A stretch of 63,373 bases of DNA, filler included, from an uncultured bacterium (GTDB taxonomy: Bacteria; DAOPZR01), in assembly GCA_964637655.1 (NCBI GenBank). It is 3 parts of 3 records of this genome, joined end to end, with 100 filler letters (N's around TTAATTAATTAA, not from the genome) between each part and the next. Parts side by side here need not be neighbours in the genome. Positions count along the whole stretch, not along the records: positions 1 to 21,860 come from CAZWUZ010000025.1; 2 more parts are not named here. One strand, 5' to 3'. Positions 1-63,373 of this stretch are shown piece by piece; the first letter of the stretch is position 1, and each line of letters starts with the position of its first letter. The translations under genes were made by a program, and so were the position numbers. The notes beneath the pieces are model-generated. The model worked only from the letters and a program-made list of their open reading frames with translations. It was not told the DNA's origin and made no database searches.

Positions 1-3000
1 AATAACCTGATCGATTCCAACCTGATCACCAACGGCCAGAATCAGGGTATTTACCTGACGTCGGATACGAACACGGTCACCAATAACCGCATCATTTCCT
101 GCAAGACGTATGGCATCTCCCTTGCCGGCGCGGATTTCAACACGCTGAGCGGCAACTACGTGTACGGCACCTTGAGCAGCGGCATAGGGATCATAGTGAA
201 CAACAGTCAGGGGAACGTGCTGCACGCCAACCTGATTGACTCGAACCTCCAGTACGGGATACGTATCACCGGGACAGCGACGAACACCGCGTTATACCGG
301 AACCGGGTGCAGAGGAACGGCAACTACGCGGTGTGGCTCGACGGCAGCACCACCGCCGACACGTTCAGCCGGAACAACATCACGTCAGAGGTCGGCAAAC
401 TGGTGAGCACCGGCACGGCGGGGTGGGAATTCGACCTGACGCGCAACTGGTGGGGAACCACCGATTCCGCGCTGATCAGCGCCTCGCTCGGCGGGACTGA
501 TTCCCCGAACGTGCGCTGGCAGCCCTATCGCCTCGGCGAATGCGACACGACGGCGGGCGCGGACACCATCGCCCCGGCGGCGCCGGTCAGCGTGACGGTG
601 ACCGGGTATGCCGGCGGCTGTTCAGTGATCTGGACGAGCGCGCTGGTCAACGAGGAAATCGGGGGCGTGGTGACGGACACCGGCGGGTTCCGTATCTACC
701 GCTCGCTGACCGCAGACACGAACGTGTGGCAATGGGTGGGGAACGCGGCGGCAACAGCAACCTCGTTTGCCGACAGCGGCGGCATGTCCATCGACAGCAC
801 CTACCATTATCGCGTCACCTGCTACGATAACCATGCCGGGTGGCCCAACGAATCATACTACAGCGACAGCATCGCCTTGGGCAGCCCGCTGTACGGTGGC
901 CCGATATGGTATGTCAGCAGCGATACGGGGAGCGACACCAGCGCGGGCAAAGGGACGGCGACCAAGCCCTTCCGCACCATCTTCCAGGCGCTGCAATCCT
1001 GCGCCAGCGGCGACACCATCCAACTCTACGCCTGCAGCGCGGTCTGGAGCGAGTCGGTGGTCATCACCAAGGATACCATCGCAATTGTCGGCATGGGGCG
1101 CGACCGGAGCATCATCGAGCCCGGGGCGAACATCGGCTGCACGGCGGCGGCGCGCACGGGACTGAAACTGCGTGACCTGTGCATTCGCAATGCCGGCGGC
1201 GTGAATGACAACATCAACTGGTCAGGGGTTGTCTTCTCAGAAATCAGCGGCTGCAGCATCACCAAGGCAGGCGGCAGGGGCATAACCCTCGTCAATGTCG
1301 ATACCAGCAGCATCACCGGGAACCGCATCGACAAAAATACCGGTTACGGCATCAACGCGGACAGCAGCTGCGGCAATTACCTGTACGACAACTATGTCGT
1401 GCAGAATACGGCCACCAACCTGCGCCTGTTGTATGCTTCGTATAACAACCGTGTTGATTCGAATACGATAACCGGGGGCGGCAGCACCGGATTTGCGCTG
1501 ACCAGTGACTCCAACACTATCACTAACAACCGCATTACCGGCGCCAATCTGGTGAACCTGCATATGAGCAGCGCCGACAGCAATACGGTGCTGAATAATT
1601 ACCTGGCGGGCAATCTCAGTGCGGCCCTGGCGAATCTGCTGTGTGAGACGGGGTCGTATAACGTCTTTGATTCCAACACGGTGGTCAGCGGGGCGCAAAC
1701 CGGCATCAAACTCATCGGCGACACGAACATCCTGCGCAATAACCTGGTCAGCGGCAATGCACTCAATGGCATGGAATTCGAAGGCGCAGATTTCAACAGC
1801 GTGTACGGAAACACCTTCAGCGGCAACGGTAATAGTGGCATCTGGATGTACAGCGGGGCATACGGCAACAGCATCGACACCAACGTGATTGACAACAACA
1901 CGCTGGCGGGCATCTACGCCGGCGGCGCGCACTACAACCGGATACGGCATAACCGCATTACCCGCGCGGGTACACAGGGGCTGGTGTTTGACGCGTCAAA
2001 CAACAACTATGCTGCGCAGAACTATATCGCGGCGAACACGGACACGGCGCTGCGCATTATCGGGGCGTCAGCGGCCGACACGATCGAGAAGAATGTCATC
2101 ACCTCGGCAGTCGGGCGACTGGTGACGAATAATGCCACCATGAGCTGGACCTTCGACCTGCGGCGCAACTGGTTTGGCACGACCGACAGCAGCGCGCTGG
2201 CGACAATGATCACCGGCAGTGCAGTCAATGAACTGCGCTGGCAGCCGTATCGCCTCGGGGAGTGCGACACGCGCGCGGGACAGGATACCATCGCGCCGGC
2301 CGCGCCGGCAACCGTCACGTCGGCGTTCGTTGGCGACACCGGCTACACGGTTACATGGAGCGCGGCAACGACGAATGAGGAAATCGGCGGTGCGGTGGCA
2401 GGTCTTGCCGGGTACCGCGTCTACCGCAGTGCCACGGCCGACACCGGCTACTGGCAGCAGGTGGGCGAGGTTGCCGCCGGGACGACGACCTTCACTGACA
2501 GCGGACTGTCGGGGAACTACCTCTACCGCGTGACCGCCTACGACAACCATAGCCCGTATCCCAACGAGTCGTATTACTCCGATTCCATTGCCACGCCTGA
2601 CACCAGCGGGCCGGGGGCGAATGTCTGGTATGTCAACAACAACGACACGACGGGCGACGTCCACTGCACGGCGGTGGGCAGCAATGCCAATCATGGTATG
2701 ACGCCGTCCAAGCCGAAACTGACCATCGCTGCGGTCATGGCGCTGGTTTCGGCGGGGGACACCATCTACCTCGACGCGGGTACCTACAGCGAGGCGGTGG
2801 TGATGACCGTTGACACGGTCGCGCTCATCGGGGCGGGGAACGCGCTGGCGATCATCGAACCTGGCGCGAATGTCGGCTGCACGGCGGCGGCGCGGTCGGG
2901 CCTGAAACTGCGCAACCTGTGCATTCGCAACGCTGCCGGCGGCATGGACAACGTCAACTGGACCGGCATGGCGTTTTCCGAAATCAGCGGCTGCAGCATT

Positions 3001-6000
3001 GCCGGGGCGGCCAACTACGGCGTCTACTACACGGGCAGCAACGGCCTGCTTTACAACAACCAGCTGAAGTCGAACGGTAATGTGAACCTGTATCTTACCG
3101 GCAGCGCGTACAACAACCGCATCGATTCCAACACGCTGCTGGTTTGCGGCAGTTCCGGTTTATACCTTGGCAACAACTGTGACTCGAACACGATTTCCGG
3201 AAACCGCATATCCGGCGCTGTGTTCTCCAATCTGCACGCTGACAGTGTCTCCCACACCCTGGTGCTGAACAACTACCTGTCAGGGAATACCGGTGGCGCC
3301 AGCGGCAATCTGCTGGTAACCGGCAGGAACAACACGATTGATTCGAACACGACAGTGAGCGGCGCGTACACGGGCATTATCGTGGGGGGCGATACGAATA
3401 CCGTCCGCAGTAATTACTCAAACAGCAACACGCAGGACGGCCTGGAACTCGCCTCGGCCAATTTCTGTACGGTGTACCACAATACGTTCAGTGGCAACAG
3501 CCAGGCCGGCATCTGGGTCAACGGCGGGTACGGCAACAGCATCGAGACGAACGTGATCACCGGCAATTCGACCAAAGGCATTGCGGTGGAGAACTCCAAC
3601 AACAACCACATCGGGCACAACCGGATCACTGGTTCGGGCTCGTACGGGATATTCTTCAATGCCGCCAGCAACAACCGGGCTGTCCAGAACTACCTGGCGA
3701 CGAGCACGGACATGGCAGTGTATATCATGGGCGCCTCGTCAGCCGATACCATCGAGAAGAACAGCATCACCAGCGCGACTGGCAAACTGGCATCGAACAA
3801 CTCTTCGGCAGGATGGCCCTTCGACCTCAGCCGCAACTGGTGGGGAGCGACGGACAGCAGCGTCATCGCCGCGGGGATGGCGGGGACGACGGCGAACCTG
3901 CGCTGGCAGCCGTACCGCCTCGGGGAATGCGATACGCGGGCCGGGCAGGACACCGTCGCCCCGGCGGCACCGGCGAACGTCGGCTGCACCGCGGGCGTCA
4001 ACAGCATGTGGGTCGGCTGGTCGGCAGCGACGACGAACGAGGAAATTGGCGGTGCGCCGGCGGACCTGGCGGGGTACAAAGTTTACCGCGCCCAGCGGGC
4101 GGATACGTCGTCTTGGCTATATGTCGGGAGCAGTGCCGGGCTGACGTTTAGCGATACGACCGCGACCGCGGACACGGGCTGGTGCTATGCCGTGACGGCG
4201 TACGACAACCACAACCCGTGGCCGAACGAATCATTCTATTCAGCAGCCACTAATGTCGACACGCCGGTGAGCGCGCTGCTCTTTACCACGCTGCAGGTGT
4301 CAGACAGCGACCGCACCGGCACCACGACGGTCAGCCCGCTGTATGTCGCGTCCGACAGCGCCTGGCTGACGGTTGTGGCGAACAAAGCGGACACGGTGGC
4401 GGTGGGGAATGCCACCATCGGCTACGACACGAAGTATCATACGGGGCGCGACACGCAGATTGCGGTCAACCTTGCACCGGGGACCAACGTTGTCACCATC
4501 TACGCGGTTTCAGGCATCACGCACACCTGCAGCACCTTTGTGGTCTACTGCGACACGACGGCGCCCGCAGTGAACGCGTGGTATCTGGCAGGTTCACGGG
4601 TGCATTATGACCCGGCCGCCGGCCGCTACAGCACGGACAGCAGCTCGCTGCTGGTGGTGAGCAGCGTGACCGACAGCAGCAGTTTCCTGCAGCGCTATGG
4701 CGAGGATGCCGCGTACAACCTTGGCAGCGATACCGCGTGGCGCGCCTACAGCACGGCGCAGGCGTATACGTGGGCGGATACTGACTTCATCTTCACGCTC
4801 TATGCGCAGTATGTCGACAGCAGCAACATGAGCGTGCAGCGGACGGCGAACATCATTGTCGATACGACGGTGCCGGTCATCACGCATACCGGGCTGGCGG
4901 ACAGTCAGCCGTGCAACGACACGCTGAGCGTGACGGCGACCATCGCGGACCTGTCAGGGACGACGGCGGTGCGGGCGTATGTCTGGTACCGCAATGACCA
5001 GTACAACAGCAATGCGTGGGATTCTTCAGCCATGACCTGCGCGCCGGGCGGGACCTGGTCGGGGAACATCCCGCAGCAGGCAGTCGGGCAGTTTGCCGAC
5101 CCGCTCATCGAGTACTTTATAAGCGCGACGGACACCTTCGGGCGCACGGGCTACTGGATGTCGCAGGCGAACCCCGACTCGTTCACCACGGATTCAGGGC
5201 TGACTGCGGTGGTGAACATCCTGCAGGGATTGTCGGATACGCGGACGCTGACGACCAGCGGCCTCTATGTGACACAGGGGTCGTGCACCATTGCGGTGGC
5301 GCCGTCGGCGCTGACCGACAGCATCACCATCGCCTACTATCGCGGCAGCACGCTGGCGGACACTTTCCAGCGCTTCGGCTATATGGACACCTGGCAGGTG
5401 CTGCCCGCGCTCGCGGCGGGGCAGAACACCATCGTTGTCTGGCTGCAGGACAGCGGCCCGCTGCCGCGCTTCTGGCGCGCGTATGTCATCACGGCGGATA
5501 CGACGGCACCGCTTTTCGCGGTGATGGACACGACCACGCGGCGCATCGCGGGGACGACGGGCAGCTGCACCTTCACGGCGCAGGACAGCAGTGGCGTGGC
5601 GACGCTCTACCTGACCGGTGACCTGACGGCGGACACGCGGGCCTACACGGGCAGTCCGGTGGCGTTGGCTTTCACCGGCGGGACGGGGTGGAAGAACATT
5701 TTCCACCGCTACGCTGACGTGGCGGGAAACCTGTCGGCGCTTTTTGGCGACTCGGTCTATGTCGATGTGACGGGCTGCACGGTGAGCATCACCTCGCTGA
5801 CCTATACCACGACGGGATCCTGGACCTGCACGGGCACGGTGCGGGACAATGGCATCGACACGCCGGCAACGGCGGGAGTGCGCCTCAACGGTACTGACAG
5901 CGGCACCACAGGTATCACTGGCGCCACCGGGGAATTCAGTACGGCGATGATATTGTCGGCTGGTCTGAATACGGTACGCATCACTGCAACCGATAGCGCG

Positions 6001-6951
6001 GGCAACAGCGGGTACGACGAGTTCAGCGTCTTCTACGCACTGACCGAAACGACGGTGACGTCGGGGACGCTGCCGGTGAGCACATCATTGTCGGACACGG
6101 CCGGCGGGAGCACCATTGTCAATGTGTCCGGCGGCAACGACACGGCGTATATCGTGGTGACGAACACGAGCGGCGGTGACAGCATCACGGTGACGGTGGA
6201 CTTTGCCGGATCGGGCTACACTATCCTGGTGGAGAAACTCGACACGGCGACGCTGCAGAACAACCTTGGTGTCAGTTCGTCGCTGAACGGCATCAGCAGC
6301 ACGGACTACAACCTGCTCGACTCGGCGGTGCTGAAGGTGACGGTCATCGACAGCACCGGCAACGTGGTCAGCGGCAACACCGGCTCCTACGATGCCATCA
6401 CCCTGCACTGGTACTATGGGGCACTGACCGCCGCGCAGGAACAGAGTTTGCACGTCTACTGGTTCGACCCGTCGGATTCGCTCTGGAAGAAGGCGACGGA
6501 TGTGGCCGGACTGCTGACGGCCTTCGGCGATGGGATTACCGAGAAGAAGGACATGACGGAGGATACCATCATGGTGAAGTCAACGCACTTCTCCATCTGG
6601 GGCATCTTTGCCGGCGGTGCCGTGCCGGTGGCCGGCAATCTCGACAACGTGGTTATTGCGCCGAATCCGTACAAGCCGTATGGTGACGACGCGCGCTACG
6701 GGCGCCCGTACGACGGAAACACGAATAACGCGACGGGCATCAGGTTCTTCAACCTGATGGCGAACACGCGCATCGCGATCTACACGGTGAACGGTGAACT
6801 GGTGGACGAGGAGACGACGCTGGCCAACCAGGGGCTCGCGGTCTGGGACGCGCGCAACAAGGACGGTGACGAGTGCGCCAGCGGGGTCTACATCGCGGTC
6901 TTTACCGCAGGCGACCAGCGCAAGGTGCAGAAGTTCGCCATCATCCGGTAG
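1..6951 (+). CDS. Giant surface/secreted protein (5'-truncated by window edge): repeated right-handed beta-helix (NosD/PbH1-like) + FN3 modules, Ig-like domains, C-terminal T9SS-type/FlgD-Ig-like sorting domain
   Basis: Frame is open from base 1 (NNLIDSNLITNGQNQGIYL...). Asn-ladder beta-helix repeats. Three copies of FDLxRNWxG...RWQPYRLGECDT...APAAP followed by FN3-like YRVTxYDNH..PNESxYS. C-terminus reads IAPNPYKP...IAIYTVNGELV...WDARNKDGDECASGVYI...KFAIIR. Confidence 0.85.
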   Translation, partial: NNLIDSNLITNGQNQGIYLTSDTNTVTNNRIISCKTYGISLAGADFNTLSGNYVYGTLSSGIGIIVNNSQGNVLHANLIDSNLQYGIRITGTATNTALYRNRVQRNGNYAVWLDGSTTADTFSRNNITSEVGKLVSTGTAGWEFDLTRNWWGTTDSALISASLGGTDSPNVRWQPYRLGECDTTAGADTIAPAAPVSVTVTGYAGGCSVIWTSALVNEEIGGVVTDTGGFRIYRSLTADTNVWQWVGNAAATATSFADSGGMSIDSTYHYRVTCYDNHAGWPNESYYSDSIALGSPLYGGPIWYVSSDTGSDTSAGKGTATKPFRTIFQALQSCASGDTIQLYACSAVWSESVVITKDTIAIVGMGRDRSIIEPGANIGCTAAARTGLKLRDLCIRNAGGVNDNINWSGVVFSEISGCSITKAGGRGITLVNVDTSSITGNRIDKNTGYGINADSSCGNYLYDNYVVQNTATNLRLLYASYNNRVDSNTITGGGSTGFALTSDSNTITNNRITGANLVNLHMSSADSNTVLNNYLAGNLSAALANLLCETGSYNVFDSNTVVSGAQTGIKLIGDTNILRNNLVSGNALNGMEFEGADFNSVYGNTFSGNGNSGIWMYSGAYGNSIDTNVIDNNTLAGIYAGGAHYNRIRHNRITRAGTQGLVFDASNNNYAAQNYIAANTDTALRIIGASAADTIEKNVITSAVGRLVTNNATMSWTFDLRRNWFGTTDSSALATMITGSAVNELRWQPYRLGECDTRAGQDTIAPAAPATVTSAFVGDTGYTVTWSAATTNEEIGGAVAGLAGYRVYRSATADTGYWQQVGEVAAGTTTFTDSGLSGNYLYRVTAYDNHSPYPNESYYSDSIATPDTSGPGANVWYVNNNDTTGDVHCTAVGSNANHGMTPSKPKLTIAAVMALVSAGDTIYLDAGTYSEAVVMTVDTVALIGAGNALAIIEPGANVGCTAAARSGLKLRNLCIRNAAGGMDNVNWTGMAFSEISGCSIAGAANYGVYYTGSNGLLYNNQLKSNGNVNLYLTGSAYNNRIDSNTLLVCGSSGLYLGNNCDSNTISGNRISGAVFSNLHADSVSHTLVLNNYLSGNTGGASGNLLVTGRNNTIDSNTTVSGAYTGIIVGGDTNTVRSNYSNSNTQDGLELASANFCTVYHNTFSGNSQAGIWVNGGYGNSIETNVITGNSTKGIAVENSNNNHIGHNRITGSGSYGIFFNAASNNRAVQNYLATSTDMAVYIMGASSADTIEKNSITSATGKLASNNSSAGWPFDLSRNWWGATDSSVIAAGMAGTTANLRWQPYRLGECDTRAGQDTVAPAAPANVGCTAGVNSMWVGWSAATTNEEIGGAPADLAGYKVYRAQRADTSSWLYVGSSAGLTFSDTTATADTGWCYAVTAYDNHNPWPNESFYSAATNVDTPVSALLFTTLQVSDSDRTGTTTVSPLYVASDSAWLTVVANKADTVAVGNATIGYDTKYHTGRDTQIAVNLAPGTNVVTIYAVSGITHTCSTFVVYCDTTAPAVNAWYLAGSRVHYDPAAGRYSTDSSSLLVVSSVTDSSSFLQRYGEDAAYNLGSDTAWRAYSTAQAYTWADTDFIFTLYAQYVDSSNMSVQRTANIIVDTTVPVITHTGLADSQPCNDTLSVTATIADLSGTTAVRAYVWYRNDQYNSNAWDSSAMTCAPGGTWSGNIPQQAVGQFADPLIEYFISATDTFGRTGYWMSQANPDSFTTDSGLTAVVNILQGLSDTRTLTTSGLYVTQGSCTIAVAPSALTDSITIAYYRGSTLADTFQRFGYMDTWQVLPALAAGQNTIVVWLQDSGPLPRFWRAYVITADTTAPLFAVMDTTTRRIAGTTGSCTFTAQDSSGVATLYLTGDLTADTRAYTGSPVALAFTGGTGWKNIFHRYADVAGNLSALFGDSVYVDVTGCTVSITSLTYTTTGSWTCTGTVRDNGIDTPATAGVRLNGTDSGTTGITGATGEFSTAMILSAGLNTVRITATDSAGNSGYDEFSVFYALTETTVTSGTLPVSTSLSDTAGGSTIVNVSGGNDTAYIVVTNTSGGDSITVTVDFAGSGYTILVEKLDTATLQNNLGVSSSLNGISSTDYNLLDSAVLKVTVIDSTGNVVSGNTGSYDAITLHWYYGALTAAQEQSLHVYWFDPSDSLWKKATDVAGLLTAFGDGITEKKDMTEDTIMVKSTHFSIWGIFAGGAVPVAGNLDNVVIAPNPYKPYGDDARYGRPYDGNTNNATGIRFFNLMANTRIAIYTVNGELVDEETTLANQGLAVWDARNKDGDECASGVYIAVFTAGDQRKVQKFAIIR

Positions 6952-7063
6952 GATAGGTCATTCCCGAATTGTTCTATCGGGAATCCAGCAGGGTAGTGGA
7001 CTCCCGATAACTGTCCTCGGGAGTGACGGACAGAGGAAATGTGCAAAGGTGCGAGGTGAAGTG

Positions 7064-7990
7064 ATGAAACTGATGCTCACGACGATACTGCTGCTGGCGC
7101 TGGCGGCGCCCGCGTACTGCGAATCGGGGAACGCCGCGGCGGCATACCTGCGCACGGGACAGGGGGCCCGCCCGATGGGGCTGGGGGGCGCCTATGTGGC
7201 CCTCGCGGAGGGGAGCCACGGGATGTACTGGAATCCCGGGGGGCTTGGCGTGGCGCGGCAGGCGGACGCGCTCTTCATGTACAACAGCAGTTTCGCCGAC
7301 ATCAACAACCAGTTCATCGCCTTTGCCTATCCGCTGGCTAATAACAACGGCACGCTGGGCGGGGCCGTCACGTACGTCGATTATGGCGACATGGACCGCT
7401 ACATGCTTACCAGCGCGACCACCTACAGCGCGCAGGGGAGTTTCAACGCGAATGACCTCGCGGTCGCGGTCGGCTACGGCAGGCGCATCCAGGAGCATGC
7501 GGGGGTGGGGCTGTCGCTGAAGTACCTGCGCAGCAAAATCGAGAGCGAAGATGCGAACGCTTTCGCCTGCGACCTCGGCCTGCTGTTCCATGAGGCGGGG
7601 AGCCCGTTCCGCATCGGCTTGGCGCTGACCAACCTCGGCACCAAGATGAAGTACATCAGCCGCAAGGACCAGCTGCCGCTTGATATCCGCGGGGGTTTCG
7701 CCTACACGCTGGGCGGGGTGCGCTACATCCCGGGGAACCTGACGCTGGCCTGCGACGCGCACAAGCCGGTGGACAACGATGCCGGGGTGAATGTCGGGCT
7801 GGAATACGCGCCGGTGGAGCAGTTCGCGCTGCGGGTGGGCTACGACTCGCTGCAGGATGCGGGCAATGGCCTGACCGCGGGCGCGGGGTTCGGTGTCGAG
7901 CAGTTCCGCGTCGACTATGCGTGGGTGGACGGCGGTCATCTCGACGACGCCCATCGCGTGTCGCTCAACTTCGCGTTCGGGGCTGAATAG
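7064..7990 (+). CDS. PorV/PorQ-family (FadL-like) outer-membrane beta-barrel
   Basis: Signal peptide MKLMLTTILLLALAAPAYC; motif GQGARPMGLGGAYVALAEG..GMYWNPGGL; amphipathic strands ending HRVSLNFAF. RBS GAGGTG upstream; start re-called from 6794 to 7064. Confidence 0.85.
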   Translation: MKLMLTTILLLALAAPAYCESGNAAAAYLRTGQGARPMGLGGAYVALAEGSHGMYWNPGGLGVARQADALFMYNSSFADINNQFIAFAYPLANNNGTLGGAVTYVDYGDMDRYMLTSATTYSAQGSFNANDLAVAVGYGRRIQEHAGVGLSLKYLRSKIESEDANAFACDLGLLFHEAGSPFRIGLALTNLGTKMKYISRKDQLPLDIRGGFAYTLGGVRYIPGNLTLACDAHKPVDNDAGVNVGLEYAPVEQFALRVGYDSLQDAGNGLTAGAGFGVEQFRVDYAWVDGGHLDDAHRVSLNFAFGAE

Positions 7991-8061
7991 ACGTTTTACC
8001 GGACTGCCATAGCGTTTTTGCTGGACTTCATCGATAGGGAGCAATCTGCACATTACAGAAA

Positions 8062-8361
8062 TTAGTATGGTGTCCCCGAATTTCCCAGGCGCGCCAGTTC
8101 GCGCTTCAGGCGGCGGTAGCGCAGCCAGCCGAGGAGGGCGGTGAGCAGGCCCGCCGGGATGAAACACCAGCCGATAAGCCCGAGCATCGTCCCGGTCAGA
8201 AAATGGACAAACGTGAGTCCGGCAATCACCAGCGTGAGCGCGGTGCGCCAGTAGGCGAGCAGGGTGCGTTCGTTGGCGAGCACGGTGCGGTCGAGCGCGA
8301 GATGGTCGCGCAGGATGAGATCCTCAGCGGCAAAGCGGCTGTAGGGCGGTTGTCCGGCCAT
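8062..8361 (-). CDS. DUF202 / YidH-family small inner-membrane protein
   Basis: RDHLALDRTVLANERTLLAYWRT signature followed by TM helices; RBS GGAGG. Confidence 0.85.
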   Translation of the reverse strand: MAGQPPYSRFAAEDLILRDHLALDRTVLANERTLLAYWRTALTLVIAGLTFVHFLTGTMLGLIGWCFIPAGLLTALLGWLRYRRLKRELARLGNSGTPY

Positions 8362-8383
8362 TGGCTACCTCCAGAGTGCGCAC

Positions 8384-8412
8384 AGCATACCGCTGCCGGT
8401 GAAATCCGTCAA
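8384..8412 (-). promoter_or_regulatory. sigma70-type promoter for DUF202 gene
   Basis: TTGACG-N17-TATGCT on the minus strand. Confidence 0.6.
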
Positions 8413-8452
8413 GCCGGGACAGCCAACATACCGGAAAGTGTGTGTCCCCTTT

Positions 8453-10738
8453 TCAGCGGATGCCCTGCGCGTTGAGGTGTTTGCCGTACTGGCGGTCGCT
8501 GCGCATGATGTGGTTGAGCAGCCAGTCGCGCAGGAAGGAGAGGATGTCCTCCGAGACCGCGGCGCGGCCCGCCTGCACATCCGCCTGGAAGGCGCGGACT
8601 TTGCTGATGAAGGCCTGGTGCGCCGCTTTCTGTTCCGGCAGCCCGGGGTAGCCGTGCTGCGCCATCAGTTTCTCCTCGCTGCCGAAATGCGTCACGGTAT
8701 ACGAAATCAGCCCGGTGAGGATGTTGCCGAGGCGCGCGGCATCCTTGCCCGACTGCAGCGCGGCGTGCAGTTCATTGATGTAGCCGACGAGCTTGCGGTG
8801 CTGCGCATCCATGGCCCCGACGCTGACGCTCATGCGGTCGCTCCACGGGATGAATTCGCGCCCGGCGGCAGGGCCTGACGCCGCGGCCGCGCTGTCGAAG
8901 CGGAAGGTGGCTACACGCTCGCGCAGCGCGTCGGCCTGCGCGGAGAGGGCGCGCACCGCCTCCGCCATCTGCTCGGCCGCCCCCGAGTTCTGCTCGACGA
9001 CTTCGGCCACGGTCTGCACGGCACTGCTGACCTCACGCGCCGCGGCCTGCTGCGACTCGACCATGGACGAAATGCGCCCGATGGCGTCGGCGGTCTGTTC
9101 GACCCCGCTGACGATGTTGCCGAGCGCCTCGCCCGCGGTGGTGGCGAGGCGGGTGCCGGTGGCAACATTGTTCCCCGACTCGCGGATGAGCCCGCCGATC
9201 TCGCGCGCCGCCTGCGAGGCGCGTTCGGCGAGCTTGCGCACTTCGTCGGCGACGACGGCGAACCCCCGTCCGTGTTCCCCGGCGCGGGCCGCCTCGATGG
9301 CGGCATTGAGCGCCAGCAGGTTGGTCTGGTCGGCAATTTCGCCGATGGTGCCGATGATCTCGCTGATCTGGTCGGAGGAGCGGGAAATCTGCTTGACCGC
9401 GTCGACCGCGGCGCTGACTGCCTGCCCACCCTCGCGCGCCACGTCGGCGTTGCCGCTGGCGAGATCGCGCGCCTGCTGCGCGCTCCCGGTCACCTCGGCC
9501 ACCGTGCTGCTCAGCGACTCGACCGAGGCGGAAATTTCCTCGACGGTGGCCGCCTGGCTCTGTGCTCCCGAAGCGACGCCCTGCGCCTGCGCGGTGAGGG
9601 TGCCGGCGGCGGCGGTGATGTCGGCGGCGGCGGCGGCGGTGGCGGCCACGAGCTGCGCCAGCGACTGCACCATGCTGTCGAGCGCGCGCGCCAGGTCGCC
9701 GATCTCGTCGCCGCGCGCGGTATGGCGCGGGTCGATGCGCTGCGTCAGGTCACCCTGCGCCACGGCCCGGGCAAAGTCGACCCCGACCTGCAGCGGCTCG
9801 GTGACCAGACGGCGCAGCGCGCCGACGAGCAGGACGAGGAAGATGACGAAGAGCAGGCCGGCGATGGCGAGGATGCCGAGCGCCATGTGGTTGGCCAGCG
9901 TGGTGATGACCGAGACATCCTTGCCGCAGAAGAGAATGCCGGTGGCCTTACCGGAGACGTCGGTGAGCGGCAGGTAGGCGGCAACGTACGGCCGGCCGAG
10001 AATGGTGGTCTCCCCGTAGTAGGGCCTGCCGTCGCGCAGCACCGTGTCGAGAATTTCCTGGTGTTCGAGTTTCGTGCCGACCGCACGCTGCCCGTCTGCC
10101 TTGATGATGGTCGTGGCCACCCGCTCATTGCCGTGGAAAATGGTGAAATCGCACTGGAACAGTTCCTTCTGCCGGTCGAGGTAGTCGTTGTTGGAAAGGA
10201 CGTAGCCGAGTGACACCGCGCCGAGGATGCTGCCGTCGGCACTGCGCAGCGGCGTCCCCGCGCGGATGGAGTACTTGACCAGCGCCCCCTGTTCGACACC
10301 GACGGAGGACGCCCCGGCCAGCGCCCGCTGGATGTTGCGCTGGTTGCCGATGCTGTCACCGAATTTCTCCGGCTCATGCGCGCGGGCCAGCACGGTGCCG
10401 CGCGGGTCGGTGATGACCAGATAGTCGAGCCCGATGGAACGCATGGCCAGCTGCCCGAGTTGCAGCATGCCCGCGCGGTCGCCCGCCTGCACCGCCTGCA
10501 CGAGGCGGCTGCTGCGCTCGAACCATGCGGTGGCAGCCAGCGCCTGGGCCGAACGGGTTTCAATCTGCCCCTTGAGGAGTTCACCGCGCTGCTGCATCTC
10601 CGCGGTGAAGTAGGCGGTGAGCTGGCGGTCGAGCAGCGCGCGCGAGCCAAGGACGACGGCAACAAGGAGCACGGCAAGGAACAGCGTGGTAATAAGCGTG
10701 ATCTTGCGCGAGATGGATAGACGGCTGAATAAGGTCAT
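8453..10738 (-). CDS. Methyl-accepting chemotaxis protein: periplasmic Cache, HAMP, MCP signalling domain, C-terminal bacteriohemerythrin (DcrH-like)
   Basis: Two TM helices; [40 protein letters not shown]-terminal [16 protein letters not shown]...HFGSEE...[10 protein letters not shown]. Start re-called at ATG 10738 with RBS GGAGG. Confidence 0.92.
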
Positions 10739-10769
10739 TGACTGCCTCCAGGCGATATTCGCAAAATGC

Positions 10770-10798
10770 ACAATATCACCATATCGTAGGCGTGTCAA
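10770..10798 (-). promoter_or_regulatory. sigma70-type promoter for MCP-hemerythrin
   Basis: TTGACA-N17-TATTGT on the minus strand. Confidence 0.55.
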
Positions 10799-10815
10799 GG
10801 TGTAGCCGGAAAAAA

Positions 10816-12006
10816 TTACAGTTTGCCGGCGAGCGCCTTACCCCAGGCAACCGTATCAGCCAGCACCTTGTCATCCGGCGTCCAGGTGGCGCGCAGGCCA
10901 TCGTCCACTGTCTCGAACCCGGCATGCTTGAGATGCTCAGTCAGCAGTTTGACCGATTCGCCGCTCCAGCCATGGCAGCCGAACGCGGCGGCTTTCTTCC
11001 CCTTGAAACCGAGTCCCTTGCACATGTCGAGCAGGGCGGCAAGCGAGTGCAGATAGGAACGGTTGATGGTCGGGGAACCGAGCAGCAGCGCCTTGGAGCG
11101 GAAAATCTCCGTCACCACGTCATTCATGTCGGAGGCGGGGAGGTTGTAGACCTTGACGGTGAGTGACGGGTCGGCGGCGGTGAGTCCTTCGGCTGCTTTC
11201 TCCGCGAGGCGGCGGGTGCCATTCCACATCGTGTCATAGACGATGGTGACCTGGTTCTCCTTGTAGGCGTCGGCCCACTGCAGGTACTGCTCGACAATCT
11301 GCGCGGGGTGGTCGCGCCAGATGATGCCATGGCTGGTGCAGATCATGTCGAGCGGCAGTTTGAACGCGAGAAACTCCTGTATCTTTTTCGTCACGAGGTG
11401 GCTGAATGGGGTAAGGATATTGGCGTAGTACTTGCGCGCCTCGGCATAGAGCTCCGCGCGGTCGACCTGGTCATTGAAGAGGTGCTCGCTCGCATAATGC
11501 TGCCCGAAGGCGTCGTTGGAGAAGAGGATGTTGTCCCCGGTCAGGTACGACATCATCGAGTCGGGCCAGTGGAGCATGGGCGCTTCGACAAAGACCAGTT
11601 CCTTCCCGTTGCCCAGCGGCAGCTTGTCACCCGTCTTCACCACCTGGAAATTCCACTCCTGGTGGTACTGCCCCTTGAGCGACTTGACGCAGTTGGCGGT
11701 GCAGTAGACCGGGGTACCCGGGATGTGCGAGAGCAGTTCAGGGAGCGATCCGCTGTGGTCGACCTCGCCGTGGTTGGCGATGATATAATCGATTTTCTTC
11801 AGGTCGATCTCCTGCGCGAGGTTGGCGACATACTCCTTCGCGTAGGGCATCCAGACCGTATCAATGAGCGCGGATTTCTCTTCCTGCACAAGGTAGGAGT
11901 TGTAGGACGACCCGCGATGGGTCGTGTACTCGTAGCCGTGGAAAAGGCGGAGCGACCAGTCGGTCTTCCCCACCCACGAAACGTTGTTCCTGATCTGCTT
12001 GCGCAT
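10816..12006 (-). CDS. fprA: Flavodiiron protein (FprA / rubredoxin:oxygen or NO reductase)
   Basis: [40 protein letters not shown] motifs plus flavodoxin domain [12 protein letters not shown]. Start at ATG 12006 with RBS GGGAGG. Confidence 0.93.
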
Positions 12007-12073
12007 GGCCTGCCTCCCGTGCTGCGAGTATGTGCTGATGATAGCATAGCACTGCTGTCCGGAAAAGGGCCGC

Positions 12074-12102
12074 TTGACAACCGGTCCCGCTTCAAGTATA
12101 CT
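12074..12102 (+). promoter_or_regulatory. sigma70 promoter of fur operon
   Basis: TTGACA-N17-TATACT. Confidence 0.8.
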
Positions 12103-12121
12103 GCAAATGATAATCATTGTC
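12103..12121. promoter_or_regulatory. Fur box
   Basis: GCAAATGATAATCATTGTC matches the classical GATAATGATAATCATTATC at 16/19 positions; it lies directly after the -10 element of the fur gene. Confidence 0.8.
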
Positions 12122-12136
12122 AAGTAAGGGGGGCGC

Positions 12137-12694
12137 ATGGCCAGACGGCGACGGACGGCAGCAGCGGGCGGAAAGCAGACGCCCGGAGTGCGCCGGACCG
12201 CGGCGCGCACGGCGGTGCTCGGCTACCTGCAGGCGTGCGACTGCCATGCCACCGCTGACGGCATCTTCCGCGCCCTGCGCCCGCGCCATCCGCGCCTCGG
12301 GCTGGCGACGGTTTACCGCACGCTGCAGCTGCTGGTGCGCCTCGGGCAGGTGCAGAAAATCGAGGCGGGTGACGGCAGCGCGCACTATGAACTGACCGGG
12401 ACCGCGGCGACCAAGCCGCATCATCACCATCTCGTCTGCCAGTCCTGCGGCGCCATCATCGATCATGGCGATTTCGTGGCCGGGGAGCAGGCCACGCTGC
12501 AGCGTATCGTGGCGGCGTTGGAAAAGAAATATGGATTTGTGATTACGGGGCATGCCGTGCAGTTTGCCGGCACCTGCCCCGCCTGCCGGCGTACGGGAGC
12601 GACAGGACGGATGAAAGGAGGGGGGGCGGAGCAACCGCGTCAGAGGCGCGCAGCAGGTTTGACGATAAAACGAAGAGGAGAAGCTCATGGCTAA
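12137..12694 (+). CDS. fur: Fur-family transcriptional repressor
   Basis: GLATVYRTLQLL helix, HHHHLVCQSCG, and C-terminal GTCPAC motifs. Confidence 0.9.
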   Translation: MARRRRTAAAGGKQTPGVRRTAARTAVLGYLQACDCHATADGIFRALRPRHPRLGLATVYRTLQLLVRLGQVQKIEAGDGSAHYELTGTAATKPHHHHLVCQSCGAIIDHGDFVAGEQATLQRIVAALEKKYGFVITGHAVQFAGTCPACRRTGATGRMKGGGAEQPRQRRAAGLTIKRRGEAHG

Positions 12695-13181
12695 CGACAA
12701 GTATACCTCAATAGTGAAACTTGATTTCCAGTACGCACACCGGTTCATGAAATGGCCGCGGGAAGAAAAGCATCTGCACGGACATTCCGGCCTGCTGACC
12801 ATCGAACTGGAGGACACGGTCGACCCGGTGACGGGATTCGCCCACTCCTGCAAGGACGGGTTCAAGAAGGCCTGGGAAGTGTGTGACCATTTTCACCATG
12901 CCACCCTGTTCCAGGAGGGGGACCCGCTGCTGGAGGCGGTCATTGCCGTCTACAAGAAAGAGGGTATCAACAACGACCCGCAGAACTGTGTGCCGCTCAA
13001 GAAGATTGACCATGCGCTCGCCTGGTCGTACCCGGAATACCGGATCGTGGTGACCAAGAAGGTTTCCACGTGCGAGAATCTCTGCGAACTGTTCTACGAA
13101 CTGCTCAAGGACAAGATGCCGATCAAAAAGATCAAGTTCCGTTCGTCGTCCATGAACGCGGCTTCGAAGACGTTCAGGTAG
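12687..13181 (+). CDS. 6-pyruvoyl-tetrahydropterin/6-carboxytetrahydropterin synthase (QueD/PTPS-like), non-canonical
   Basis: FQYAHRF...HLHGHS, FHHA and STCENL motifs of the T-fold PTPS family; lacks the Cys of CxxxHGH. Confidence 0.7.
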   Translation: MANDKYTSIVKLDFQYAHRFMKWPREEKHLHGHSGLLTIELEDTVDPVTGFAHSCKDGFKKAWEVCDHFHHATLFQEGDPLLEAVIAVYKKEGINNDPQNCVPLKKIDHALAWSYPEYRIVVTKKVSTCENLCELFYELLKDKMPIKKIKFRSSSMNAASKTFR

Positions 13182-13200
13182 GAGCATCAGCGCAGCTGGC

Positions 13201-13234
13201 AGACACCCGCCGGCCCGACCGGCGGGTGTCTTTT
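13201..13234 (+). terminator. Rho-independent terminator after fur-queD
   Basis: AGACACCCGCCGG / CCGGCGGGTGTCT 13-bp stem followed by a T run. Confidence 0.75.
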
Positions 13235-13382
13235 CCGGAGGTACGCCCGGCAAACTGCTGGAGTGGCGCGCGACCTGTCCTGCCTTGCCGGTGCGAACCG
13301 GTTTGGCGGGCCTGCAGGTGCATGCGTGGCGGACGCTGGGACAGTGATACTTAACCGGGACTACCGGACAAGGAGGAACGAT

Positions 13383-13883
13383 ATGGGGACGAAGGAGAAT
13401 CTGCAGGCGGCATTCGCGGGCGAGAGCCAGGCGAACCGCACCTACCTCGCCTTTGCGAAAAAGGCGGAGCAGGAAGGCAAGCCGCAGGTGGCGAAACTGC
13501 TGCGCGCCGGCGCGCACGCCGAGACCATCCACGCACACGCGCATCTGCGCGCGCTGGGCGGCATCAGGGACACGGCGACCAATCTCGAGGCGGCGATTGC
13601 CGGCGAGGCGCATGAGTTCCAGTCGATGTACCCCGGGTTCATCAGGGAGGCGGAAGCCGAGGGGAACAAGCCGGCGCTCAGCTCGTTCAGGAACGCCAAC
13701 GCAGTCGAGGAGGTTCATCACGGGCTCTACGCACAGGCGCTGGCGGCGGTCAAGGAAGGCAAGGACCTGCCGGCGGCCGACATCTGGGTCTGTGACGTCT
13801 GCGGCAACACGGTCATCGGCAATCTGCCCGACACCTGCAGTGTCTGCAAAGTCAGCAAGGACCATTTTGCCGCGGTCAGATAA
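13383..13883 (+). CDS. rbr: Rubrerythrin
   Basis: TKENLQAAFAGESQANRTY, AETIHA, EEVHHGLY, C-terminal CxxC...CxxC. RBS AAGGAGG; start re-called at 13383. Confidence 0.93.
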   Translation: MGTKENLQAAFAGESQANRTYLAFAKKAEQEGKPQVAKLLRAGAHAETIHAHAHLRALGGIRDTATNLEAAIAGEAHEFQSMYPGFIREAEAEGNKPALSSFRNANAVEEVHHGLYAQALAAVKEGKDLPAADIWVCDVCGNTVIGNLPDTCSVCKVSKDHFAAVR

Positions 13884-14148
13884 GGCGGTTTCACTCACTC
13901 CCCCCCCCCGCCCCGCGGGGGCGGGAGTTGCTGTGCGGCCTAACGCCGGTGCAAGCGCTGGCCACAGCAGGTGGCGGATTTTCCGGCTGACGCGGTCAAC
14001 CGCCTGCTTATGCTGCTGCAGCAGCAGGAGGCGCGATGCTGACCCGGTTATGGAGTAAGGAACGTTTCGGATATCTGCCTTGACAGGATTTCTGTAAACT
14101 GATAAGGTGCTGATGTGGCGCAATGGCAATGAGATAGGAGGAATGGAC

Positions 14149-14397
14149 ATGTCTCCGGCCGTGTTGCGCGATGGACCATACCGGTTTTATTTTGTCAGTC
14201 ACGACGCGCAGGAACCGCCGCACGTACACATTGATCGTGATTCGCTGTCGGCCAAGTTTTGGCTTGAACCGGTGGCGTTGGCGTATAACCTCGGTTTTTC
14301 CGCGCATGAGTTGCGGAAAATTGAGCAGCTGACGCTGACGAATCAGCAGCAACTGGTGGAGGCGTGGCATGTCTACTTCCGAACCCAAGGCAGGTGA
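14149..14397 (+). CDS. DUF4160-family protein (putative toxin of a DUF4160/DUF2442 TA-like pair)
   Basis: GPYRFYFVSHD..EPPHVHI...AKFWLEPV...WHVYF pattern; RBS GGAGGA; TTGACA at 14080. Confidence 0.8.
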   Translation: MSPAVLRDGPYRFYFVSHDAQEPPHVHIDRDSLSAKFWLEPVALAYNLGFSAHELRKIEQLTLTNQQQLVEAWHVYFRTQGR

Positions 14398-14641
14398 GCG
14401 AATTGTCACGGTGCGCTTCACCGATGATGCCATGAGTGTTGATCTGCTTGACGGCAGGACGATAACCGTGCCGCTGGCCTGGTATCCGCGGTTGTTGCAC
14501 GCCACCCCGGAACAGCGTTCTGAATGGCGCATTTCCGGCGCCGGCTTCTGCCTGCACTGGCCGTCACTTGATGAGGATTTGAGTGTGCAGGGAATGTTGC
14601 AGGGGGCGCCGGCTCCCCGCGGTGATGCGCGCGCCGCATAG
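14369..14641 (+). CDS. DUF2442-family protein (putative antitoxin)
   Basis: VDLLDGRTITVPLAWYPRLLHATPEQR..W....G..LHWPSLDEDLSVQGML signature; overlaps the upstream gene. Confidence 0.85.
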   Translation: MSTSEPKAGERIVTVRFTDDAMSVDLLDGRTITVPLAWYPRLLHATPEQRSEWRISGAGFCLHWPSLDEDLSVQGMLQGAPAPRGDARAA

Positions 14642-14710
14642 CAGTTGCCACCTGATGACTCCACCGGTCCGCTCCTCCGGACATCCTGCCGATGGAGCTA
14701 ACCCGCATGT

Positions 14711-15595
14711 ATGAGTGACGTACTTGTCGCGCTGGGGCTGACGCTGTTCGCCGGGATGGCGACCGGCATCGGCAGCTGCATCGCCTTTTTCGCCCCGCGC
14801 ACCAACTACCGCTTTCTCTCCGTGGCGACCGGCTTTTCCGCCGGCGTGATGCTCTATGTGTCGTTTGTCGAGATTCTCGCCAAGGGTGAGCAGGCACTGA
14901 CCGAGGCCTACGGGGCGACGGCGGGCGCGTGGGCGAATGTCGCGGCGTTTTTCGCCGGCATGCTCTTTATCGGGCTGATCGACAACCTCATCCCGGCGGC
15001 GGAAAACCCGCACGAGACGCATCCCGAGGCGGAACTGGCCCCGCTGCATAACCCGAACGCGCCGCTCCCTGATTTCAGCGCTGACGGGCCCGGGTTCGGC
15101 GACGGGCATGACCACGGGCATCACCATCACAAACTGATGCGCATGGGGCTCTTTACCGCGCTGGCCATCGGCATCCACAATTTCCCTGAGGGGCTGGCCA
15201 CCTTCCTTGCCGCGCTGCAGGACCCCGCGCTCGGACTGGCTATCGCCATCGCCATCGCACTGCACAATATCCCCGAGGGGATCAGCGTCTCCGTCCCGAT
15301 TTTCTACGCCACGGGGAGCCGCATGAAGGCGCTTGCCTACTCGCTGCTCAGCGGGCTGGCGGAACCGGTCGGCGCGCTCATTGCCTATGCCGGACTGCGC
15401 CTGTTCCTCGGCGGCGCGGCCGTGCCGCCCGAGGTGATGGGCTACGCTTTCGGCGGGGTCGCGGGCATCATGGTCTATATCAGCATCGACGAGCTGCTCC
15501 CGGCCAGCCGCACCTACGGCAAGGGGCATGATTCGATTCTCGGGCTGGCCGGCGGCATGCTGGTGATGGCGCTGTCGCTGCTGCTGATGCGGTAA
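14711..15595 (+). CDS. zupT: ZIP-family zinc/iron transporter with His-rich loop
   Basis: [40 protein letters not shown] motifs; HDHGHHHH loop. Confidence 0.92.
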
Positions 15596-15695
15596 ACGTC
15601 CCGTTGACGCTGGCTGCGCAGCTTGCTACGATGCAGACGAACACGAAGCGGCAGAACATCGACCCGGGACCGACAGCGCGCCCGGCCCGCAGATC

Positions 15696-16166
15696 ATGGA
15701 GACGGCTATGAGCAGAAACCTGCATACGGTTGCCGCGGCGGAAGCAGTGCAGCGGCTCCCCTCGCGCGAACTGACGTTGGGTGACATCGTGTTCCTGCAG
15801 TCCGGCGACAAGGTGCCGGCCGATGTGCGGCTGCTCGAGGTCAGGAACCTGCAGGTGGACGAATCCGCCCTCACGGGCGAGGCCGCGCCGGTGGAACAAA
15901 ATATCGCGCCCCCGCCGGCGGAGACGGTACTGGCCGACCGCACCTGCATGGCGTATGGCGGGTCGCTGGTCACCTACGGCCAGGCGCGGGTCATGGTCAT
16001 CGCCATCGGTGACGCGACCGAGAACGGGCGCATCGCACAGATGGTGCAGGACGCCCCGGAACTGGAAACCGTCCTGACGCTGCGCGGCGGCAACACCGAT
16101 TTCGCCACCATGGGGACGATGTTCGGGTTTGCCGCGATGATGTTCCTCGACGTGGCATTAGGATGA
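15696..16166 (+). pseudogene. Chimeric remnant: P-type ATPase N-terminus + actuator domain fused in frame to the last helix of a GufA/ZIP11-type transporter
   Basis: GDIVFLQSGDKVPADVRL...VDESALTGE (actuator domain) without DKTGT or membrane core. Ends GGNTDFATMGTMFGFAAMMFLDVALG, typical of a ZIP C-terminus. Confidence 0.7.
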
Positions 16167-16188
16167 AGCGGATGCCGGGAAGGCGGGC

Positions 16189-16770
16189 ATGAAGCGCAGG
16201 GGCTGCATCGCGCTGCTGCTGGTCGCAGTGGCCCTGCTGCTCGCGGTCATACTGTACGGCAAGCACGCGTGTATCTGGCTCCTGTACCGCCCGCCGCTCG
16301 GTGAGGGCAGCCGCACACAGGATATCGTTCCTGCCGATCCTGCCGCGCCCGATTGGATATGCCATACCCATTACACGATCAATGCACTGCCGCGGCGGAC
16401 GAGCATACGTCTCGAACGCTCGGGGAGGATAGAGGTGATCCGCCAGCGGCGCAATCTGCGCGCAGGGTATCTGGCTGACCCCGGGAACACGGAGCCTGAA
16501 TGGCTGGACGAAACGCGAACGGACACGTTGCCGGCAGAGGTGGCGGCGGCAGTTATCGACGACCTATTCGCCATCGGTCTTGCCGATTATGCTGCGGGCT
16601 ACAGTGAAGCCGATGCCGAGGACGGGGGCGGAGACATCGTTGCCTGGAAGGAAGGGGCCCGGGCCGGAACCTTCACGGCGAGGAATATTCAGTTGCGCGG
16701 CGTCAGTTATATCCGGTCGCGACTTGCGGCGGCGGCGCAGGCGGCGGGCCTCGACCCGTCGCCGGCATAG
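16189..16770 (+). CDS. Hypothetical membrane-anchored protein
   Basis: N-terminal basic plus hydrophobic segment; fills the gap between co-oriented genes. Confidence 0.6.
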   Translation: MKRRGCIALLLVAVALLLAVILYGKHACIWLLYRPPLGEGSRTQDIVPADPAAPDWICHTHYTINALPRRTSIRLERSGRIEVIRQRRNLRAGYLADPGNTEPEWLDETRTDTLPAEVAAAVIDDLFAIGLADYAAGYSEADAEDGGGDIVAWKEGARAGTFTARNIQLRGVSYIRSRLAAAAQAAGLDPSPA

Positions 16771-16773
16771 GGA

Positions 16774-18036
16774 ATGATGACGATGCCGGTACGCAGCCAT
16801 GGCACGCTGGCGCGCCTTGTGCATCACGAGGCGGCACCCGGGGTGCTGCTCGTGCTGGCGGCGCTGCTGGCGATGTTCTGCGCCAACACCCCGCTGGCGG
16901 ACTACTACCACCTGCTGCTGAACACGCCCGCGTCGGTTACCGTCGGCGGTGTGGGGATCACCAAGCCGCTGCTGCTGTGGATCAACGACGGGCTGATGGC
17001 GGTCTTTTTCTTTGCGGTCGGACTTGAACTGAAACGCGAATTTCTGCACGGTGATTTGCGCGACCGGCGCGCGGTGCTGCTGCCGGGGATGGCTGCCCTC
17101 GGGGGCATGTTCATGCCCGCGGTCATCTACGTGCTCATCAACGCGGGCGACGCGACGGCGCTGCGCGGCTGGGCCATCCCCGCGGCGACGGATATCGCCT
17201 TCGCGGTCGGCGTGCTCGCGCTGCTGGGCAAGCGCGTCCCGCACTCGCTGCGCATCTTCCTGCTCTCGCTGGCCATCCTCGACGACCTCGGGGCGGTCAT
17301 CATCATCGCGCTCTTCTATACCGCCGACCTGTCAACGTTGTCGCTCGCTATCGCTGGCATCTGCCTCGTGCTGCTCGCCGCGCTCAACTACGCGGGGACA
17401 CGCCGGGTCGGGCTCTACCTGCTGGTTGGCGCCATCATGTGGGTCTCGGTGCTCAAGTCGGGGGTGCATGCGACACTGGCGGGCGTGGCGCTCGCGCTCT
17501 TCATCCCGCACGTGCCCGACCCGCTGCACGCGGCGGTGTCGGAGAAGCGGCGGCGCGCGGCGCGGCACGGAGAGGAGGAGACGCACCATGAACGGCGGCA
17601 GGTGCTGACCGTGGCGCGGCGCCTCGAAATGACCCTGCACCCGTGGGTGGCCTTTCTCATCATGCCGGTCTTCGCCTTCGCCAATGCGGGCGTCGACTTG
17701 CGCGGCCTGACTGCCGCCGACCTGCTGGCGCCCGTGCCGCTCGGCATTGCGCTCGGCCTGTTTCTCGGCAAGCAGTATGGCGTTTTCCTCATGGCGTGGC
17801 TGACCATCCGCCTCGGCGGCGCCACGCTTCCGGCCGGCGCCACCTGGCGGCAACTCTACGGGGTGAGCGTGCTCTGCGGCATCGGCTTCACCATGTCGCT
17901 CTTTATCGCTTCGCTCGCCTTCGAATCGGCCGGCGGCACCTATGCCGCGACCGACCGTCTCGGCATCCTCGCCGGCACGATGCTCTCGGCACTACTTGGC
18001 TATGTGTTGTTGCGCCGAGGTCAGGCGGTACGATGA
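16774..18036 (+). CDS. nhaA: Na+/H+ antiporter NhaA
   Basis: WINDGLMAVFFF, GWAIPAATDIAFA, LAILDDLGA, KSGVHATLAGV, LCGIGFTMSLFI. Confidence 0.95.
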   Translation: MMTMPVRSHGTLARLVHHEAAPGVLLVLAALLAMFCANTPLADYYHLLLNTPASVTVGGVGITKPLLLWINDGLMAVFFFAVGLELKREFLHGDLRDRRAVLLPGMAALGGMFMPAVIYVLINAGDATALRGWAIPAATDIAFAVGVLALLGKRVPHSLRIFLLSLAILDDLGAVIIIALFYTADLSTLSLAIAGICLVLLAALNYAGTRRVGLYLLVGAIMWVSVLKSGVHATLAGVALALFIPHVPDPLHAAVSEKRRRAARHGEEETHHERRQVLTVARRLEMTLHPWVAFLIMPVFAFANAGVDLRGLTAADLLAPVPLGIALGLFLGKQYGVFLMAWLTIRLGGATLPAGATWRQLYGVSVLCGIGFTMSLFIASLAFESAGGTYAATDRLGILAGTMLSALLGYVLLRRGQAVR

Positions 18037-19556
18037 TACGACTCCCGGCTGGTAAGCCGGTGACGGTGAGGGTAACGTGTGACTGGACGGAAGTGTTCCG
18101 GAATGAAGCGAAAGCACTCCGCGCCACGGCAGTGCTGCCGGAGTTTCTAACGCGACAGCGCTGGTATGCAGGACGTGGACGGTGCTTGCGCTCATTGCGC
18201 ATCAAGGAGATCAATACACTGCGAGCGGTCGCTACAGATGTACGAGTCCTGCTGGTTACCGCACGGTACGCGTCAGGCAAGCCTGCCCACTATCAGGTGC
18301 CGCTGGCATATTGTCGGGGCGAGCGTGGCCGGCGACTGGCTGTGCGCTATCCGCACGCAGTGCTTTGCCGCATATGTTTGGCGACCGGTGACGGGGTTAT
18401 TCTTGACGCGGTCTATCTGCCCGCATTCCGACGCGCGCTTCTCGTCGCGTGTGGCGGTCACGCTGCCGGCAGCGGTCGTGTACTCACGGCGCAACAAAGT
18501 AATACCGCGTTGTTGTTCAGTCGCCGATACTTCCTGAAACTATACCGCCGTGTCGAGGTCGGAGTGCATCCGGAAGCGGAACTGGGGAATATTTTCGCGC
18601 TGCAGCAATTTGCCGGTGTGCCGCATCTGCGCGGGGTGCTCAACTGGCATTGCGGTCGGGGTGTGATGACTCTCGCGCTGCTACAGGACGCGGTGTCATT
18701 TCGTCGGGACGCCTGGCAGCAGACGGTAGCTGCACTTGCCGCCTTTAACCGGAAAGTTGTGCATCGTTCGGCCGCTACCGCGACACCTGCGGCCGTGCGT
18801 GCGCTGTGTGGCAAACGGTATTTCCGACAGGTGGCCGCGCTGGGAACTGCGACGGCAGCACTGCATCGCGCGCTGGCAGCAGGCAGCGCCCCGGAGTTTG
18901 TTCCGGTGCTCCTGACGCGCAGCGACCGGCGACGTGAAGTGGCGATACTGTGTGAAAACGTGCGACTGACATTGCGGCAGTTGCGTGTGGCGATACCCGG
19001 CCTGCCGCAGGCACAACAGCAAGCGGCACGGCAGGTGCTGACTCATCGCCGAATGCTGCTCAAAGAGGCCAGAGCACTGGCGGCGGTGCGGACGGGCGGG
19101 CGACGGCTGCGCCTGCACGGCGATTATCATCTCGGGCAGGTGCTGGTCACGGCGCAAGGACCGGTTGTTGCTGATTGGGAAGGAGCGACGGCACTACCGC
19201 TGGCAGATCGCCGCAGTAAGCAGTCACCGCTGCGCGACGCGGCGGGCATAGTGCGTTCCTTTGACTATGTCTGCGCCTACGTGTGGCAGGTTGCGGCGCG
19301 GCACTTTCATGCGGCAAACCGCGTACGACTCTGGATGGAACTCTGGCGTGATGTATCGACTGCCGAGTTCCTTGCCGCCTATCGTGCGGCTGCTGGCAGC
19401 GCGCTGCCGCCGTTGATGGAACAGGAGCGGATGCTGCGTGCCTACCTGCTGGAAAAGGCGCTGTACGAGGTGCGCTACGAATTGCACTACCGACCGGACT
19501 GGCTGGCGGTGCCGCTGAACTACCTGACGAAGCGAAGCGGCGTTGACCCGGAATAA
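18033..19556 (+). CDS. Maltokinase (Mak/Pep2)-like protein, divergent, not fused to TreS
   Basis: FLTRQRWYAG, QQSNT, LKLYRR, RLHGDYHLGQVL, LRDAAGIVRSFDY, LLEKALYEVRYEL..RPDW..VPL. Start ATG overlaps the nhaA stop (ATGA). Confidence 0.8.
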   Translation: MIRLPAGKPVTVRVTCDWTEVFRNEAKALRATAVLPEFLTRQRWYAGRGRCLRSLRIKEINTLRAVATDVRVLLVTARYASGKPAHYQVPLAYCRGERGRRLAVRYPHAVLCRICLATGDGVILDAVYLPAFRRALLVACGGHAAGSGRVLTAQQSNTALLFSRRYFLKLYRRVEVGVHPEAELGNIFALQQFAGVPHLRGVLNWHCGRGVMTLALLQDAVSFRRDAWQQTVAALAAFNRKVVHRSAATATPAAVRALCGKRYFRQVAALGTATAALHRALAAGSAPEFVPVLLTRSDRRREVAILCENVRLTLRQLRVAIPGLPQAQQQAARQVLTHRRMLLKEARALAAVRTGGRRLRLHGDYHLGQVLVTAQGPVVADWEGATALPLADRRSKQSPLRDAAGIVRSFDYVCAYVWQVAARHFHAANRVRLWMELWRDVSTAEFLAAYRAAAGSALPPLMEQERMLRAYLLEKALYEVRYELHYRPDWLAVPLNYLTKRSGVDPE

Positions 19557-19565
19557 ACTCGACGT

Positions 19566-19594
19566 TTGACAGTAAATGCTTGAATCGCTACACT
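19566..19594 (+). promoter_or_regulatory. sigma70 promoter for 19615 gene
   Basis: TTGACA-N17-TACACT. Confidence 0.7.
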
Positions 19595-19614
19595 GAACTC
19601 ACGAGGGAACGAAC

Positions 19615-20250
19615 ATGAAACCTGGCAAGCAGAGCAAGACTCCGGATGGTGCACGAAACCTGCCTGATGACAGCCATCGGTTCGAAGAATATCGCACCCT
19701 GCGTGCTGAAATAGCCAACAACTCAACTGTTGTTGCGCAGGTGTTCAGCATAACGTTTCCTGCTGCGGCCGCATTGATTGGCTACGGCATAGACAAGGAA
19801 AACTGGCTCGTCTTGCTTTCTCCCTATGCGATTTTGCTCCCGTCGCTGTGGTTTGTTTCCTCACAGGTTGAATCAACCGTCAGAATCTCCACCTACATCC
19901 GGTTGTTCATCGAATCCCGGTGCGCCGGTTTGCGCTGGGAACACCGGTTGTTGCAGGTGCGCAATCGCGCGCAGATGCATGTTTCTGACAGAAGCTACAT
20001 CAAGTCGATAACCGGATTGTATGGAGGAGTCTGTGCGGTTTGCACGGCACTGTCTGGCGCATACTATTCGCAGATGCTTCACCGGGTGCCGTTTACTGAA
20101 GCGGGCCGGATGGGCTATGATGCTGTCTGGGTAACTATCAACGCTACCGTATTGGGCCTTGCTTACTTGGTGCTGAAAGGCGCTGCCAATGCACTCAGCT
20201 CAAAACGCTTCGCCGAATATGAAAAACAATGGCAACAGACGACACAATGA
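19615..20250 (+). CDS. Hypothetical ~4-TM membrane protein (lower GC)
   Basis: 211-aa ORF with RBS GAGG and its own promoter; EEYRTLRAEI motif followed by hydrophobic helices. Confidence 0.7.
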   Translation: MKPGKQSKTPDGARNLPDDSHRFEEYRTLRAEIANNSTVVAQVFSITFPAAAALIGYGIDKENWLVLLSPYAILLPSLWFVSSQVESTVRISTYIRLFIESRCAGLRWEHRLLQVRNRAQMHVSDRSYIKSITGLYGGVCAVCTALSGAYYSQMLHRVPFTEAGRMGYDAVWVTINATVLGLAYLVLKGAANALSSKRFAEYEKQWQQTTQ

Positions 20251-20307
20251 AATCGCGCCGGACCTAGATAGCCCTCCGGTGTTGACGGAACAGGAGCAGA
20301 AGCGCGC

Positions 20308-21501
20308 ATGAGCGGAGATCCGCTGCTGCTGCTGCTGCTGGCCAGCGCGCTGGTGGTGGTTTCCTACCTGTTCGATGCGCTCGCCCGCGTCAGCCGCGTC
20401 CCCTCGGTGCTGTTGCTGCTCGGGCTGGGGGTCGGGCTGCGCCTCGCCGCTGATGCCGCCGGTGTGCCGGTGCCGCTCCCCGCCCCGCTCATCATCATCC
20501 TCGGCACCCTCGGGCTGATTCTGATCGTGCTTGAGGGCGCGCTGGAACTGTCAGTGGTGAAGGAGAAGCTGCCGCTTATCCGCCGCGCGGGGGGCGCGGC
20601 GCTGCTGGTGCTCGTCCTGACCGCGCTGGCGCTGGCGCTGCTGCTGGTGGCGGCGCTTGACGTGCCGCTGCGTACCGCGCTGCTCAACGCGCTTCCCTTC
20701 GCCGTGATCAGCAGCGCTATTGCCATCCCCGGCAGCAGCGGGTTCGACCCGGCCAAGCGCGAGTTCATCGTCTACGAGTCGACCTTTTCCGACATCCTCG
20801 GCATCATGCTCTTCACCGCGTTGCTCCCCTCGCCGTTTTCCGGGTCGGTCGCCTGGCAGGCGGGCAATCTGCTCGGGGTGGTGGTCCTCGCGGCGGTCGG
20901 CTCGCTGTTGCTCATGCTGATGGTCGAGAAAATCACCACGCACATCAAGTTTTTCCTGATTCTCGCGGTGCTGACCGGGGTCTACGTCATCGCCAAGCAG
21001 CTGCATCTTTCCGCCCTGCTGCTGGTGCTGGTCTTCGGGCTGCTGCTCAACAACAGCCAGGCCTTCAGCCGTTTTCCGCTGCGCGGACTGATCAACGTGA
21101 AACACCTGCGCCATGAGGTGCGCCAGTTCCGCGTTATCGTGCTCGAGAGCGCCTTCCTCGTGCGCACCTTTTTCTTTGTCGCTTTCGGGTTTTACCTCGA
21201 ACTTGGCGGACTGCTGCGCCGCGAGGTTATCGGCATGGCGGTGGCCATCACCGGGATCATCGTGCTGGCCCGCTACCTGCACCTGCGCCACGTGGCGCGC
21301 TGCCCGCTGCTGCCGGAACTGTTCATCGCCCCGCGCGGGCTGATTACCGTGCTGCTGTTCCTGCAGATCCCCGCCGCCCATCGCCTGCCGCTGCTGCCGC
21401 AGGAGACGGTGTTCCTGGTGGTCGCGTTCAGCGGACTGCTGATGCTGAGCGGCACGCTGGCCTGGAAAAAACCGGTGGAACTGCCGGACGACCTGCTGTG
21501 A
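20308..21501 (+). CDS. Cation:proton antiporter (CPA1/NhaP-like)
   Basis: About 12 TM helices; SSAIAIP, YESTFSDILGI, FLVRTFFF, APRGLITVLL motifs. Confidence 0.85.
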   Translation: MSGDPLLLLLLASALVVVSYLFDALARVSRVPSVLLLLGLGVGLRLAADAAGVPVPLPAPLIIILGTLGLILIVLEGALELSVVKEKLPLIRRAGGAALLVLVLTALALALLLVAALDVPLRTALLNALPFAVISSAIAIPGSSGFDPAKREFIVYESTFSDILGIMLFTALLPSPFSGSVAWQAGNLLGVVVLAAVGSLLLMLMVEKITTHIKFFLILAVLTGVYVIAKQLHLSALLLVLVFGLLLNNSQAFSRFPLRGLINVKHLRHEVRQFRVIVLESAFLVRTFFFVAFGFYLELGGLLRREVIGMAVAITGIIVLARYLHLRHVARCPLLPELFIAPRGLITVLLFLQIPAAHRLPLLPQETVFLVVAFSGLLMLSGTLAWKKPVELPDDLL

Positions 21502-21506
21502 ACCGC

Positions 21507-21644
21507 TCAGGTGACCGCGTCGGTGATCTGGTCGTTGACTGACGTGGGAAACGCGCCGCCGCTGACCGCGTCGAGGCCGCTGGCCGGCAGGGTGCTGACG
21601 GCGGATTCCGCCGCCGGTGTGACGGATGTGGTTTTGGGCTGCAT
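21507..21644 (-). CDS. 45-aa microprotein: double-glycine leader + RebB-N-terminus-like core (not in ORF track)
   Basis: Translates to MQPKTTSVTPAAESAVSTLPASGLDAVSGG-AFPTSVNDQITDAVT*. RBS GGAGGT at 21651-21656; promoter TTGACA-N17-TACAGT at 21665-21693. Confidence 0.75.
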   Translation of the reverse strand: MQPKTTSVTPAAESAVSTLPASGLDAVSGGAFPTSVNDQITDAVT

Positions 21645-21664
21645 AACTGCACCTCCAGCATGAT

Positions 21665-21693
21665 ACTGTAGCCGCCGGCAGGCCGGCTGTCAA
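21665..21693 (-). promoter_or_regulatory. sigma70 promoter for the 45-aa microprotein
   Basis: TTGACA-N17-TACAGT on the minus strand, just upstream of GGAGGT. Confidence 0.7.
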
Positions 21694-21860
21694 GCCGCAG
21701 CGGGCCGGACACCGGCGCGGGGGGCCGGCACTTGTTTTTTACCGCAAAGTGTGCTATTAGTTGGGTGAGAGGCAGCACCCCGCGGCCTGGCTGCGGGGAC
21801 TAAGCGGGCGGCCGGCACAAACGATGCCTGCTGCAGCCGCGACAACCGGGGTGCCGTGCG

Positions 21861-21960
21861 NNNNNNNNNNNNNNNNNNNNNNNNNNNNNNNNNNNNNNNN
21901 NNNNTTAATTAATTAANNNNNNNNNNNNNNNNNNNNNNNNNNNNNNNNNNNNNNNNNNNN
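21861..21960. other. Artificial contig join
   Basis: N44-TTAATTAATTAA-N44 six-frame stop linker. Confidence 0.98.
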
Positions 21961-22023
21961 GGCGGCCATCGCCGCTTCAAAAAGAAGGAGGTGCTCGGCT
22001 TCCTGCATTCGCATCGGAGCTGA
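21961..22023 (+). CDS. C-terminal fragment of an excisionase/BldC-like (MerR-type HTH) DNA-binding protein
   Basis: Contig starts in frame with GGHRRFKKKEVLGFLHSHRS*; GGHRRF is the typical wing motif. Only 20 codons are visible. Confidence 0.5.
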   Translation, partial: GGHRRFKKKEVLGFLHSHRS

Positions 22024-22289
22024 TGCGCGATGCCCGCACAACTGAAAATGATAAACGGCCGTCGGAGGGGAAACGGGTGGCGGCTTGCTGCCGCCACCCC
22101 CGTTTTCACTCGCTCCGGCTTGCGTTTCCGCGGTGGCAAAGGTCAAACCGCCGTCGCGCACCGCGGTGGCGTATTCCTTGTCACGAACGGGCGCTCCACC
22201 GTATCGCCAACACCGGCAGACGGTAAACCGGTGTCGCGCACGGCGGTGGACGCGATGCCACACGGTACACCGCCGTCGGAGCGGGCAGC

Positions 22290-23291
22290 ATGACGACTGA
22301 CGCAGAGCGCAGCGCCGGGAATTTGCAGCGCTGGCTGCACGCAGAACGCGCCGACGCAGCGACCGTTGCTGCCGCGCAGGCGTGGCTGGCGGCGCATCCC
22401 GACGCGGCAGTTATCGCGCGCGACGATGCGGACTACCCCGCGCCGCTGCACGAACTGCCCGACGCGCCGGCCTTTCTCGCGGTGCGCGGCAACCGTGCGC
22501 GGCTGCAGGCGCAACGCGCGGTGGCCATCGTCGGGGCGCGGCAGGCGACACCCGACGGGGTGGCGCAGGCAACGGCGCTGGCGGGCGACCTCGGGCGCAG
22601 CGGCGTGACGGTGGTCAGCGGGTTTGCCCGCGGCATCGACGCGGCGGCGCATCGCGCGGCGGCAGCGACGGCAGGCGGGACGGTGGCGGTGCTCGGTACC
22701 GGGCCCGATATCGGCTACCCGGCGACGCACGGCCCGCTGCGCGAGGCCATCCTCGCGGGGGGCGGCGCGCTGCTGACGCAGTTTCTCCCCGGGACGCGCC
22801 CGTTTGCGGGCAACTTCCCGCGGCGCAATGTGCTGATTGCGGCGCTGAGCAGCGCGACGGTGGTGGTTGAGGCGCGCGAGCAGAGCGGTGCAGTGCTGAC
22901 GGCGGGACTGGCGGGTGAGCAGGGACGCGAAGTGCTGGCAGTCCCCGGGCGCGTCGGTGAGCGCAGCGGCGGCTGCCATCGGCTGATCCGCGACGGGGCG
23001 GGGCTGGTCGAGAGCGCGGCGGACATTCTTGCCGCGCTCGGCTGGCAGGCGGCGGCACCCGCGGCGGCAGCGCCGACGGCAGTGACGCTGACGGACGACG
23101 AAGTCGCGCTGCTGCGGGCGCTCGATTGCGAGCGGCACGCGGACGAACTGGCGGCAGTAATCGCGGACAGCGGGATGCTCGCGGCGCTGCTGACGGAACT
23201 GGAACTGGCGGGGCAGGTGGAACGCCGCCCCGGGCGCCTGTACGCGCTGAGCGCGGCGGGACGCGCGACGCTGGCCGGGCACGACGCATGA
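22290..23291 (+). CDS. dprA: DNA-processing protein DprA
   Basis: AIVGARQAT, VVSGFARGIDAAAH, FPRRNVLIA, VVEAREQSGA, VLAVPG, LIRDGA. Confidence 0.93.
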   Translation: MTTDAERSAGNLQRWLHAERADAATVAAAQAWLAAHPDAAVIARDDADYPAPLHELPDAPAFLAVRGNRARLQAQRAVAIVGARQATPDGVAQATALAGDLGRSGVTVVSGFARGIDAAAHRAAAATAGGTVAVLGTGPDIGYPATHGPLREAILAGGGALLTQFLPGTRPFAGNFPRRNVLIAALSSATVVVEAREQSGAVLTAGLAGEQGREVLAVPGRVGERSGGCHRLIRDGAGLVESAADILAALGWQAAAPAAAAPTAVTLTDDEVALLRALDCERHADELAAVIADSGMLAALLTELELAGQVERRPGRLYALSAAGRATLAGHDA

Positions 23292-24643
23292 GCGAACTGC
23301 TGGTTATCGGCGGCGGGCTCGCGGGGAGTGAAGCGGCGCTGGTCGCAGCGGATGCGGGAATGCAGGTGACGCTCGCGGAGATGCGGCCGGGGACCATGAC
23401 CCCGGCACACCGCAGCGGCGACTTTGCCGAACTGGTCTGCAGCAACTCGTTGAAGTCGGACGAGGTGACGGCGGCGGCAGGGCTGCTCAAGGCGGAATTG
23501 CGGCTGTTGCGCAGTCCGCTGCTGGCCATCGCACAGCAGCAGCGGGTGGCGGCGGGCGGGGCACTGGCGGTGGACCGCAGCGGTTTCGCCGCGGCCGTGA
23601 CGGAAACGATACTACGGCACCCGCGCATACGCGTGGTGCGTGCAGAGGTGAAACAGATTGACTGGACCCGCCCGACAGTGATTGCGGCGGGCCCGCTGGC
23701 CGGTGAAGAACTGGTCGAATATCTGCGCACGGCACTCGGGGCGCAGCGCTGCGCGTTTTACGATGCCATCGCCCCGGTGGTGGAAGCGGAGAGCATCGCG
23801 CAGCCGCCGGCGTTTCGCGCCTCGCGCTACGGCAAGGGGAGCGCGCGGAACGCTGCTGACGGGCTGCAGCCGCCTGACGGCGGCGGCGGGGATTACCTGA
23901 ACCTCCCGTTGACCGCGGCGGAGTACGCGCGGTTCCGGGAGGCGCTGCTCGAAGCGGACCGCGTGACGGCGCACGCCTTCGAAGAGGTCAAGTACTTCGA
24001 AGCGTGCCTGCCGGTCGAGGAGTTGGCACGGCGGGGCGAGGAGACGCTGCGGTTCGGGCCGCTGAAGCCCGTCGGGCTGCGCGACCCGCGCACCGGCGAA
24101 CGGCCGCACGCGGTGGTGCAGCTGCGGCAGGATGACCGGGCGGGGGAACTGTTCAACCTCGTCGGTTTCCAGACGCGGTTGCAGCCCTCGGCGCAGGAAC
24201 AGGTGCTGCGGCTGCTGCCGGGGCTGGAAAACGTGCGTATCGCGCGCTACGGCGGGATGCACCGCAACACGTACTTCGACCTGACGGGGGTGCTGGCCGC
24301 GACGCTGGAACTGAAACCGCACCGCGGGGTATTCGTCGCGGGGCAGCTGGCGGGGAGCGAGGGGTACACGGAAGCAATCGCCTGCGGGCACCTCGCGGGG
24401 TTGAACGCGGCGCGGCGGCTGCAGGGGCAGGAACCGGTGGTCATGCCGCCGGAGACGGCGCTCGGCGCGCTGACGCGCTACATCACCACGCCGGCGCCGC
24501 AGCCGCTGGCGCCGATGCACGTGACGTTCGGGCTGCTGCCGCCCGTAGACGGCGGTAAACGCGACCGGCGCGAGCGGCAGGCGCAGCGGGCGCTGGCACT
24601 GATGACGGACATGGCGCGGCAGCTGATGCCGCGAGAGGGATAA
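23288..24643 (+). CDS. trmFO: tRNA (uracil-5)-methyltransferase TrmFO
   Basis: [64 protein letters not shown]. Start at ATG 23288 overlaps the dprA stop. Confidence 0.95.
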
Positions 24644-25629
24644 TGGAGAAGGAACTGAAACAATTCAGGCGCTATCTGGCGGAAGAGCGGAACTGCTCGC
24701 CCGCGACGGTGCGCGCCTATACCGCCGACCTGGCGGCCTTCCGCGCCTTTGTGGCGACGCAGCAGGTGTCGCGCTGGGCGGAAGTCGGGCCGGGAACCAT
24801 CCGCCTTTACCTTGCGCAGCTGCAGGATGCGGGGCAGGAGCGGAGCAGCATCGGGCGGCATCTCGCCGCGCTGCGCACGTTCTTCCGCTTCCTGCGCCGC
24901 CGCGAGCTGGTCGCGGTCAACCCGGCCAAGGTGGTCAGTTCCCCGCGCAAGCCGCGCAAACTGCCGGCCATTCTCTACCGCAACGAGGCGGACGCGCTGA
25001 TGAACCTCCCCGCGGCGGGGAGTCCGCAGCAGGCGCGCGACCGCGCCATTCTCGAAGTGCTCTACGGCTGCGGACTGCGCGTGGCGGAACTGGTCGGGCT
25101 GGACACCGATGCGTATGGGCGGCTGGACGGCTGGCTGCGGGTGTTCGGCAAGGGGCGCAAGGAGCGGCGGGTGCCGCTCGGGCGCATGGCGGAGGCGGCA
25201 CTCGACGCCTACCTCGCGGTGCGCGGGCGCGGCCTGAAGAAACCGGACCCGCGCGCGCTCTTCCTCAATGCGCGGGGGGGGCGGCTGACCGACCGCGGCG
25301 TGCGCGTCATCCTGCAGCAGTACGGGCGGCTGCTGGGCAAGCCCGGACTGCATCCGCATCAGCTGCGGCATACCTTCGCCACGCACCTGCTCGACGCGGG
25401 GGCCGACCTGCGCGGGGTGCAGGAACTGCTCGGGCATGCCAACCTCACCACCACGACCATCTACACGCAGGTCTCGCGCGAGCGTCTGCGCGAGGTCTAC
25501 CGCCAGACGCATCCGCGGGCGCGCAAAGGACTGGCGGGGGTCTCCCCCCTGCCGGCCGCGGGCGATTCAAGTTCTGCACCGGAAATGCCGATACAAAATG
25601 CAACGGGCTTCCGGGGAGGAAAACGCTGA
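24643..25629 (+). CDS. xerC: Tyrosine recombinase XerC
   Basis: [43 protein letters not shown]...TTTIYT, HPRA; found in the dprA-trmFO-xerC context. Confidence 0.9.
25567..25594 (+). promoter_or_regulatory. sigma28 (FliA/SigD)-type promoter upstream of flgB, inside xerC 3' end
   Basis: TCAA-N16-GCCGATAC. Confidence 0.7.
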
Positions 25630-26054
25630 TGTTGAACAACACCGGTTTTCATACGACGATCTCGGCGTTGCAGGGGGCGCTGGGCGCCTCCGCGCTGCGC
25701 ACCGAGGTCATCGCCAACAACATGTCGAACATCAACACCCCCAACTTCAAGCGGCAGGAAGTCACCTTCGAGCATGCGCTGCGCAGCGCGCTGAATGATG
25801 ACGGCGGCCTGCGGGCGCGGCGCTCGGCGGCCGGGCACATCGACTTTGCCGGCACCAGCCGCCTAAGCGAGGTGGCGCCGCAGGTGCACACGGTGGCGGA
25901 CACGGTGATGCGCAACGACGGCAACAACGTCAACCCGGACACCGAGATGGCGGCGTTCACGCAGAACACGGTCATGTACAACGCCCTGAGCACGCGCATC
26001 GGCGACATGCTCAAGGGGATGACCGAACTGATCGTCGAAGCGGGGAGGAAATAA
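25629..26054 (+). CDS. flgB: Flagellar rod protein FlgB
   Basis: VIANNMSNINTPNFKR...RNDGNNVNPDTEM. Confidence 0.95.
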   Translation: MLNNTGFHTTISALQGALGASALRTEVIANNMSNINTPNFKRQEVTFEHALRSALNDDGGLRARRSAAGHIDFAGTSRLSEVAPQVHTVADTVMRNDGNNVNPDTEMAAFTQNTVMYNALSTRIGDMLKGMTELIVEAGRK

Positions 26055-26057
26055 GCC

Positions 26058-26510
26058 ATGAGTTTGTTCAATACCTTCGATATCAGCGGCTCGGGCATGT
26101 CGGCCGAGCGCTTCCGCCTCGACATCATCGCCGAGAACATCGCCAACGCCAACTCGACGCGGCGCAGCGACGGGCGCGAAGGCCCGTACCGGCGCAAAAA
26201 CGTCACGCTCGCCCCGCGCGCGAACAACGGGGTCCAGTTCGTCATGCCGGTCGACCGCCAGCCGCCGCACGCGGAACGCAACCGCGGCGTGCGTGTGACG
26301 GGGGTGCACGAGGACCAGTCGCCGCTGCGCTTCGAGTTTGATCCGTCACACCCCGACGCCAACGCGCAGGGGTACGTGGCCAAGCCGAACGTCAACGTGA
26401 TGACCGAGATGGTGGACATGATTACCGCGTCGCGCGCCTACGAGGCGAACGCGACGGTGATGCGCGAAGCGAAGAGCATGATGATGCGCGCGCTGCAGAT
26501 CGGGAGGTAG
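26058..26510 (+). CDS. flgC: Flagellar rod protein FlgC
   Basis: ISGSGMSAERFRLDIIAENIANA...DPSHPDA...PNVNVMTEMVDMITASRAYEAN. Confidence 0.96.
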   Translation: MSLFNTFDISGSGMSAERFRLDIIAENIANANSTRRSDGREGPYRRKNVTLAPRANNGVQFVMPVDRQPPHAERNRGVRVTGVHEDQSPLRFEFDPSHPDANAQGYVAKPNVNVMTEMVDMITASRAYEANATVMREAKSMMMRALQIGR

Positions 26511-26516
26511 TGAACC

Positions 26517-26843
26517 ATGGGCATTGATTACCTGTCACTGACGCCGCGCCCGCTGGCCCCGCGTCCGTCCGTCAATCCGGCGGCCACTCCGTCCGGGTCG
26601 ACGGCGGGGACGGCGACCGAAGTGGTCACCTCGTTCAAGGAGATGCTCGGGGGCATGCTCGGGCAGACCGACGCGCTGCAGCAGCAGAGCGCGCAGATGA
26701 CGCGGCAGCTGGCGACAGGTGAGATCACCAACGTGCATGACGTGATGATCGCCGCGGAGAAGGCAAAGATGGCCATGCAGCTGACGCTGGCCATCCGCGG
26801 GAAACTGCTCGACGCCTACCAGGCGATGCAGCAGATGCGGTAG
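26517..26843 (+). CDS. fliE: Hook-basal body protein FliE
   Basis: HDVMIAAEKA...IRGKLLDAYQ; position after flgC. Confidence 0.92.
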   Translation: MGIDYLSLTPRPLAPRPSVNPAATPSGSTAGTATEVVTSFKEMLGGMLGQTDALQQQSAQMTRQLATGEITNVHDVMIAAEKAKMAMQLTLAIRGKLLDAYQAMQQMR

Positions 26844-26940
26844 GGATGGCCAGGGCGCGGGCGCGGCGCAGCCGCGAGCCGCACACTGTGCCCGGGTGCA
26901 ACTGCGGCAGCGCACAGGCGATGCAGCAGATGCGGTAACT

Positions 26941-27078
26941 CCCTCTCCCTCGGGGAGAGGGCAGGATGGCTGCAAGCGATCCGCAGGAGCGCGCAGCAGT
27001 CGCTGCCACAGGCAGCGTGGGGCGCAACGGTAGTTTACCTGTTTACCCTCTCCCTCGGGGAGAGGGCAGGGTGAGGGG
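26941..27078. repeat. Two copies of a REP-like palindrome CCCTCTCCCTCGGGGAGAGGGCAGG
   Basis: Identical 25-mers at 26941 and 27046; the second extends with GTGAGGGG. Stem is CCCTCTCCC/GGGAGAGGG. Confidence 0.75.
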
Positions 27079-27330
27079 CAGTACCGTCGCAGCGGCCGGG
27101 AACCGCCGTGACGCCGGCAGGACTCCGCGGCCGCAGGGCGGCGGGCATTTTATCTGACGTGCCGGTGCGGGTTCGGAACCGCGGCGGCGCCGAAGCCGAG
27201 CGTGGGAGGGCACGATGCGGCGCTATTCCTTATGGTCTTATCCATTGCCTGATACGGGTGGGGAGCGTGGTGCATACGACGCCGCGCCTCCCGCCCGCTC
27301 TTTGGCTGTCGCCGCGGGCGAGGTGACGCG

Positions 27331-28956
27331 ATGAACGCCTACCTGCAGCAGCTGCGGCAGCAGCTTGCCGGTCTGTGGGGCTCGCTCACCGCGCGGCAGA
27401 AGGGGATGTACGTCGCGGTCGGGGTGCTGTTTGTCGCCGGCCTGGCGGGGATCATCACCTGGTCCGCGCGCCCGCAGTACGAGGCGCTCTACACCGACAT
27501 CGACCTGGCGGAGGCGGCCAAGGTCAAGGCGGAACTCGACGCCGCGGGGACCGATTACCGGCTGGAGAACGGCGGGCGCACCATCCTCGTGCCGGTGCAG
27601 CAGCGCGACACGCTGCGCCTGGAAATGTCGACGCGCGGCGCGGCCCCGGCGGGCGGGCTGATCGGTTTTGAAATCCTCGACGGCATCAACCCGATGCAGA
27701 CCACGGAGGACAAGACGCGTAACTTCCACCGCGCGCTCGGCGGCGAAATCGCGCGCATGATCAAGAAGCTTGACGGGGTGACCGATGCCGGCGTCATCAT
27801 CACCGTGCCGGAGGAACGCCTCTTCGAGGCCGAGGCGCAGCCGGTGACGGCGGCGGTGACGCTGACGCTCGCGCGTGACATCAGCCAGGAGCAGGTGAAA
27901 CAAATCCGCAAACTGGTCGCCGGGTCGGTCCCCGGGCTGAAGCTGGGGGACGTGCAGATCACCGACACGCTGATGCGCGATTACCCCTACGAGGACGAGG
28001 ACGGCACCGGTACGGGGGGCAACCTCGTCGGGGCGCGGCAGAAGCAGCTGCAGCTGGAACGGTCCATCGTCAAGAACTACGAGAACGACCTGAAGAGCGC
28101 GCTGGCGCAGGTGCTCGGCGGCGCTGACAAGGTGACGGTGCGCGTCAACGTGGCGATGGACTTCGACCGCGTCGAACGCGACATTACCAACCGCACCAAG
28201 CCCGGCTTCGAGCAGCTGCTCGAGTCGCAGCAGACGAACACCGAGCAGTTCGAGGGAGTCGGGCTGCGCCCCGGCGGGGCGGCGGGAGTCGAATCGAACA
28301 TCCCCAACTACGAGGGGGCGGCGAATTCGCCGATGCGCTACGAGCGCAGCGAGGCGCGCACCAACTACCTGCATAACGAGGAACACACCACCCGGATCCA
28401 GTCCCCCTACATCAAGCGGCTGACGGCGGCGGTCAATGTCGACGGCACCTACACCGAGGAACGGGACGCCGCGGGAAACCTGGTCGAGCGGGCGTACGTG
28501 GCGCGCAGTGCGGAACAGATGGCGCAGATCGAGCAGATTGTCAAGACGACGCTCGGTTATGATGCGACGCGCGGTGACGCGGTCTCCGTCACCAACGTCG
28601 CCTTCGATCGCGCGCGGCAGCACGCGGAGGAGGAGTCGCGGCGGCAGCGTGAGGCGGAGCAGAAGCGCTACGTGATGATGGGCTTCGCCGGCATGGTCAT
28701 CGCCATCCTGCTCATCCTGCTGCTGCTCGAGGCGAAGACCTACCTGACGCTGCGTGAGCAGAAGGCGCTGCGCGAGCGCGAACTGGCGCTGCGCCAGGCG
28801 GGGACGGCAATCGTCGAGAAGGGGATGGTCACGGAACTGACCATCGAGGAGAAGGAAAAACTCGAATTGCGGCGGCGGGCGGAGAAGGCGGCGCACGACC
28901 AGCCGGAGATGGTGGCGAACCTCATCCGCACCTGGCTGGCGGAAGAGGAACGGTAG
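27331..28956 (+). CDS. fliF: MS-ring protein FliF
   Basis: N-terminal TM, GFEILD, RALGGEIARMI, LVAGSVPGL, IKRLTAAVNVDG, RGDAVSV, C-terminal PEMVANLIRTWL. Confidence 0.95.
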   Translation: MNAYLQQLRQQLAGLWGSLTARQKGMYVAVGVLFVAGLAGIITWSARPQYEALYTDIDLAEAAKVKAELDAAGTDYRLENGGRTILVPVQQRDTLRLEMSTRGAAPAGGLIGFEILDGINPMQTTEDKTRNFHRALGGEIARMIKKLDGVTDAGVIITVPEERLFEAEAQPVTAAVTLTLARDISQEQVKQIRKLVAGSVPGLKLGDVQITDTLMRDYPYEDEDGTGTGGNLVGARQKQLQLERSIVKNYENDLKSALAQVLGGADKVTVRVNVAMDFDRVERDITNRTKPGFEQLLESQQTNTEQFEGVGLRPGGAAGVESNIPNYEGAANSPMRYERSEARTNYLHNEEHTTRIQSPYIKRLTAAVNVDGTYTEERDAAGNLVERAYVARSAEQMAQIEQIVKTTLGYDATRGDAVSVTNVAFDRARQHAEEESRRQREAEQKRYVMMGFAGMVIAILLILLLLEAKTYLTLREQKALRERELALRQAGTAIVEKGMVTELTIEEKEKLELRRRAEKAAHDQPEMVANLIRTWLAEEER

Positions 28957-28968
28957 GGGGAACGCGAC

Positions 28969-29982
28969 ATGAGCGAAGGGAAGATGCGGCTGGCGGGCAA
29001 GACCAAGGCGGCGGTGCTGCTGGTCACGCTCGGGCCCGACCTGGCGGGGGAGATTCTCAAGCACCTCAACGAGCGGGAGATCGAGGACCTCACCCTGGAG
29101 ATCGCGCGCCTCGACAAGGTCGACGGCAACGTCAAGGACCAGGTGCTGGAAGAGTTCCACGAGATGCTCATGGCGCACGAGTTCATCACCCAGGGGGGCA
29201 TCGACTACGCGCGCTCGGTGCTGGAAAAGGCGATGGGCTCGTCGCGGGCGATGGACATCATCAACTCGCTCACCAAGTCGCTGCAGGTCAAGCCGTTCGA
29301 CTTCGTGCGCAAGGCGGACCCGGCCCACCTGCTCAACTTCATCCAGAACGAGTACCCGCAGACCATCGCGCTCATCCTCTCGTACCTCGACGCCAACCAG
29401 GCGGCGGCGATCATCCCCAAGCTGCCGGTGGAGATCCAGGCGGACGTGGCCAAGCGCATCGCGCAGATGGACCGCACCTCGCCCGACGTGCTGCGCGAGG
29501 TCGAGCGCGTGCTCGAGCGGAAACTCTCGGCGCTGGTCAGCGAGGAGTACACTTCGACGGGCGGCATCCAGGCGATCGTCGATATCCTCAACCAGGTGGA
29601 CCGCGGCACGGAGAAGTCGATCCTCGAAAACCTCGAGGAGGACGATCCGGGCCTGGCGGAGGAGATCAAGAAACGCATGTTCGTCTTCGAGGACATCACC
29701 CTGCTCGACGACCGCGCGGTGCAGCAGGTGCTGCGCGAGGTCGACACCAAGGAACTGGCCCTCGCGCTCAAGTCGGTCGAGGACCGCGTGCGCGACAAGG
29801 TCTTCAACAACATGTCCAAGCGCGCCGCGTCGATGCTGCAGGAGGACATGGAGTTCATGGGCCCGGTGCGGCTGCGCGACGTCGAGGACGCGCAGCAGCG
29901 CGTGGTCAACATCATCCGCCGCCTCGAAGAGGCGGGCGAAATCATCATCGCGCGCGGCGGCGAGGAGCAGCTCGTTGTCTGA
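28969..29982 (+). CDS. fliG: Motor switch protein FliG
   Basis: KAAVLL, GGIDYAR, PFDF, EYPQTIALIL, MFVFEDI, NMSKRAA, GPVRLRDVEDAQ. Confidence 0.97.
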   Translation: MSEGKMRLAGKTKAAVLLVTLGPDLAGEILKHLNEREIEDLTLEIARLDKVDGNVKDQVLEEFHEMLMAHEFITQGGIDYARSVLEKAMGSSRAMDIINSLTKSLQVKPFDFVRKADPAHLLNFIQNEYPQTIALILSYLDANQAAAIIPKLPVEIQADVAKRIAQMDRTSPDVLREVERVLERKLSALVSEEYTSTGGIQAIVDILNQVDRGTEKSILENLEEDDPGLAEEIKKRMFVFEDITLLDDRAVQQVLREVDTKELALALKSVEDRVRDKVFNNMSKRAASMLQEDMEFMGPVRLRDVEDAQQRVVNIIRRLEEAGEIIIARGGEEQLVV

Positions 29983-30985
29983 ACAGCGGGTGTTCAAACG
30001 CGCCGATGTGCTGCTCGAGCGCTGCATCGTCCTGACCGTGGCCGGGGCGGGCGCGGACGGCGGCGTGGCCGACGACCGGCTCGTGCGCGAGGAGCGCCTG
30101 GCGCGGCTCGAGGAGGAGACCGCGCGCGCCAAGGCGGAGATCGCGCGCGAGCGCGCCCGCCTGCGCACCGAGGCGGACACCCTGCGGCAGGAGACGGCGG
30201 CGCAGGCGCAGGCCGAGGCGCAGCGCCTGACGGCGGCGGCGCGCAGCGAGGCGGACGGCATCCGCGCGGCGGCGGAGCGGGCGGGACGCAGCGCGGGCGA
30301 GGCGGCGGGCAGGGCCGCGGTGCAGGCGCGCCTGCAGCAGTCGCTCGACGCGGTGGCGGCGGTGGTGGCGCAGGCGGAGACGGATCGTGCCGCGCTGCTG
30401 GCGGCGGCGGAGACGGATATCGTCAACCTGGCGGTGGAACTGGCGCGCAAGGTGGTGCGCGACGCCGTGGAACTCGACCGCGACGTCGCGGTGCGCAACC
30501 TGCGCGCCGCGCTCGACCGCGCGCGCGGGCAGGCGGTGACACGCGTCTATGTCAGCGCCGCGGATTTCGAACTGCTGCACGCGGAACTGGAAAGCCGGCT
30601 GGCGGATGTACAGGCCGCGGGTATCACCCTGACCGCCGACCCGGAACTCGAGGCGGGCGGGGCGCGGGTGGAGACGGATTACGGCAGCGTCGATGCGACG
30701 CTGGCGGGGCAGCTGCAGCAGCTGCAGCGGTCGCTGCTCGCCGCCGCAGCAGTGGCGGACTCCGTAGCCCCGCTGCAACCCGCGTCCGCCGTGCAGGCGG
30801 ATTCCGTTGCCCCGGGAGCAGGCGCGTCCGCCGTGCAGGCGGACTCCGTCACCCCGGGTGTAACCGCGTCCGCCGTACCGGCGGACTCCGTCACCCCGCT
30901 GCAACCCGAACCGCCCGTGACGGTATCGTCCATGACGGTATCGCCGGTGACGGCAGCAGAATCAGCGACGGTGCCGCGTGGCTGA
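29975..30985 (+). CDS. fliH: Flagellar assembly protein FliH with repetitive C-terminal tail
   Basis: Ala-rich coiled coil, LAVELARKVV, DPELEAGGARVETDYGSVDA; lies between fliG and fliI. Confidence 0.85.
   Translation: MSEQRVFKRADVLLERCIVLTVAGAGADGGVADDRLVREERLARLEEETARAKAEIARERARLRTEADTLRQETAAQAQAEAQRLTAAARSEADGIRAAAERAGRSAGEAAGRAAVQARLQQSLDAVAAVVAQAETDRAALLAAAETDIVNLAVELARKVVRDAVELDRDVAVRNLRAALDRARGQAVTRVYVSAADFELLHAELESRLADVQAAGITLTADPELEAGGARVETDYGSVDATLAGQLQQLQRSLLAAAAVADSVAPLQPASAVQADSVAPGAGASAVQADSVTPGVTASAVPADSVTPLQPEPPVTVSSMTVSPVTAAESATVPRG
30755..30909 (+). repeat. Four 42-bp tandem repeats in fliH 3' end
   Basis: Units start at 30755, 30797, 30839 and 30881 and encode ADSV(A/T)PxxxASAVx. 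Confidence 0.85.
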
Positions 30986-32285
30986 GCGAGGGCACCTGCA
31001 CGCGGCGCTCGACGCGGCGGAGAGCGTCCGCGTCAACGGGCGGGTCAAGGAGGTCATCGGCCTGGTGGTCGTGGCGCAGGGCCCGCCGGCTGCAGTCGGC
31101 GAACTCTGCCATATCCGCTGCACTGACGGCAGCGCGGTGCGCGCCGAGGTGGTCGGTTTCCGCGCCGGCGACGTGCTGCTCATGCCGCTCGATGATGTCG
31201 CCGGGCTGCGCCCCGGTCTGGCGGTCGAACCGACCGGCGGGCCGCTGCGCGTGCCGGTGGGGGAGGCGCTGCTCGGGCGGGTCATCGACGCCACGGGGCA
31301 TCCGCTCGACGGCCGCCCGCTGCCGCCCGGGCTGGGGACGCGCCCGGTGACCGCGGTGCCGCCGCCGGCGCTGTCGCGGCGGCGCATCACCCGCCCGCTC
31401 GGGCTGGGCATCCGTGCCATCGACGGGGTGCTCACCGTCGGGCGCGGGCAGCGCATCGGCGTTTTCTCGGGGAGCGGCGTCGGCAAGAGCACGGTGATGG
31501 GGATGGTCGCGCGCTATACCGAGGCGGAAGTCAACGTTATCGGCCTGGTGGGGGAGCGCGGGCGCGAGGTGCGCGAGTTTATCGAGCGCGACCTCGGCGA
31601 AGAGGGGCTCAAGCGCTCGGTGGTGGTGGTGGCGACGGGCGACCAGCGCCCGCTGCTGCGCCAGCGTGCGCTCTTCACCGCGACGACCATCGCCGAGTAT
31701 TTCCGCGACCGGTCGCGCGACGTGCTGCTCATGGTCGATTCCGTCACGCGCTTCGCCTACGCGCAGCGCGAGATCGGGCAGACCGTGGGGGAAAAAGTGG
31801 CGCAGAAGGGCTACCCGCCGTCGATGCCGGCGCTGCTGCAGGTGCTGCTCGAGCGCTCGGGGATGGCGGCGAAAGGGAGCATCACCGCGCTCTATACCAT
31901 CCTCGTCGATGCGGACGACATGAACGAGCCGGTGGCGGATACCGCGCGCGGCGTGCTCGACGGGCATATCGTCCTGTCGCGCGACCTGGCGCAGCGCGGG
32001 CACTACCCGGCTATCGACGTGCTGCAGAGCGTCAGCCGCTGCATGCCCGAGATCACGCCGCCGGCGCAGCAGGCGGCGGCGCGCAAACTGCAGGCGGCGC
32101 TCGCGGTCTACCGCGACGCGGAGGACCTGATCAATATCGGCGCCTACGTCAAGGGGAGCAACCCGGAGATCGACGACGCTATCGCCCGCTACGCGCCGAT
32201 CAACGCCTACCTGCGGCAGGGGGTCCGCGAGTCGGTCCCGCCGGCGGCGAGCGTCGCCGCGCTGCAGCAGCTGATGGGGGCCTGA
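30978..32285 (+). CDS. fliI: Flagellar export ATPase FliI
   Basis: GQRIGVFSGSGVGKST, GERGREVREF, DSVTRFA, LDGHIVLSR, HYPAIDVLQS. Confidence 0.96.
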   Translation: MAERGHLHAALDAAESVRVNGRVKEVIGLVVVAQGPPAAVGELCHIRCTDGSAVRAEVVGFRAGDVLLMPLDDVAGLRPGLAVEPTGGPLRVPVGEALLGRVIDATGHPLDGRPLPPGLGTRPVTAVPPPALSRRRITRPLGLGIRAIDGVLTVGRGQRIGVFSGSGVGKSTVMGMVARYTEAEVNVIGLVGERGREVREFIERDLGEEGLKRSVVVVATGDQRPLLRQRALFTATTIAEYFRDRSRDVLLMVDSVTRFAYAQREIGQTVGEKVAQKGYPPSMPALLQVLLERSGMAAKGSITALYTILVDADDMNEPVADTARGVLDGHIVLSRDLAQRGHYPAIDVLQSVSRCMPEITPPAQQAAARKLQAALAVYRDAEDLINIGAYVKGSNPEIDDAIARYAPINAYLRQGVRESVPPAASVAALQQLMGA

Positions 32286-32289
32286 GGCG

Positions 32290-32796
32290 ATGGCCCGGTT
32301 CGTCTTCAAACTCCAGCGCGTGCTCGACCTGCGCGCGCAGGAGGAGGAAGTCAAAAAGAACGAACTGGCGCTGGCGGAACGCGCCTGGCGCGACGAAGTG
32401 GCGCGTCTCGAGGAACTGCACCAGCGGCGTGCCGCGACCATGACCGCGCTGCTGGCGCCGGAAGTGCACGGCGATGTCGCCGCCCTGCTCGACGGGCAGC
32501 GCTATCTGGCGGTGCTGGCGGAGGATATCGCGCGGCAGCAGCAGCAGGTGGCGCAGGCGCGCGCGGCGGCGGACGCGAAGCGCGATGAACTGGTGGTCGC
32601 GTCGCAGAAGAAGCATGTACTGGAGAAACTGTGCGACCGGCGGCGGACGGAGTGGCGGCAGGCGGAGGAACGGGCGGAGCAGCGCTTCCTCGACGAGATG
32701 AACCTTACGGATGACGGGTGGGATCGCGCGGCGAAGGAAACGGCCGCGGCGGCAACTGCGGAAGCGGGCGCAGTCTGGCGGCAGGGGTCGGCATGA
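32290..32796 (+). CDS. fliJ: Flagellar export protein FliJ
   Basis: [12 protein letters not shown]...LEKL...EQRFLDE. Confidence 0.9.
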
Positions 32797-33365
32797 ACAG
32801 CGGCATCGAACGCGTCTTTGCGCGGGTGCAGGAACTGTCGGCACGGTTCGGCCTCAAGCCGGTGCTGCCGGGCGGGGAAGAAACACCGGCCCCGGCCCCG
32901 GCCCCGGCGGCCGGGAACTTTGCCGGCGCACTGAACGCGACGGCACCGGCCGCACCGGCAACGACGACTGCCGCCCCGGCGGCGCCGGCGGTCGAACAGG
33001 CGGTGGCGCAGGCGGCGACCCGCTATAACCTCGATCCGAACCTGATCCGCGCGGTGATCGAGGCGGAATCGGGAGGCAACCCGGCGGCGACGTCGCCGGC
33101 GGGGGCGATGGGGCTGATGCAGCTGATGCCGGGCACGGCCTCGTCGCTCGGGGTGAGCAACCCCTACGATGTGACGGAGAATATCGACGGCGGCAGCCGC
33201 TACCTGGCGCAGATGCTCGGGCAGTTCGGCAGCACGGCGCAGGCACTGGCCGCCTACAATGCGGGTCCGGGAGCGGTACAGCGGCATCGCGGCATCCCCC
33301 CGTACGCGGAGACGCAGAACTACGTGGCGAAGATCATGCGCCGCCTGGAGGAACCACGTGAATAA
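32793..33365 (+). CDS. SLT-family lytic transglycosylase
   Basis: [41 protein letters not shown]. Start ATG overlaps the fliJ stop. Confidence 0.9.
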
Positions 33366-33948
33366 GCAGGTGCTGGGGGCGCTGCTGCTGCTGGCAGCCG
33401 CGGCCGGGACGTTCATCTACGTCCTCGACCATATCCGGGTTATCGATGCCCGCGCGCTGGCGGCCCCGACGCTCAAGCGCATCCCCTATGTGCGCGAGTG
33501 GGTTTTCCCCCCGGCCATCCCGGCGGACGAACTCGCACGTGAGGAAATGGCCAACCAGCGGGCCGGACTGCAGGCGCAGGACGGCGACCTGGACGAGACG
33601 GAGCAGACGCTCAGCGCGCGCGCGGCGGAACTCGAACAGCTGGAGCAGTCGGTCAAGGCGGCGCAGGCGCAGGTGCAGCTGCAGCAGGACGAGATCCGCC
33701 AGCAGCAGGAGCAGCTGCAGAGCGATGAGCAGCGCTACAAGAAGCTGGCGGAACTGCTGGGGAACATGCAGCCGCAGGCGGCGGCGCGCATCCTCGCGGC
33801 GACCGATACCGTGACCGACGAACCGCTGGTGGAGGACGAGACGGTCATTGCCGTGCTGCTGCGCATGGAGAACAGCGCGGCGGCCATTATCATGCAGTTT
33901 ATGCCGGCAGAGCGGGCGAGTGCGTTAGTGCGCAAACTGGGCCGGTAG
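33358..33948 (+). CDS. YlxF/FlbB/MotE-like flagellar protein (TM + coiled coil + MgtE-N-like domain)
   Basis: GTG start; N-terminal TM, coiled coil, [18 protein letters not shown]...MPAERAS; lies between fliJ and fliK. Confidence 0.8.
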
Positions 33949-33980
33949 CGGCAATTCTGCGGGATTTTTGCTCCCGGCGG

Positions 33981-34008
33981 TCAAGTTGACGGCGGGGGGA
34001 GACGATAA
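33981..34008 (+). promoter_or_regulatory. Second sigma28-type promoter, upstream of fliK
   Basis: TCAA-N16-GACGATAA; same TCAAGTT start and spacing as the flgB promoter. Confidence 0.65.
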
Positions 34009-34092
34009 TTGAGGTAACGAAAACCGGAAAAGGAGGTGGCCTCACCCCAGTTGTTTTACAACTGAGCAGCATACAGAGGAGGTGATCGCAGC

Positions 34093-35919
34093 ATGAACGC
34101 AGCAGCAGCAGTCACAGCACAGACACAGTCACCGCCTTCTCTCGACAGCAGTGGTGCCGCGCGGGTCAGATCCCTGTTGCCGCCTTCCGGCGGGCAGGAG
34201 TTTTTCCTGATGTTGACCAACGCGCAAACCACGCAGCGGGAACCTGAACTTCCCGCCCCGCTCCCCCCGCCCGAGTACCGGGCGGACGCAGCGCCGCCGG
34301 CCGCAACGCCGGAGGCACCGCGCCCGGAAGCGCCACCGGCTGATTCCGCGTATGCGGAATGGCAGGCGGAGCAGCCGGCAGAGGAGACGGTGGCAGCAGA
34401 ACCGGCGGAACGCCCGGCAGCCGACGCGCAGGCGGCGGCAGCGGACGCGACACCGGCACGCAGGGAAGAGACGGGGACGGCGGTCGACGGTCGGACCGGT
34501 CCGCAGCGGCAGGAAGCAGCCGCAGCGGCGGAGACCGGAGAGAAGCGCGCGGCGGCAGCCGCTGAGACGGGCAGGCGGACGGCAACGTCCGCGGGCACGG
34601 CAGCGGCAGCCGGCGAAACGGCCATGGCGCAGGCACAGCGTCAGGACCGGGCGCGGGAAGTGAAACGGGACGCCCGTACGGGGAGTCCGGAACCGGGGCA
34701 GCAGGCAGCGCGACGGGCGCGGCCGGAAGCGTCGACGCAGACGCCGAAGGCAGCGGACGCAGCGGTGCAGCAGCCGCAGGTGGTGGACCGGACCAGTGGG
34801 CAGCCGGCGGCGGCAGTGCCGGCGGCAGCGGGAAAGTTCCGGGACCATTCCCCCATCGTTCACCAGCAGGCGAAACGTCCCGCCGCGGAAATGCGGCCGA
34901 CAGCGGTCGGCCCGGCGGCGGCACCCGTCGTTACGCAGCAGGCGTCACTGGCGCAGCAGGTCGCGGTGCAGCAGGCCGCGTCACGGCTGGCTGAGGGGAC
35001 CGCGGCGGCGGCGACGCGCACGGCAACGCGGTCACGCGCGGCGGCACCGGCACAGCCGGCGGTGGCAGCGTTCCTGGCGGCCGCACCGCAGTCCACCCGC
35101 CATCTGCAGCGCGGGCAGGCGGCCGCAGCCACAACCGCCGCCGCGGAACGCGGCGCGCGCGGCCGTACGACACAGGAGCAGGCACCGCGGGTCGAGGTTA
35201 TCGACCGGCGTCCCGCGGCGGCACCCGTGACGGCGCTGCCGGCAGCGTCGGCACCGTCACCGGTGGCGACAATCGCGGCCCCGGCCATGCCGGTACCGCT
35301 GCCGCTCTTCACGGCGCAGCTGGCCGTGCAGGCGACGCAGGTGCAGGCGGCACGCACGGCGGCGAAGGCGGTTGACGCGGCGAGCGGGCCGAAAGCGGCG
35401 TCGGCGAAGAGCGCTGACAGCGCCATGGCCCAGGCGACGGAAACGGCGCGCAGCGAAACGGCGCCGGCCCGGCAGCCGCAGCCGGTCATCGCGGCGACCC
35501 GGGCCGAACTGACGCGGGTCATCAGCGAGGTGGTGCGCGACGCGCGGGTGACGCTCAGCGAAGGACGCACCGAGGTGCAGTTGCAGCTCAAGCCGGAAGC
35601 GCTCGGGCGGCTGCAGTTGAAACTCGAATTTGCCGGCGACACGCTCAGCGGCCGCATCATCACCGAGACGCAGGCGGCGAAGCAGGCGGTGGAACAGCAG
35701 CTCGACGGCCTGCTGAAGCAGTTTGCCGGGCAGGGGCTGCAGGTGACCGCGTTCAGCGTCGAAGTCGGGCAGCAGTTCACGCCGCAGGCAGAGGATGCGC
35801 CGGCGGACGGCAGCGGCCGGACGCAACCGCAGCACGCGGCTGACGACAGCGGGATGAGCGAACAGGTCGCCCCGCGGCTGCAGCGGCGGTATGACGGACA
35901 GGTCGAATACCTGGTCTAA
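34093..35919 (+). CDS. fliK: Hook-length control protein FliK
   Basis: Long Ala/Pro/Gln-rich linker and C-terminal LQLKPEALGRL...QLDGL..F..QGLQV domain; RBS GAGGAGG. Confidence 0.88.
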   Translation: MNAAAAVTAQTQSPPSLDSSGAARVRSLLPPSGGQEFFLMLTNAQTTQREPELPAPLPPPEYRADAAPPAATPEAPRPEAPPADSAYAEWQAEQPAEETVAAEPAERPAADAQAAAADATPARREETGTAVDGRTGPQRQEAAAAAETGEKRAAAAAETGRRTATSAGTAAAAGETAMAQAQRQDRAREVKRDARTGSPEPGQQAARRARPEASTQTPKAADAAVQQPQVVDRTSGQPAAAVPAAAGKFRDHSPIVHQQAKRPAAEMRPTAVGPAAAPVVTQQASLAQQVAVQQAASRLAEGTAAAATRTATRSRAAAPAQPAVAAFLAAAPQSTRHLQRGQAAAATTAAAERGARGRTTQEQAPRVEVIDRRPAAAPVTALPAASAPSPVATIAAPAMPVPLPLFTAQLAVQATQVQAARTAAKAVDAASGPKAASAKSADSAMAQATETARSETAPARQPQPVIAATRAELTRVISEVVRDARVTLSEGRTEVQLQLKPEALGRLQLKLEFAGDTLSGRIITETQAAKQAVEQQLDGLLKQFAGQGLQVTAFSVEVGQQFTPQAEDAPADGSGRTQPQHAADDSGMSEQVAPRLQRRYDGQVEYLV

Positions 35920-35935
35920 GGGGGAGGCAACGCAC

Positions 35936-36385
35936 ATGGAAATCGCGGATCTGCTGAATAACGGCAGCACGACGGCGAATAACAATCTGTCGGTGAGCGA
36001 GATGGCGCGCGAGGACGGGGCGCTGGGGAAGGACTCCTTCCTCGAACTCCTCGTCACGGAACTCAAGTACCAGGACCCGCTCAACCCGATGGACAACAAG
36101 GAGTCGATCGCCCAGCTGGCGCAGTTCTCGGCGCTCGAACAGATGCAGAACCTGAACAAGTCGTTTGAGGAGTTCAGCGCCCTGTTCGGGGCGGGGGCGG
36201 GCCGGGCGCAGTCGCTCAACGTCCTCGGCATGAAGGCGACGGGCCTGGACAGCACCGGGCAGCTCGCCAGCGGCATCGTCAGCAAGGTCAGTTTCGCTGA
36301 CGGGGAAACGCTGGTGACGCTCAAGGGGGGGCAGACGCTCGACTTCACGACGCTGATCAGCGTCGAGGTGCCGGGCAATGCCTAG
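35936..36385 (+). CDS. flgD: Hook capping protein FlgD
   Basis: LGKDSFLELLVTELKYQDPLNPMDNKESIAQLAQFSALEQM. Confidence 0.95.
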   Translation: MEIADLLNNGSTTANNNLSVSEMAREDGALGKDSFLELLVTELKYQDPLNPMDNKESIAQLAQFSALEQMQNLNKSFEEFSALFGAGAGRAQSLNVLGMKATGLDSTGQLASGIVSKVSFADGETLVTLKGGQTLDFTTLISVEVPGNA

Positions 36386-36779
36386 TCCGTACCCGCCGCC
36401 GGTGACCCCGCTCACCGCGCTGCGGCCGCTCGCCCCGGTATCCGGGGCGCCGCTGCCGCCGCCGGTCGCGGCCCCGGTCAGCGGCCCGTCCTTCGCCGAC
36501 CGCCTGCAGCAGGCGCTGGACGCGCCGGCGCTGCAGTTCGCGGGGCATGCGCGGACGCGGTTGCAGTCGCGCGGCCGGGGACAGACCCCCGAGCGCCTGC
36601 AGCGGCTGACGCAGGGGATCGAGCAGGCGGCGGCGAAGGGGGCGAAATCGTCACTGGTGCTGCTCGACAACGTCGCCATGGTCGTTTCGGTGCGCAACCG
36701 CACGGTGATTACGGCGATGGATGCGACGCAGTTGAAGGAAAACGTTTTCACCAATATCGACAGCGCGGTGATCGCGTAG
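36378..36779 (+). CDS. Flagellar operon protein (TIGR02530-like)
   Basis: LQFAGHA..RL..RG...AAAKGAKSSLVL...SVRNRTVITAMD....KENVFTNIDSAVI. Confidence 0.9.
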   Translation: MPSPYPPPVTPLTALRPLAPVSGAPLPPPVAAPVSGPSFADRLQQALDAPALQFAGHARTRLQSRGRGQTPERLQRLTQGIEQAAAKGAKSSLVLLDNVAMVVSVRNRTVITAMDATQLKENVFTNIDSAVIA

Positions 36780-37140
36780 CGGGAGCGCCTGTCGCGGAGA
36801 ACGGCAGTCAGCAGTACCGGCAGCAGCGCCGCAGTCCCGGCCGCGTGGCGGCAGGGACCGGCGGGTTCACGGCGCGGCCGGACTACAGGAGGTGACGCGA
36901 AGCGGAACGGGAGCACACGGAGACAGATGCAGCACGCCGGGCGCCGGATGGAGCGCGCGGCAGACGGGGCTGGACGGCAGCATGCCCGGAAGGGGTGATG
37001 CGGCCGGGGCCTCTCGTCAACGGTGGACCGGAACGGTTCGCCACAGGATACGCGGACGCAGTACGACGCAGCAGACGCGGCACGGCGCACGGCGGGTTTC
37101 CCGCCAAACGCCAGCCAACCCGACGAGGAGGTACACGACG

Positions 37141-40100
37141 ATGATGCGGACACTATGGGCCGGGGTTACCGGCCTTCAGGTCCACCAGGCGAAGATGGAC
37201 GTGATCGGCAACAACATCGCGAACGTCAACACGGTGGGCTTCAAGAAGTCGGAAGTCATTTTTGAGGATCTGATGAGCCAGACGATGGAAATCGCCCACG
37301 GCCCGAGTGACGGGCTGGGCGGCACGAACGCGATGCAGGTCGGCCTCGGGGTGCAGACGGGATCAATCTCCCAGGTGCACACCCAGGGGCAGCTGCAGAC
37401 GACCGGCAAGAACACCGACCTCGCCATCTCGGGGAACGGGTTCTTTGTCGTCGCCGGCGGCAACGCCGACGACCTGCACTACACGCGCAACGGGTCGTTC
37501 CACCTCGATTCCGAGGGGACCCTCGTCGCCGCCAGCGGCCACAAGGTGCAGGGGTGGATGTCGGCCCCCGACCCGGTGTCGGGCGACATCGTGGTCAATT
37601 CGTCGACCAGCCCCATTCAGGACATCCAGATCAAGGTCGGGGACACCATCCCCGCGCGCGAGACGCAGAACGTCATTTTCTCGGGGAACCTCAACAGCAA
37701 CAACGGTCTGGCCATCGAGCCGCTGGTGGTCGAGTTCACCCAGGACAACATCTCGCGCAAGATCCAGATGAATTTCGAGCACGCGCACCCGACGCTGAAC
37801 TACTACACCTACACGGCGACGTGGTACGAGAACCCGCCCAACGGCTTCGAGGTCGGGGACGCGGTCATCGACCGCAACACCGGCATTCAGGCGCAGGGCA
37901 TTCTCGAACTGGACGCCAACGGGCTGGTCATCGGGCACTACAAGAACACCGATCTGGCCAGCAGCGTCAACGCGGTGCTCAAGGAAAACCTCTATTCGCT
38001 CGACAGCGCCAGTACGATCGACCTCAACGCGGTCAACGCCGATGACAACAGTTCGCCGAGCACCGGCATGTTCCGCCTCCGCTTCGAGGACCCGGCGGAC
38101 ACGCAGGAGTATACGCTCTACTACAGCGCGGATTACGACTACAACAACCCCGGCAACGCCACCTGGCAGTCGCAGGGGACGGGGCGCACCAATCAGGACA
38201 GTACGTTCGGGGACGTCAACATCACGGTCAAGGCGTCGGACTGGCGCGGGCTGGCGGTGGTCAACGACACGCTCTATTTCGAGGTGGCGGCAGGGAACGG
38301 CAACGGCATCCTCGACCTCCCCTCGGAGATCCCCAAGGCCGAGGATGACAACCCGCTGCTGCGCGCCAGTGCGCCCGAGGCGAACGCGCTGAACGGGGGG
38401 ACGGCGGTGCTGTCGGGGGTCAACGTCAACACGACGCAGGCGCAGACCGCGCCCTCGCTGCCGGACATCACCGGCACGCCCAACTACACCTTCCGCAACT
38501 GGCGCGTGCGCTTCGTCACGCCGACCACCTACTCGGTGGAATACGCCAACTATACCAACCCGTTCGACCCGACGGACGCGGGCAACACCTGGACGCGCAT
38601 CGGGGCGCTGACCTCGGCGACCGGCACACCGACCAACAACCCCGGCAACGCCGGCACAGCGACGCTGGACGCGGTGACCGTCGGCACGGCGGCAGTACCG
38701 GGCGACGCGTTCGTCATCACCTTTACCGGGGCCAACACCTACAACGTGTCGGTCAACGGCGGGCCGCCGGTGGCGGGGAACACGGGTGCCGACCTGGTGG
38801 TCAGCGGCGTGACGATTCCGGCCGGGTCATGGACCAACCCGAACGGCGGCGTGATCGGCGACTCGGTCAGCTTCACCATCGCGGGCTATGCCACGTACGA
38901 TGCGGCCAACAACGTCGACAACGATTTCAGCGATGCGATCCACGGCATCCAGATCCCCGAGGAGAATTTCACCGGGACGGCGCAGGCGGGGGATCTGCTC
39001 CACTTCCGCGTCAGCTACGCAACCTCGCCGAGCTACAACCGCGACTTTTTCACGGTGAGCGACATCGTCACGCAGTTCGACAACAACATCGCGGCCGGCG
39101 GCGGCAATGCCGGGACGGCCGTGCTGTCGGCGGTCGACGTGGACGGGACGGCACCGGCGGACACCTGGACGGTCACCTTCAACGCGGACGGGACGTTCAA
39201 CATCGCCGGCGCGACCACCGGGGCCATCGGGGTGAACGTGTCGCCGGCGGCGACGTTCAGCGCGCTCGGGCTGGAGATCCAGTCAAGCTACTGGACGGGG
39301 ACGGCGAACGCGGGCGACACCTTCACCTTCAGCACCAGCGCCAACACCGTGCTCACCGACATCGTGGTGCCGAGCGGCAACACGCAGTCGGAATCGATCA
39401 CCTTCGTGCCCAACACCGCCGACACGACGATGAACCAGGCGGACGCGGGCAACCCGGTATCGACGACGGTCAAGAACCGCGATGAGTACCAGTACGCGAC
39501 CTCGGTCAACACCTACGATTCGCTCGGCGCGGCGCACACCCTGACCTTCTACTTCGAGCGCAAGAGCACCAACGAGTGGATGTGGTCGGTGATGGACCCG
39601 ACCCCGAAGGACCCGAACGACGTCAAGATGGCGGGCTACGGCATCCTCGCGTTCAAGGAGGACGGGACCTACGACTCGGCCAACTCGGTCACCTACAACA
39701 GCGAGGTCGGGCAGGACTCGCCGACGCGCCCCTCCAACCTGCAGACGGTCATCTACGACCCGTCGGCGTGGGGCGGGGCGCCCCCGACGGAGAACGGGGC
39801 CGGTCGTGTCGAAATCAACCTCGACTTCGCCGATCTGGTGCAGTACGCGGCGCAGAACGACGGGGAGGTCTTCTCGCAGGACGGCTCGCTCAACAGCTTC
39901 ACCATCAACCAGCTCGGCTATGTCACGGGGCTGTATGACAACGGGCAGACGATGGACATCGCCCGCGTCGCGCTGGCGACGTTCAACAACCCGTCCGGGC
40001 TGATCACCGAAGGCGGCTCGCTGTACCGCACCTCGGGGAACAGCGGCGTGGCGCACATCGGGGTGCCGGGCACGGCGGGGCGCGGCAGCATCACCGGCGG

Positions 40101-40239
40101 GTCGCTGGAAATGTCGAATGTCGACCTGTCAGAGGAGTTCACCAACATGATTGTCACCCAGCGCGGGTTCCAGGCGAACTCGCGCAGCATCACCACCGCG
40201 GACCAGATGCTGCAGGAACTGCTGGGGCTGAAGCGGTAG
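37141..40239 (+). CDS. flgE: Flagellar hook protein FlgE, unusually large (1032 aa)
   Basis: MMRTLWAGVTGL...MDVIGNNIANVNTVGFK; C-terminal LEMSNVDLSEEFTNMIVTQRGFQANSR; RBS GAGGAGG. Confidence 0.95.
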   Translation: MMRTLWAGVTGLQVHQAKMDVIGNNIANVNTVGFKKSEVIFEDLMSQTMEIAHGPSDGLGGTNAMQVGLGVQTGSISQVHTQGQLQTTGKNTDLAISGNGFFVVAGGNADDLHYTRNGSFHLDSEGTLVAASGHKVQGWMSAPDPVSGDIVVNSSTSPIQDIQIKVGDTIPARETQNVIFSGNLNSNNGLAIEPLVVEFTQDNISRKIQMNFEHAHPTLNYYTYTATWYENPPNGFEVGDAVIDRNTGIQAQGILELDANGLVIGHYKNTDLASSVNAVLKENLYSLDSASTIDLNAVNADDNSSPSTGMFRLRFEDPADTQEYTLYYSADYDYNNPGNATWQSQGTGRTNQDSTFGDVNITVKASDWRGLAVVNDTLYFEVAAGNGNGILDLPSEIPKAEDDNPLLRASAPEANALNGGTAVLSGVNVNTTQAQTAPSLPDITGTPNYTFRNWRVRFVTPTTYSVEYANYTNPFDPTDAGNTWTRIGALTSATGTPTNNPGNAGTATLDAVTVGTAAVPGDAFVITFTGANTYNVSVNGGPPVAGNTGADLVVSGVTIPAGSWTNPNGGVIGDSVSFTIAGYATYDAANNVDNDFSDAIHGIQIPEENFTGTAQAGDLLHFRVSYATSPSYNRDFFTVSDIVTQFDNNIAAGGGNAGTAVLSAVDVDGTAPADTWTVTFNADGTFNIAGATTGAIGVNVSPAATFSALGLEIQSSYWTGTANAGDTFTFSTSANTVLTDIVVPSGNTQSESITFVPNTADTTMNQADAGNPVSTTVKNRDEYQYATSVNTYDSLGAAHTLTFYFERKSTNEWMWSVMDPTPKDPNDVKMAGYGILAFKEDGTYDSANSVTYNSEVGQDSPTRPSNLQTVIYDPSAWGGAPPTENGAGRVEINLDFADLVQYAAQNDGEVFSQDGSLNSFTINQLGYVTGLYDNGQTMDIARVALATFNNPSGLITEGGSLYRTSGNSGVAHIGVPGTAGRGSITGGSLEMSNVDLSEEFTNMIVTQRGFQANSRSITTADQMLQELLGLKR

Positions 40240-40253
40240 GGCGGGGCTGACGG

Positions 40254-40502
40254 ATGATCCGGCTGACACGGCGTGACGGGAGCGGGTTCTGGCTGAACCC
40301 GCACCTGATCGAAACGTGCGAAGGGGTGCCCGACACGGTGGTCACGCTGGTGACGGGCAGGAAACACGTGGTGAAGGAAACGTGCGAGGAACTGGTCCGG
40401 GCGGCGGTGGCCTACCGCCGCCGCCTGGGACCGCTCGTCGCGCAGGAGGACACGGGCACGTCGACAGCGTGCACCGGGGACGAGGTGAACCATGGCGGTT
40501 GA
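40254..40502 (+). CDS. flbD: FlbD (SwrD)-family flagellar protein
   Basis: MIRLTRRDG..FWLNPHLIE..E..PDTVVTL..G...VVKE. Confidence 0.9.
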   Translation: MIRLTRRDGSGFWLNPHLIETCEGVPDTVVTLVTGRKHVVKETCEELVRAAVAYRRRLGPLVAQEDTGTSTACTGDEVNHGG

Positions 40503-41019
40503 TGAAGAAGCCCCTGAAGGCGGCGAAGGCGGCAAAAAGGAAAAGCCCGCGGGCGGCAACCCGCTGGTCAAGATCATTGTCTACGTCGCGCTGGCGCTGG
40601 TGCTGATGGCGGTCTCCGCCTATGTCGCGGCGACCGTGGCGAAGAAGGAGGGGGCGCCGCCGCCGGACACGGCGAACGGTGGTCACCCGCCGGACGAGGT
40701 GGGGAACGAGCGCACCGCGCCCCTGCGCATCATGCCGGTGGGGGAGATCATCACGCAGATCCGCGGCAAGTCGCTGAAAATGACCATCGAACTGGCCTTC
40801 GACGCGGAGAAGCATAAGCTGCTGGAAACGGAACTGACAAACCGCAAGCCGCAGCTGCTCGACATGTTCCACCATATCGTGTTCACGGCGACGGCGCCGG
40901 AACTGGCGCCCGAGAATCTGTCGGGATTGAAGGGCAAGATGCTGGAACAGGTCAATGACGTGCTCAAGGACGGACGCATTACGGCCGTCTATATCACCGG
41001 GTATATCTACACCGGGTAG
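40492..41019 (+). CDS. fliL: Flagellar basal body-associated protein FliL
   Basis: N-terminal TM, ELTNRKPQLLD, LKGKMLEQVNDVLKDGRITAVY. Confidence 0.85.
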   Translation: MAVDEEAPEGGEGGKKEKPAGGNPLVKIIVYVALALVLMAVSAYVAATVAKKEGAPPPDTANGGHPPDEVGNERTAPLRIMPVGEIITQIRGKSLKMTIELAFDAEKHKLLETELTNRKPQLLDMFHHIVFTATAPELAPENLSGLKGKMLEQVNDVLKDGRITAVYITGYIYTG

Positions 41020-41028
41020 GATCGGACG

Positions 41029-42150
41029 ATGACAGAACTCCTGTCGCAGGACGAGATCGACAGTTTACTGAACGCCATCTCGTCAGGCGAAACGGTCGAG
41101 GCCCCCGGCAGTGGCGGGGGGGGCGGCGGCGGCACGCCATCGGCGGCGCCGCGCGGGGGCGGTGCGCCCGGGCGGCAGCCGAAGGTCAAGCTCTACGATT
41201 TCAAGCGTCCGGACAAGTTCTCCAAGGACCAGATCCGCACGCTGCAGATGATCAACGAGACCTTCGCGCGCCTGACCACGACCTCGCTCTCGGCGCAGCT
41301 GCGCACCATGGTGCACGTGCACGTCGCCTCGGTCGACCAGCTGACCTACGAGGAGTTCATGAAGTCGATCCCCAACCCGACGACCATCGCCATCGCCTCG
41401 ATGGCGCCGCTCGAGGGGAACTGCGTGCTCGAGATCGACCCGAGTATCGCCTTCACCATCATCGACCGCCTGTTCGGCGGCAAGGGGTGGTCGTCGAACC
41501 TGTCGCGCGAACTGACCGACATCGAGCAGTCGGTCATCGAGCGCATCGTCACGCGCATGCTGCAGAATATGGGCAACGCCTGGGAGAATGTCATCAACCT
41601 GCAGCTCAAGCTCGAGAAGATCGAGTGCAACCCGCAGTTCGTGCAGATCGTGCCGCCCAACGACATGGTCGTGCTGATCACGCTCGAGACCAAGGTCGGC
41701 GAAGTCGAGGGGATGACCAACCTGTGCATCCCGTACATCGTGCTCGAGCCGATCATCGGCAAACTCTCGGCGCAGTTCTGGTACGCGGCGGTACGGCGGC
41801 ACACCTCGAAGGAACACCAGAAGCGGATGCGCTCGCGCATGACCGAGATCGAGGTGCCGGTGGTGGCCGAGGTCGGCACCACGCACGCGCTGCTGCGCGA
41901 CCTGCTGACGCTCAACCGCGGCGACGTGCTGCGCCTCGACCAGCGTTTCGGCACCCCGCTGCAGATCCAGGTCAACAACGAGTATAAGTTCCTCGCCCAG
42001 CCCGGGCTGAGCGGCAGCAAGAAGGCGATCCGCGTCACCGACCTGGTGGCGCAGACGGAAGAGGAAGTGCTGATCCAGGAAGCGGAAGACGCAGCCCGCG
42101 GCGCGGCCGAGCAGGCAGAGGCCACCCGCAACGGAGGAGGCAAACCATGA
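41029..42150 (+). CDS. fliM: Motor switch protein FliM
   Basis: LSQDEIDSLL, YDFKRPDKFSKDQIRTL, VDQLTYEEF, IIDRLFGG, ELTDIE. Confidence 0.97.
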   Translation: MTELLSQDEIDSLLNAISSGETVEAPGSGGGGGGGTPSAAPRGGGAPGRQPKVKLYDFKRPDKFSKDQIRTLQMINETFARLTTTSLSAQLRTMVHVHVASVDQLTYEEFMKSIPNPTTIAIASMAPLEGNCVLEIDPSIAFTIIDRLFGGKGWSSNLSRELTDIEQSVIERIVTRMLQNMGNAWENVINLQLKLEKIECNPQFVQIVPPNDMVVLITLETKVGEVEGMTNLCIPYIVLEPIIGKLSAQFWYAAVRRHTSKEHQKRMRSRMTEIEVPVVAEVGTTHALLRDLLTLNRGDVLRLDQRFGTPLQIQVNNEYKFLAQPGLSGSKKAIRVTDLVAQTEEEVLIQEAEDAARGAAEQAEATRNGGGKP

Positions 42151-42798
42151 CGGCAAGCGCAGGCGGCAACATCCTGTCGCAGGACGAGATCGACGCCCTG
42201 CTCAACCAGAGCGGGAGTGGCGGTGGCAGCGGGAGCGGCGGCGGGAGCGGACTTTCCGCCGACGACGCGAAGCGTCTCGCCGCATTCTACGGCAAGGCGG
42301 TCGATTCCATCTCGACGGTGCTGAGCACCATCAGCCAGAAGACCGTCGACCTGAGCGCCCCGCAGGTGAGCGGGCTCAGCGGCGCGGAGGCGCGGACCCT
42401 CATCCCCGGGCTGAAGGTCATCTGCACGGCCCCGTGGAGCGAAGGCCTGCCGGGCGGATTCTTCCTCATGACCAGCGAGGAGGTGGCGGGGGTGCTCGCC
42501 TCGCTGATGATGGGGGAGGAGGGACGCAAGCCCGAAGAATTGAATGAAATCTACCTGTCGGGCGTTACCGAGGCGATGAACCAGATGCTCGGCTCGATGA
42601 CCAACGCGATGACGGGCCAGCTGCAGGGGCTGACGGTGGTCGCCGGCATGCCCAAGGTCGAAGTCAGCGACCTCGCCGGCGGGGAGGCATTCCCCGCGCT
42701 GGCGGCGGCGGCCGTGACGAAGATCAGCTACAAGATCGATATCGGCGGCCTGGCGAGCGGGGAACTGATTCAGCTCGATACGGCGGAACAGACGCAGG
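42147..42798 (+). CDS. fliY: Switch/phosphatase protein FliY (3'-truncated by contig end)
   Basis: ILSQDEIDALL N-terminus and CheC-like LSGVTEAMNQMLGS motif. Confidence 0.85.
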
Positions 42799-42898
42799 NN
42801 NNNNNNNNNNNNNNNNNNNNNNNNNNNNNNNNNNNNNNNNNNTTAATTAATTAANNNNNNNNNNNNNNNNNNNNNNNNNNNNNNNNNNNNNNNNNNNN
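42799..42898. other. Artificial contig join
   Basis: N44-TTAATTAATTAA-N44 linker. Confidence 0.98.
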
Positions 42899-44382
42899 CT
42901 GAATTTTGTTTCGTCCACCGCAAAAAAGCCGGTACCCGGATCGACCGTGATCGCGCCTTCGGCCACCAGATAATTGAATTGCAGGGCGACACCCCGGGCA
43001 TGCGCTTCGTCAAGCCCGAAGCGGATTGAACGGAAAATACCCGCAAGGTAGGTGGTGGCGAGCGGACGCTCCATGGCCGCCGGCACGAAGCCCCGGTCGA
43101 TCAGGTAGTGCAGGGCAAACAGCCCGGCAATGTCCGCCTTGGCTTCCTCCAGCGCGCTCCCGGTCTCGCGCAATGCCTCGCGCACGCTCGTTGGCTGACC
43201 ATCGACGACAATACTCTGCGGCCCCAGTCCATGCATCAGTTCATGGGCCAGCACCAGCATGAAATACGGTTCGAAGCCCACCTCGCGCTGTTGGGTCGGT
43301 GCAAGCACGCGCGCGGCAATCGGCTGCAGAATATGCCGGAACTTGGCATCCTGAACATTGCGCAACATGACGCGCTTGCAGCCATGCGCGGTGATTACCC
43401 GCACATCGTTGGGCAGGTTGAACGCCGTAGTTGCCGGTATCTTGCAGGCCTCACCGCCGACGGCCACCTCATCGACCACCCGGATGGGGGCAAACGCGCC
43501 CAGGCGCGGATTGCGGTAGCGCGGCAGGATCGGCAGGTGATCCTCAATTTCCTGCAGGTAGCCGGCGAATCCGGCCAGACGCGCCGTTTCTGTATCGTTG
43601 CGCACGGTGATAAAAGCCGTGAATGCCGCCTTGTAGCCGAAGAGTTCGTCCTGATAGGTTTCGTACGGTCCGATGACCACTTCGAGCGGACTGTCGAGTG
43701 ACAGCCACGCGACATCGCTGGCAAAATAATCATTGCTGAGGAAGGCATCAGCGCGCGCGGTCAGATACTCCCGCAACGTGGAACTGCTGGTTGCTGCCGC
43801 CGCCTGGCGCAGCAACGCCGCAGCCGGGAGCAGCAGATCGCGATACGCTTCGCTGTAGGGCACGGTCCGCAGCCGCCCGCTCGCATCGCGGCGGATGACA
43901 TGAAAAAAACCTGTCGCCTTTTCCCGCTCCCCTGCCGGGAGGGTGGCCACCCATGCCGTGAATTCATCCGCGGTCATATCCGCGGGATAAAAATTGGCCT
44001 GGACCGGGCGGTCCGGCACCCCGGCGATAAAAGACGTACGCTCGCCCAGCGACGGCCACGGTCCCATACAGAACTGAAAATGACGGTTCCGGCTGAGTCC
44101 GGCCGGCGTGGTGTCGTTTGCCAGTTGTGCCATGAGCGCTTCATTGCCAGCCCACACTTGCCGCAGGTACAGTCGGTCCATGCTACGCGCCGCCTGCAGC
44201 AGATATGCCAACGCCTGACGGTCGCCGGCGGAAAGGTTGCCCAGTTCACCGGTGAGCGTGGCCGGAACATACTGACTGAACCCGGCCTCCGGCACTGGCG
44301 GCGGCGTCTGCGTCACCTGCTTCAGGCAGCCGCCCATTGCGATGGTCAGGATAAGTGCTGCAAGGAACTGTGCTGTGCGCAT
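42899..44382 (-). CDS. Peptidase M49 / dipeptidyl-peptidase III-like lipoprotein (3'-truncated)
   Basis: Lipobox AMGGC; IGPYETYQDELFGYKA, AFNLPND, LAHELMHGLGP, LEEAKADI. Confidence 0.85.
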
Positions 44383-44441
44383 CGGTCCGCCTCGTCCTGC
44401 TGAAATATTGGAGTAGCGCCACGCCGCTGCCGCGCGGGCAG

Positions 44442-45341
44442 TCACTGCCCCGCCGCCATCACCACTTCGTCACGTCGCGGAATGGATTCCGCCGCGCCGG
44501 CGCGGGTCACGCAGAGTGCCGCGGCAGCGCAGCCGATCGACAAGGCCCGGGCCGGGTCGGCAGTGTGCATATACTCAGCCAGAAAATAACCGATGAACGT
44601 GTCGCCGGCCGCGGTCGTGTCAACAACATGTACGGCGACTGCCGGCTGGCGAAACAGGTGTTCGGCATCGACATAGGCCGCGCCCGCGGCCCCCATGGTC
44701 AGCACCGCCGCCGCCCGGGGAAACTCACGGCGCAGGGCACGGCACACCCCGTCCAGCGTGACCTCACCCGTCAGTCCCCCGGCTTCGGTCTCATTGAGGA
44801 TAAAGAGATCGACCAGTTCCAGGGGATAGTCGCGGACAGCCGCGTGCATGGGCGCGGGGTTGAAGACCACCTTCAGCCCGCGCTCCCTGCCGCCGCGGAT
44901 CGCTGCCGCCACAGCCGTGATCTCATTCTGCAGCAGCAGATACTCTCCGGGCGCACAGGACTGCAGCGCGCGCGCGACATCGGCTTCGCTCATCGTCAGG
45001 TTCGCGCCGCCCGCGAGCACGATGGCATTCTCCCCGGAGGGCACAACCTGGATGATGGCATGACCGGTTGCGGTCTCCGTCACTGCCACGTCAGTGATCG
45101 CCACGCCCTCGTCACGCAGCCGTTCGCGCAGCCACAGCGCATCCGTGCCGATTTTGCCCGCGTGCCGCGTGGCCACCCCGGCACGGGCCAGCGCGACTGA
45201 CTGNNNNNNNNNNTGGTTGAAGCCCTTGCCGCCCGCGAATATCGCATGCGCGGTGCTGGCAAGCGTCTCGCCCGGTCGGACAAAATGGTCGACGGTATAG
45301 ACATGGTCAACGTTGAGCGAACCTATCGTGAGTACCTGCAT
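44442..45341 (-). CDS. rbsK: Ribokinase (PfkB family); spans a 10-N gap at 45204-45213
   Basis: IGSLNVD, GGKGFNQ, TGHAII, LLQNE, NETEA, DTTAAGDTFIG. Confidence 0.9.
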   Translation of the reverse strand: MQVLTIGSLNVDHVYTVDHFVRPGETLASTAHAIFAGGKGFNXXXXQSVALARAGVATRHAGKIGTDALWLRERLRDEGVAITDVAVTETATGHAIIQVVPSGENAIVLAGGANLTMSEADVARALQSCAPGEYLLLQNEITAVAAAIRGGRERGLKVVFNPAPMHAAVRDYPLELVDLFILNETEAGGLTGEVTLDGVCRALRREFPRAAAVLTMGAAGAAYVDAEHLFRQPAVAVHVVDTTAAGDTFIGYFLAEYMHTADPARALSIGCAAAALCVTRAGAAESIPRRDEVVMAAGQ

Positions 45342-45386
45342 CGCATCCTCGCTTCGCCGGTCGCGGTCAGCCGGCGCCCGCACTGC

Positions 45387-45415
45387 ATCCTACCGCGTCA
45401 GAAAGCGGACGTCAA
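45387..45415 (-). promoter_or_regulatory. sigma70 promoter for rbsK
   Basis: TTGACG-N17-TAGGAT. Confidence 0.65.
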
Positions 45416-45443
45416 CAGAATTTCAACACTCCACGTTCCTCAG

Positions 45444-45472
45444 TTGACCGGTGCCAGCACCTGATTTATACT
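45444..45472 (+). promoter_or_regulatory. sigma70 promoter for nagZ (probably leaderless transcript)
   Basis: TTGACC-N17-TATACT-GCCGCCC-ATG. Confidence 0.7.
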
Positions 45473-45479
45473 GCCGCCC

Positions 45480-46613
45480 ATGAAAAGACAAGCCCTGCTC
45501 ATCACGTTGCTCCTGCCGTTCATCGCCGGCTGCGCCCTGCTCTGGCCCTTTCAGACCCTGGACGCCGACCCCGAACTGGACCGGCTCATCGGCCAGTCGC
45601 TTCTCATCGGTTTCCGCGGCACCGAACTGGCCCCCGGCCACCATCTCCTGCGCGACATCAAACAGTACCACCTCGGCGGAGTGATCCTCTACGAGTACGG
45701 GGTGGCCGGTGAAACCGGCACGCGCAACATCGCCTCACCGGCACAGGTCGCCGCCCTCACGGCATCCATCCAGCGCGCCGCACGCGAGGCCGGGGCGCTG
45801 CCGCTCCTCATCGCCATCGACGAGGAAGGCGGGCGCATCTCCCGGCTCAAAGAATGCTATGGTTTTCCGCCCACCGTCTCAGCACAGCGTTTGGGTGAAC
45901 TCGACGATCCCGACACCACCGCCTACCGGGCCGGCCGGCTGGCCGCCACCCTGGCCGCGGCCGGCATCAATCTCAATCTCGCCCCGGTAGTCGATGTCAA
46001 TATTGATTCGCAATCGCCCGCCATCGGCGCGCGGGAACGCAGTTTCAGTGCCGACCCCGCACGCGTCATCCGCCATGCGCGCCAGTACATCGACGCCCAC
46101 CATCGCCATCACGTCCTGACCTGCCTCAAGCATTTCCCCGGACACGGCAGTGCGCGTGACGACTCGCATCTCGGCGTCACCGACATCACCCGCACCTGGC
46201 AGGCCGTGGAACTCGAACCGTATCGCGCCCTCATCGCCAGTGGCGTGGTCGACGCGATCATGTCCGCGCACGTCTATCACCGCGAACTCGACCCGCTCGT
46301 GCCCGCCACGCTCTCGCCCCGCGTCGTCGGCGGAATGCTGCGCCGCGACCTCGGCTGGCAGGGTGTGGTCATTTCCGACTGCCTGCAGATGGGCGCCGTC
46401 AATCGCGAGTACGGGCGCAGCGAAACCGTCGCCCGCGCCCTCAGCGCCGGCGTGGACATTCTGCTCTTCTCCAACAACGGCACGGACTATGAGCCCGACA
46501 TTGTTCCCGAAACCATTCGTCTCATCCGTCACCTCGTCAACGACGGGCGCATCAGCCGCGCGCAGCTCACTGAGTCGGCCCGGCGTATCGCCATGTTGAA
46601 AGGCAAAATGTAA
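45480..46613 (+). CDS. nagZ: GH3 beta-N-acetylhexosaminidase (NagZ-like) lipoprotein
   Basis: Lipobox IAGC; IDEEGGRISRL, NLAPVVD, KHFPGHG...DSH, ISDCLQM. Confidence 0.88.
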   Translation: MKRQALLITLLLPFIAGCALLWPFQTLDADPELDRLIGQSLLIGFRGTELAPGHHLLRDIKQYHLGGVILYEYGVAGETGTRNIASPAQVAALTASIQRAAREAGALPLLIAIDEEGGRISRLKECYGFPPTVSAQRLGELDDPDTTAYRAGRLAATLAAAGINLNLAPVVDVNIDSQSPAIGARERSFSADPARVIRHARQYIDAHHRHHVLTCLKHFPGHGSARDDSHLGVTDITRTWQAVELEPYRALIASGVVDAIMSAHVYHRELDPLVPATLSPRVVGGMLRRDLGWQGVVISDCLQMGAVNREYGRSETVARALSAGVDILLFSNNGTDYEPDIVPETIRLIRHLVNDGRISRAQLTESARRIAMLKGKM

Positions 46614-46697
46614 GCGGGTCCCGCATGTCGGCAACGCGGCCGCGTTCGCCACGGCAGTCCGCAGCGCAAACTGAAACCTCCCCGTCGCCGCCGCCGT

Positions 46698-48098
46698 TCA
46701 CGTACCCGGCGTATCCGCAGCCCGCAGGCCGTGCTTCTGCAGTTTCTCGCGCAGGGCCAGACGGCTGAGGCCCGCCACTGCGGCCGCATGCGTCAGGTTG
46801 CCGCCATGCTCCCGCATCAGGCACGTGAGGTAGTTGTTTTCAAAACCGTCCACGAGTTCCTGCCGCACCGCCTTGAGCGGGCGCGTGCAGTCGACCGCCG
46901 CCGGCACACCGGGAACCGCGTTGCCCGCCGTCGCCGGGAGCAGCATGCTGCCGTCAATGGTCGCGCCGGCGCACAGCACGAAGGCACGTTCGATGGCGTT
47001 CTGGAGTTCGCGCACATTGCCCGGCCAGTGATGCTGCCGCAGCCGCGCCGGCACATCCGCGGCAAATGTCACCGTACGCTTATAGCGCACGCCGAGGCGT
47101 GCCAGCACCTGTTCCGCCAGCAGCACGACATCGTCGCCGCGCTCGCGCAGCGGCGGCAGGGTCATGGTGATGACGTTGAGCCGGTAGTAAAGGTCCGCGC
47201 GGAACTGCTGCTGTGCCACCGCCTCTTCGAGTGCGCGATTGGTCGCGGCGAGAAAACGCACGTCGCTGCGGATGACGCGCGTGCCGCCGACGCGGCGGAA
47301 CTGCTTCTCCTCGAGCACGCGCAGCAGCCGCGCCTGCAGTTCCAGTCCCATCTCGCCGATCTCGTCGAGCAGTACGCTCCCCCCGTCGGCGCGTTCCAAT
47401 AATCCCTGCTTCTCCGCCACCGCCCCGGTGAACGCCCCCTGCTCGTGCCCGAAGAGGTCGCTTTCGAGCAGCGCCGCGGGGAGCGCCGCGCAATTGAGCG
47501 CGATCAGCGGCAGCCGCGCGCGCGCACTGGCGCGGTGGATAAGCTGCGCCAGCACCTCCTTGCCCGTCCCGCTCTCCCCGCGAATGAGCACCGTCGCGTC
47601 ACTCGCCGCCACGCGCGCGATCTGCGCGCGCACCGCCTGCAGGGCCGGTGCTTCGCCCAGCAGCGCCGCCACCTCGCCCGCCTGCGCGTCGCGGTAGCGG
47701 TAGAGTTCGAGTTGCTGCCGCTCGTCGCGCTGCGCCAGCGCCTGGCGGATGACCAGCAGCAGTTCGCGGTTGATGACCGGCTTGGTCAGGTAGTCGTACG
47801 CCCCCTGACGCATCGCCTCGACCGCCGTCTCGATGGTGGCATAGCCGGTGATCACGATCGGGATCGTCGCCGGCGCGCAGGCCCGCGCCTCGCGGATGAG
47901 GTCGAGCCCGGAGCGTTTCGGCATCTGCAGGTCGGTGACCAGCACGGCGAATTCCCGGGCGTGCAGCAGCGCCAGCGCTTCTTCGCCGTCCGCCGCGGTG
48001 GTCACCGCAAACCCTTCGTCACGCAGGAAGGCGGCGAGCGTATCGCGCAGCAGCCCTTCATCCTCCGCGAGCAGCACCGCCACCGGCTCATTGTTCAT
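46698..48098 (-). CDS. sigma54-dependent response regulator (NtrC/AtoC/PilR family)
   Basis: REC domain (TDLQMP), GESGTGKE, LFGHEQGAFTGA, LDEIGEM, WPGNVREL, Fis-like HTH. Confidence 0.93.
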   Translation of the reverse strand: MNNEPVAVLLAEDEGLLRDTLAAFLRDEGFAVTTAADGEEALALLHAREFAVLVTDLQMPKRSGLDLIREARACAPATIPIVITGYATIETAVEAMRQGAYDYLTKPVINRELLLVIRQALAQRDERQQLELYRYRDAQAGEVAALLGEAPALQAVRAQIARVAASDATVLIRGESGTGKEVLAQLIHRASARARLPLIALNCAALPAALLESDLFGHEQGAFTGAVAEKQGLLERADGGSVLLDEIGEMGLELQARLLRVLEEKQFRRVGGTRVIRSDVRFLAATNRALEEAVAQQQFRADLYYRLNVITMTLPPLRERGDDVVLLAEQVLARLGVRYKRTVTFAADVPARLRQHHWPGNVRELQNAIERAFVLCAGATIDGSMLLPATAGNAVPGVPAAVDCTRPLKAVRQELVDGFENNYLTCLMREHGGNLTHAAAVAGLSRLALREKLQKHGLRAADTPGT

Positions 48099-49690
48099 GT
48101 TGGTGCCTCCGCGCGCGGCAGCGTCACGCGCGCCGTCGTTCCCCCGCCCGCCACCGAGGCGAGGCGCAGCGTGCCACCCCAGTCCACAACAAACTGCCGG
48201 CTCACTGCCAGCCCGAGCCCGGTCCCCGCCTCTTTCGTCGTGTGGAACGGCTCGCCGGCGCGCTCAAGTTGTTCCGCACTCATCCCGCAGCCGTTATCCG
48301 CCACCGTCAGCACCGCCTGCGTGCCGTCCACCACCAGCGCCAGGCGGATCTGCCCGCCCTCCGCCACCGCGTCGAGGGCATTGAGCAGCAGGTTGAGCAG
48401 CACCTGGGTGAAACGGTCGCGCCCCGCCGCCACCGGCAGCCGCTCCGGCACATGCAGGTCGACCGTCACCTGCTGCTTCGCCAGTTGCGGCTGCAGCAGG
48501 GTGAGCGTCTCGCGCGCCGCCGCAGCCGCGTCGCAACTGCCGCCGTTGTCCGCCGCTCCGCTGCTGCCGCGCGCCAGGTGCAGCAATTCGCGGATGATGC
48601 GCGCCGCGCGGTTCGTCTCGTCGATGACCGGCTGCAGTTTCACCGCCGGCACCGGCTCGCCCTTTGCATGCAGGTACTGCACGTAGCTGGAGATGGCGCC
48701 CAGCGGGTTGTTCAGTTCATGGGCCACCCCGGCCGCCATGCGCCCGGTCGCCGCCAGCCGCTGCTGCTGCGCCTGCAGCGTGAGCTGGCGCACGCTCGCG
48801 GTCATGTCGACGATGACCAGCAGCCAGCGCCCCGGCTGTCCCGCCGCGCGGGTCGCCCGCCACTGCAGGAAGCGCTCCGCGCCGTGACGCCGCCAGACCA
48901 CGCGCTCCCGTGCGAATCCGTCGCTGCCGCGCAGCGCCGCGACCAGGTCGGCCGCCGTCTCCGTCCCATGCCCCGCCGCCAGCGCCTCCGGCAGCGGGAA
49001 CAGCGGGTCGTAAAGTGCCGTAAAGACGTCGTTGTTGCGCACCACCTGCAGGTCGCCGTCGAGCACTGCCACCGCCGCGCCGATATGCGCAACGATTTCC
49101 GCGTTGAGGTCGCGCTCCTGCCGCAGGTCGGCGCGCGTCGTCGCCAGCACTGCGCTCCCCTTCCCGGCAAAGAGCGCGGCGAGGTAGAACAGAAAAGTGA
49201 TAAGCGTCAGGACGATGGCAAAGAGCGGCCGGTCGGCATACAGCCAGCGCTCATAGGCAAAATAGGGGATCAGCGGCGGCAGGTGCAGCAGTTTGCCGAG
49301 GTTGAGCGCGGCGAAACACAGCGTGGCCAGCGTCGCCAGCAGGAACGCACCTTCCAGCCCGAACAACACCGCCGCATGCACGATGACGGGCAGATAGAGC
49401 GCCGCAGCAATGCTGCCCAGGCCGCCGGTATAGTTGGCAAGGAACGTGATCAGCATGGTGTCCGCCGCCAGCAGCAGCAGCGCCTGCGCCCGCACAGCGC
49501 GCCCGGGCCGGCCCGCGGCGGCCAGGAGCAGCCAGCCGGCCGCCGCGCAGGCGAGCGCCCGCGTCACCGTCGCATCCTCCGCGGCGAAATGCACCACCAC
49601 GGTGAGGAACATCAGCGCGCAGGCGGCCACCAGCCGCGCCTGCTGCCCGAGCCGCAGCAGCACCGGCAATTCCGCGCGCGCGGTCAGCAT
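48095..49690 (-). CDS. Membrane sensor histidine kinase (PilS-like)
   Basis: Multi-TM N-terminus, PAS-like region, AAGVAHELNNPL, QVLLNLLLNA, DNGCG, PFHTTK..GTGLGL. Confidence 0.9.
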   Translation of the reverse strand: MLTARAELPVLLRLGQQARLVAACALMFLTVVVHFAAEDATVTRALACAAAGWLLLAAAGRPGRAVRAQALLLLAADTMLITFLANYTGGLGSIAAALYLPVIVHAAVLFGLEGAFLLATLATLCFAALNLGKLLHLPPLIPYFAYERWLYADRPLFAIVLTLITFLFYLAALFAGKGSAVLATTRADLRQERDLNAEIVAHIGAAVAVLDGDLQVVRNNDVFTALYDPLFPLPEALAAGHGTETAADLVAALRGSDGFARERVVWRRHGAERFLQWRATRAAGQPGRWLLVIVDMTASVRQLTLQAQQQRLAATGRMAAGVAHELNNPLGAISSYVQYLHAKGEPVPAVKLQPVIDETNRAARIIRELLHLARGSSGAADNGGSCDAAAAARETLTLLQPQLAKQQVTVDLHVPERLPVAAGRDRFTQVLLNLLLNALDAVAEGGQIRLALVVDGTQAVLTVADNGCGMSAEQLERAGEPFHTTKEAGTGLGLAVSRQFVVDWGGTLRLASVAGGGTTARVTLPRAEAPT

Positions 49691-49704
49691 CGACCGCCGC
49701 CGGC

Positions 49705-49744
49705 AAAAAACAGCGGGACGCCGGCGTTTCGTGCCGGCGTCCCG
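49705..49744 (-). terminator. Rho-independent terminator after DUF4139 gene
   Basis: CGGGACGCCGGC 12-bp stem with a T6 tract on the minus strand. Confidence 0.7.
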
Positions 49745-49762
49745 TGACGATGCATCAGGTGA

Positions 49763-51430
49763 TTATTCGAGGCCCTGCACGTTCACGTCCTTCGGCCATG
49801 ACACCGTGTAGCGGAAGGGAATGCGGCGCGTCTCATTCGGCTGCAATGTGACATTCCAGATGACCACGCCGTTGGCGCGGCGCAGGTCGGGGAGCGGGTT
49901 GTCGTCGTCGATTTCCACCGTGATGTCCTCATCCGAGGAGACCGGGACGCGGTCGCTCATGGCCACCTTCACCGCCTGCGCGCGGTTGTTGCGCAGCGTC
50001 AGCACGCAGCTGTAGGTGATGCGCTGCCGGCCGCCGAAGGCGTCCTCGCGCTGCTGGCGGACATCCTCGCGCTCGGCACTGACGCGGCGGTCGGGCCCGA
50101 ACTGCAGCGCCAGCGTGTCACCCGGCGCAATCGCCTGCATGGCGACCTTGCCGACGAAGTTGTCATCCTGGAAAACGGCAGCGGTGCCGGGCAGGAAAAC
50201 CATCTGCCCGTCATAGCGCACCACCGACTGCAGATAGCCGTACTCGCGCAGGCGCGGCACCGCCTTGTAGGTCCAGTCGACCGCGAGCTGCGATTCCCCG
50301 ATGCTGAAACGGTGTTCCTGGTTGTCCGACGGAACCGTGACCTTGCCGGTGATACGGTAGCTGACCGCCATGCCGGTGGTCGATGCCTGCGCCGTCAGCA
50401 GCTGCACCTGCACCCCCTCGTCGTCCGCCTCCGCTTCCCCCGCGAAGATGCCGTCAGCGACATTGGCATCAGCGCGGCTCGCGCGGGCAAGACCAGCCGA
50501 CGGCGCAGGCGAAGGCGGTGCGTACATCGTCGATGCCGGCGGCATCGGCACAAAGCGGCGCAGGAAGAGCGGGGACGGGTCACCCACCGCCGCGCCGAGC
50601 GCCGGCTGCGCGGTGGAGAGCGAAATCTCCGCTGCGGTCCACTCCTCGCCCGTGTGCTGGCGGATGATGGCATCGTACTTGAGCAGCACCTTCCCCGCGT
50701 CGGTCAGCGCACGGATGTCGTAGGTGGCGCCCCACGACGCGCCGCCGATAAGGTACGACAATTCGATGGTCGCGCGCACCGCGCGCTCCGCGCGCACCGG
50801 GATGCGCGCCTGCAGCATCGTCTGCTGCTGCGGGTGCTGCAGTTGCGCCAGTTCGCGCCGCGCCAGCTGCAGCCGCTCCTGCACACCGCGCAGGGCAACC
50901 TGCAGGGCAAGGTGTTCCGTGCGGTTGGCATCGAGTTTGCCGCGCAGCACCGTGGTCGCCGCCTCGATTTCAGCCGCCGTCAGTGCGCGCGTCTGCAGTC
51001 CCTCGCGCAGCTGCGTCGCCTGCCAGTTCATCAGGTTCTTGAGCATTTCCAGTTCGAGCGCGTTATTCTGCTGCTTCGCCTTGACCGCCTGCTGCTCGTC
51101 GTCGAGCGCCTGGATGCGGTTGCGCAACTCCTCGATTTTCGCGTCGGGGACCTCCGCCACCGGCGTGCGCTTGAATTCGAGCGCCGCCAGTGCCAGCCCG
51201 GCCGCAGCGGTGCCGCGCACCTGCGCGGTGCTCACGTCGAGGTTGGCCGGCAGCCCGGCGATGATAATGACCCCGTCGCCGGCAGGCACCTGCACTTCCG
51301 CCCGCCGTGTCACCAGCGCACGGTCGGGATAGACCGTGACCGCACTGATGGCGGATGTTGCGTTGTATTCGCCCGCCGCCCACACCGGCAGCGCGCACAG
51401 CACCAGCAGCAGCATGAGCATGAAGCGCAT
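49763..51430 (-). CDS. DUF4140/DUF4139 (MuiA-annotated) exported protein
   Basis: ISAVTVYPDRALVTR, ELSYLIGGASW...YDIR, QHTGEEW...LSTAQP, DRVPVSSDEDI, YTVSWP; signal peptide. Confidence 0.88.
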   Translation of the reverse strand: MRFMLMLLLVLCALPVWAAGEYNATSAISAVTVYPDRALVTRRAEVQVPAGDGVIIIAGLPANLDVSTAQVRGTAAAGLALAALEFKRTPVAEVPDAKIEELRNRIQALDDEQQAVKAKQQNNALELEMLKNLMNWQATQLREGLQTRALTAAEIEAATTVLRGKLDANRTEHLALQVALRGVQERLQLARRELAQLQHPQQQTMLQARIPVRAERAVRATIELSYLIGGASWGATYDIRALTDAGKVLLKYDAIIRQHTGEEWTAAEISLSTAQPALGAAVGDPSPLFLRRFVPMPPASTMYAPPSPAPSAGLARASRADANVADGIFAGEAEADDEGVQVQLLTAQASTTGMAVSYRITGKVTVPSDNQEHRFSIGESQLAVDWTYKAVPRLREYGYLQSVVRYDGQMVFLPGTAAVFQDDNFVGKVAMQAIAPGDTLALQFGPDRRVSAEREDVRQQREDAFGGRQRITYSCVLTLRNNRAQAVKVAMSDRVPVSSDEDITVEIDDDNPLPDLRRANGVVIWNVTLQPNETRRIPFRYTVSWPKDVNVQGLE

Positions 51431-51552
51431 AGAAAAACCTCCCCTGGGAATGGTAGTCACTGACGGTTGAGACATGCCCGGCACGGCAGAAGTTGCCATG
51501 CGGTGATTGTGAACCTTTTTGCGACTGTCGTCAAGCGCCCGGGCGGCACAAA

Positions 51553-51579
51553 GGCCGGGGAGCATGCACCTCCCCGGCC
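51553..51579 (-). terminator. Hairpin terminator after porin
   Basis: GGCCGGGGAG/CTCCCCGGCC 10-bp stem followed by TTTG. Confidence 0.6.
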
Positions 51580-51592
51580 CGTAAACGTAATC

Positions 51593-52867
51593 TTAGAACT
51601 GCAAGCCAAGCGACAGCGCGAAGATGTCGTCGTCGATATCCTGAGCCGGGTTCTGCCGCACCCGCCCCGCCACGTTGGCGATTTTGTCGTAGTTCTTGAA
51701 ATCCGTATCGAGCCACGAGTATTCCGCCTTGAGGAAGGCGGCGCGGGCAAAGCGGTAGCCCGCGGCGAAGCTGACCTTGCGCTCAGCCGAGAACCCGGCC
51801 AGCTGCTCCGCCTCGATGCTCTTGGGATCGATGACCCCGTAGCGCACGCCGAATTCCCAGTCAGCCAGCCCGGAGTAAATCGCCTTGAGGATGTACTCGT
51901 TGACCCGCGCCTCCTCGACCCCGGACGCGGCAGGCATCACCCCCAGGGCATAGTCGGCGGTGAGCTTGTCATGGCGCGTCGTCGCATATTCAGCCGAAAC
52001 GAGGAACAGTCCGTTATGCTCATAGCCGGCATTGAGGTCGTAGGCCGAGAAGCGCGACCGCGACCCCGTCACCGACGGGTTGGTGTTGGTATAGTCGCCG
52101 GCAAAATAGGAGCCGCCGACATAGGCACCGGTAAAGGGACGGTACTGCAGGTTCAAGCCAAGTTGCTTGGCATCATCGATATCAGGCGACGCCTGCGCCG
52201 CCGCCACCATGCCGCCGCTGTCCGCCACCGTGCTGATGGCCCCGTTGCCGAGGAAGAGATTGTAGGCGAGCAGCCCGCTCAGCACTTCGCCGTAGGCCTG
52301 CACCCCGTTGTCCTGCCGTCCGAGCAGCGCACCATTCGCCTGCTGCGTGTACTCGCTGACGAAGACCTCATCCACGCCAATGCCTGGACGCACCGTGCGG
52401 TCATACCCGAACGGCACCTGCATGCGCCCGGCACGAACGGAGAATTCCCTCATGAACGCAAGGTCGATCCACGCCTCGTTCAGCGCAAGGTTGCCGCCAT
52501 TGAGCACATTGAACTCACCGTAGGCCTTGACCCAGTCATTCACCGGGCAATCAGCCGCCAGCATAAGCCCGTTGCCGTTGGTCGCCTTCGCCTGCACACC
52601 GTTGCCCAGCATGTTGTTGCCGAGCAGAAAGGTCTTTTTCGCCGCACCTGGCGCATTGCCGAAACCTGCGGCAAGAGCATCGCTGGTTCCCACCGCCGGT
52701 CCATCCACCCACGTACCGCCGGCGGCCGTTTGCGCGTTGACCAGCCCTTCCTGCTGCGCCCAGAAAGTGGTCCACATCGCCCCCGAGAGGTTGACTTTGG
52801 CCAGTGCCGGAACACTCAGCACCGCCACCAGCATCATGCATAACCCAATGGCAGCAAACGATTTCAT
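51593..52867 (-). CDS. Outer-membrane porin (OprO/P-like beta-barrel)
   Basis: Signal peptide; LNEAWID...VRAGRMQVPFG, DNGVQAYG, YNLFLGNG; C-terminal LSLGLQF. Confidence 0.8.
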   Translation of the reverse strand: MKSFAAIGLCMMLVAVLSVPALAKVNLSGAMWTTFWAQQEGLVNAQTAAGGTWVDGPAVGTSDALAAGFGNAPGAAKKTFLLGNNMLGNGVQAKATNGNGLMLAADCPVNDWVKAYGEFNVLNGGNLALNEAWIDLAFMREFSVRAGRMQVPFGYDRTVRPGIGVDEVFVSEYTQQANGALLGRQDNGVQAYGEVLSGLLAYNLFLGNGAISTVADSGGMVAAAQASPDIDDAKQLGLNLQYRPFTGAYVGGSYFAGDYTNTNPSVTGSRSRFSAYDLNAGYEHNGLFLVSAEYATTRHDKLTADYALGVMPAASGVEEARVNEYILKAIYSGLADWEFGVRYGVIDPKSIEAEQLAGFSAERKVSFAAGYRFARAAFLKAEYSWLDTDFKNYDKIANVAGRVRQNPAQDIDDDIFALSLGLQF

Positions 52868-52900
52868 ATAACTCTCCATCCGGCGTTTTTGTACCTAATA

Positions 52901-52928
52901 ATTATACCACAATAAGCAGATTAGTCAA
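52901..52928 (-). promoter_or_regulatory. Strong sigma70 promoter for porin
   Basis: TTGACT-N16-TATAAT in an AT-rich patch; the -35 overlaps the nikO stop. Confidence 0.7.
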
Positions 52929-53640
52929 GCGATTCCAGTCCACAGCGTTCCAGCAGTGTCGTATCGGCAAACACCTGTGCCGTCGGCCCGTCTGCCGCCA
53001 CCTGCCCGCTCTCCAGCACCACGGTGCGCGCACAGAGTTCACGCACCAGCGCCAGATCGTGCGTGGCGATGATGCGCGTATGGGTGAACCCCGCGAGCAG
53101 GCGCAGCACCCGCCGCCGCGCGCGCGGGTCGAGGAACGACGTCGGCTCATCGAGCACGAGGATGTCGGGTTGCAGGGCGAGCACCGCGGCAATGGCAGCC
53201 CCGCGCTTTTCCCCCGCCGAAAGGCGGTAGGGGGCGCGCCCGGCAAGATGCTCCTCACCCACCGCCGCCAGTGCCTGTCGCACGCGCGTCTGCACTTCCT
53301 CCTCCGGCAGTTCGAGGTTGCGCGGCCCGAAGGCGACATCCTCACCGACGGTCGGCATGAACAGCTGGTCGTCGGGGTCCTGCAGCACCATGCCGACCGT
53401 GCGCCGCACGGTGGTCAGCGTGGCGGGAGTGACGGGGACATCGCCGACCCGCACCTCACCCGCGTCCGGCAGCAGCCAGCCGTTGAGCAGCTGCAGCAGC
53501 GTCGATTTGCCCGCCCCGTTGGCCCCGACCAGCGCCACCGCCTCGCCGTGGGTGATGCGCAGCGACACATCCTGCAGGGCAGACGGGCCGTCAGGGTAGC
53601 GGTAGGAAACGCCGCGCAATTCGACGAGATGATGGCTCAT
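52921..53640 (-). CDS. nikO: ECF transporter ATPase (NikO/CbiO)
   Basis: GANGAGKST, QDPDDQLF, LSAGEKR, LDEPT, ATHD. Confidence 0.88.
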   Translation of the reverse strand: MSHHLVELRGVSYRYPDGPSALQDVSLRITHGEAVALVGANGAGKSTLLQLLNGWLLPDAGEVRVGDVPVTPATLTTVRRTVGMVLQDPDDQLFMPTVGEDVAFGPRNLELPEEEVQTRVRQALAAVGEEHLAGRAPYRLSAGEKRGAAIAAVLALQPDILVLDEPTSFLDPRARRRVLRLLAGFTHTRIIATHDLALVRELCARTVVLESGQVAADGPTAQVFADTTLLERCGLESLD

Positions 53641-54437
53641 ACCAGCCCCCCCGCACGCAGCAGGGCCGGCCAGTCAGCCAGCCGCAGCAGCAACACGACG
53701 GCCAGCGCCACCAGGGTCGCCGCAGTATCGCGGCGGGTCCAGGATAAATCCCGCATCAGGCGCACGGTGCCGTCGAAGCCGCGACTGCGCATCGCGTAAT
53801 GCACGCGCGCGGCGCGGTCGATGCTGCGCAGCAGCAGTTGTGCCAGCAACGCCGCCGCCGTGCGCAGCGTCAGCGGCCGGCCCGCGCTGCGCAGCGCACA
53901 GGCCCCGCGCAGTTTTGCCAGCTGTTCCATCAGCAGGAAGAGATAGCGGTAGAGCATGAGCAGCTGCACCACGAACACGCGCGGCACGCCCAGCACGGCC
54001 AGCGCGCGCGCCAGCGGATTGATGCCGGTGGTCGCCACCAGCACGGTCGCGGCCGCCACGCAAAGCGCCGCGCGCAGCAGCAGCGCCATGCCCGTCAGCA
54101 TCCCAACGGTCACCGTCAGACCGCCGGGGCGCGCCACCACCGTGCGGTCGAACCAGGCATTGCTCAGCGCCATGAGCAGCACGAACGGCAGCACCCAGAG
54201 GATGCGGGTCAGCAGATAGCGCAGCGGGATGCGCGCCGCGTACGCGACAGCACCCGGGAGCACCGCCAGCGGCAGCAGCGGTCCCACCGCGTCAGCGGGG
54301 AGCGACAGCACGGCGAGGATATACGCCAGTGCCAGCAGCAGTTTGCCGCGCGCGTCGAGCGCATGGATGACGCTCTGCTGCCCCGCGAAACGGTCGAGCC
54401 GCCCCAGTTCCGCCAATGCGGCTGCCGGTGACTGCAT
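53637..54437 (-). CDS. nikQ: ECF transporter T component (NikQ/CbiQ)
   Basis: IHALDARGKL, LYRYLFLL, AMRSRGFDG. Confidence 0.88.
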   Translation of the reverse strand: MQSPAAALAELGRLDRFAGQQSVIHALDARGKLLLALAYILAVLSLPADAVGPLLPLAVLPGAVAYAARIPLRYLLTRILWVLPFVLLMALSNAWFDRTVVARPGGLTVTVGMLTGMALLLRAALCVAAATVLVATTGINPLARALAVLGVPRVFVVQLLMLYRYLFLLMEQLAKLRGACALRSAGRPLTLRTAAALLAQLLLRSIDRAARVHYAMRSRGFDGTVRLMRDLSWTRRDTAATLVALAVVLLLRLADWPALLRAGGLV

Positions 54438-54442
54438 GGGTC

Positions 54443-55447
54443 TTAAGCCGTTGCCGGCGCCTTGCGGCGCAGCAGGTACGCCGCACCGCCGGCGACGAGC
54501 AGCGTCACCAGCGCCCCCAGCAGGCCGGCCACCGTCGTGCCGGGGTCGACTGCAGGCCACGCAGGCACCGCTTCCGCTGCCGCTGCCTCGCCGGCAGGAA
54601 ACGCGTAATCAGGCATCAGCGCTACCCGTTCCTGCGCCATCCCCGCCGCGGCATGCAGCGTGCCGGCGCTGTCGAGTTCTGCTGTGCCGGCAGTGCGCTC
54701 CATCGCCCACTCCAGCCCGTCAGGATGGCCCGAGGCAAACCATGCGACGAGGCCACCGCAGAACATGGCGGCCAGCAGCAGGCCAACCAGCACCGGTCGC
54801 ACCGACCCGGTCAGCGACGCCCCGGTCAGCAGTTCCGGCCGGGCGCGGTAAATCAGCGCCAGCACCGCCGCGGTGGCCAGGCCCTCGACCAGCCCGATGG
54901 CCAGGTGGATGGGCTGCATCAGCAGCAGGAAATGGACGAAGGGGAGCGCGGTAATGCCCGACAGTTTCGTCTGCAGCACCACCCCGAGCGCGCCGAGTTG
55001 CAGCCCGAGCACCACCCCGAGCACCGTCGCCAGTCCGCGCCAGCGCCCCGCCTGTGCCAGCGGGCGCCACAGCAGCGGGTAGATGACGAAGCAGGGCCAG
55101 AACCCCAGGTTGAACAGGTTGCAGCCGTAGGCGAGCAGGCCGCCGTCGGCAAAGAGCAGCGCCTGCACCGCCAGCACCGCCGCCAGCGCAACGAACGCCG
55201 CATGCGGCCCGAGCAGCGCCGCCAGCAGCAGCCCGCCACCGATATGCCCGCTCGACCCCGTCAGCGGGATGGTGAAGTTGAGCATCTGCCCGGCGAAAAC
55301 GAAAGCGCCGGTGACACCCATCAGCGGTACGAGCCGGTCATCCGCCGCCCGCGCGACACGCCGGGCGCTGTGTGCCAGCAGTCCCGCACTGACCGCGGTC
55401 ATCGTCAGCCCGACCGCAGGTGAAACGAGTGCGTCAGCCATGTGCAT
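54443..55447 (-). CDS. nikM: ECF S component NikM fused to PDGLE (NikN) domain
   Basis: N-terminal MHMADA metal-binding motif, FAGQMLNF...GSSGH, PIHLAIGLVEG, HPDGLEW. Confidence 0.9.
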   Translation of the reverse strand: MHMADALVSPAVGLTMTAVSAGLLAHSARRVARAADDRLVPLMGVTGAFVFAGQMLNFTIPLTGSSGHIGGGLLLAALLGPHAAFVALAAVLAVQALLFADGGLLAYGCNLFNLGFWPCFVIYPLLWRPLAQAGRWRGLATVLGVVLGLQLGALGVVLQTKLSGITALPFVHFLLLMQPIHLAIGLVEGLATAAVLALIYRARPELLTGASLTGSVRPVLVGLLLAAMFCGGLVAWFASGHPDGLEWAMERTAGTAELDSAGTLHAAAGMAQERVALMPDYAFPAGEAAAAEAVPAWPAVDPGTTVAGLLGALVTLLVAGGAAYLLRRKAPATA

Positions 55448-55889
55448 GATGCTTCCCTCCGGGTATATGTGTGTGCCGGCGCCGGGCGGGAGCGGCCGCC
55501 ATGGTCAGCACGCTGACCTGCACCGCCTTCACCGACTTGAGTTTCGTCACTAAGCGGCCGATGGCCGTCTCCGTCCCGCGCACCACCACCAGTTCGAGGC
55601 AGTGGTCGTGATCGAGGTGGATATGCTGGGTGGCCACCACGAGATCGCCGAAATCGTGCTGGATGGCCATCAGCCGACGCACCGTGCCGCTGCGGTGATG
55701 GTCGTAGAGCAGCCCGACCGCCCCCGCCACCGTGCCGCCCGCCTGCTGCTCCTGCCGGGTCAGCGCCCCCGTAATCAGCGCCTTGACCGCCTCCGACCGC
55801 GTCGGGTACCCTTCGCGCGCCACCAGGTTATCGAACCGCGCAAAAAGCTGCTCATCCAGCGAGACCGTAAACCGTGCCGTCGTGCCCAT
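55434..55889 (-). CDS. nikR: Nickel-responsive regulator NikR
   Basis: RFTVSL ribbon, [35 protein letters not shown]. Confidence 0.93.
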
Positions 55890-55903
55890 GCGCCCGCCTC
55901 CTC

Positions 55904-55930
55904 GTATTACTTTTTTATTTTTCCTCATAT
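55904..55930. promoter_or_regulatory. NikR operator
   Basis: GTATTA-N15(T-rich)-TCATAT directly upstream of nikR, similar to the GTATGA-N15/16-TCATAC consensus; TTGACA on the minus strand at 55948-55953. Confidence 0.75.
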
Positions 55931-55973
55931 CATGCCCCGTGGGGGGCTGTCAACTGCCCGCAGCACCGGCACG

Positions 55974-56002
55974 TTGACGCTCCCCGCCACAGCAGGTAGA
56001 AT
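55974..56002 (+). promoter_or_regulatory. sigma70 promoter for cysD (probably leaderless)
   Basis: TTGACG-N17-TAGAAT-GCCGCCC-ATG. Confidence 0.7.
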
Positions 56003-56009
56003 GCCGCCC

Positions 56010-56912
56010 ATGACGTACCGCATGGCGCATCTCGACGCGCTCGAAGCCGAGAGCATCCATATCCTCCGCGAAACCGTCGCCGCGTGCGACCGCCCGGTCA
56101 TGCTCTATTCCGTGGGCAAGGACTCCTCGGTCATGGTCCGCCTCGCGCAGAAGGCCTTCGCCCCCGGGCGTTTCCCCTTCCCGCTGCTGCACGTCGACAC
56201 CGCGCTCAAGTTCCCGGCGATGTACGCGTTCCGCGACCGCATGGTGCGCGACCTCGGGGCGCAGCTGCTCATCCACCGCCACCCGTCCGGGGTGGACGGG
56301 AGCGTGCGCCCGTGGCGGCAGGGAACCGTCACCTGCTGCGCCGCGCTCAAGACGCGCGCGCTGCTCGACGCGCTCGCCGCGGGCGGGTTCGACGCCGCTT
56401 TCGGCGGCGCCCGCCGCGAGGAGGAACGCTCGCGCGCCAAGGAGCGCATCTTCTCCTTCCGCGACGCGCACGGGCAGTGGGACCCGAAGAACCAGCGCCC
56501 CGAGCTCTGGTCGCTGTACAATACCCGCCATAACCCCGGCGAATCGCTGCGCGTCTTCCCGCTCAGCAACTGGACGGAACTCGACGTCTGGCACTACATC
56601 CACCGCGAACAGATCCCCGTGGTGCCGATGTACTTCGCGCGCCGGCAGCCGATGGTGGTCCGCGGCGAGCAGCTCATCCCCGTGCATCCCGACCTGCCGC
56701 TGCAGCCCGGGGAGCAGCCGCAGGAGGTGTGCTGCCGCTTCCGCACGCTCGGCTGCTGGCCCTGCACGGGCGCGGTCCGCTCCACCGCCGCCGACATTCC
56801 GGCCATCATCGCCGAACTGGTCGCCGCCCGCCATTCCGAGCGCATTACCCGCATCATCGACCATGACACCGACGGCTCGATGGAACAGAAAAAACTGGAA
56901 GGATACTTTTAA
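56010..56912 (+). CDS. cysD: Sulfate adenylyltransferase subunit 2
   Basis: [68 protein letters not shown]. Confidence 0.96.
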
Positions 56913-58906
56913 TGGCCGGCAGAAAACCCGCCGGCAGCCGCAGGCGACCGCCAGCGTCAAGCCGGGCCGGCAGGAAGACCGCCGGCAGCCGCGGGGCGCC
57001 TGACAGCAACACCTTCCTCGCGCAGGACGCCGCCAAAGACCTGCTGCGTTTCTGCACCGCGGGGAGCGTCGACGACGGCAAGTCGACACTCATCGGGCGG
57101 CTGCTGTATGACAGCAAACTGGTCTGCGAGGACCATCTCGGGGCGCTGCAGCGCGACTCGGCGCAGCGGGGGAGCGTGGCGGGCGGCATCGACTACGCGC
57201 TGCTGCTCGACGGGCTGCGTGCCGAGCGCGAGTCGAACATCACCATCGACGTCGCCTACCGCTACTTCGCCACGCCCCGCCGCAAGTTCATCATCGCCGA
57301 CACCCCCGGTCACGAGCAGTACACGCGCAACATGGTGACGGGGGCGTCGACCAGCGACGCGGCGGTGGTGCTCGTCGATGCGCAGGCGGGGGTCGTCACC
57401 CAGACCCGCCGCCACCTCTTTCTCATGTCGCTGCTCGGGTTGCGGCATGTGATCGTCGCGGTCAACAAGATGGACCTCGTCGGCTATGCCGAGGCGCCCT
57501 TCCGCGCCATCGTCGCCGAACTGCTCGACTTCGCCCAGCGGCTCGATATCCCCGGGCTGTCGTTTATCCCGGTCGCCGCGCTGCACGGGGAGAATATCAC
57601 GCAGCCGTCAGCGCTCCTCCCCTGGTACCAGGGCCCGACGCTGCTCGCCGCGCTCGAATCCCTGCCGCTGACCGGCACGCGCAACTTCACCGACCTGCGC
57701 TTCCCCGTGCAGCTCGTGCTGCGCCCGCATCAGAATTTCCGCGGCTATGCCGGCACCGTCGCCTCGGGCATCATCCGCCGCGGCGACGAGATCATGGTCC
57801 TCCCCTCGGGGCAGCGCAGCACCGTCGCGGACATCCACGGGCCGCAGGGCAAACTCGCCGAGGCCTTCGCCGGGCAGGCCGTGACGGTGACGCTCACCGA
57901 TGAACGCGACGTCAGCCGCGGCTGCATGCTGGTGCGCCCGCTCAATGTCCCGCAGGTCACCACCGCCTGCGAGGCGCTGCTCGTCTGGCTGGCGGAAACA
58001 CCGCTGCGCGTCGGTGCGCAGTACCTCATCAAACACACGACCAGTACCGTGCCGGGCGAAATCGCCGCGCTGCGCTATGCCATCGACGTCAACACCCTGC
58101 ACCGCCGCGATGCCGCCACGCTCGGGCTCAATGACATCGGGCGCGTCGCCATGCGCTTTACCCGCCCGCTCTTCACCGACCCGTACGCGCGCAACCGCGC
58201 CACCGGCGCCTTCATCGTCATCGACCGCGCCACCAATGCCACCGTCGGGGCGGGCATGGTGCTCGACCGCCCGGTCAACCGGCTGCAGCCGACCGCGCCC
58301 CTCCCGGGCGCACCGCGCAGCGGCCCGCTGCCCGACGTCGGCGGCATTGCCACTGCCGAGCGCGCGCGGCGCCTCGGACAGCAGCCCTGCACGCTCTGGC
58401 TCACCGGACTGCCGCGCTCGGGCAAGACCCCGCTCGCCGTGGCGCTCGAACGCGCGCTCTTCGACCTCGGGTATACCCCGCACCTGCTGGCCGGCAGCGC
58501 CCTGCGCCGCACCCTGGCCGCCGACCTCGGTTTTACCGCTGATGACCGCCGCGAGAACGTGCGCCGCGGCGCCGCGCTCGCCCGCTACTGCAACGACCTC
58601 GGGCTCATCACCCTCGCCGTCTTCGCCTCGCCGTATGCCGCCGACCGCACCGCCGCGAAAGCCGCCATCGGCGCGGAACGTTTTCTCGAGGTCCACTGTA
58701 ATGCCCCGCGCGCGGTATGCGCGCAGCGCGACCCGGAACTCTATGCCCGCGCGGAGCGCGGTGAGGTGGAGGAATTTACCGGGATTTCGTCGCCCTACGA
58801 ACCGCCCGCCGCGCCCGACTTCGTCTTTGCCGTCCACGAACAATCCGTGGACACCGCCGTCGCCGCGCTGCTCGAACTCCTGCGCACGCGCGGCTTCATC
58901 AGCTGA
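56912..58906 (+). CDS. cysNC: Bifunctional CysN/CysC (ATP sulfurylase GTPase subunit + APS kinase domain)
   Basis: TAGSVDDGKSTLIGRLL, DTPGHEQYTRNM, NKMD; C-terminal WLTGLPRSGKT...FTGISSPYEPP. Confidence 0.93.
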   Translation: MAGRKPAGSRRRPPASSRAGRKTAGSRGAPDSNTFLAQDAAKDLLRFCTAGSVDDGKSTLIGRLLYDSKLVCEDHLGALQRDSAQRGSVAGGIDYALLLDGLRAERESNITIDVAYRYFATPRRKFIIADTPGHEQYTRNMVTGASTSDAAVVLVDAQAGVVTQTRRHLFLMSLLGLRHVIVAVNKMDLVGYAEAPFRAIVAELLDFAQRLDIPGLSFIPVAALHGENITQPSALLPWYQGPTLLAALESLPLTGTRNFTDLRFPVQLVLRPHQNFRGYAGTVASGIIRRGDEIMVLPSGQRSTVADIHGPQGKLAEAFAGQAVTVTLTDERDVSRGCMLVRPLNVPQVTTACEALLVWLAETPLRVGAQYLIKHTTSTVPGEIAALRYAIDVNTLHRRDAATLGLNDIGRVAMRFTRPLFTDPYARNRATGAFIVIDRATNATVGAGMVLDRPVNRLQPTAPLPGAPRSGPLPDVGGIATAERARRLGQQPCTLWLTGLPRSGKTPLAVALERALFDLGYTPHLLAGSALRRTLAADLGFTADDRRENVRRGAALARYCNDLGLITLAVFASPYAADRTAAKAAIGAERFLEVHCNAPRAVCAQRDPELYARAERGEVEEFTGISSPYEPPAAPDFVFAVHEQSVDTAVAALLELLRTRGFIS

Positions 58907-58921
58907 CCGCCCGTAGCTCAC

Positions 58922-58954
58922 AAAAAACCCGGGGGCGGATTTCCCCCGGGCTTT
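58922..58954. terminator. Bidirectional terminator between convergent cysNC and amidohydrolase
   Basis: AAAAAACCCGGGGG...CCCCCGGGCTTT. Confidence 0.75.
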
Positions 58955-58971
58955 GCTGTCTGCTGCTGCGG

Positions 58972-60501
58972 TCAGCGCTTGCGCGGCGCCTTGCGCGCGG
59001 GTTTCTTCACCGCGCACTTCTTCGGGGCGCCCGTACCGCACACCGTGCCGACCTTCTGCTTGTAGGCGATGACCAGTTCCGCCAGTTCGCTCACCTGCGC
59101 CTTGATCTTCTCCGCGTCCAGCGTCGGGTAGCGGTAATCGTCGCGGACGAGCACGCCGTTGGCCACAACGTAGCGCGCTTCGTTGCCGTTGCTCGCCCAG
59201 ATCAGGTTTTCCACCACGTTATCGAGGCGCGTCGGGGTCATGTTCGCCCCGCGCGTGTCAATCAGCACCACGCTGGCGTCACGTCCCTGTTCCAGCGTGC
59301 CGCAGTTGAGCCCGAGGATGCGCGCGGGGATGCGCGTGATCATCTCCAGCACCTGCTGCGCCGGCAGCAGTGACGCGTCCTGGTGCAGCGCCTTCTGGTA
59401 CTGCGAGGCGAGACGTGCCGCCCCGAGAATGTTCTGGTTGTCCGCGCTCCCCGAGCCGTCAGTCGAGATGGCAACATCGATTCCCTGCTTGAGCATGTCG
59501 ATGACCGGGGGCATGCCCGAGCCGAGGATGGTGTTGGCCAGCGGGTTGTGCACCACCTTGGCCCGGCGTTTCGCCAGCAGCTTGAGGTCGTTGGGCGTGC
59601 AGTTGACCTGGTGGGCGAGCACCGTGCGGTCGTCGAGGATGCCGATACGGTCGAAGTACTCGACCGGGGTCTCCCCGTACTCCTTGCGGAACCACGCCGT
59701 GGTGCGCGGCTCCTCGGCGGAATGGATATGCAGCAGTTCGTTATGGGCGCGCGCCCACGCCTTGAGCCCCTTGAGGATCTCCGGGCCGTTGGAGAAACAC
59801 TGGTCGGGCCCGGGCACGAGGCGCAGGCGCGGGGTGCCACCGAACTGCGCGAACCAGTCATCCATGCGCTTGACCGCCACCGAAGCGGGAACGTCGAGGA
59901 TGCGCGGGTCGTAGTTGCGGTCCTGCGACCCGACGGCGACGATCATCGTCGTGCCGGCAGCGCGGTTCGCCTCGACGATTTCCGCCACGCGGTACTTGTT
60001 GTGGTTGCAGTGATGCACCATCGACGCGGTGATGCCGTAGGAGAGATCGTCGAGCCGCGCCTTGATATAGGTCACGTAGTTGGGTGAACAGCCGAAGCGC
60101 TTCGTCAGCGCCGCGCGGTTCTCGTTCATGTAGCCGGTGAAGAGGTTGACCGCGCCGTCGAGCCACTCGGTCAGCGGCACGTCCTTGGCCACCCCGATGA
60201 GCGGGGACTCATGGTCATGCCCGTGCGCCTTGACGAAACCGGGGAGGAGCACGCCGCGGTGTTTGACCAGGTCGCTCTCCTGCGTCACCCCCTGCCGGCC
60301 GCCGATAACCCGCAGCTGCTGCCCGTAGCGGGCCACGATATTCCTGCCGATGGCGGGGGTGTACTTCCCGCTCGCGGCGATGCGCTCGCCGTCCATGAGC
60401 ACGTAGCCGTCGGCGATGCGCTCGGCCGGGCCGTTGGGGCCGTCCATCGGGAGCATGAACTCCGCGCGGATGAACAGGTACTGCCAGCGATTCTTCGTCA
60501 T
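58972..60501 (-). CDS. Amidohydrolase (MtaD/guanine-deaminase-like)
   Basis: LLPGFVKAHGH, HIHSAEE, VLAHQV, HNPLAN, ISTDG; promoter TTGACG-N18-TATACT at 60528-60557; RBS AAGGAG. Confidence 0.88.
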   Translation of the reverse strand: MTKNRWQYLFIRAEFMLPMDGPNGPAERIADGYVLMDGERIAASGKYTPAIGRNIVARYGQQLRVIGGRQGVTQESDLVKHRGVLLPGFVKAHGHDHESPLIGVAKDVPLTEWLDGAVNLFTGYMNENRAALTKRFGCSPNYVTYIKARLDDLSYGITASMVHHCNHNKYRVAEIVEANRAAGTTMIVAVGSQDRNYDPRILDVPASVAVKRMDDWFAQFGGTPRLRLVPGPDQCFSNGPEILKGLKAWARAHNELLHIHSAEEPRTTAWFRKEYGETPVEYFDRIGILDDRTVLAHQVNCTPNDLKLLAKRRAKVVHNPLANTILGSGMPPVIDMLKQGIDVAISTDGSGSADNQNILGAARLASQYQKALHQDASLLPAQQVLEMITRIPARILGLNCGTLEQGRDASVVLIDTRGANMTPTRLDNVVENLIWASNGNEARYVVANGVLVRDDYRYPTLDAEKIKAQVSELAELVIAYKQKVGTVCGTGAPKKCAVKKPARKAPRKR

Positions 60502-60602
60502 GGTTGTTCTCCTTTATGCAGGCATACAGTATACGTAATGACCGGCCGCGACGTCAAGCGCCGGTTGCGTTTTCCCGCCCAATATGTTAGATACTGGCAG
60601 TT

Positions 60603-60746
60603 ATGGAGACCAAGACACCCGGCAGCATCCCGCGTTCAACCGGACGGTCACTCTGGTTCTGGCTGGCCGTCCTGCTGCTGCCCATGGGATTTCTGCTGCT
60701 GCTGGCCGAACTGTGGCCGCAGCGGCGCAAGGAGCGTACCCCGTGA
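60603..60746 (+). CDS. 47-aa single-pass membrane peptide (not in ORF track)
   Basis: METKTPGSIPRSTGRSLWFWLAVLLLPMGFLLLLAELWPQRRKERTP*; the stop overlaps the next GTG start (GTGA). Confidence 0.55.
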   Translation: METKTPGSIPRSTGRSLWFWLAVLLLPMGFLLLLAELWPQRRKERTP

Positions 60747-63244
60747 CGGTTTACGGCGAGTGGCTGCGCAAGTTTATTGTCTGGGGCCTGGCCGCCTACA
60801 TCTTCCTCGTCTCGGTGATGTTCACCATCGCCACCGAGAACACCGTGCTGATCAAGGCGACCTTCGGGCAGACCCTGATCTTCGCGCTCACCTTCCTCTG
60901 GTTCGCCCGGCTCCTTGAGGAGGGGAAGTTCAAGTTCCTCCCTGCCGAGTTCAACGGGCCGCTGCTCTGGCTGCTGCTGGGCTGCACCCTGTCGCTGGCC
61001 ATCTCGCCGTTCCAGTACTACTCGCTGATGGAGATGGCGCATTACGTCTCGTACTTCCTCTCCGTCTGGCTGATCTACAACAACGTGCGCACGAAAAACG
61101 AGTTTCTGCTCCTGCTCTGGTCATTCGTCGCCGCCACGGTGTACAGCATCGGCTATGCCATCATCCAGAAGCTGGGGCTCGACCCGATTCAGTGGGGGAT
61201 GCCGGTCTTCATTTCGACCTATGGCAATGCCAACTTCTTCTCCGCCTACCTGATGTGCGCGCTGCCGCCGCTGCTGGCGATGTGCTTCGCCTTCCGCTCG
61301 TGGGTGGTGCGCGGGTTTGCCGCCGTGGTGCTGCTCGCCGGCATCTGGTGCCTCTACGTGGCCGAAACGCGCAGTGCGTGGCTCGGCTTCTTCGCCGCGC
61401 TCTTCGTCTTCTTCTGCCTGCAGGTGCTCTGGGGGCGCCTCGCAGCGCAACTGCACCGCGTGCTGCTCGGTATCACTGTCGCGGCCATCGTCCTCACCGC
61501 GGTGTTTGCCATGCTGCAGTCCGCCATCTACACCGGCGTGCTGCCGATGCCGACCAGCGGCAGCAAGGCCTACGAACTGATGAGCATGTTCAAGGTCTCC
61601 TACGGAGTCGAGAAAGGCACCAACCAGGTGCGCATCGTCATGTGGATGGGCGCCGCCAAGATGTGGGCGGAAAAGCCGCTGCTCGGGCAGGGTATCGGTA
61701 CCTTCCGCCTGATGTTCCCGCGCTTCCGTCCCTCCTACTACCACCGCTGGGGCGTGAGTCATAACACCGACTACCCGCACAATGAGTATATCGGGGTGGC
61801 CGCTGATCAGGGGATGCTCGGGCTCATCCTCTTCGGCTGGTGCTGGTGGGCCTTCTTCCATGCCACCGGGCGCGGCATCATCAACGCGCGCGACCCGTTC
61901 TGGCGCCATATGCTCATCGGCCTCGTCTGCGCCTATATCGCGCATCTGACCGACAACGCCACCTCGCCGCACGTGCGCTGGCCCGCCACCGCGGTCGCTG
62001 CCTACTTCGTCCTCGGGCTTGGCTTCGTCGCGGTGCGCCTGATGCAGAACGCGCTGCCGCAGGTGCCGCGCGCGCTGCCGCTGACCCGCAACCTCAACCC
62101 GCTGAAGTACGTCGCCTACGGGCTGATGGTCGTCGTCTTCGCTTTTTCCGCTTTCTGTGAGTGGCAGGTCTACAAGGGCGAACTGCTGATGAAGCAGGGC
62201 GAGGCCTACCTGCAGGGCGCCGGGGGCGCGGTCAACGACAGCAACCGCCATATCTGGCAGGCCGCGCTCGAGACCTTCAGCGAGGCACGGCGCACCAACC
62301 CCTTCAACCACTCCGTGCTCTACAAACTCTCCTACATCCACCTGCAGATGGGCAGCCCGCAGCAGGCGCTCGACACCTACCGGGCGCTGATGGCCATCGC
62401 GCCGCATTACGCGCAGATCCACTACAATGTCGGGCTGGTCTACCAGTTGCTGGGCAAACCGTTCGAATCGCTCGAACAGTTCGCACTGGCCACCCGCATT
62501 GAGGACAACCCGAACAACCAGACGCTGCTCGGTTCGACGCTGATGAACCCGCCGCTACATGAATACCTCCGCGCGACCAACCGCTTCCCGCGCATCGCCG
62601 ACGCCGAGTTCTTCGACTGGACGTGGCACACCTATAACGCACACAATTTCCTGCGCAGCCGCGACCCCCGGCATCACGCCCTTGTGCAGGGCGAAATTGA
62701 TTTCTTCCGCTACCATTCGCGCAACCGTTTTGCCCGCTCGTTCTCGCTGACCGGCACCGCTTTCGGCCTCAACGGGGACACAAAGCGACAGCGCTATTAC
62801 TACCGCCGCACGCTGGTCTGGCATCCGTACGAAAGCGAGGCGCTGCTCCGGCAGGCGGAATTCGCCCGCGCCACCAACGATTTTTCGCGCTATGCTGAGT
62901 CGCTGACCGCGATCATCAGCAACACCTCTGCAACCGAAATCGGCGGAGACAATCTCGTCCGTAACAATTACATCATGGCGCTCAACGAGATCGGGCGCCA
63001 TGTCAGCCAGAACCAGAACAACAGCCAGTTCTGGGACCTGCTCGCCATTGGCAACCTCGCGCTTGGCGATCTGCCGAAAGCGCGTGATTGCGCGCGTAAT
63101 GCACTGGTCATCAACCCGGGCAACACGCTTGCCGCGGAACGGTTGCGCGTCATCGAGCAGCGACTGGCCCCGGCACCGGTTCCCGCAGCGCCAGCGCCAG
63201 CGCCGGTTCCCGGACCGGCAGGCAGTTTCAGTTTCGTCCGCTGA
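60743..63244 (+). CDS. O-antigen ligase / O-oligosaccharyltransferase-like (Wzy_C) membrane protein with C-terminal TPRs
   Basis: STYGNANFFSAYL, TRSAWLG, RIVMW.GA.KM..EKPLLGQGIGTF, PHNEY; TPR-like C-terminus. Start re-called at GTG 60743 (RBS AAGGAG). Confidence 0.85.
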   Translation: MTVYGEWLRKFIVWGLAAYIFLVSVMFTIATENTVLIKATFGQTLIFALTFLWFARLLEEGKFKFLPAEFNGPLLWLLLGCTLSLAISPFQYYSLMEMAHYVSYFLSVWLIYNNVRTKNEFLLLLWSFVAATVYSIGYAIIQKLGLDPIQWGMPVFISTYGNANFFSAYLMCALPPLLAMCFAFRSWVVRGFAAVVLLAGIWCLYVAETRSAWLGFFAALFVFFCLQVLWGRLAAQLHRVLLGITVAAIVLTAVFAMLQSAIYTGVLPMPTSGSKAYELMSMFKVSYGVEKGTNQVRIVMWMGAAKMWAEKPLLGQGIGTFRLMFPRFRPSYYHRWGVSHNTDYPHNEYIGVAADQGMLGLILFGWCWWAFFHATGRGIINARDPFWRHMLIGLVCAYIAHLTDNATSPHVRWPATAVAAYFVLGLGFVAVRLMQNALPQVPRALPLTRNLNPLKYVAYGLMVVVFAFSAFCEWQVYKGELLMKQGEAYLQGAGGAVNDSNRHIWQAALETFSEARRTNPFNHSVLYKLSYIHLQMGSPQQALDTYRALMAIAPHYAQIHYNVGLVYQLLGKPFESLEQFALATRIEDNPNNQTLLGSTLMNPPLHEYLRATNRFPRIADAEFFDWTWHTYNAHNFLRSRDPRHHALVQGEIDFFRYHSRNRFARSFSLTGTAFGLNGDTKRQRYYYRRTLVWHPYESEALLRQAEFARATNDFSRYAESLTAIISNTSATEIGGDNLVRNNYIMALNEIGRHVSQNQNNSQFWDLLAIGNLALGDLPKARDCARNALVINPGNTLAAERLRVIEQRLAPAPVPAAPAPAPVPGPAGSFSFVR

Positions 63245-63311
63245 TCAGTTTCGTCTGTTGCGCAGTTTTTCTGTTAGTCAGTTTCGTCTGTTGGTCGGTT
63301 TCATCCGTCAT
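63228..63311. repeat. Five degenerate ~17-bp tandem repeats (TCAGTTTCGTCTGTTGN)
   Basis: Units at 63228, 63245, 63262, 63278 and 63295. Confidence 0.7.
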
Positions 63312-63354
63312 AGCGGTTCTCCGGTCAAGCCGTTGTGTGCGTTGTCCAGCTTCC

Positions 63355-63373
63355 GGGCGGTTAGCTCAGCTGG
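63355..63373 (+). tRNA. 5' end of a tRNA (cut by window edge; possibly tRNA-Val, anticodon not visible)
   Basis: GGGCGGT-TA-GCTC-AGCTGG = acceptor stem 5' strand, U8A9 and D-arm. Confidence 0.7.

Follow-up and report, generated by a model that had tools for sequence, protein, structure and literature searches.

A 45-codon open reading frame ending in the N-terminal signature of R-body (Reb) proteins, possibly the remnant of an extended reb gene

Close to the end of a contig from an uncultured bacterium, the minus strand carries a short open reading frame (ORF) whose product joins a segment ending in a double glycine to the first residues of R-body (Reb) proteins. The question raised by this locus is whether the product is an exported peptide, as the initial annotation proposed by reading it as a double-glycine leader followed by a Reb-like core, or what is left of a longer gene. 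The window, that is, the whole stretch of 63,373 nucleotides analysed, consists of three contigs, with N-run linkers around TTAATTAATTAA at positions 21861-21960 and 42799-42898. The ORF (21507-21644, minus strand; 45 codons plus TGA, with an ATG start) falls within 354 bases of the first contig's end. Its length and the translation previously given were confirmed by the sequence, and the contig end is indeed close by, the linker starting at 21861, 216 nt upstream of the ATG. The description as unannotated needs correction, for the exact 45-aa product is already present in the protein collection and some gene caller had therefore called the ORF, which is thus not wholly unannotated. The features of the locus are collected in Table 1. 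We give about an even chance to the reading that the ORF is the 5' remnant, still capable of expression, of a reb gene that had an N-terminal extension.

Table 1. Positions of the features at the locus, counted along the window
Feature	Position	Strand	Remarks
Na+/H+ exchanger-family gene, complete, 397 aa, convergent	20308..21501	+	PF00999; GC3 0.88, native-like
5-nt spacer between convergent stop codons	21502..21506	.	Rearrangement junction ~21502-21509
TGA stop exactly at the end of the reb homology	21507..21509	-	Takes the place of invariant Q17
15-codon Reb N-terminal signature (AFPTSVNDQITDAVT)	21510..21554	-	Residues 2-16 of RebB-family proteins
30-codon N-terminal extension ('leader'), A/S/T/P/G-rich, ending in GG	21555..21644	-	GC3 0.87
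Shine-Dalgarno-like GGAGGT	21651..21656	-	6 nt before the ATG
Sigma-70-type promoter-like site, TTGACA-17 nt-TACAGT	21665..21693	-	10/12 consensus positions
Terminator-like hairpin plus T run	21712..21738	+	1 found, shuffle mean 0.9 (weak)

Both the promoter and the ribosome-binding site claimed for the ORF were located, and the TTGACA-17-TACAGT arrangement is the sole such site in 21000-21860, where 50 shuffles gave 0.0 on average. GGAGG followed by 6-9 nt and ATG also stands ahead of many Pfam-confirmed genes in the window, including those for a chemoreceptor, a flavodiiron protein, FliK, a sigma-54 activator and a histidine kinase, indicating that the start of the ORF is of the native type. 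The GC3 of the ORF is 0.87, equal in leader and core, and thus within the range of 0.81-0.92 occupied by 11 of the 13 window genes measured, the two atypical ones being hyp211 (0.59) and a maltokinase-like ORF (0.65). For the 216 nt upstream of the ATG, GC3 is just 0.61-0.75, whichever frame is taken. The native-like value therefore fits long residence of the ORF as coding DNA, and is also in favour of an origin as the stump of a native gene. The Rfam search on 21300-21860 gave no match, folding of the 216 nt upstream of the ATG showed nothing out of the ordinary (z = -1.4), and no repeat of 21502-21860 was found elsewhere in the window.

The metagenome scan, in which the query was the ORF plus four upstream in-frame codons, returned eight loci, and in seven of them (L037-L040 and L042-L044) the matching stretch opens a gene of 76-129 aa. 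The seven proteins start M-(A/S)FPT(S/A)VNDQITDAVT-Q, followed by (S/A/T)NVKV, and PF11747 (RebB) was assigned to all five that were tested, with E values from 7e-23 to 2.8e-29. Residues 31-45 of the ORF product are identical, 15 out of 15, to residues 2-16 of the metagenome RebB-family proteins L039 and L037b. At the DNA level 40 of 45 bases agree with L039, all five differences being synonymous third positions, and tblastn against the 63-kb window gave E=0.004 for the Reb match of the core. Taken together, the protein identity, the tblastn value and the synonymous-only differences argue that the match is not due to chance. The family of L039 has 936 representatives at E<=0.001 among 1.84 billion, and its relatives form 2,881 clusters of 58-188 aa, many of which are labelled 'RebB family R body protein' (Paraburkholderia, Dyella, Xanthomonas, Lysobacter). 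Among the best 120 relatives of L039, 12 start exactly with M, the window 15-mer and Q. The Reb N-terminus given in the initial annotation is therefore right, as seven metagenome genes begin with it, and the core does copy it from its first residue and then stop, TGA following T16. In a 2026 survey (PMC13430693), (D)QITD flanked by two conserved prolines is given as the Reb signature; the RebB N-terminal signature (A/S)FPT.VN.QITD.VT, including (D)QITD, is present in the ORF. Judged by its sequence, the core genuinely reproduces the Reb N-terminus. The accessible texts of the literature on Reb yielded no direct data on the role of this N-terminus.

The homology between the ORF and the reb genes extends over exactly 45 nt, from codon 2 to codon 16. 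At the upstream limit the ATG of the family is replaced by GGC in the window, and nothing beyond it aligns; at the downstream limit the stop codon occupies the position of Q17, which is invariant in a 30-sequence alignment of the RebB family. All seven recovered Reb genes continue beyond T16 with Q(S/A/T)NVKV to their full 76-129 aa, the continuation past the core in Reb relatives amounting to 60-110 further residues. A RebB-like reading past the stop in relatives had been named at the outset as the mark of a truncated reb pseudogene, and it was found in 7/7 Reb genes, which are, however, family members and not orthologous loci. Since the RebB model of Pfam begins at I11 of true members, the ORF covers only positions 1-6 of its 68, and the gathering threshold of PF11747 (24 bits, 68-position model) is not reached. 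Accordingly, the alignment of the core to Pfam RebB that had been suggested as a check is confined to six of 68 positions, with no Pfam match, and the 45-aa peptide hit no family of Pfam or NCBIfam at E<=10. The second proline (APA), the KxxxD/E, NAV and QQ(Q) motifs and Q17 are all missing from the ORF, which ends at T16. By these comparisons the ORF is not a RebB family member but a family-derived fragment, and with six of 68 domain positions the peptide cannot be an R-body subunit. No further Reb piece was detected in the 63-kb window by tblastn of eight Reb proteins, whereas six of the seven true reb loci carry 2-13 tandem paralogues. The sharp limits of the homology, the reading-on of all seven genes past the invariant Q17, the coverage of the RebB model and the lack of other Reb pieces in the window all favour the reading as a stump. 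Read-through or frameshifting at the TGA was rejected, the three downstream frames, inspected by eye and by tblastn, showing no Reb-like sequence. A RebB family search of four genomes found none, and the control genomes likewise gave none.

The course of events that we envisage is as follows. In this lineage, the ancestor would have been a RebB-family (R-body) gene with 30 additional residues at its N-terminus. Everything after codon 16 of the Reb part would then have been lost through a deletion or rearrangement, so that the stump came to be joined tail-to-tail to the 3' end of the resident Na+/H+ exchanger gene with TGA directly after it, and, as its own promoter, ribosome site and start codon were kept, the 45-residue peptide may still be made. 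We infer that the full-length ancestor existed and that the stump is without a function of its own. In agreement with such a break, the sequence downstream of the homology is the complement of the exchanger coding sequence. If the ancestor was a native, extended reb gene, nothing more is needed to explain the codon composition and the intactness of promoter and ribosome site. An extended ancestor is plausible, because internal Reb motifs without Met exist in three of 150 RebB representatives examined: P0125 and P0149 consist of a lipoprotein signal, about 130 aa and RebB, and P0138 of another N-terminal domain of about 130 aa and RebB, the motif standing at the junction without Met in each case. 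In a further RebB protein, P0029, three tandem copies of VN.QITD precede the domain.

The exchanger gene on the other side of the junction is complete, its relatives L010 and L014 aligning over residues 1-397 of 397, and in a scan of the genome collection its best relatives were 35-47% identical, mostly from Bacteroidota. The junction itself is crossed, with 0 differences, by two Logan contigs, X1 (461 nt on 21400-21860) and X2 (596 nt, on 21458-21860 plus 193 nt past the contig end). As these were built separately, a chimera made by the assembler is unlikely, although the support by X1 and X2 is not fully independent because both come from one wastewater study that possibly includes the source sample. 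The junction is real DNA, unlikely to be a chimera, and this too agrees with the proposed rearrangement. Two other runs, X5 and X6, contain relatives that are ~92-97% identical in the exchanger gene; in the contigs listed for them the ORF is uncovered. The groundwater run X6, in which the exchanger is ~92% identical, holds a 151-nt contig on 21655-21803, across the ORF promoter and the region upstream of it, without any substitution and with CG inserted after 21695, beside the -35 hexamer; this contig may come from a closer, low-depth strain, or it may represent a conserved element.

Another stump is present on the same contig, again in favour of the view that the ORF is one: the match of the 156-aa ORF at 15696-16166 (plus strand) is confined to the actuator part of P-type (E1-E2) ATPases. 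This ORF lies among ion-transport genes, namely a ZIP-like ORF (14711-15595) and an NhaA-like ORF (16774-18036), as named from their sequences, and the PF00999 exchanger. The region 19500-20250, with G+C of 0.52-0.53 against about 0.65-0.72 around it, includes a 211-aa membrane-like orphan ORF of GC3 0.59 that belongs to no Pfam family, and is possibly recently acquired DNA or a non-gene.

The leader stands alone, which also favours the reading as a stump. Within 5.8 billion protein clusters, the search for leader homologues among proteins of 24-79 aa recovered the ORF itself only, and none of the 233 candidates of 80-2000 aa that shared words with the query scored; nor did leader-derived patterns give a confirmed match in the metagenome or viral scans. 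GG ahead of the Reb motif was found in none of 270 Reb-like proteins examined, so that the homologue with both GG and core on which the initial model depended is missing from all three sets. Against 401 genomes of one phylum the 45-aa peptide gave weak low-complexity matches (best E 0.02), none of them to the core. The idea that the leader consists of degenerate copies of the Reb motif was discarded, the resemblance not being significant against shuffles (p=0.17 for protein, 0.09 for DNA). An 11-nt direct repeat links 21563-21573 with 21512-21522.

Several observations sit less easily with a functionless stump. Its stop comes at once at the end of the homology, which by an uncomputed estimate would be expected a few times in a hundred at a random GC-rich breakpoint. 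Relative to the family consensus the 15 residues carry no non-synonymous change, which points either to a recent break or to selection on the peptide. The extended ancestor is itself unobserved, since 0/270 Reb-like proteins have GG before the motif. In addition, the leader has hydrophobic residues spaced in register with GG to a degree improbable by chance, as described below, and certain phage proteins keep the Reb motif outside RebB domains, so that a motif-only product is not absurd.

These phage proteins came to light through the eighth locus of the metagenome scan, L041, which is phage-like in having a head maturation protease. Its match, L041:26-1069, is a 348-aa membrane protein with internal GFPTSVNDQITDAVTQSN and AT-rich codons. 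Relatives of this protein are encoded at 25 IMG/VR loci (L045-L069), and in the resulting family of 26 proteins, the loci of which are not all independent because some are near-identical, the motif is full in 19, partial in one and absent in six. It forms a conserved island in a tail that otherwise varies and that follows a conserved part with membrane and coiled-coil segments, and a second copy, QITDSVTQ, occurs in eight of the 26. The viral scan with the window peptide detected a 338-aa motif protein encoded between a portal gene and a 453-aa ORF (L070:2866-3879); further motif proteins are a tail-anchored one of 92 aa near an Hsp20 gene (L071:2959-3234), those of 111 aa at L072/L073:2800-3132 and an L041-type protein (L074:866-2005). 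In pairwise comparison the four phage contexts share only the motif stretch of 16-27 residues, with the exception of the L071-L072 pairing, where up to 47 residues align at 51% identity. A full RebB domain is present neither in the 181 kb of the 26 L041-family loci nor in five viral records, two of which are 99-100% complete. All phage copies run on to VTQ and stand in low-complexity linkers, and two of the four contexts adjoin head-morphogenesis genes (portal; head maturation protease), a link which we report as an observation and not as an explanation. Among cultured phages, tblastn of the L071 motif protein gave no match, and the relative of the L041 family in Microcystis phage Mel-JY01 is without the motif. 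The recurrence of the Reb signature without the RebB domain in four unrelated phage contexts indicates that it behaves as a portable short motif, and the Reb N-terminal motif may be a portable module. Our literature search found no description of the motif in such phage proteins, and a stand-alone Reb N-terminus circulating in phages is a new observation.

The phage proteins speak for the possibility, unlikely as we consider it, that the ORF encodes a functional cytoplasmic microprotein, in which the Reb signature would serve as a portable motif for binding, carried on a flexible A/S/T/P/G linker. GG would then be just part of the linker, and the peptide would modulate assembly, as motif-only phage proteins may, by binding the partner of the motif, be it Reb subunits, a factor for Reb assembly or a shared chaperone. 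The phage proteins keep [AS/G]FP..(V/I)N.QITD(A/S)VTQ without a RebB domain, in AT-rich codons and, like the window ORF, after linkers rich in P/S/T/G; within the L041 family it stands out as a conserved island, three further contexts share it alone, and two of the records lacking the domain are complete phage records. The native-type expression signals and the exact stop of the window ORF agree with such a function. Opposed to it are the singleton status of the ORF, with no homologue in the protein clusters or the metagenome scan, and the terminal Q, which is kept after VT in 19/19 full copies of the L041 family and in 6/6 matches of the second viral scan (one of these being the L045 contig again) and is missing from the window. 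Moreover, the 63-kb window contains no reb gene.

The proposal made first for this ORF, that a C39-peptidase ABC transporter would cut after GG and export the 15-residue Reb mimic as a signal, nucleator or inhibitor, appears to us quite unlikely. Double-glycine leaders follow the consensus LSxxELxxIxGG, with GG (or GA/GS) at the cleavage site, hydrophobic residues at -4, -7, -12 and -15 and usually an acidic residue at about -8. Before the GG of the ORF stand V, L, L and V at -15, -12, -7 and -4, a register reached by 0.028% of 200,000 shuffles in what is a post hoc test against this consensus; similar hydrophobic spacing is given by amphipathic helices in general. At -8 the leader has G, with S at -9 and D at -6, so that the usual acidic residue is missing. 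No curated leader or bacteriocin model of Pfam or NCBIfam matched the peptide at E<=10, and the lantibiotic-A and ComC clusters found among its language-model neighbours in the Atlas scored 0.83-0.84, under the lead level of 0.9. The likeness to double-glycine leaders holds for GG and the hydrophobic register, and not for a curated model or the acidic -8; the resemblance is real but unproven. What speaks for export beyond the register is that GG directly precedes the first canonical Reb residue, so that cleavage there, if it occurs, would exactly regenerate the canonical Reb N-terminus, and that the 30+15 layout resembles that of peptide-pheromone precursors. The lipoprotein-type signals of P0125 and P0149 also suggest that some RebB domains are exported, and thus that some Reb-like domains may act outside the cytoplasm.

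None of the 44 large ORFs scanned in the window encodes a C39-peptidase ABC transporter or other peptidase of this kind, a RiPP modification enzyme or a Reb protein. The initial statement that no reb, transporter or modification gene is in view accordingly holds for these 44 ORFs of the 63-kb window, and the suggestion of a new RiPP precursor is left with no RiPP-type enzyme adjacent. As no leader model, transporter, enzyme or reb gene was found in these scans, export and RiPP status are no more than tentative suggestions from the sequence pattern of the peptide. The 0/270 count of GG before the motif weighs against export, and since R-bodies are described as cytoplasmic polymers (PMC8322103), an exported mimic would be without an obvious target.

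A broader idea combines both functional proposals and, in our estimation, is likewise decidedly doubtful: the first 15-17 residues of Reb would be a self-sufficient portable motif, and the 45-residue precursor of this bacterium, once rid of its amphipathic GG leader, would free the exact canonical Reb N-terminus as a peptide that caps, nucleates or blocks R-body-type polymers or an assembly factor. Phages would illustrate the portable part of this idea, with the motif on portal-adjacent (scaffold-position), protease-adjacent membrane and small tail-anchored proteins.

The promoter could matter for its RNA rather than for the peptide. The strong promoter that survived may drive transcription across the exchanger gene from its 3' side, yielding an antisense RNA that tunes exchanger expression, the coding content being irrelevant; we regard this as improbable. 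The promoter is consensus-like and the stop codons are 5 nt apart, no minus-strand terminator-like site follows the ORF within 21000-21860, and the plus-strand hairpin, situated 210 nt past the exchanger stop and just upstream of the -35 of the ORF, implies overlapping convergent transcripts. As this hairpin lies beyond the ORF promoter, exchanger transcripts may run antisense across the whole ORF. Antisense action leaves the strong ribosome site, the ATG and the perfect Reb 15-mer unexplained, and it is compatible with the ORF being a stump, hence not a true alternative to it. Finally, a misjoining of a reb 5' end to the exchanger gene in assembly is suggested by the position of the ORF within the last 354 bases of a metagenome-assembled contig, but is extremely improbable, as X1 and X2, though from one study and not fully independent, cross the junction unchanged.

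On balance, the functional readings gain from the exact stop, the undrifted 15-mer, the unseen ancestor, the register of the leader and the phage precedent, and they lose because the ORF is a singleton, the terminal Q is absent and no partner, transporter or transcript is known. If the ORF is the stump of an extended reb gene, nothing sets it apart from other gene remnants, and its modest interest would lie in being the sole trace of R-body genes from this uncultured lineage and in hinting that N-terminal extensions open to cleavage existed in some Reb proteins. Should the peptide prove functional, it would be the first free Reb mimic of natural origin and a handle on the nucleation or control of R-bodies. 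The GG-ending extension before a Reb N-terminus is new, although extended or truncated homologues may stand in the supplements of surveys. The stand-alone motif in head-morphogenesis-linked phage proteins suggests a binding module, and may outweigh the ORF itself in importance.

The system with which the ORF is to be compared in the first place is that of RebB, i.e. PF11747 'Killing trait', with RebA, RebB and RebD of Caedibacter taeniospiralis and their homologues. Like Reb domain 1, as described in the survey (PMC13430693), the core has (D)QITD and the first of the two flanking prolines. Unlike RebB proteins, the ORF has a 30-residue extension instead of Met, and unlike true reb loci it has no tandem reb array nearby in the 63 kb. 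In having other sequence ahead of the Reb motif it resembles P0125, P0149, P0138 and P0029, from which it differs in that these retain the whole RebB domain and have N-terminal parts unrelated to the leader of the window. With the precursors of class II bacteriocins and of ComC/CSP-type pheromones it shares a GG directly before the putative mature peptide and a size of 30+15 residues; unlike in double-glycine precursors, the core is here a piece taken from a structural protein, and no curated model matches. The phage motif proteins resemble the window ORF in carrying the motif of 15-17 residues after a low-complexity linker and without a RebB domain, but their copies are internal, end in VTQ, recur in families and are sometimes duplicated, whereas the copy in the window is C-terminal, ends in VT and is a singleton.
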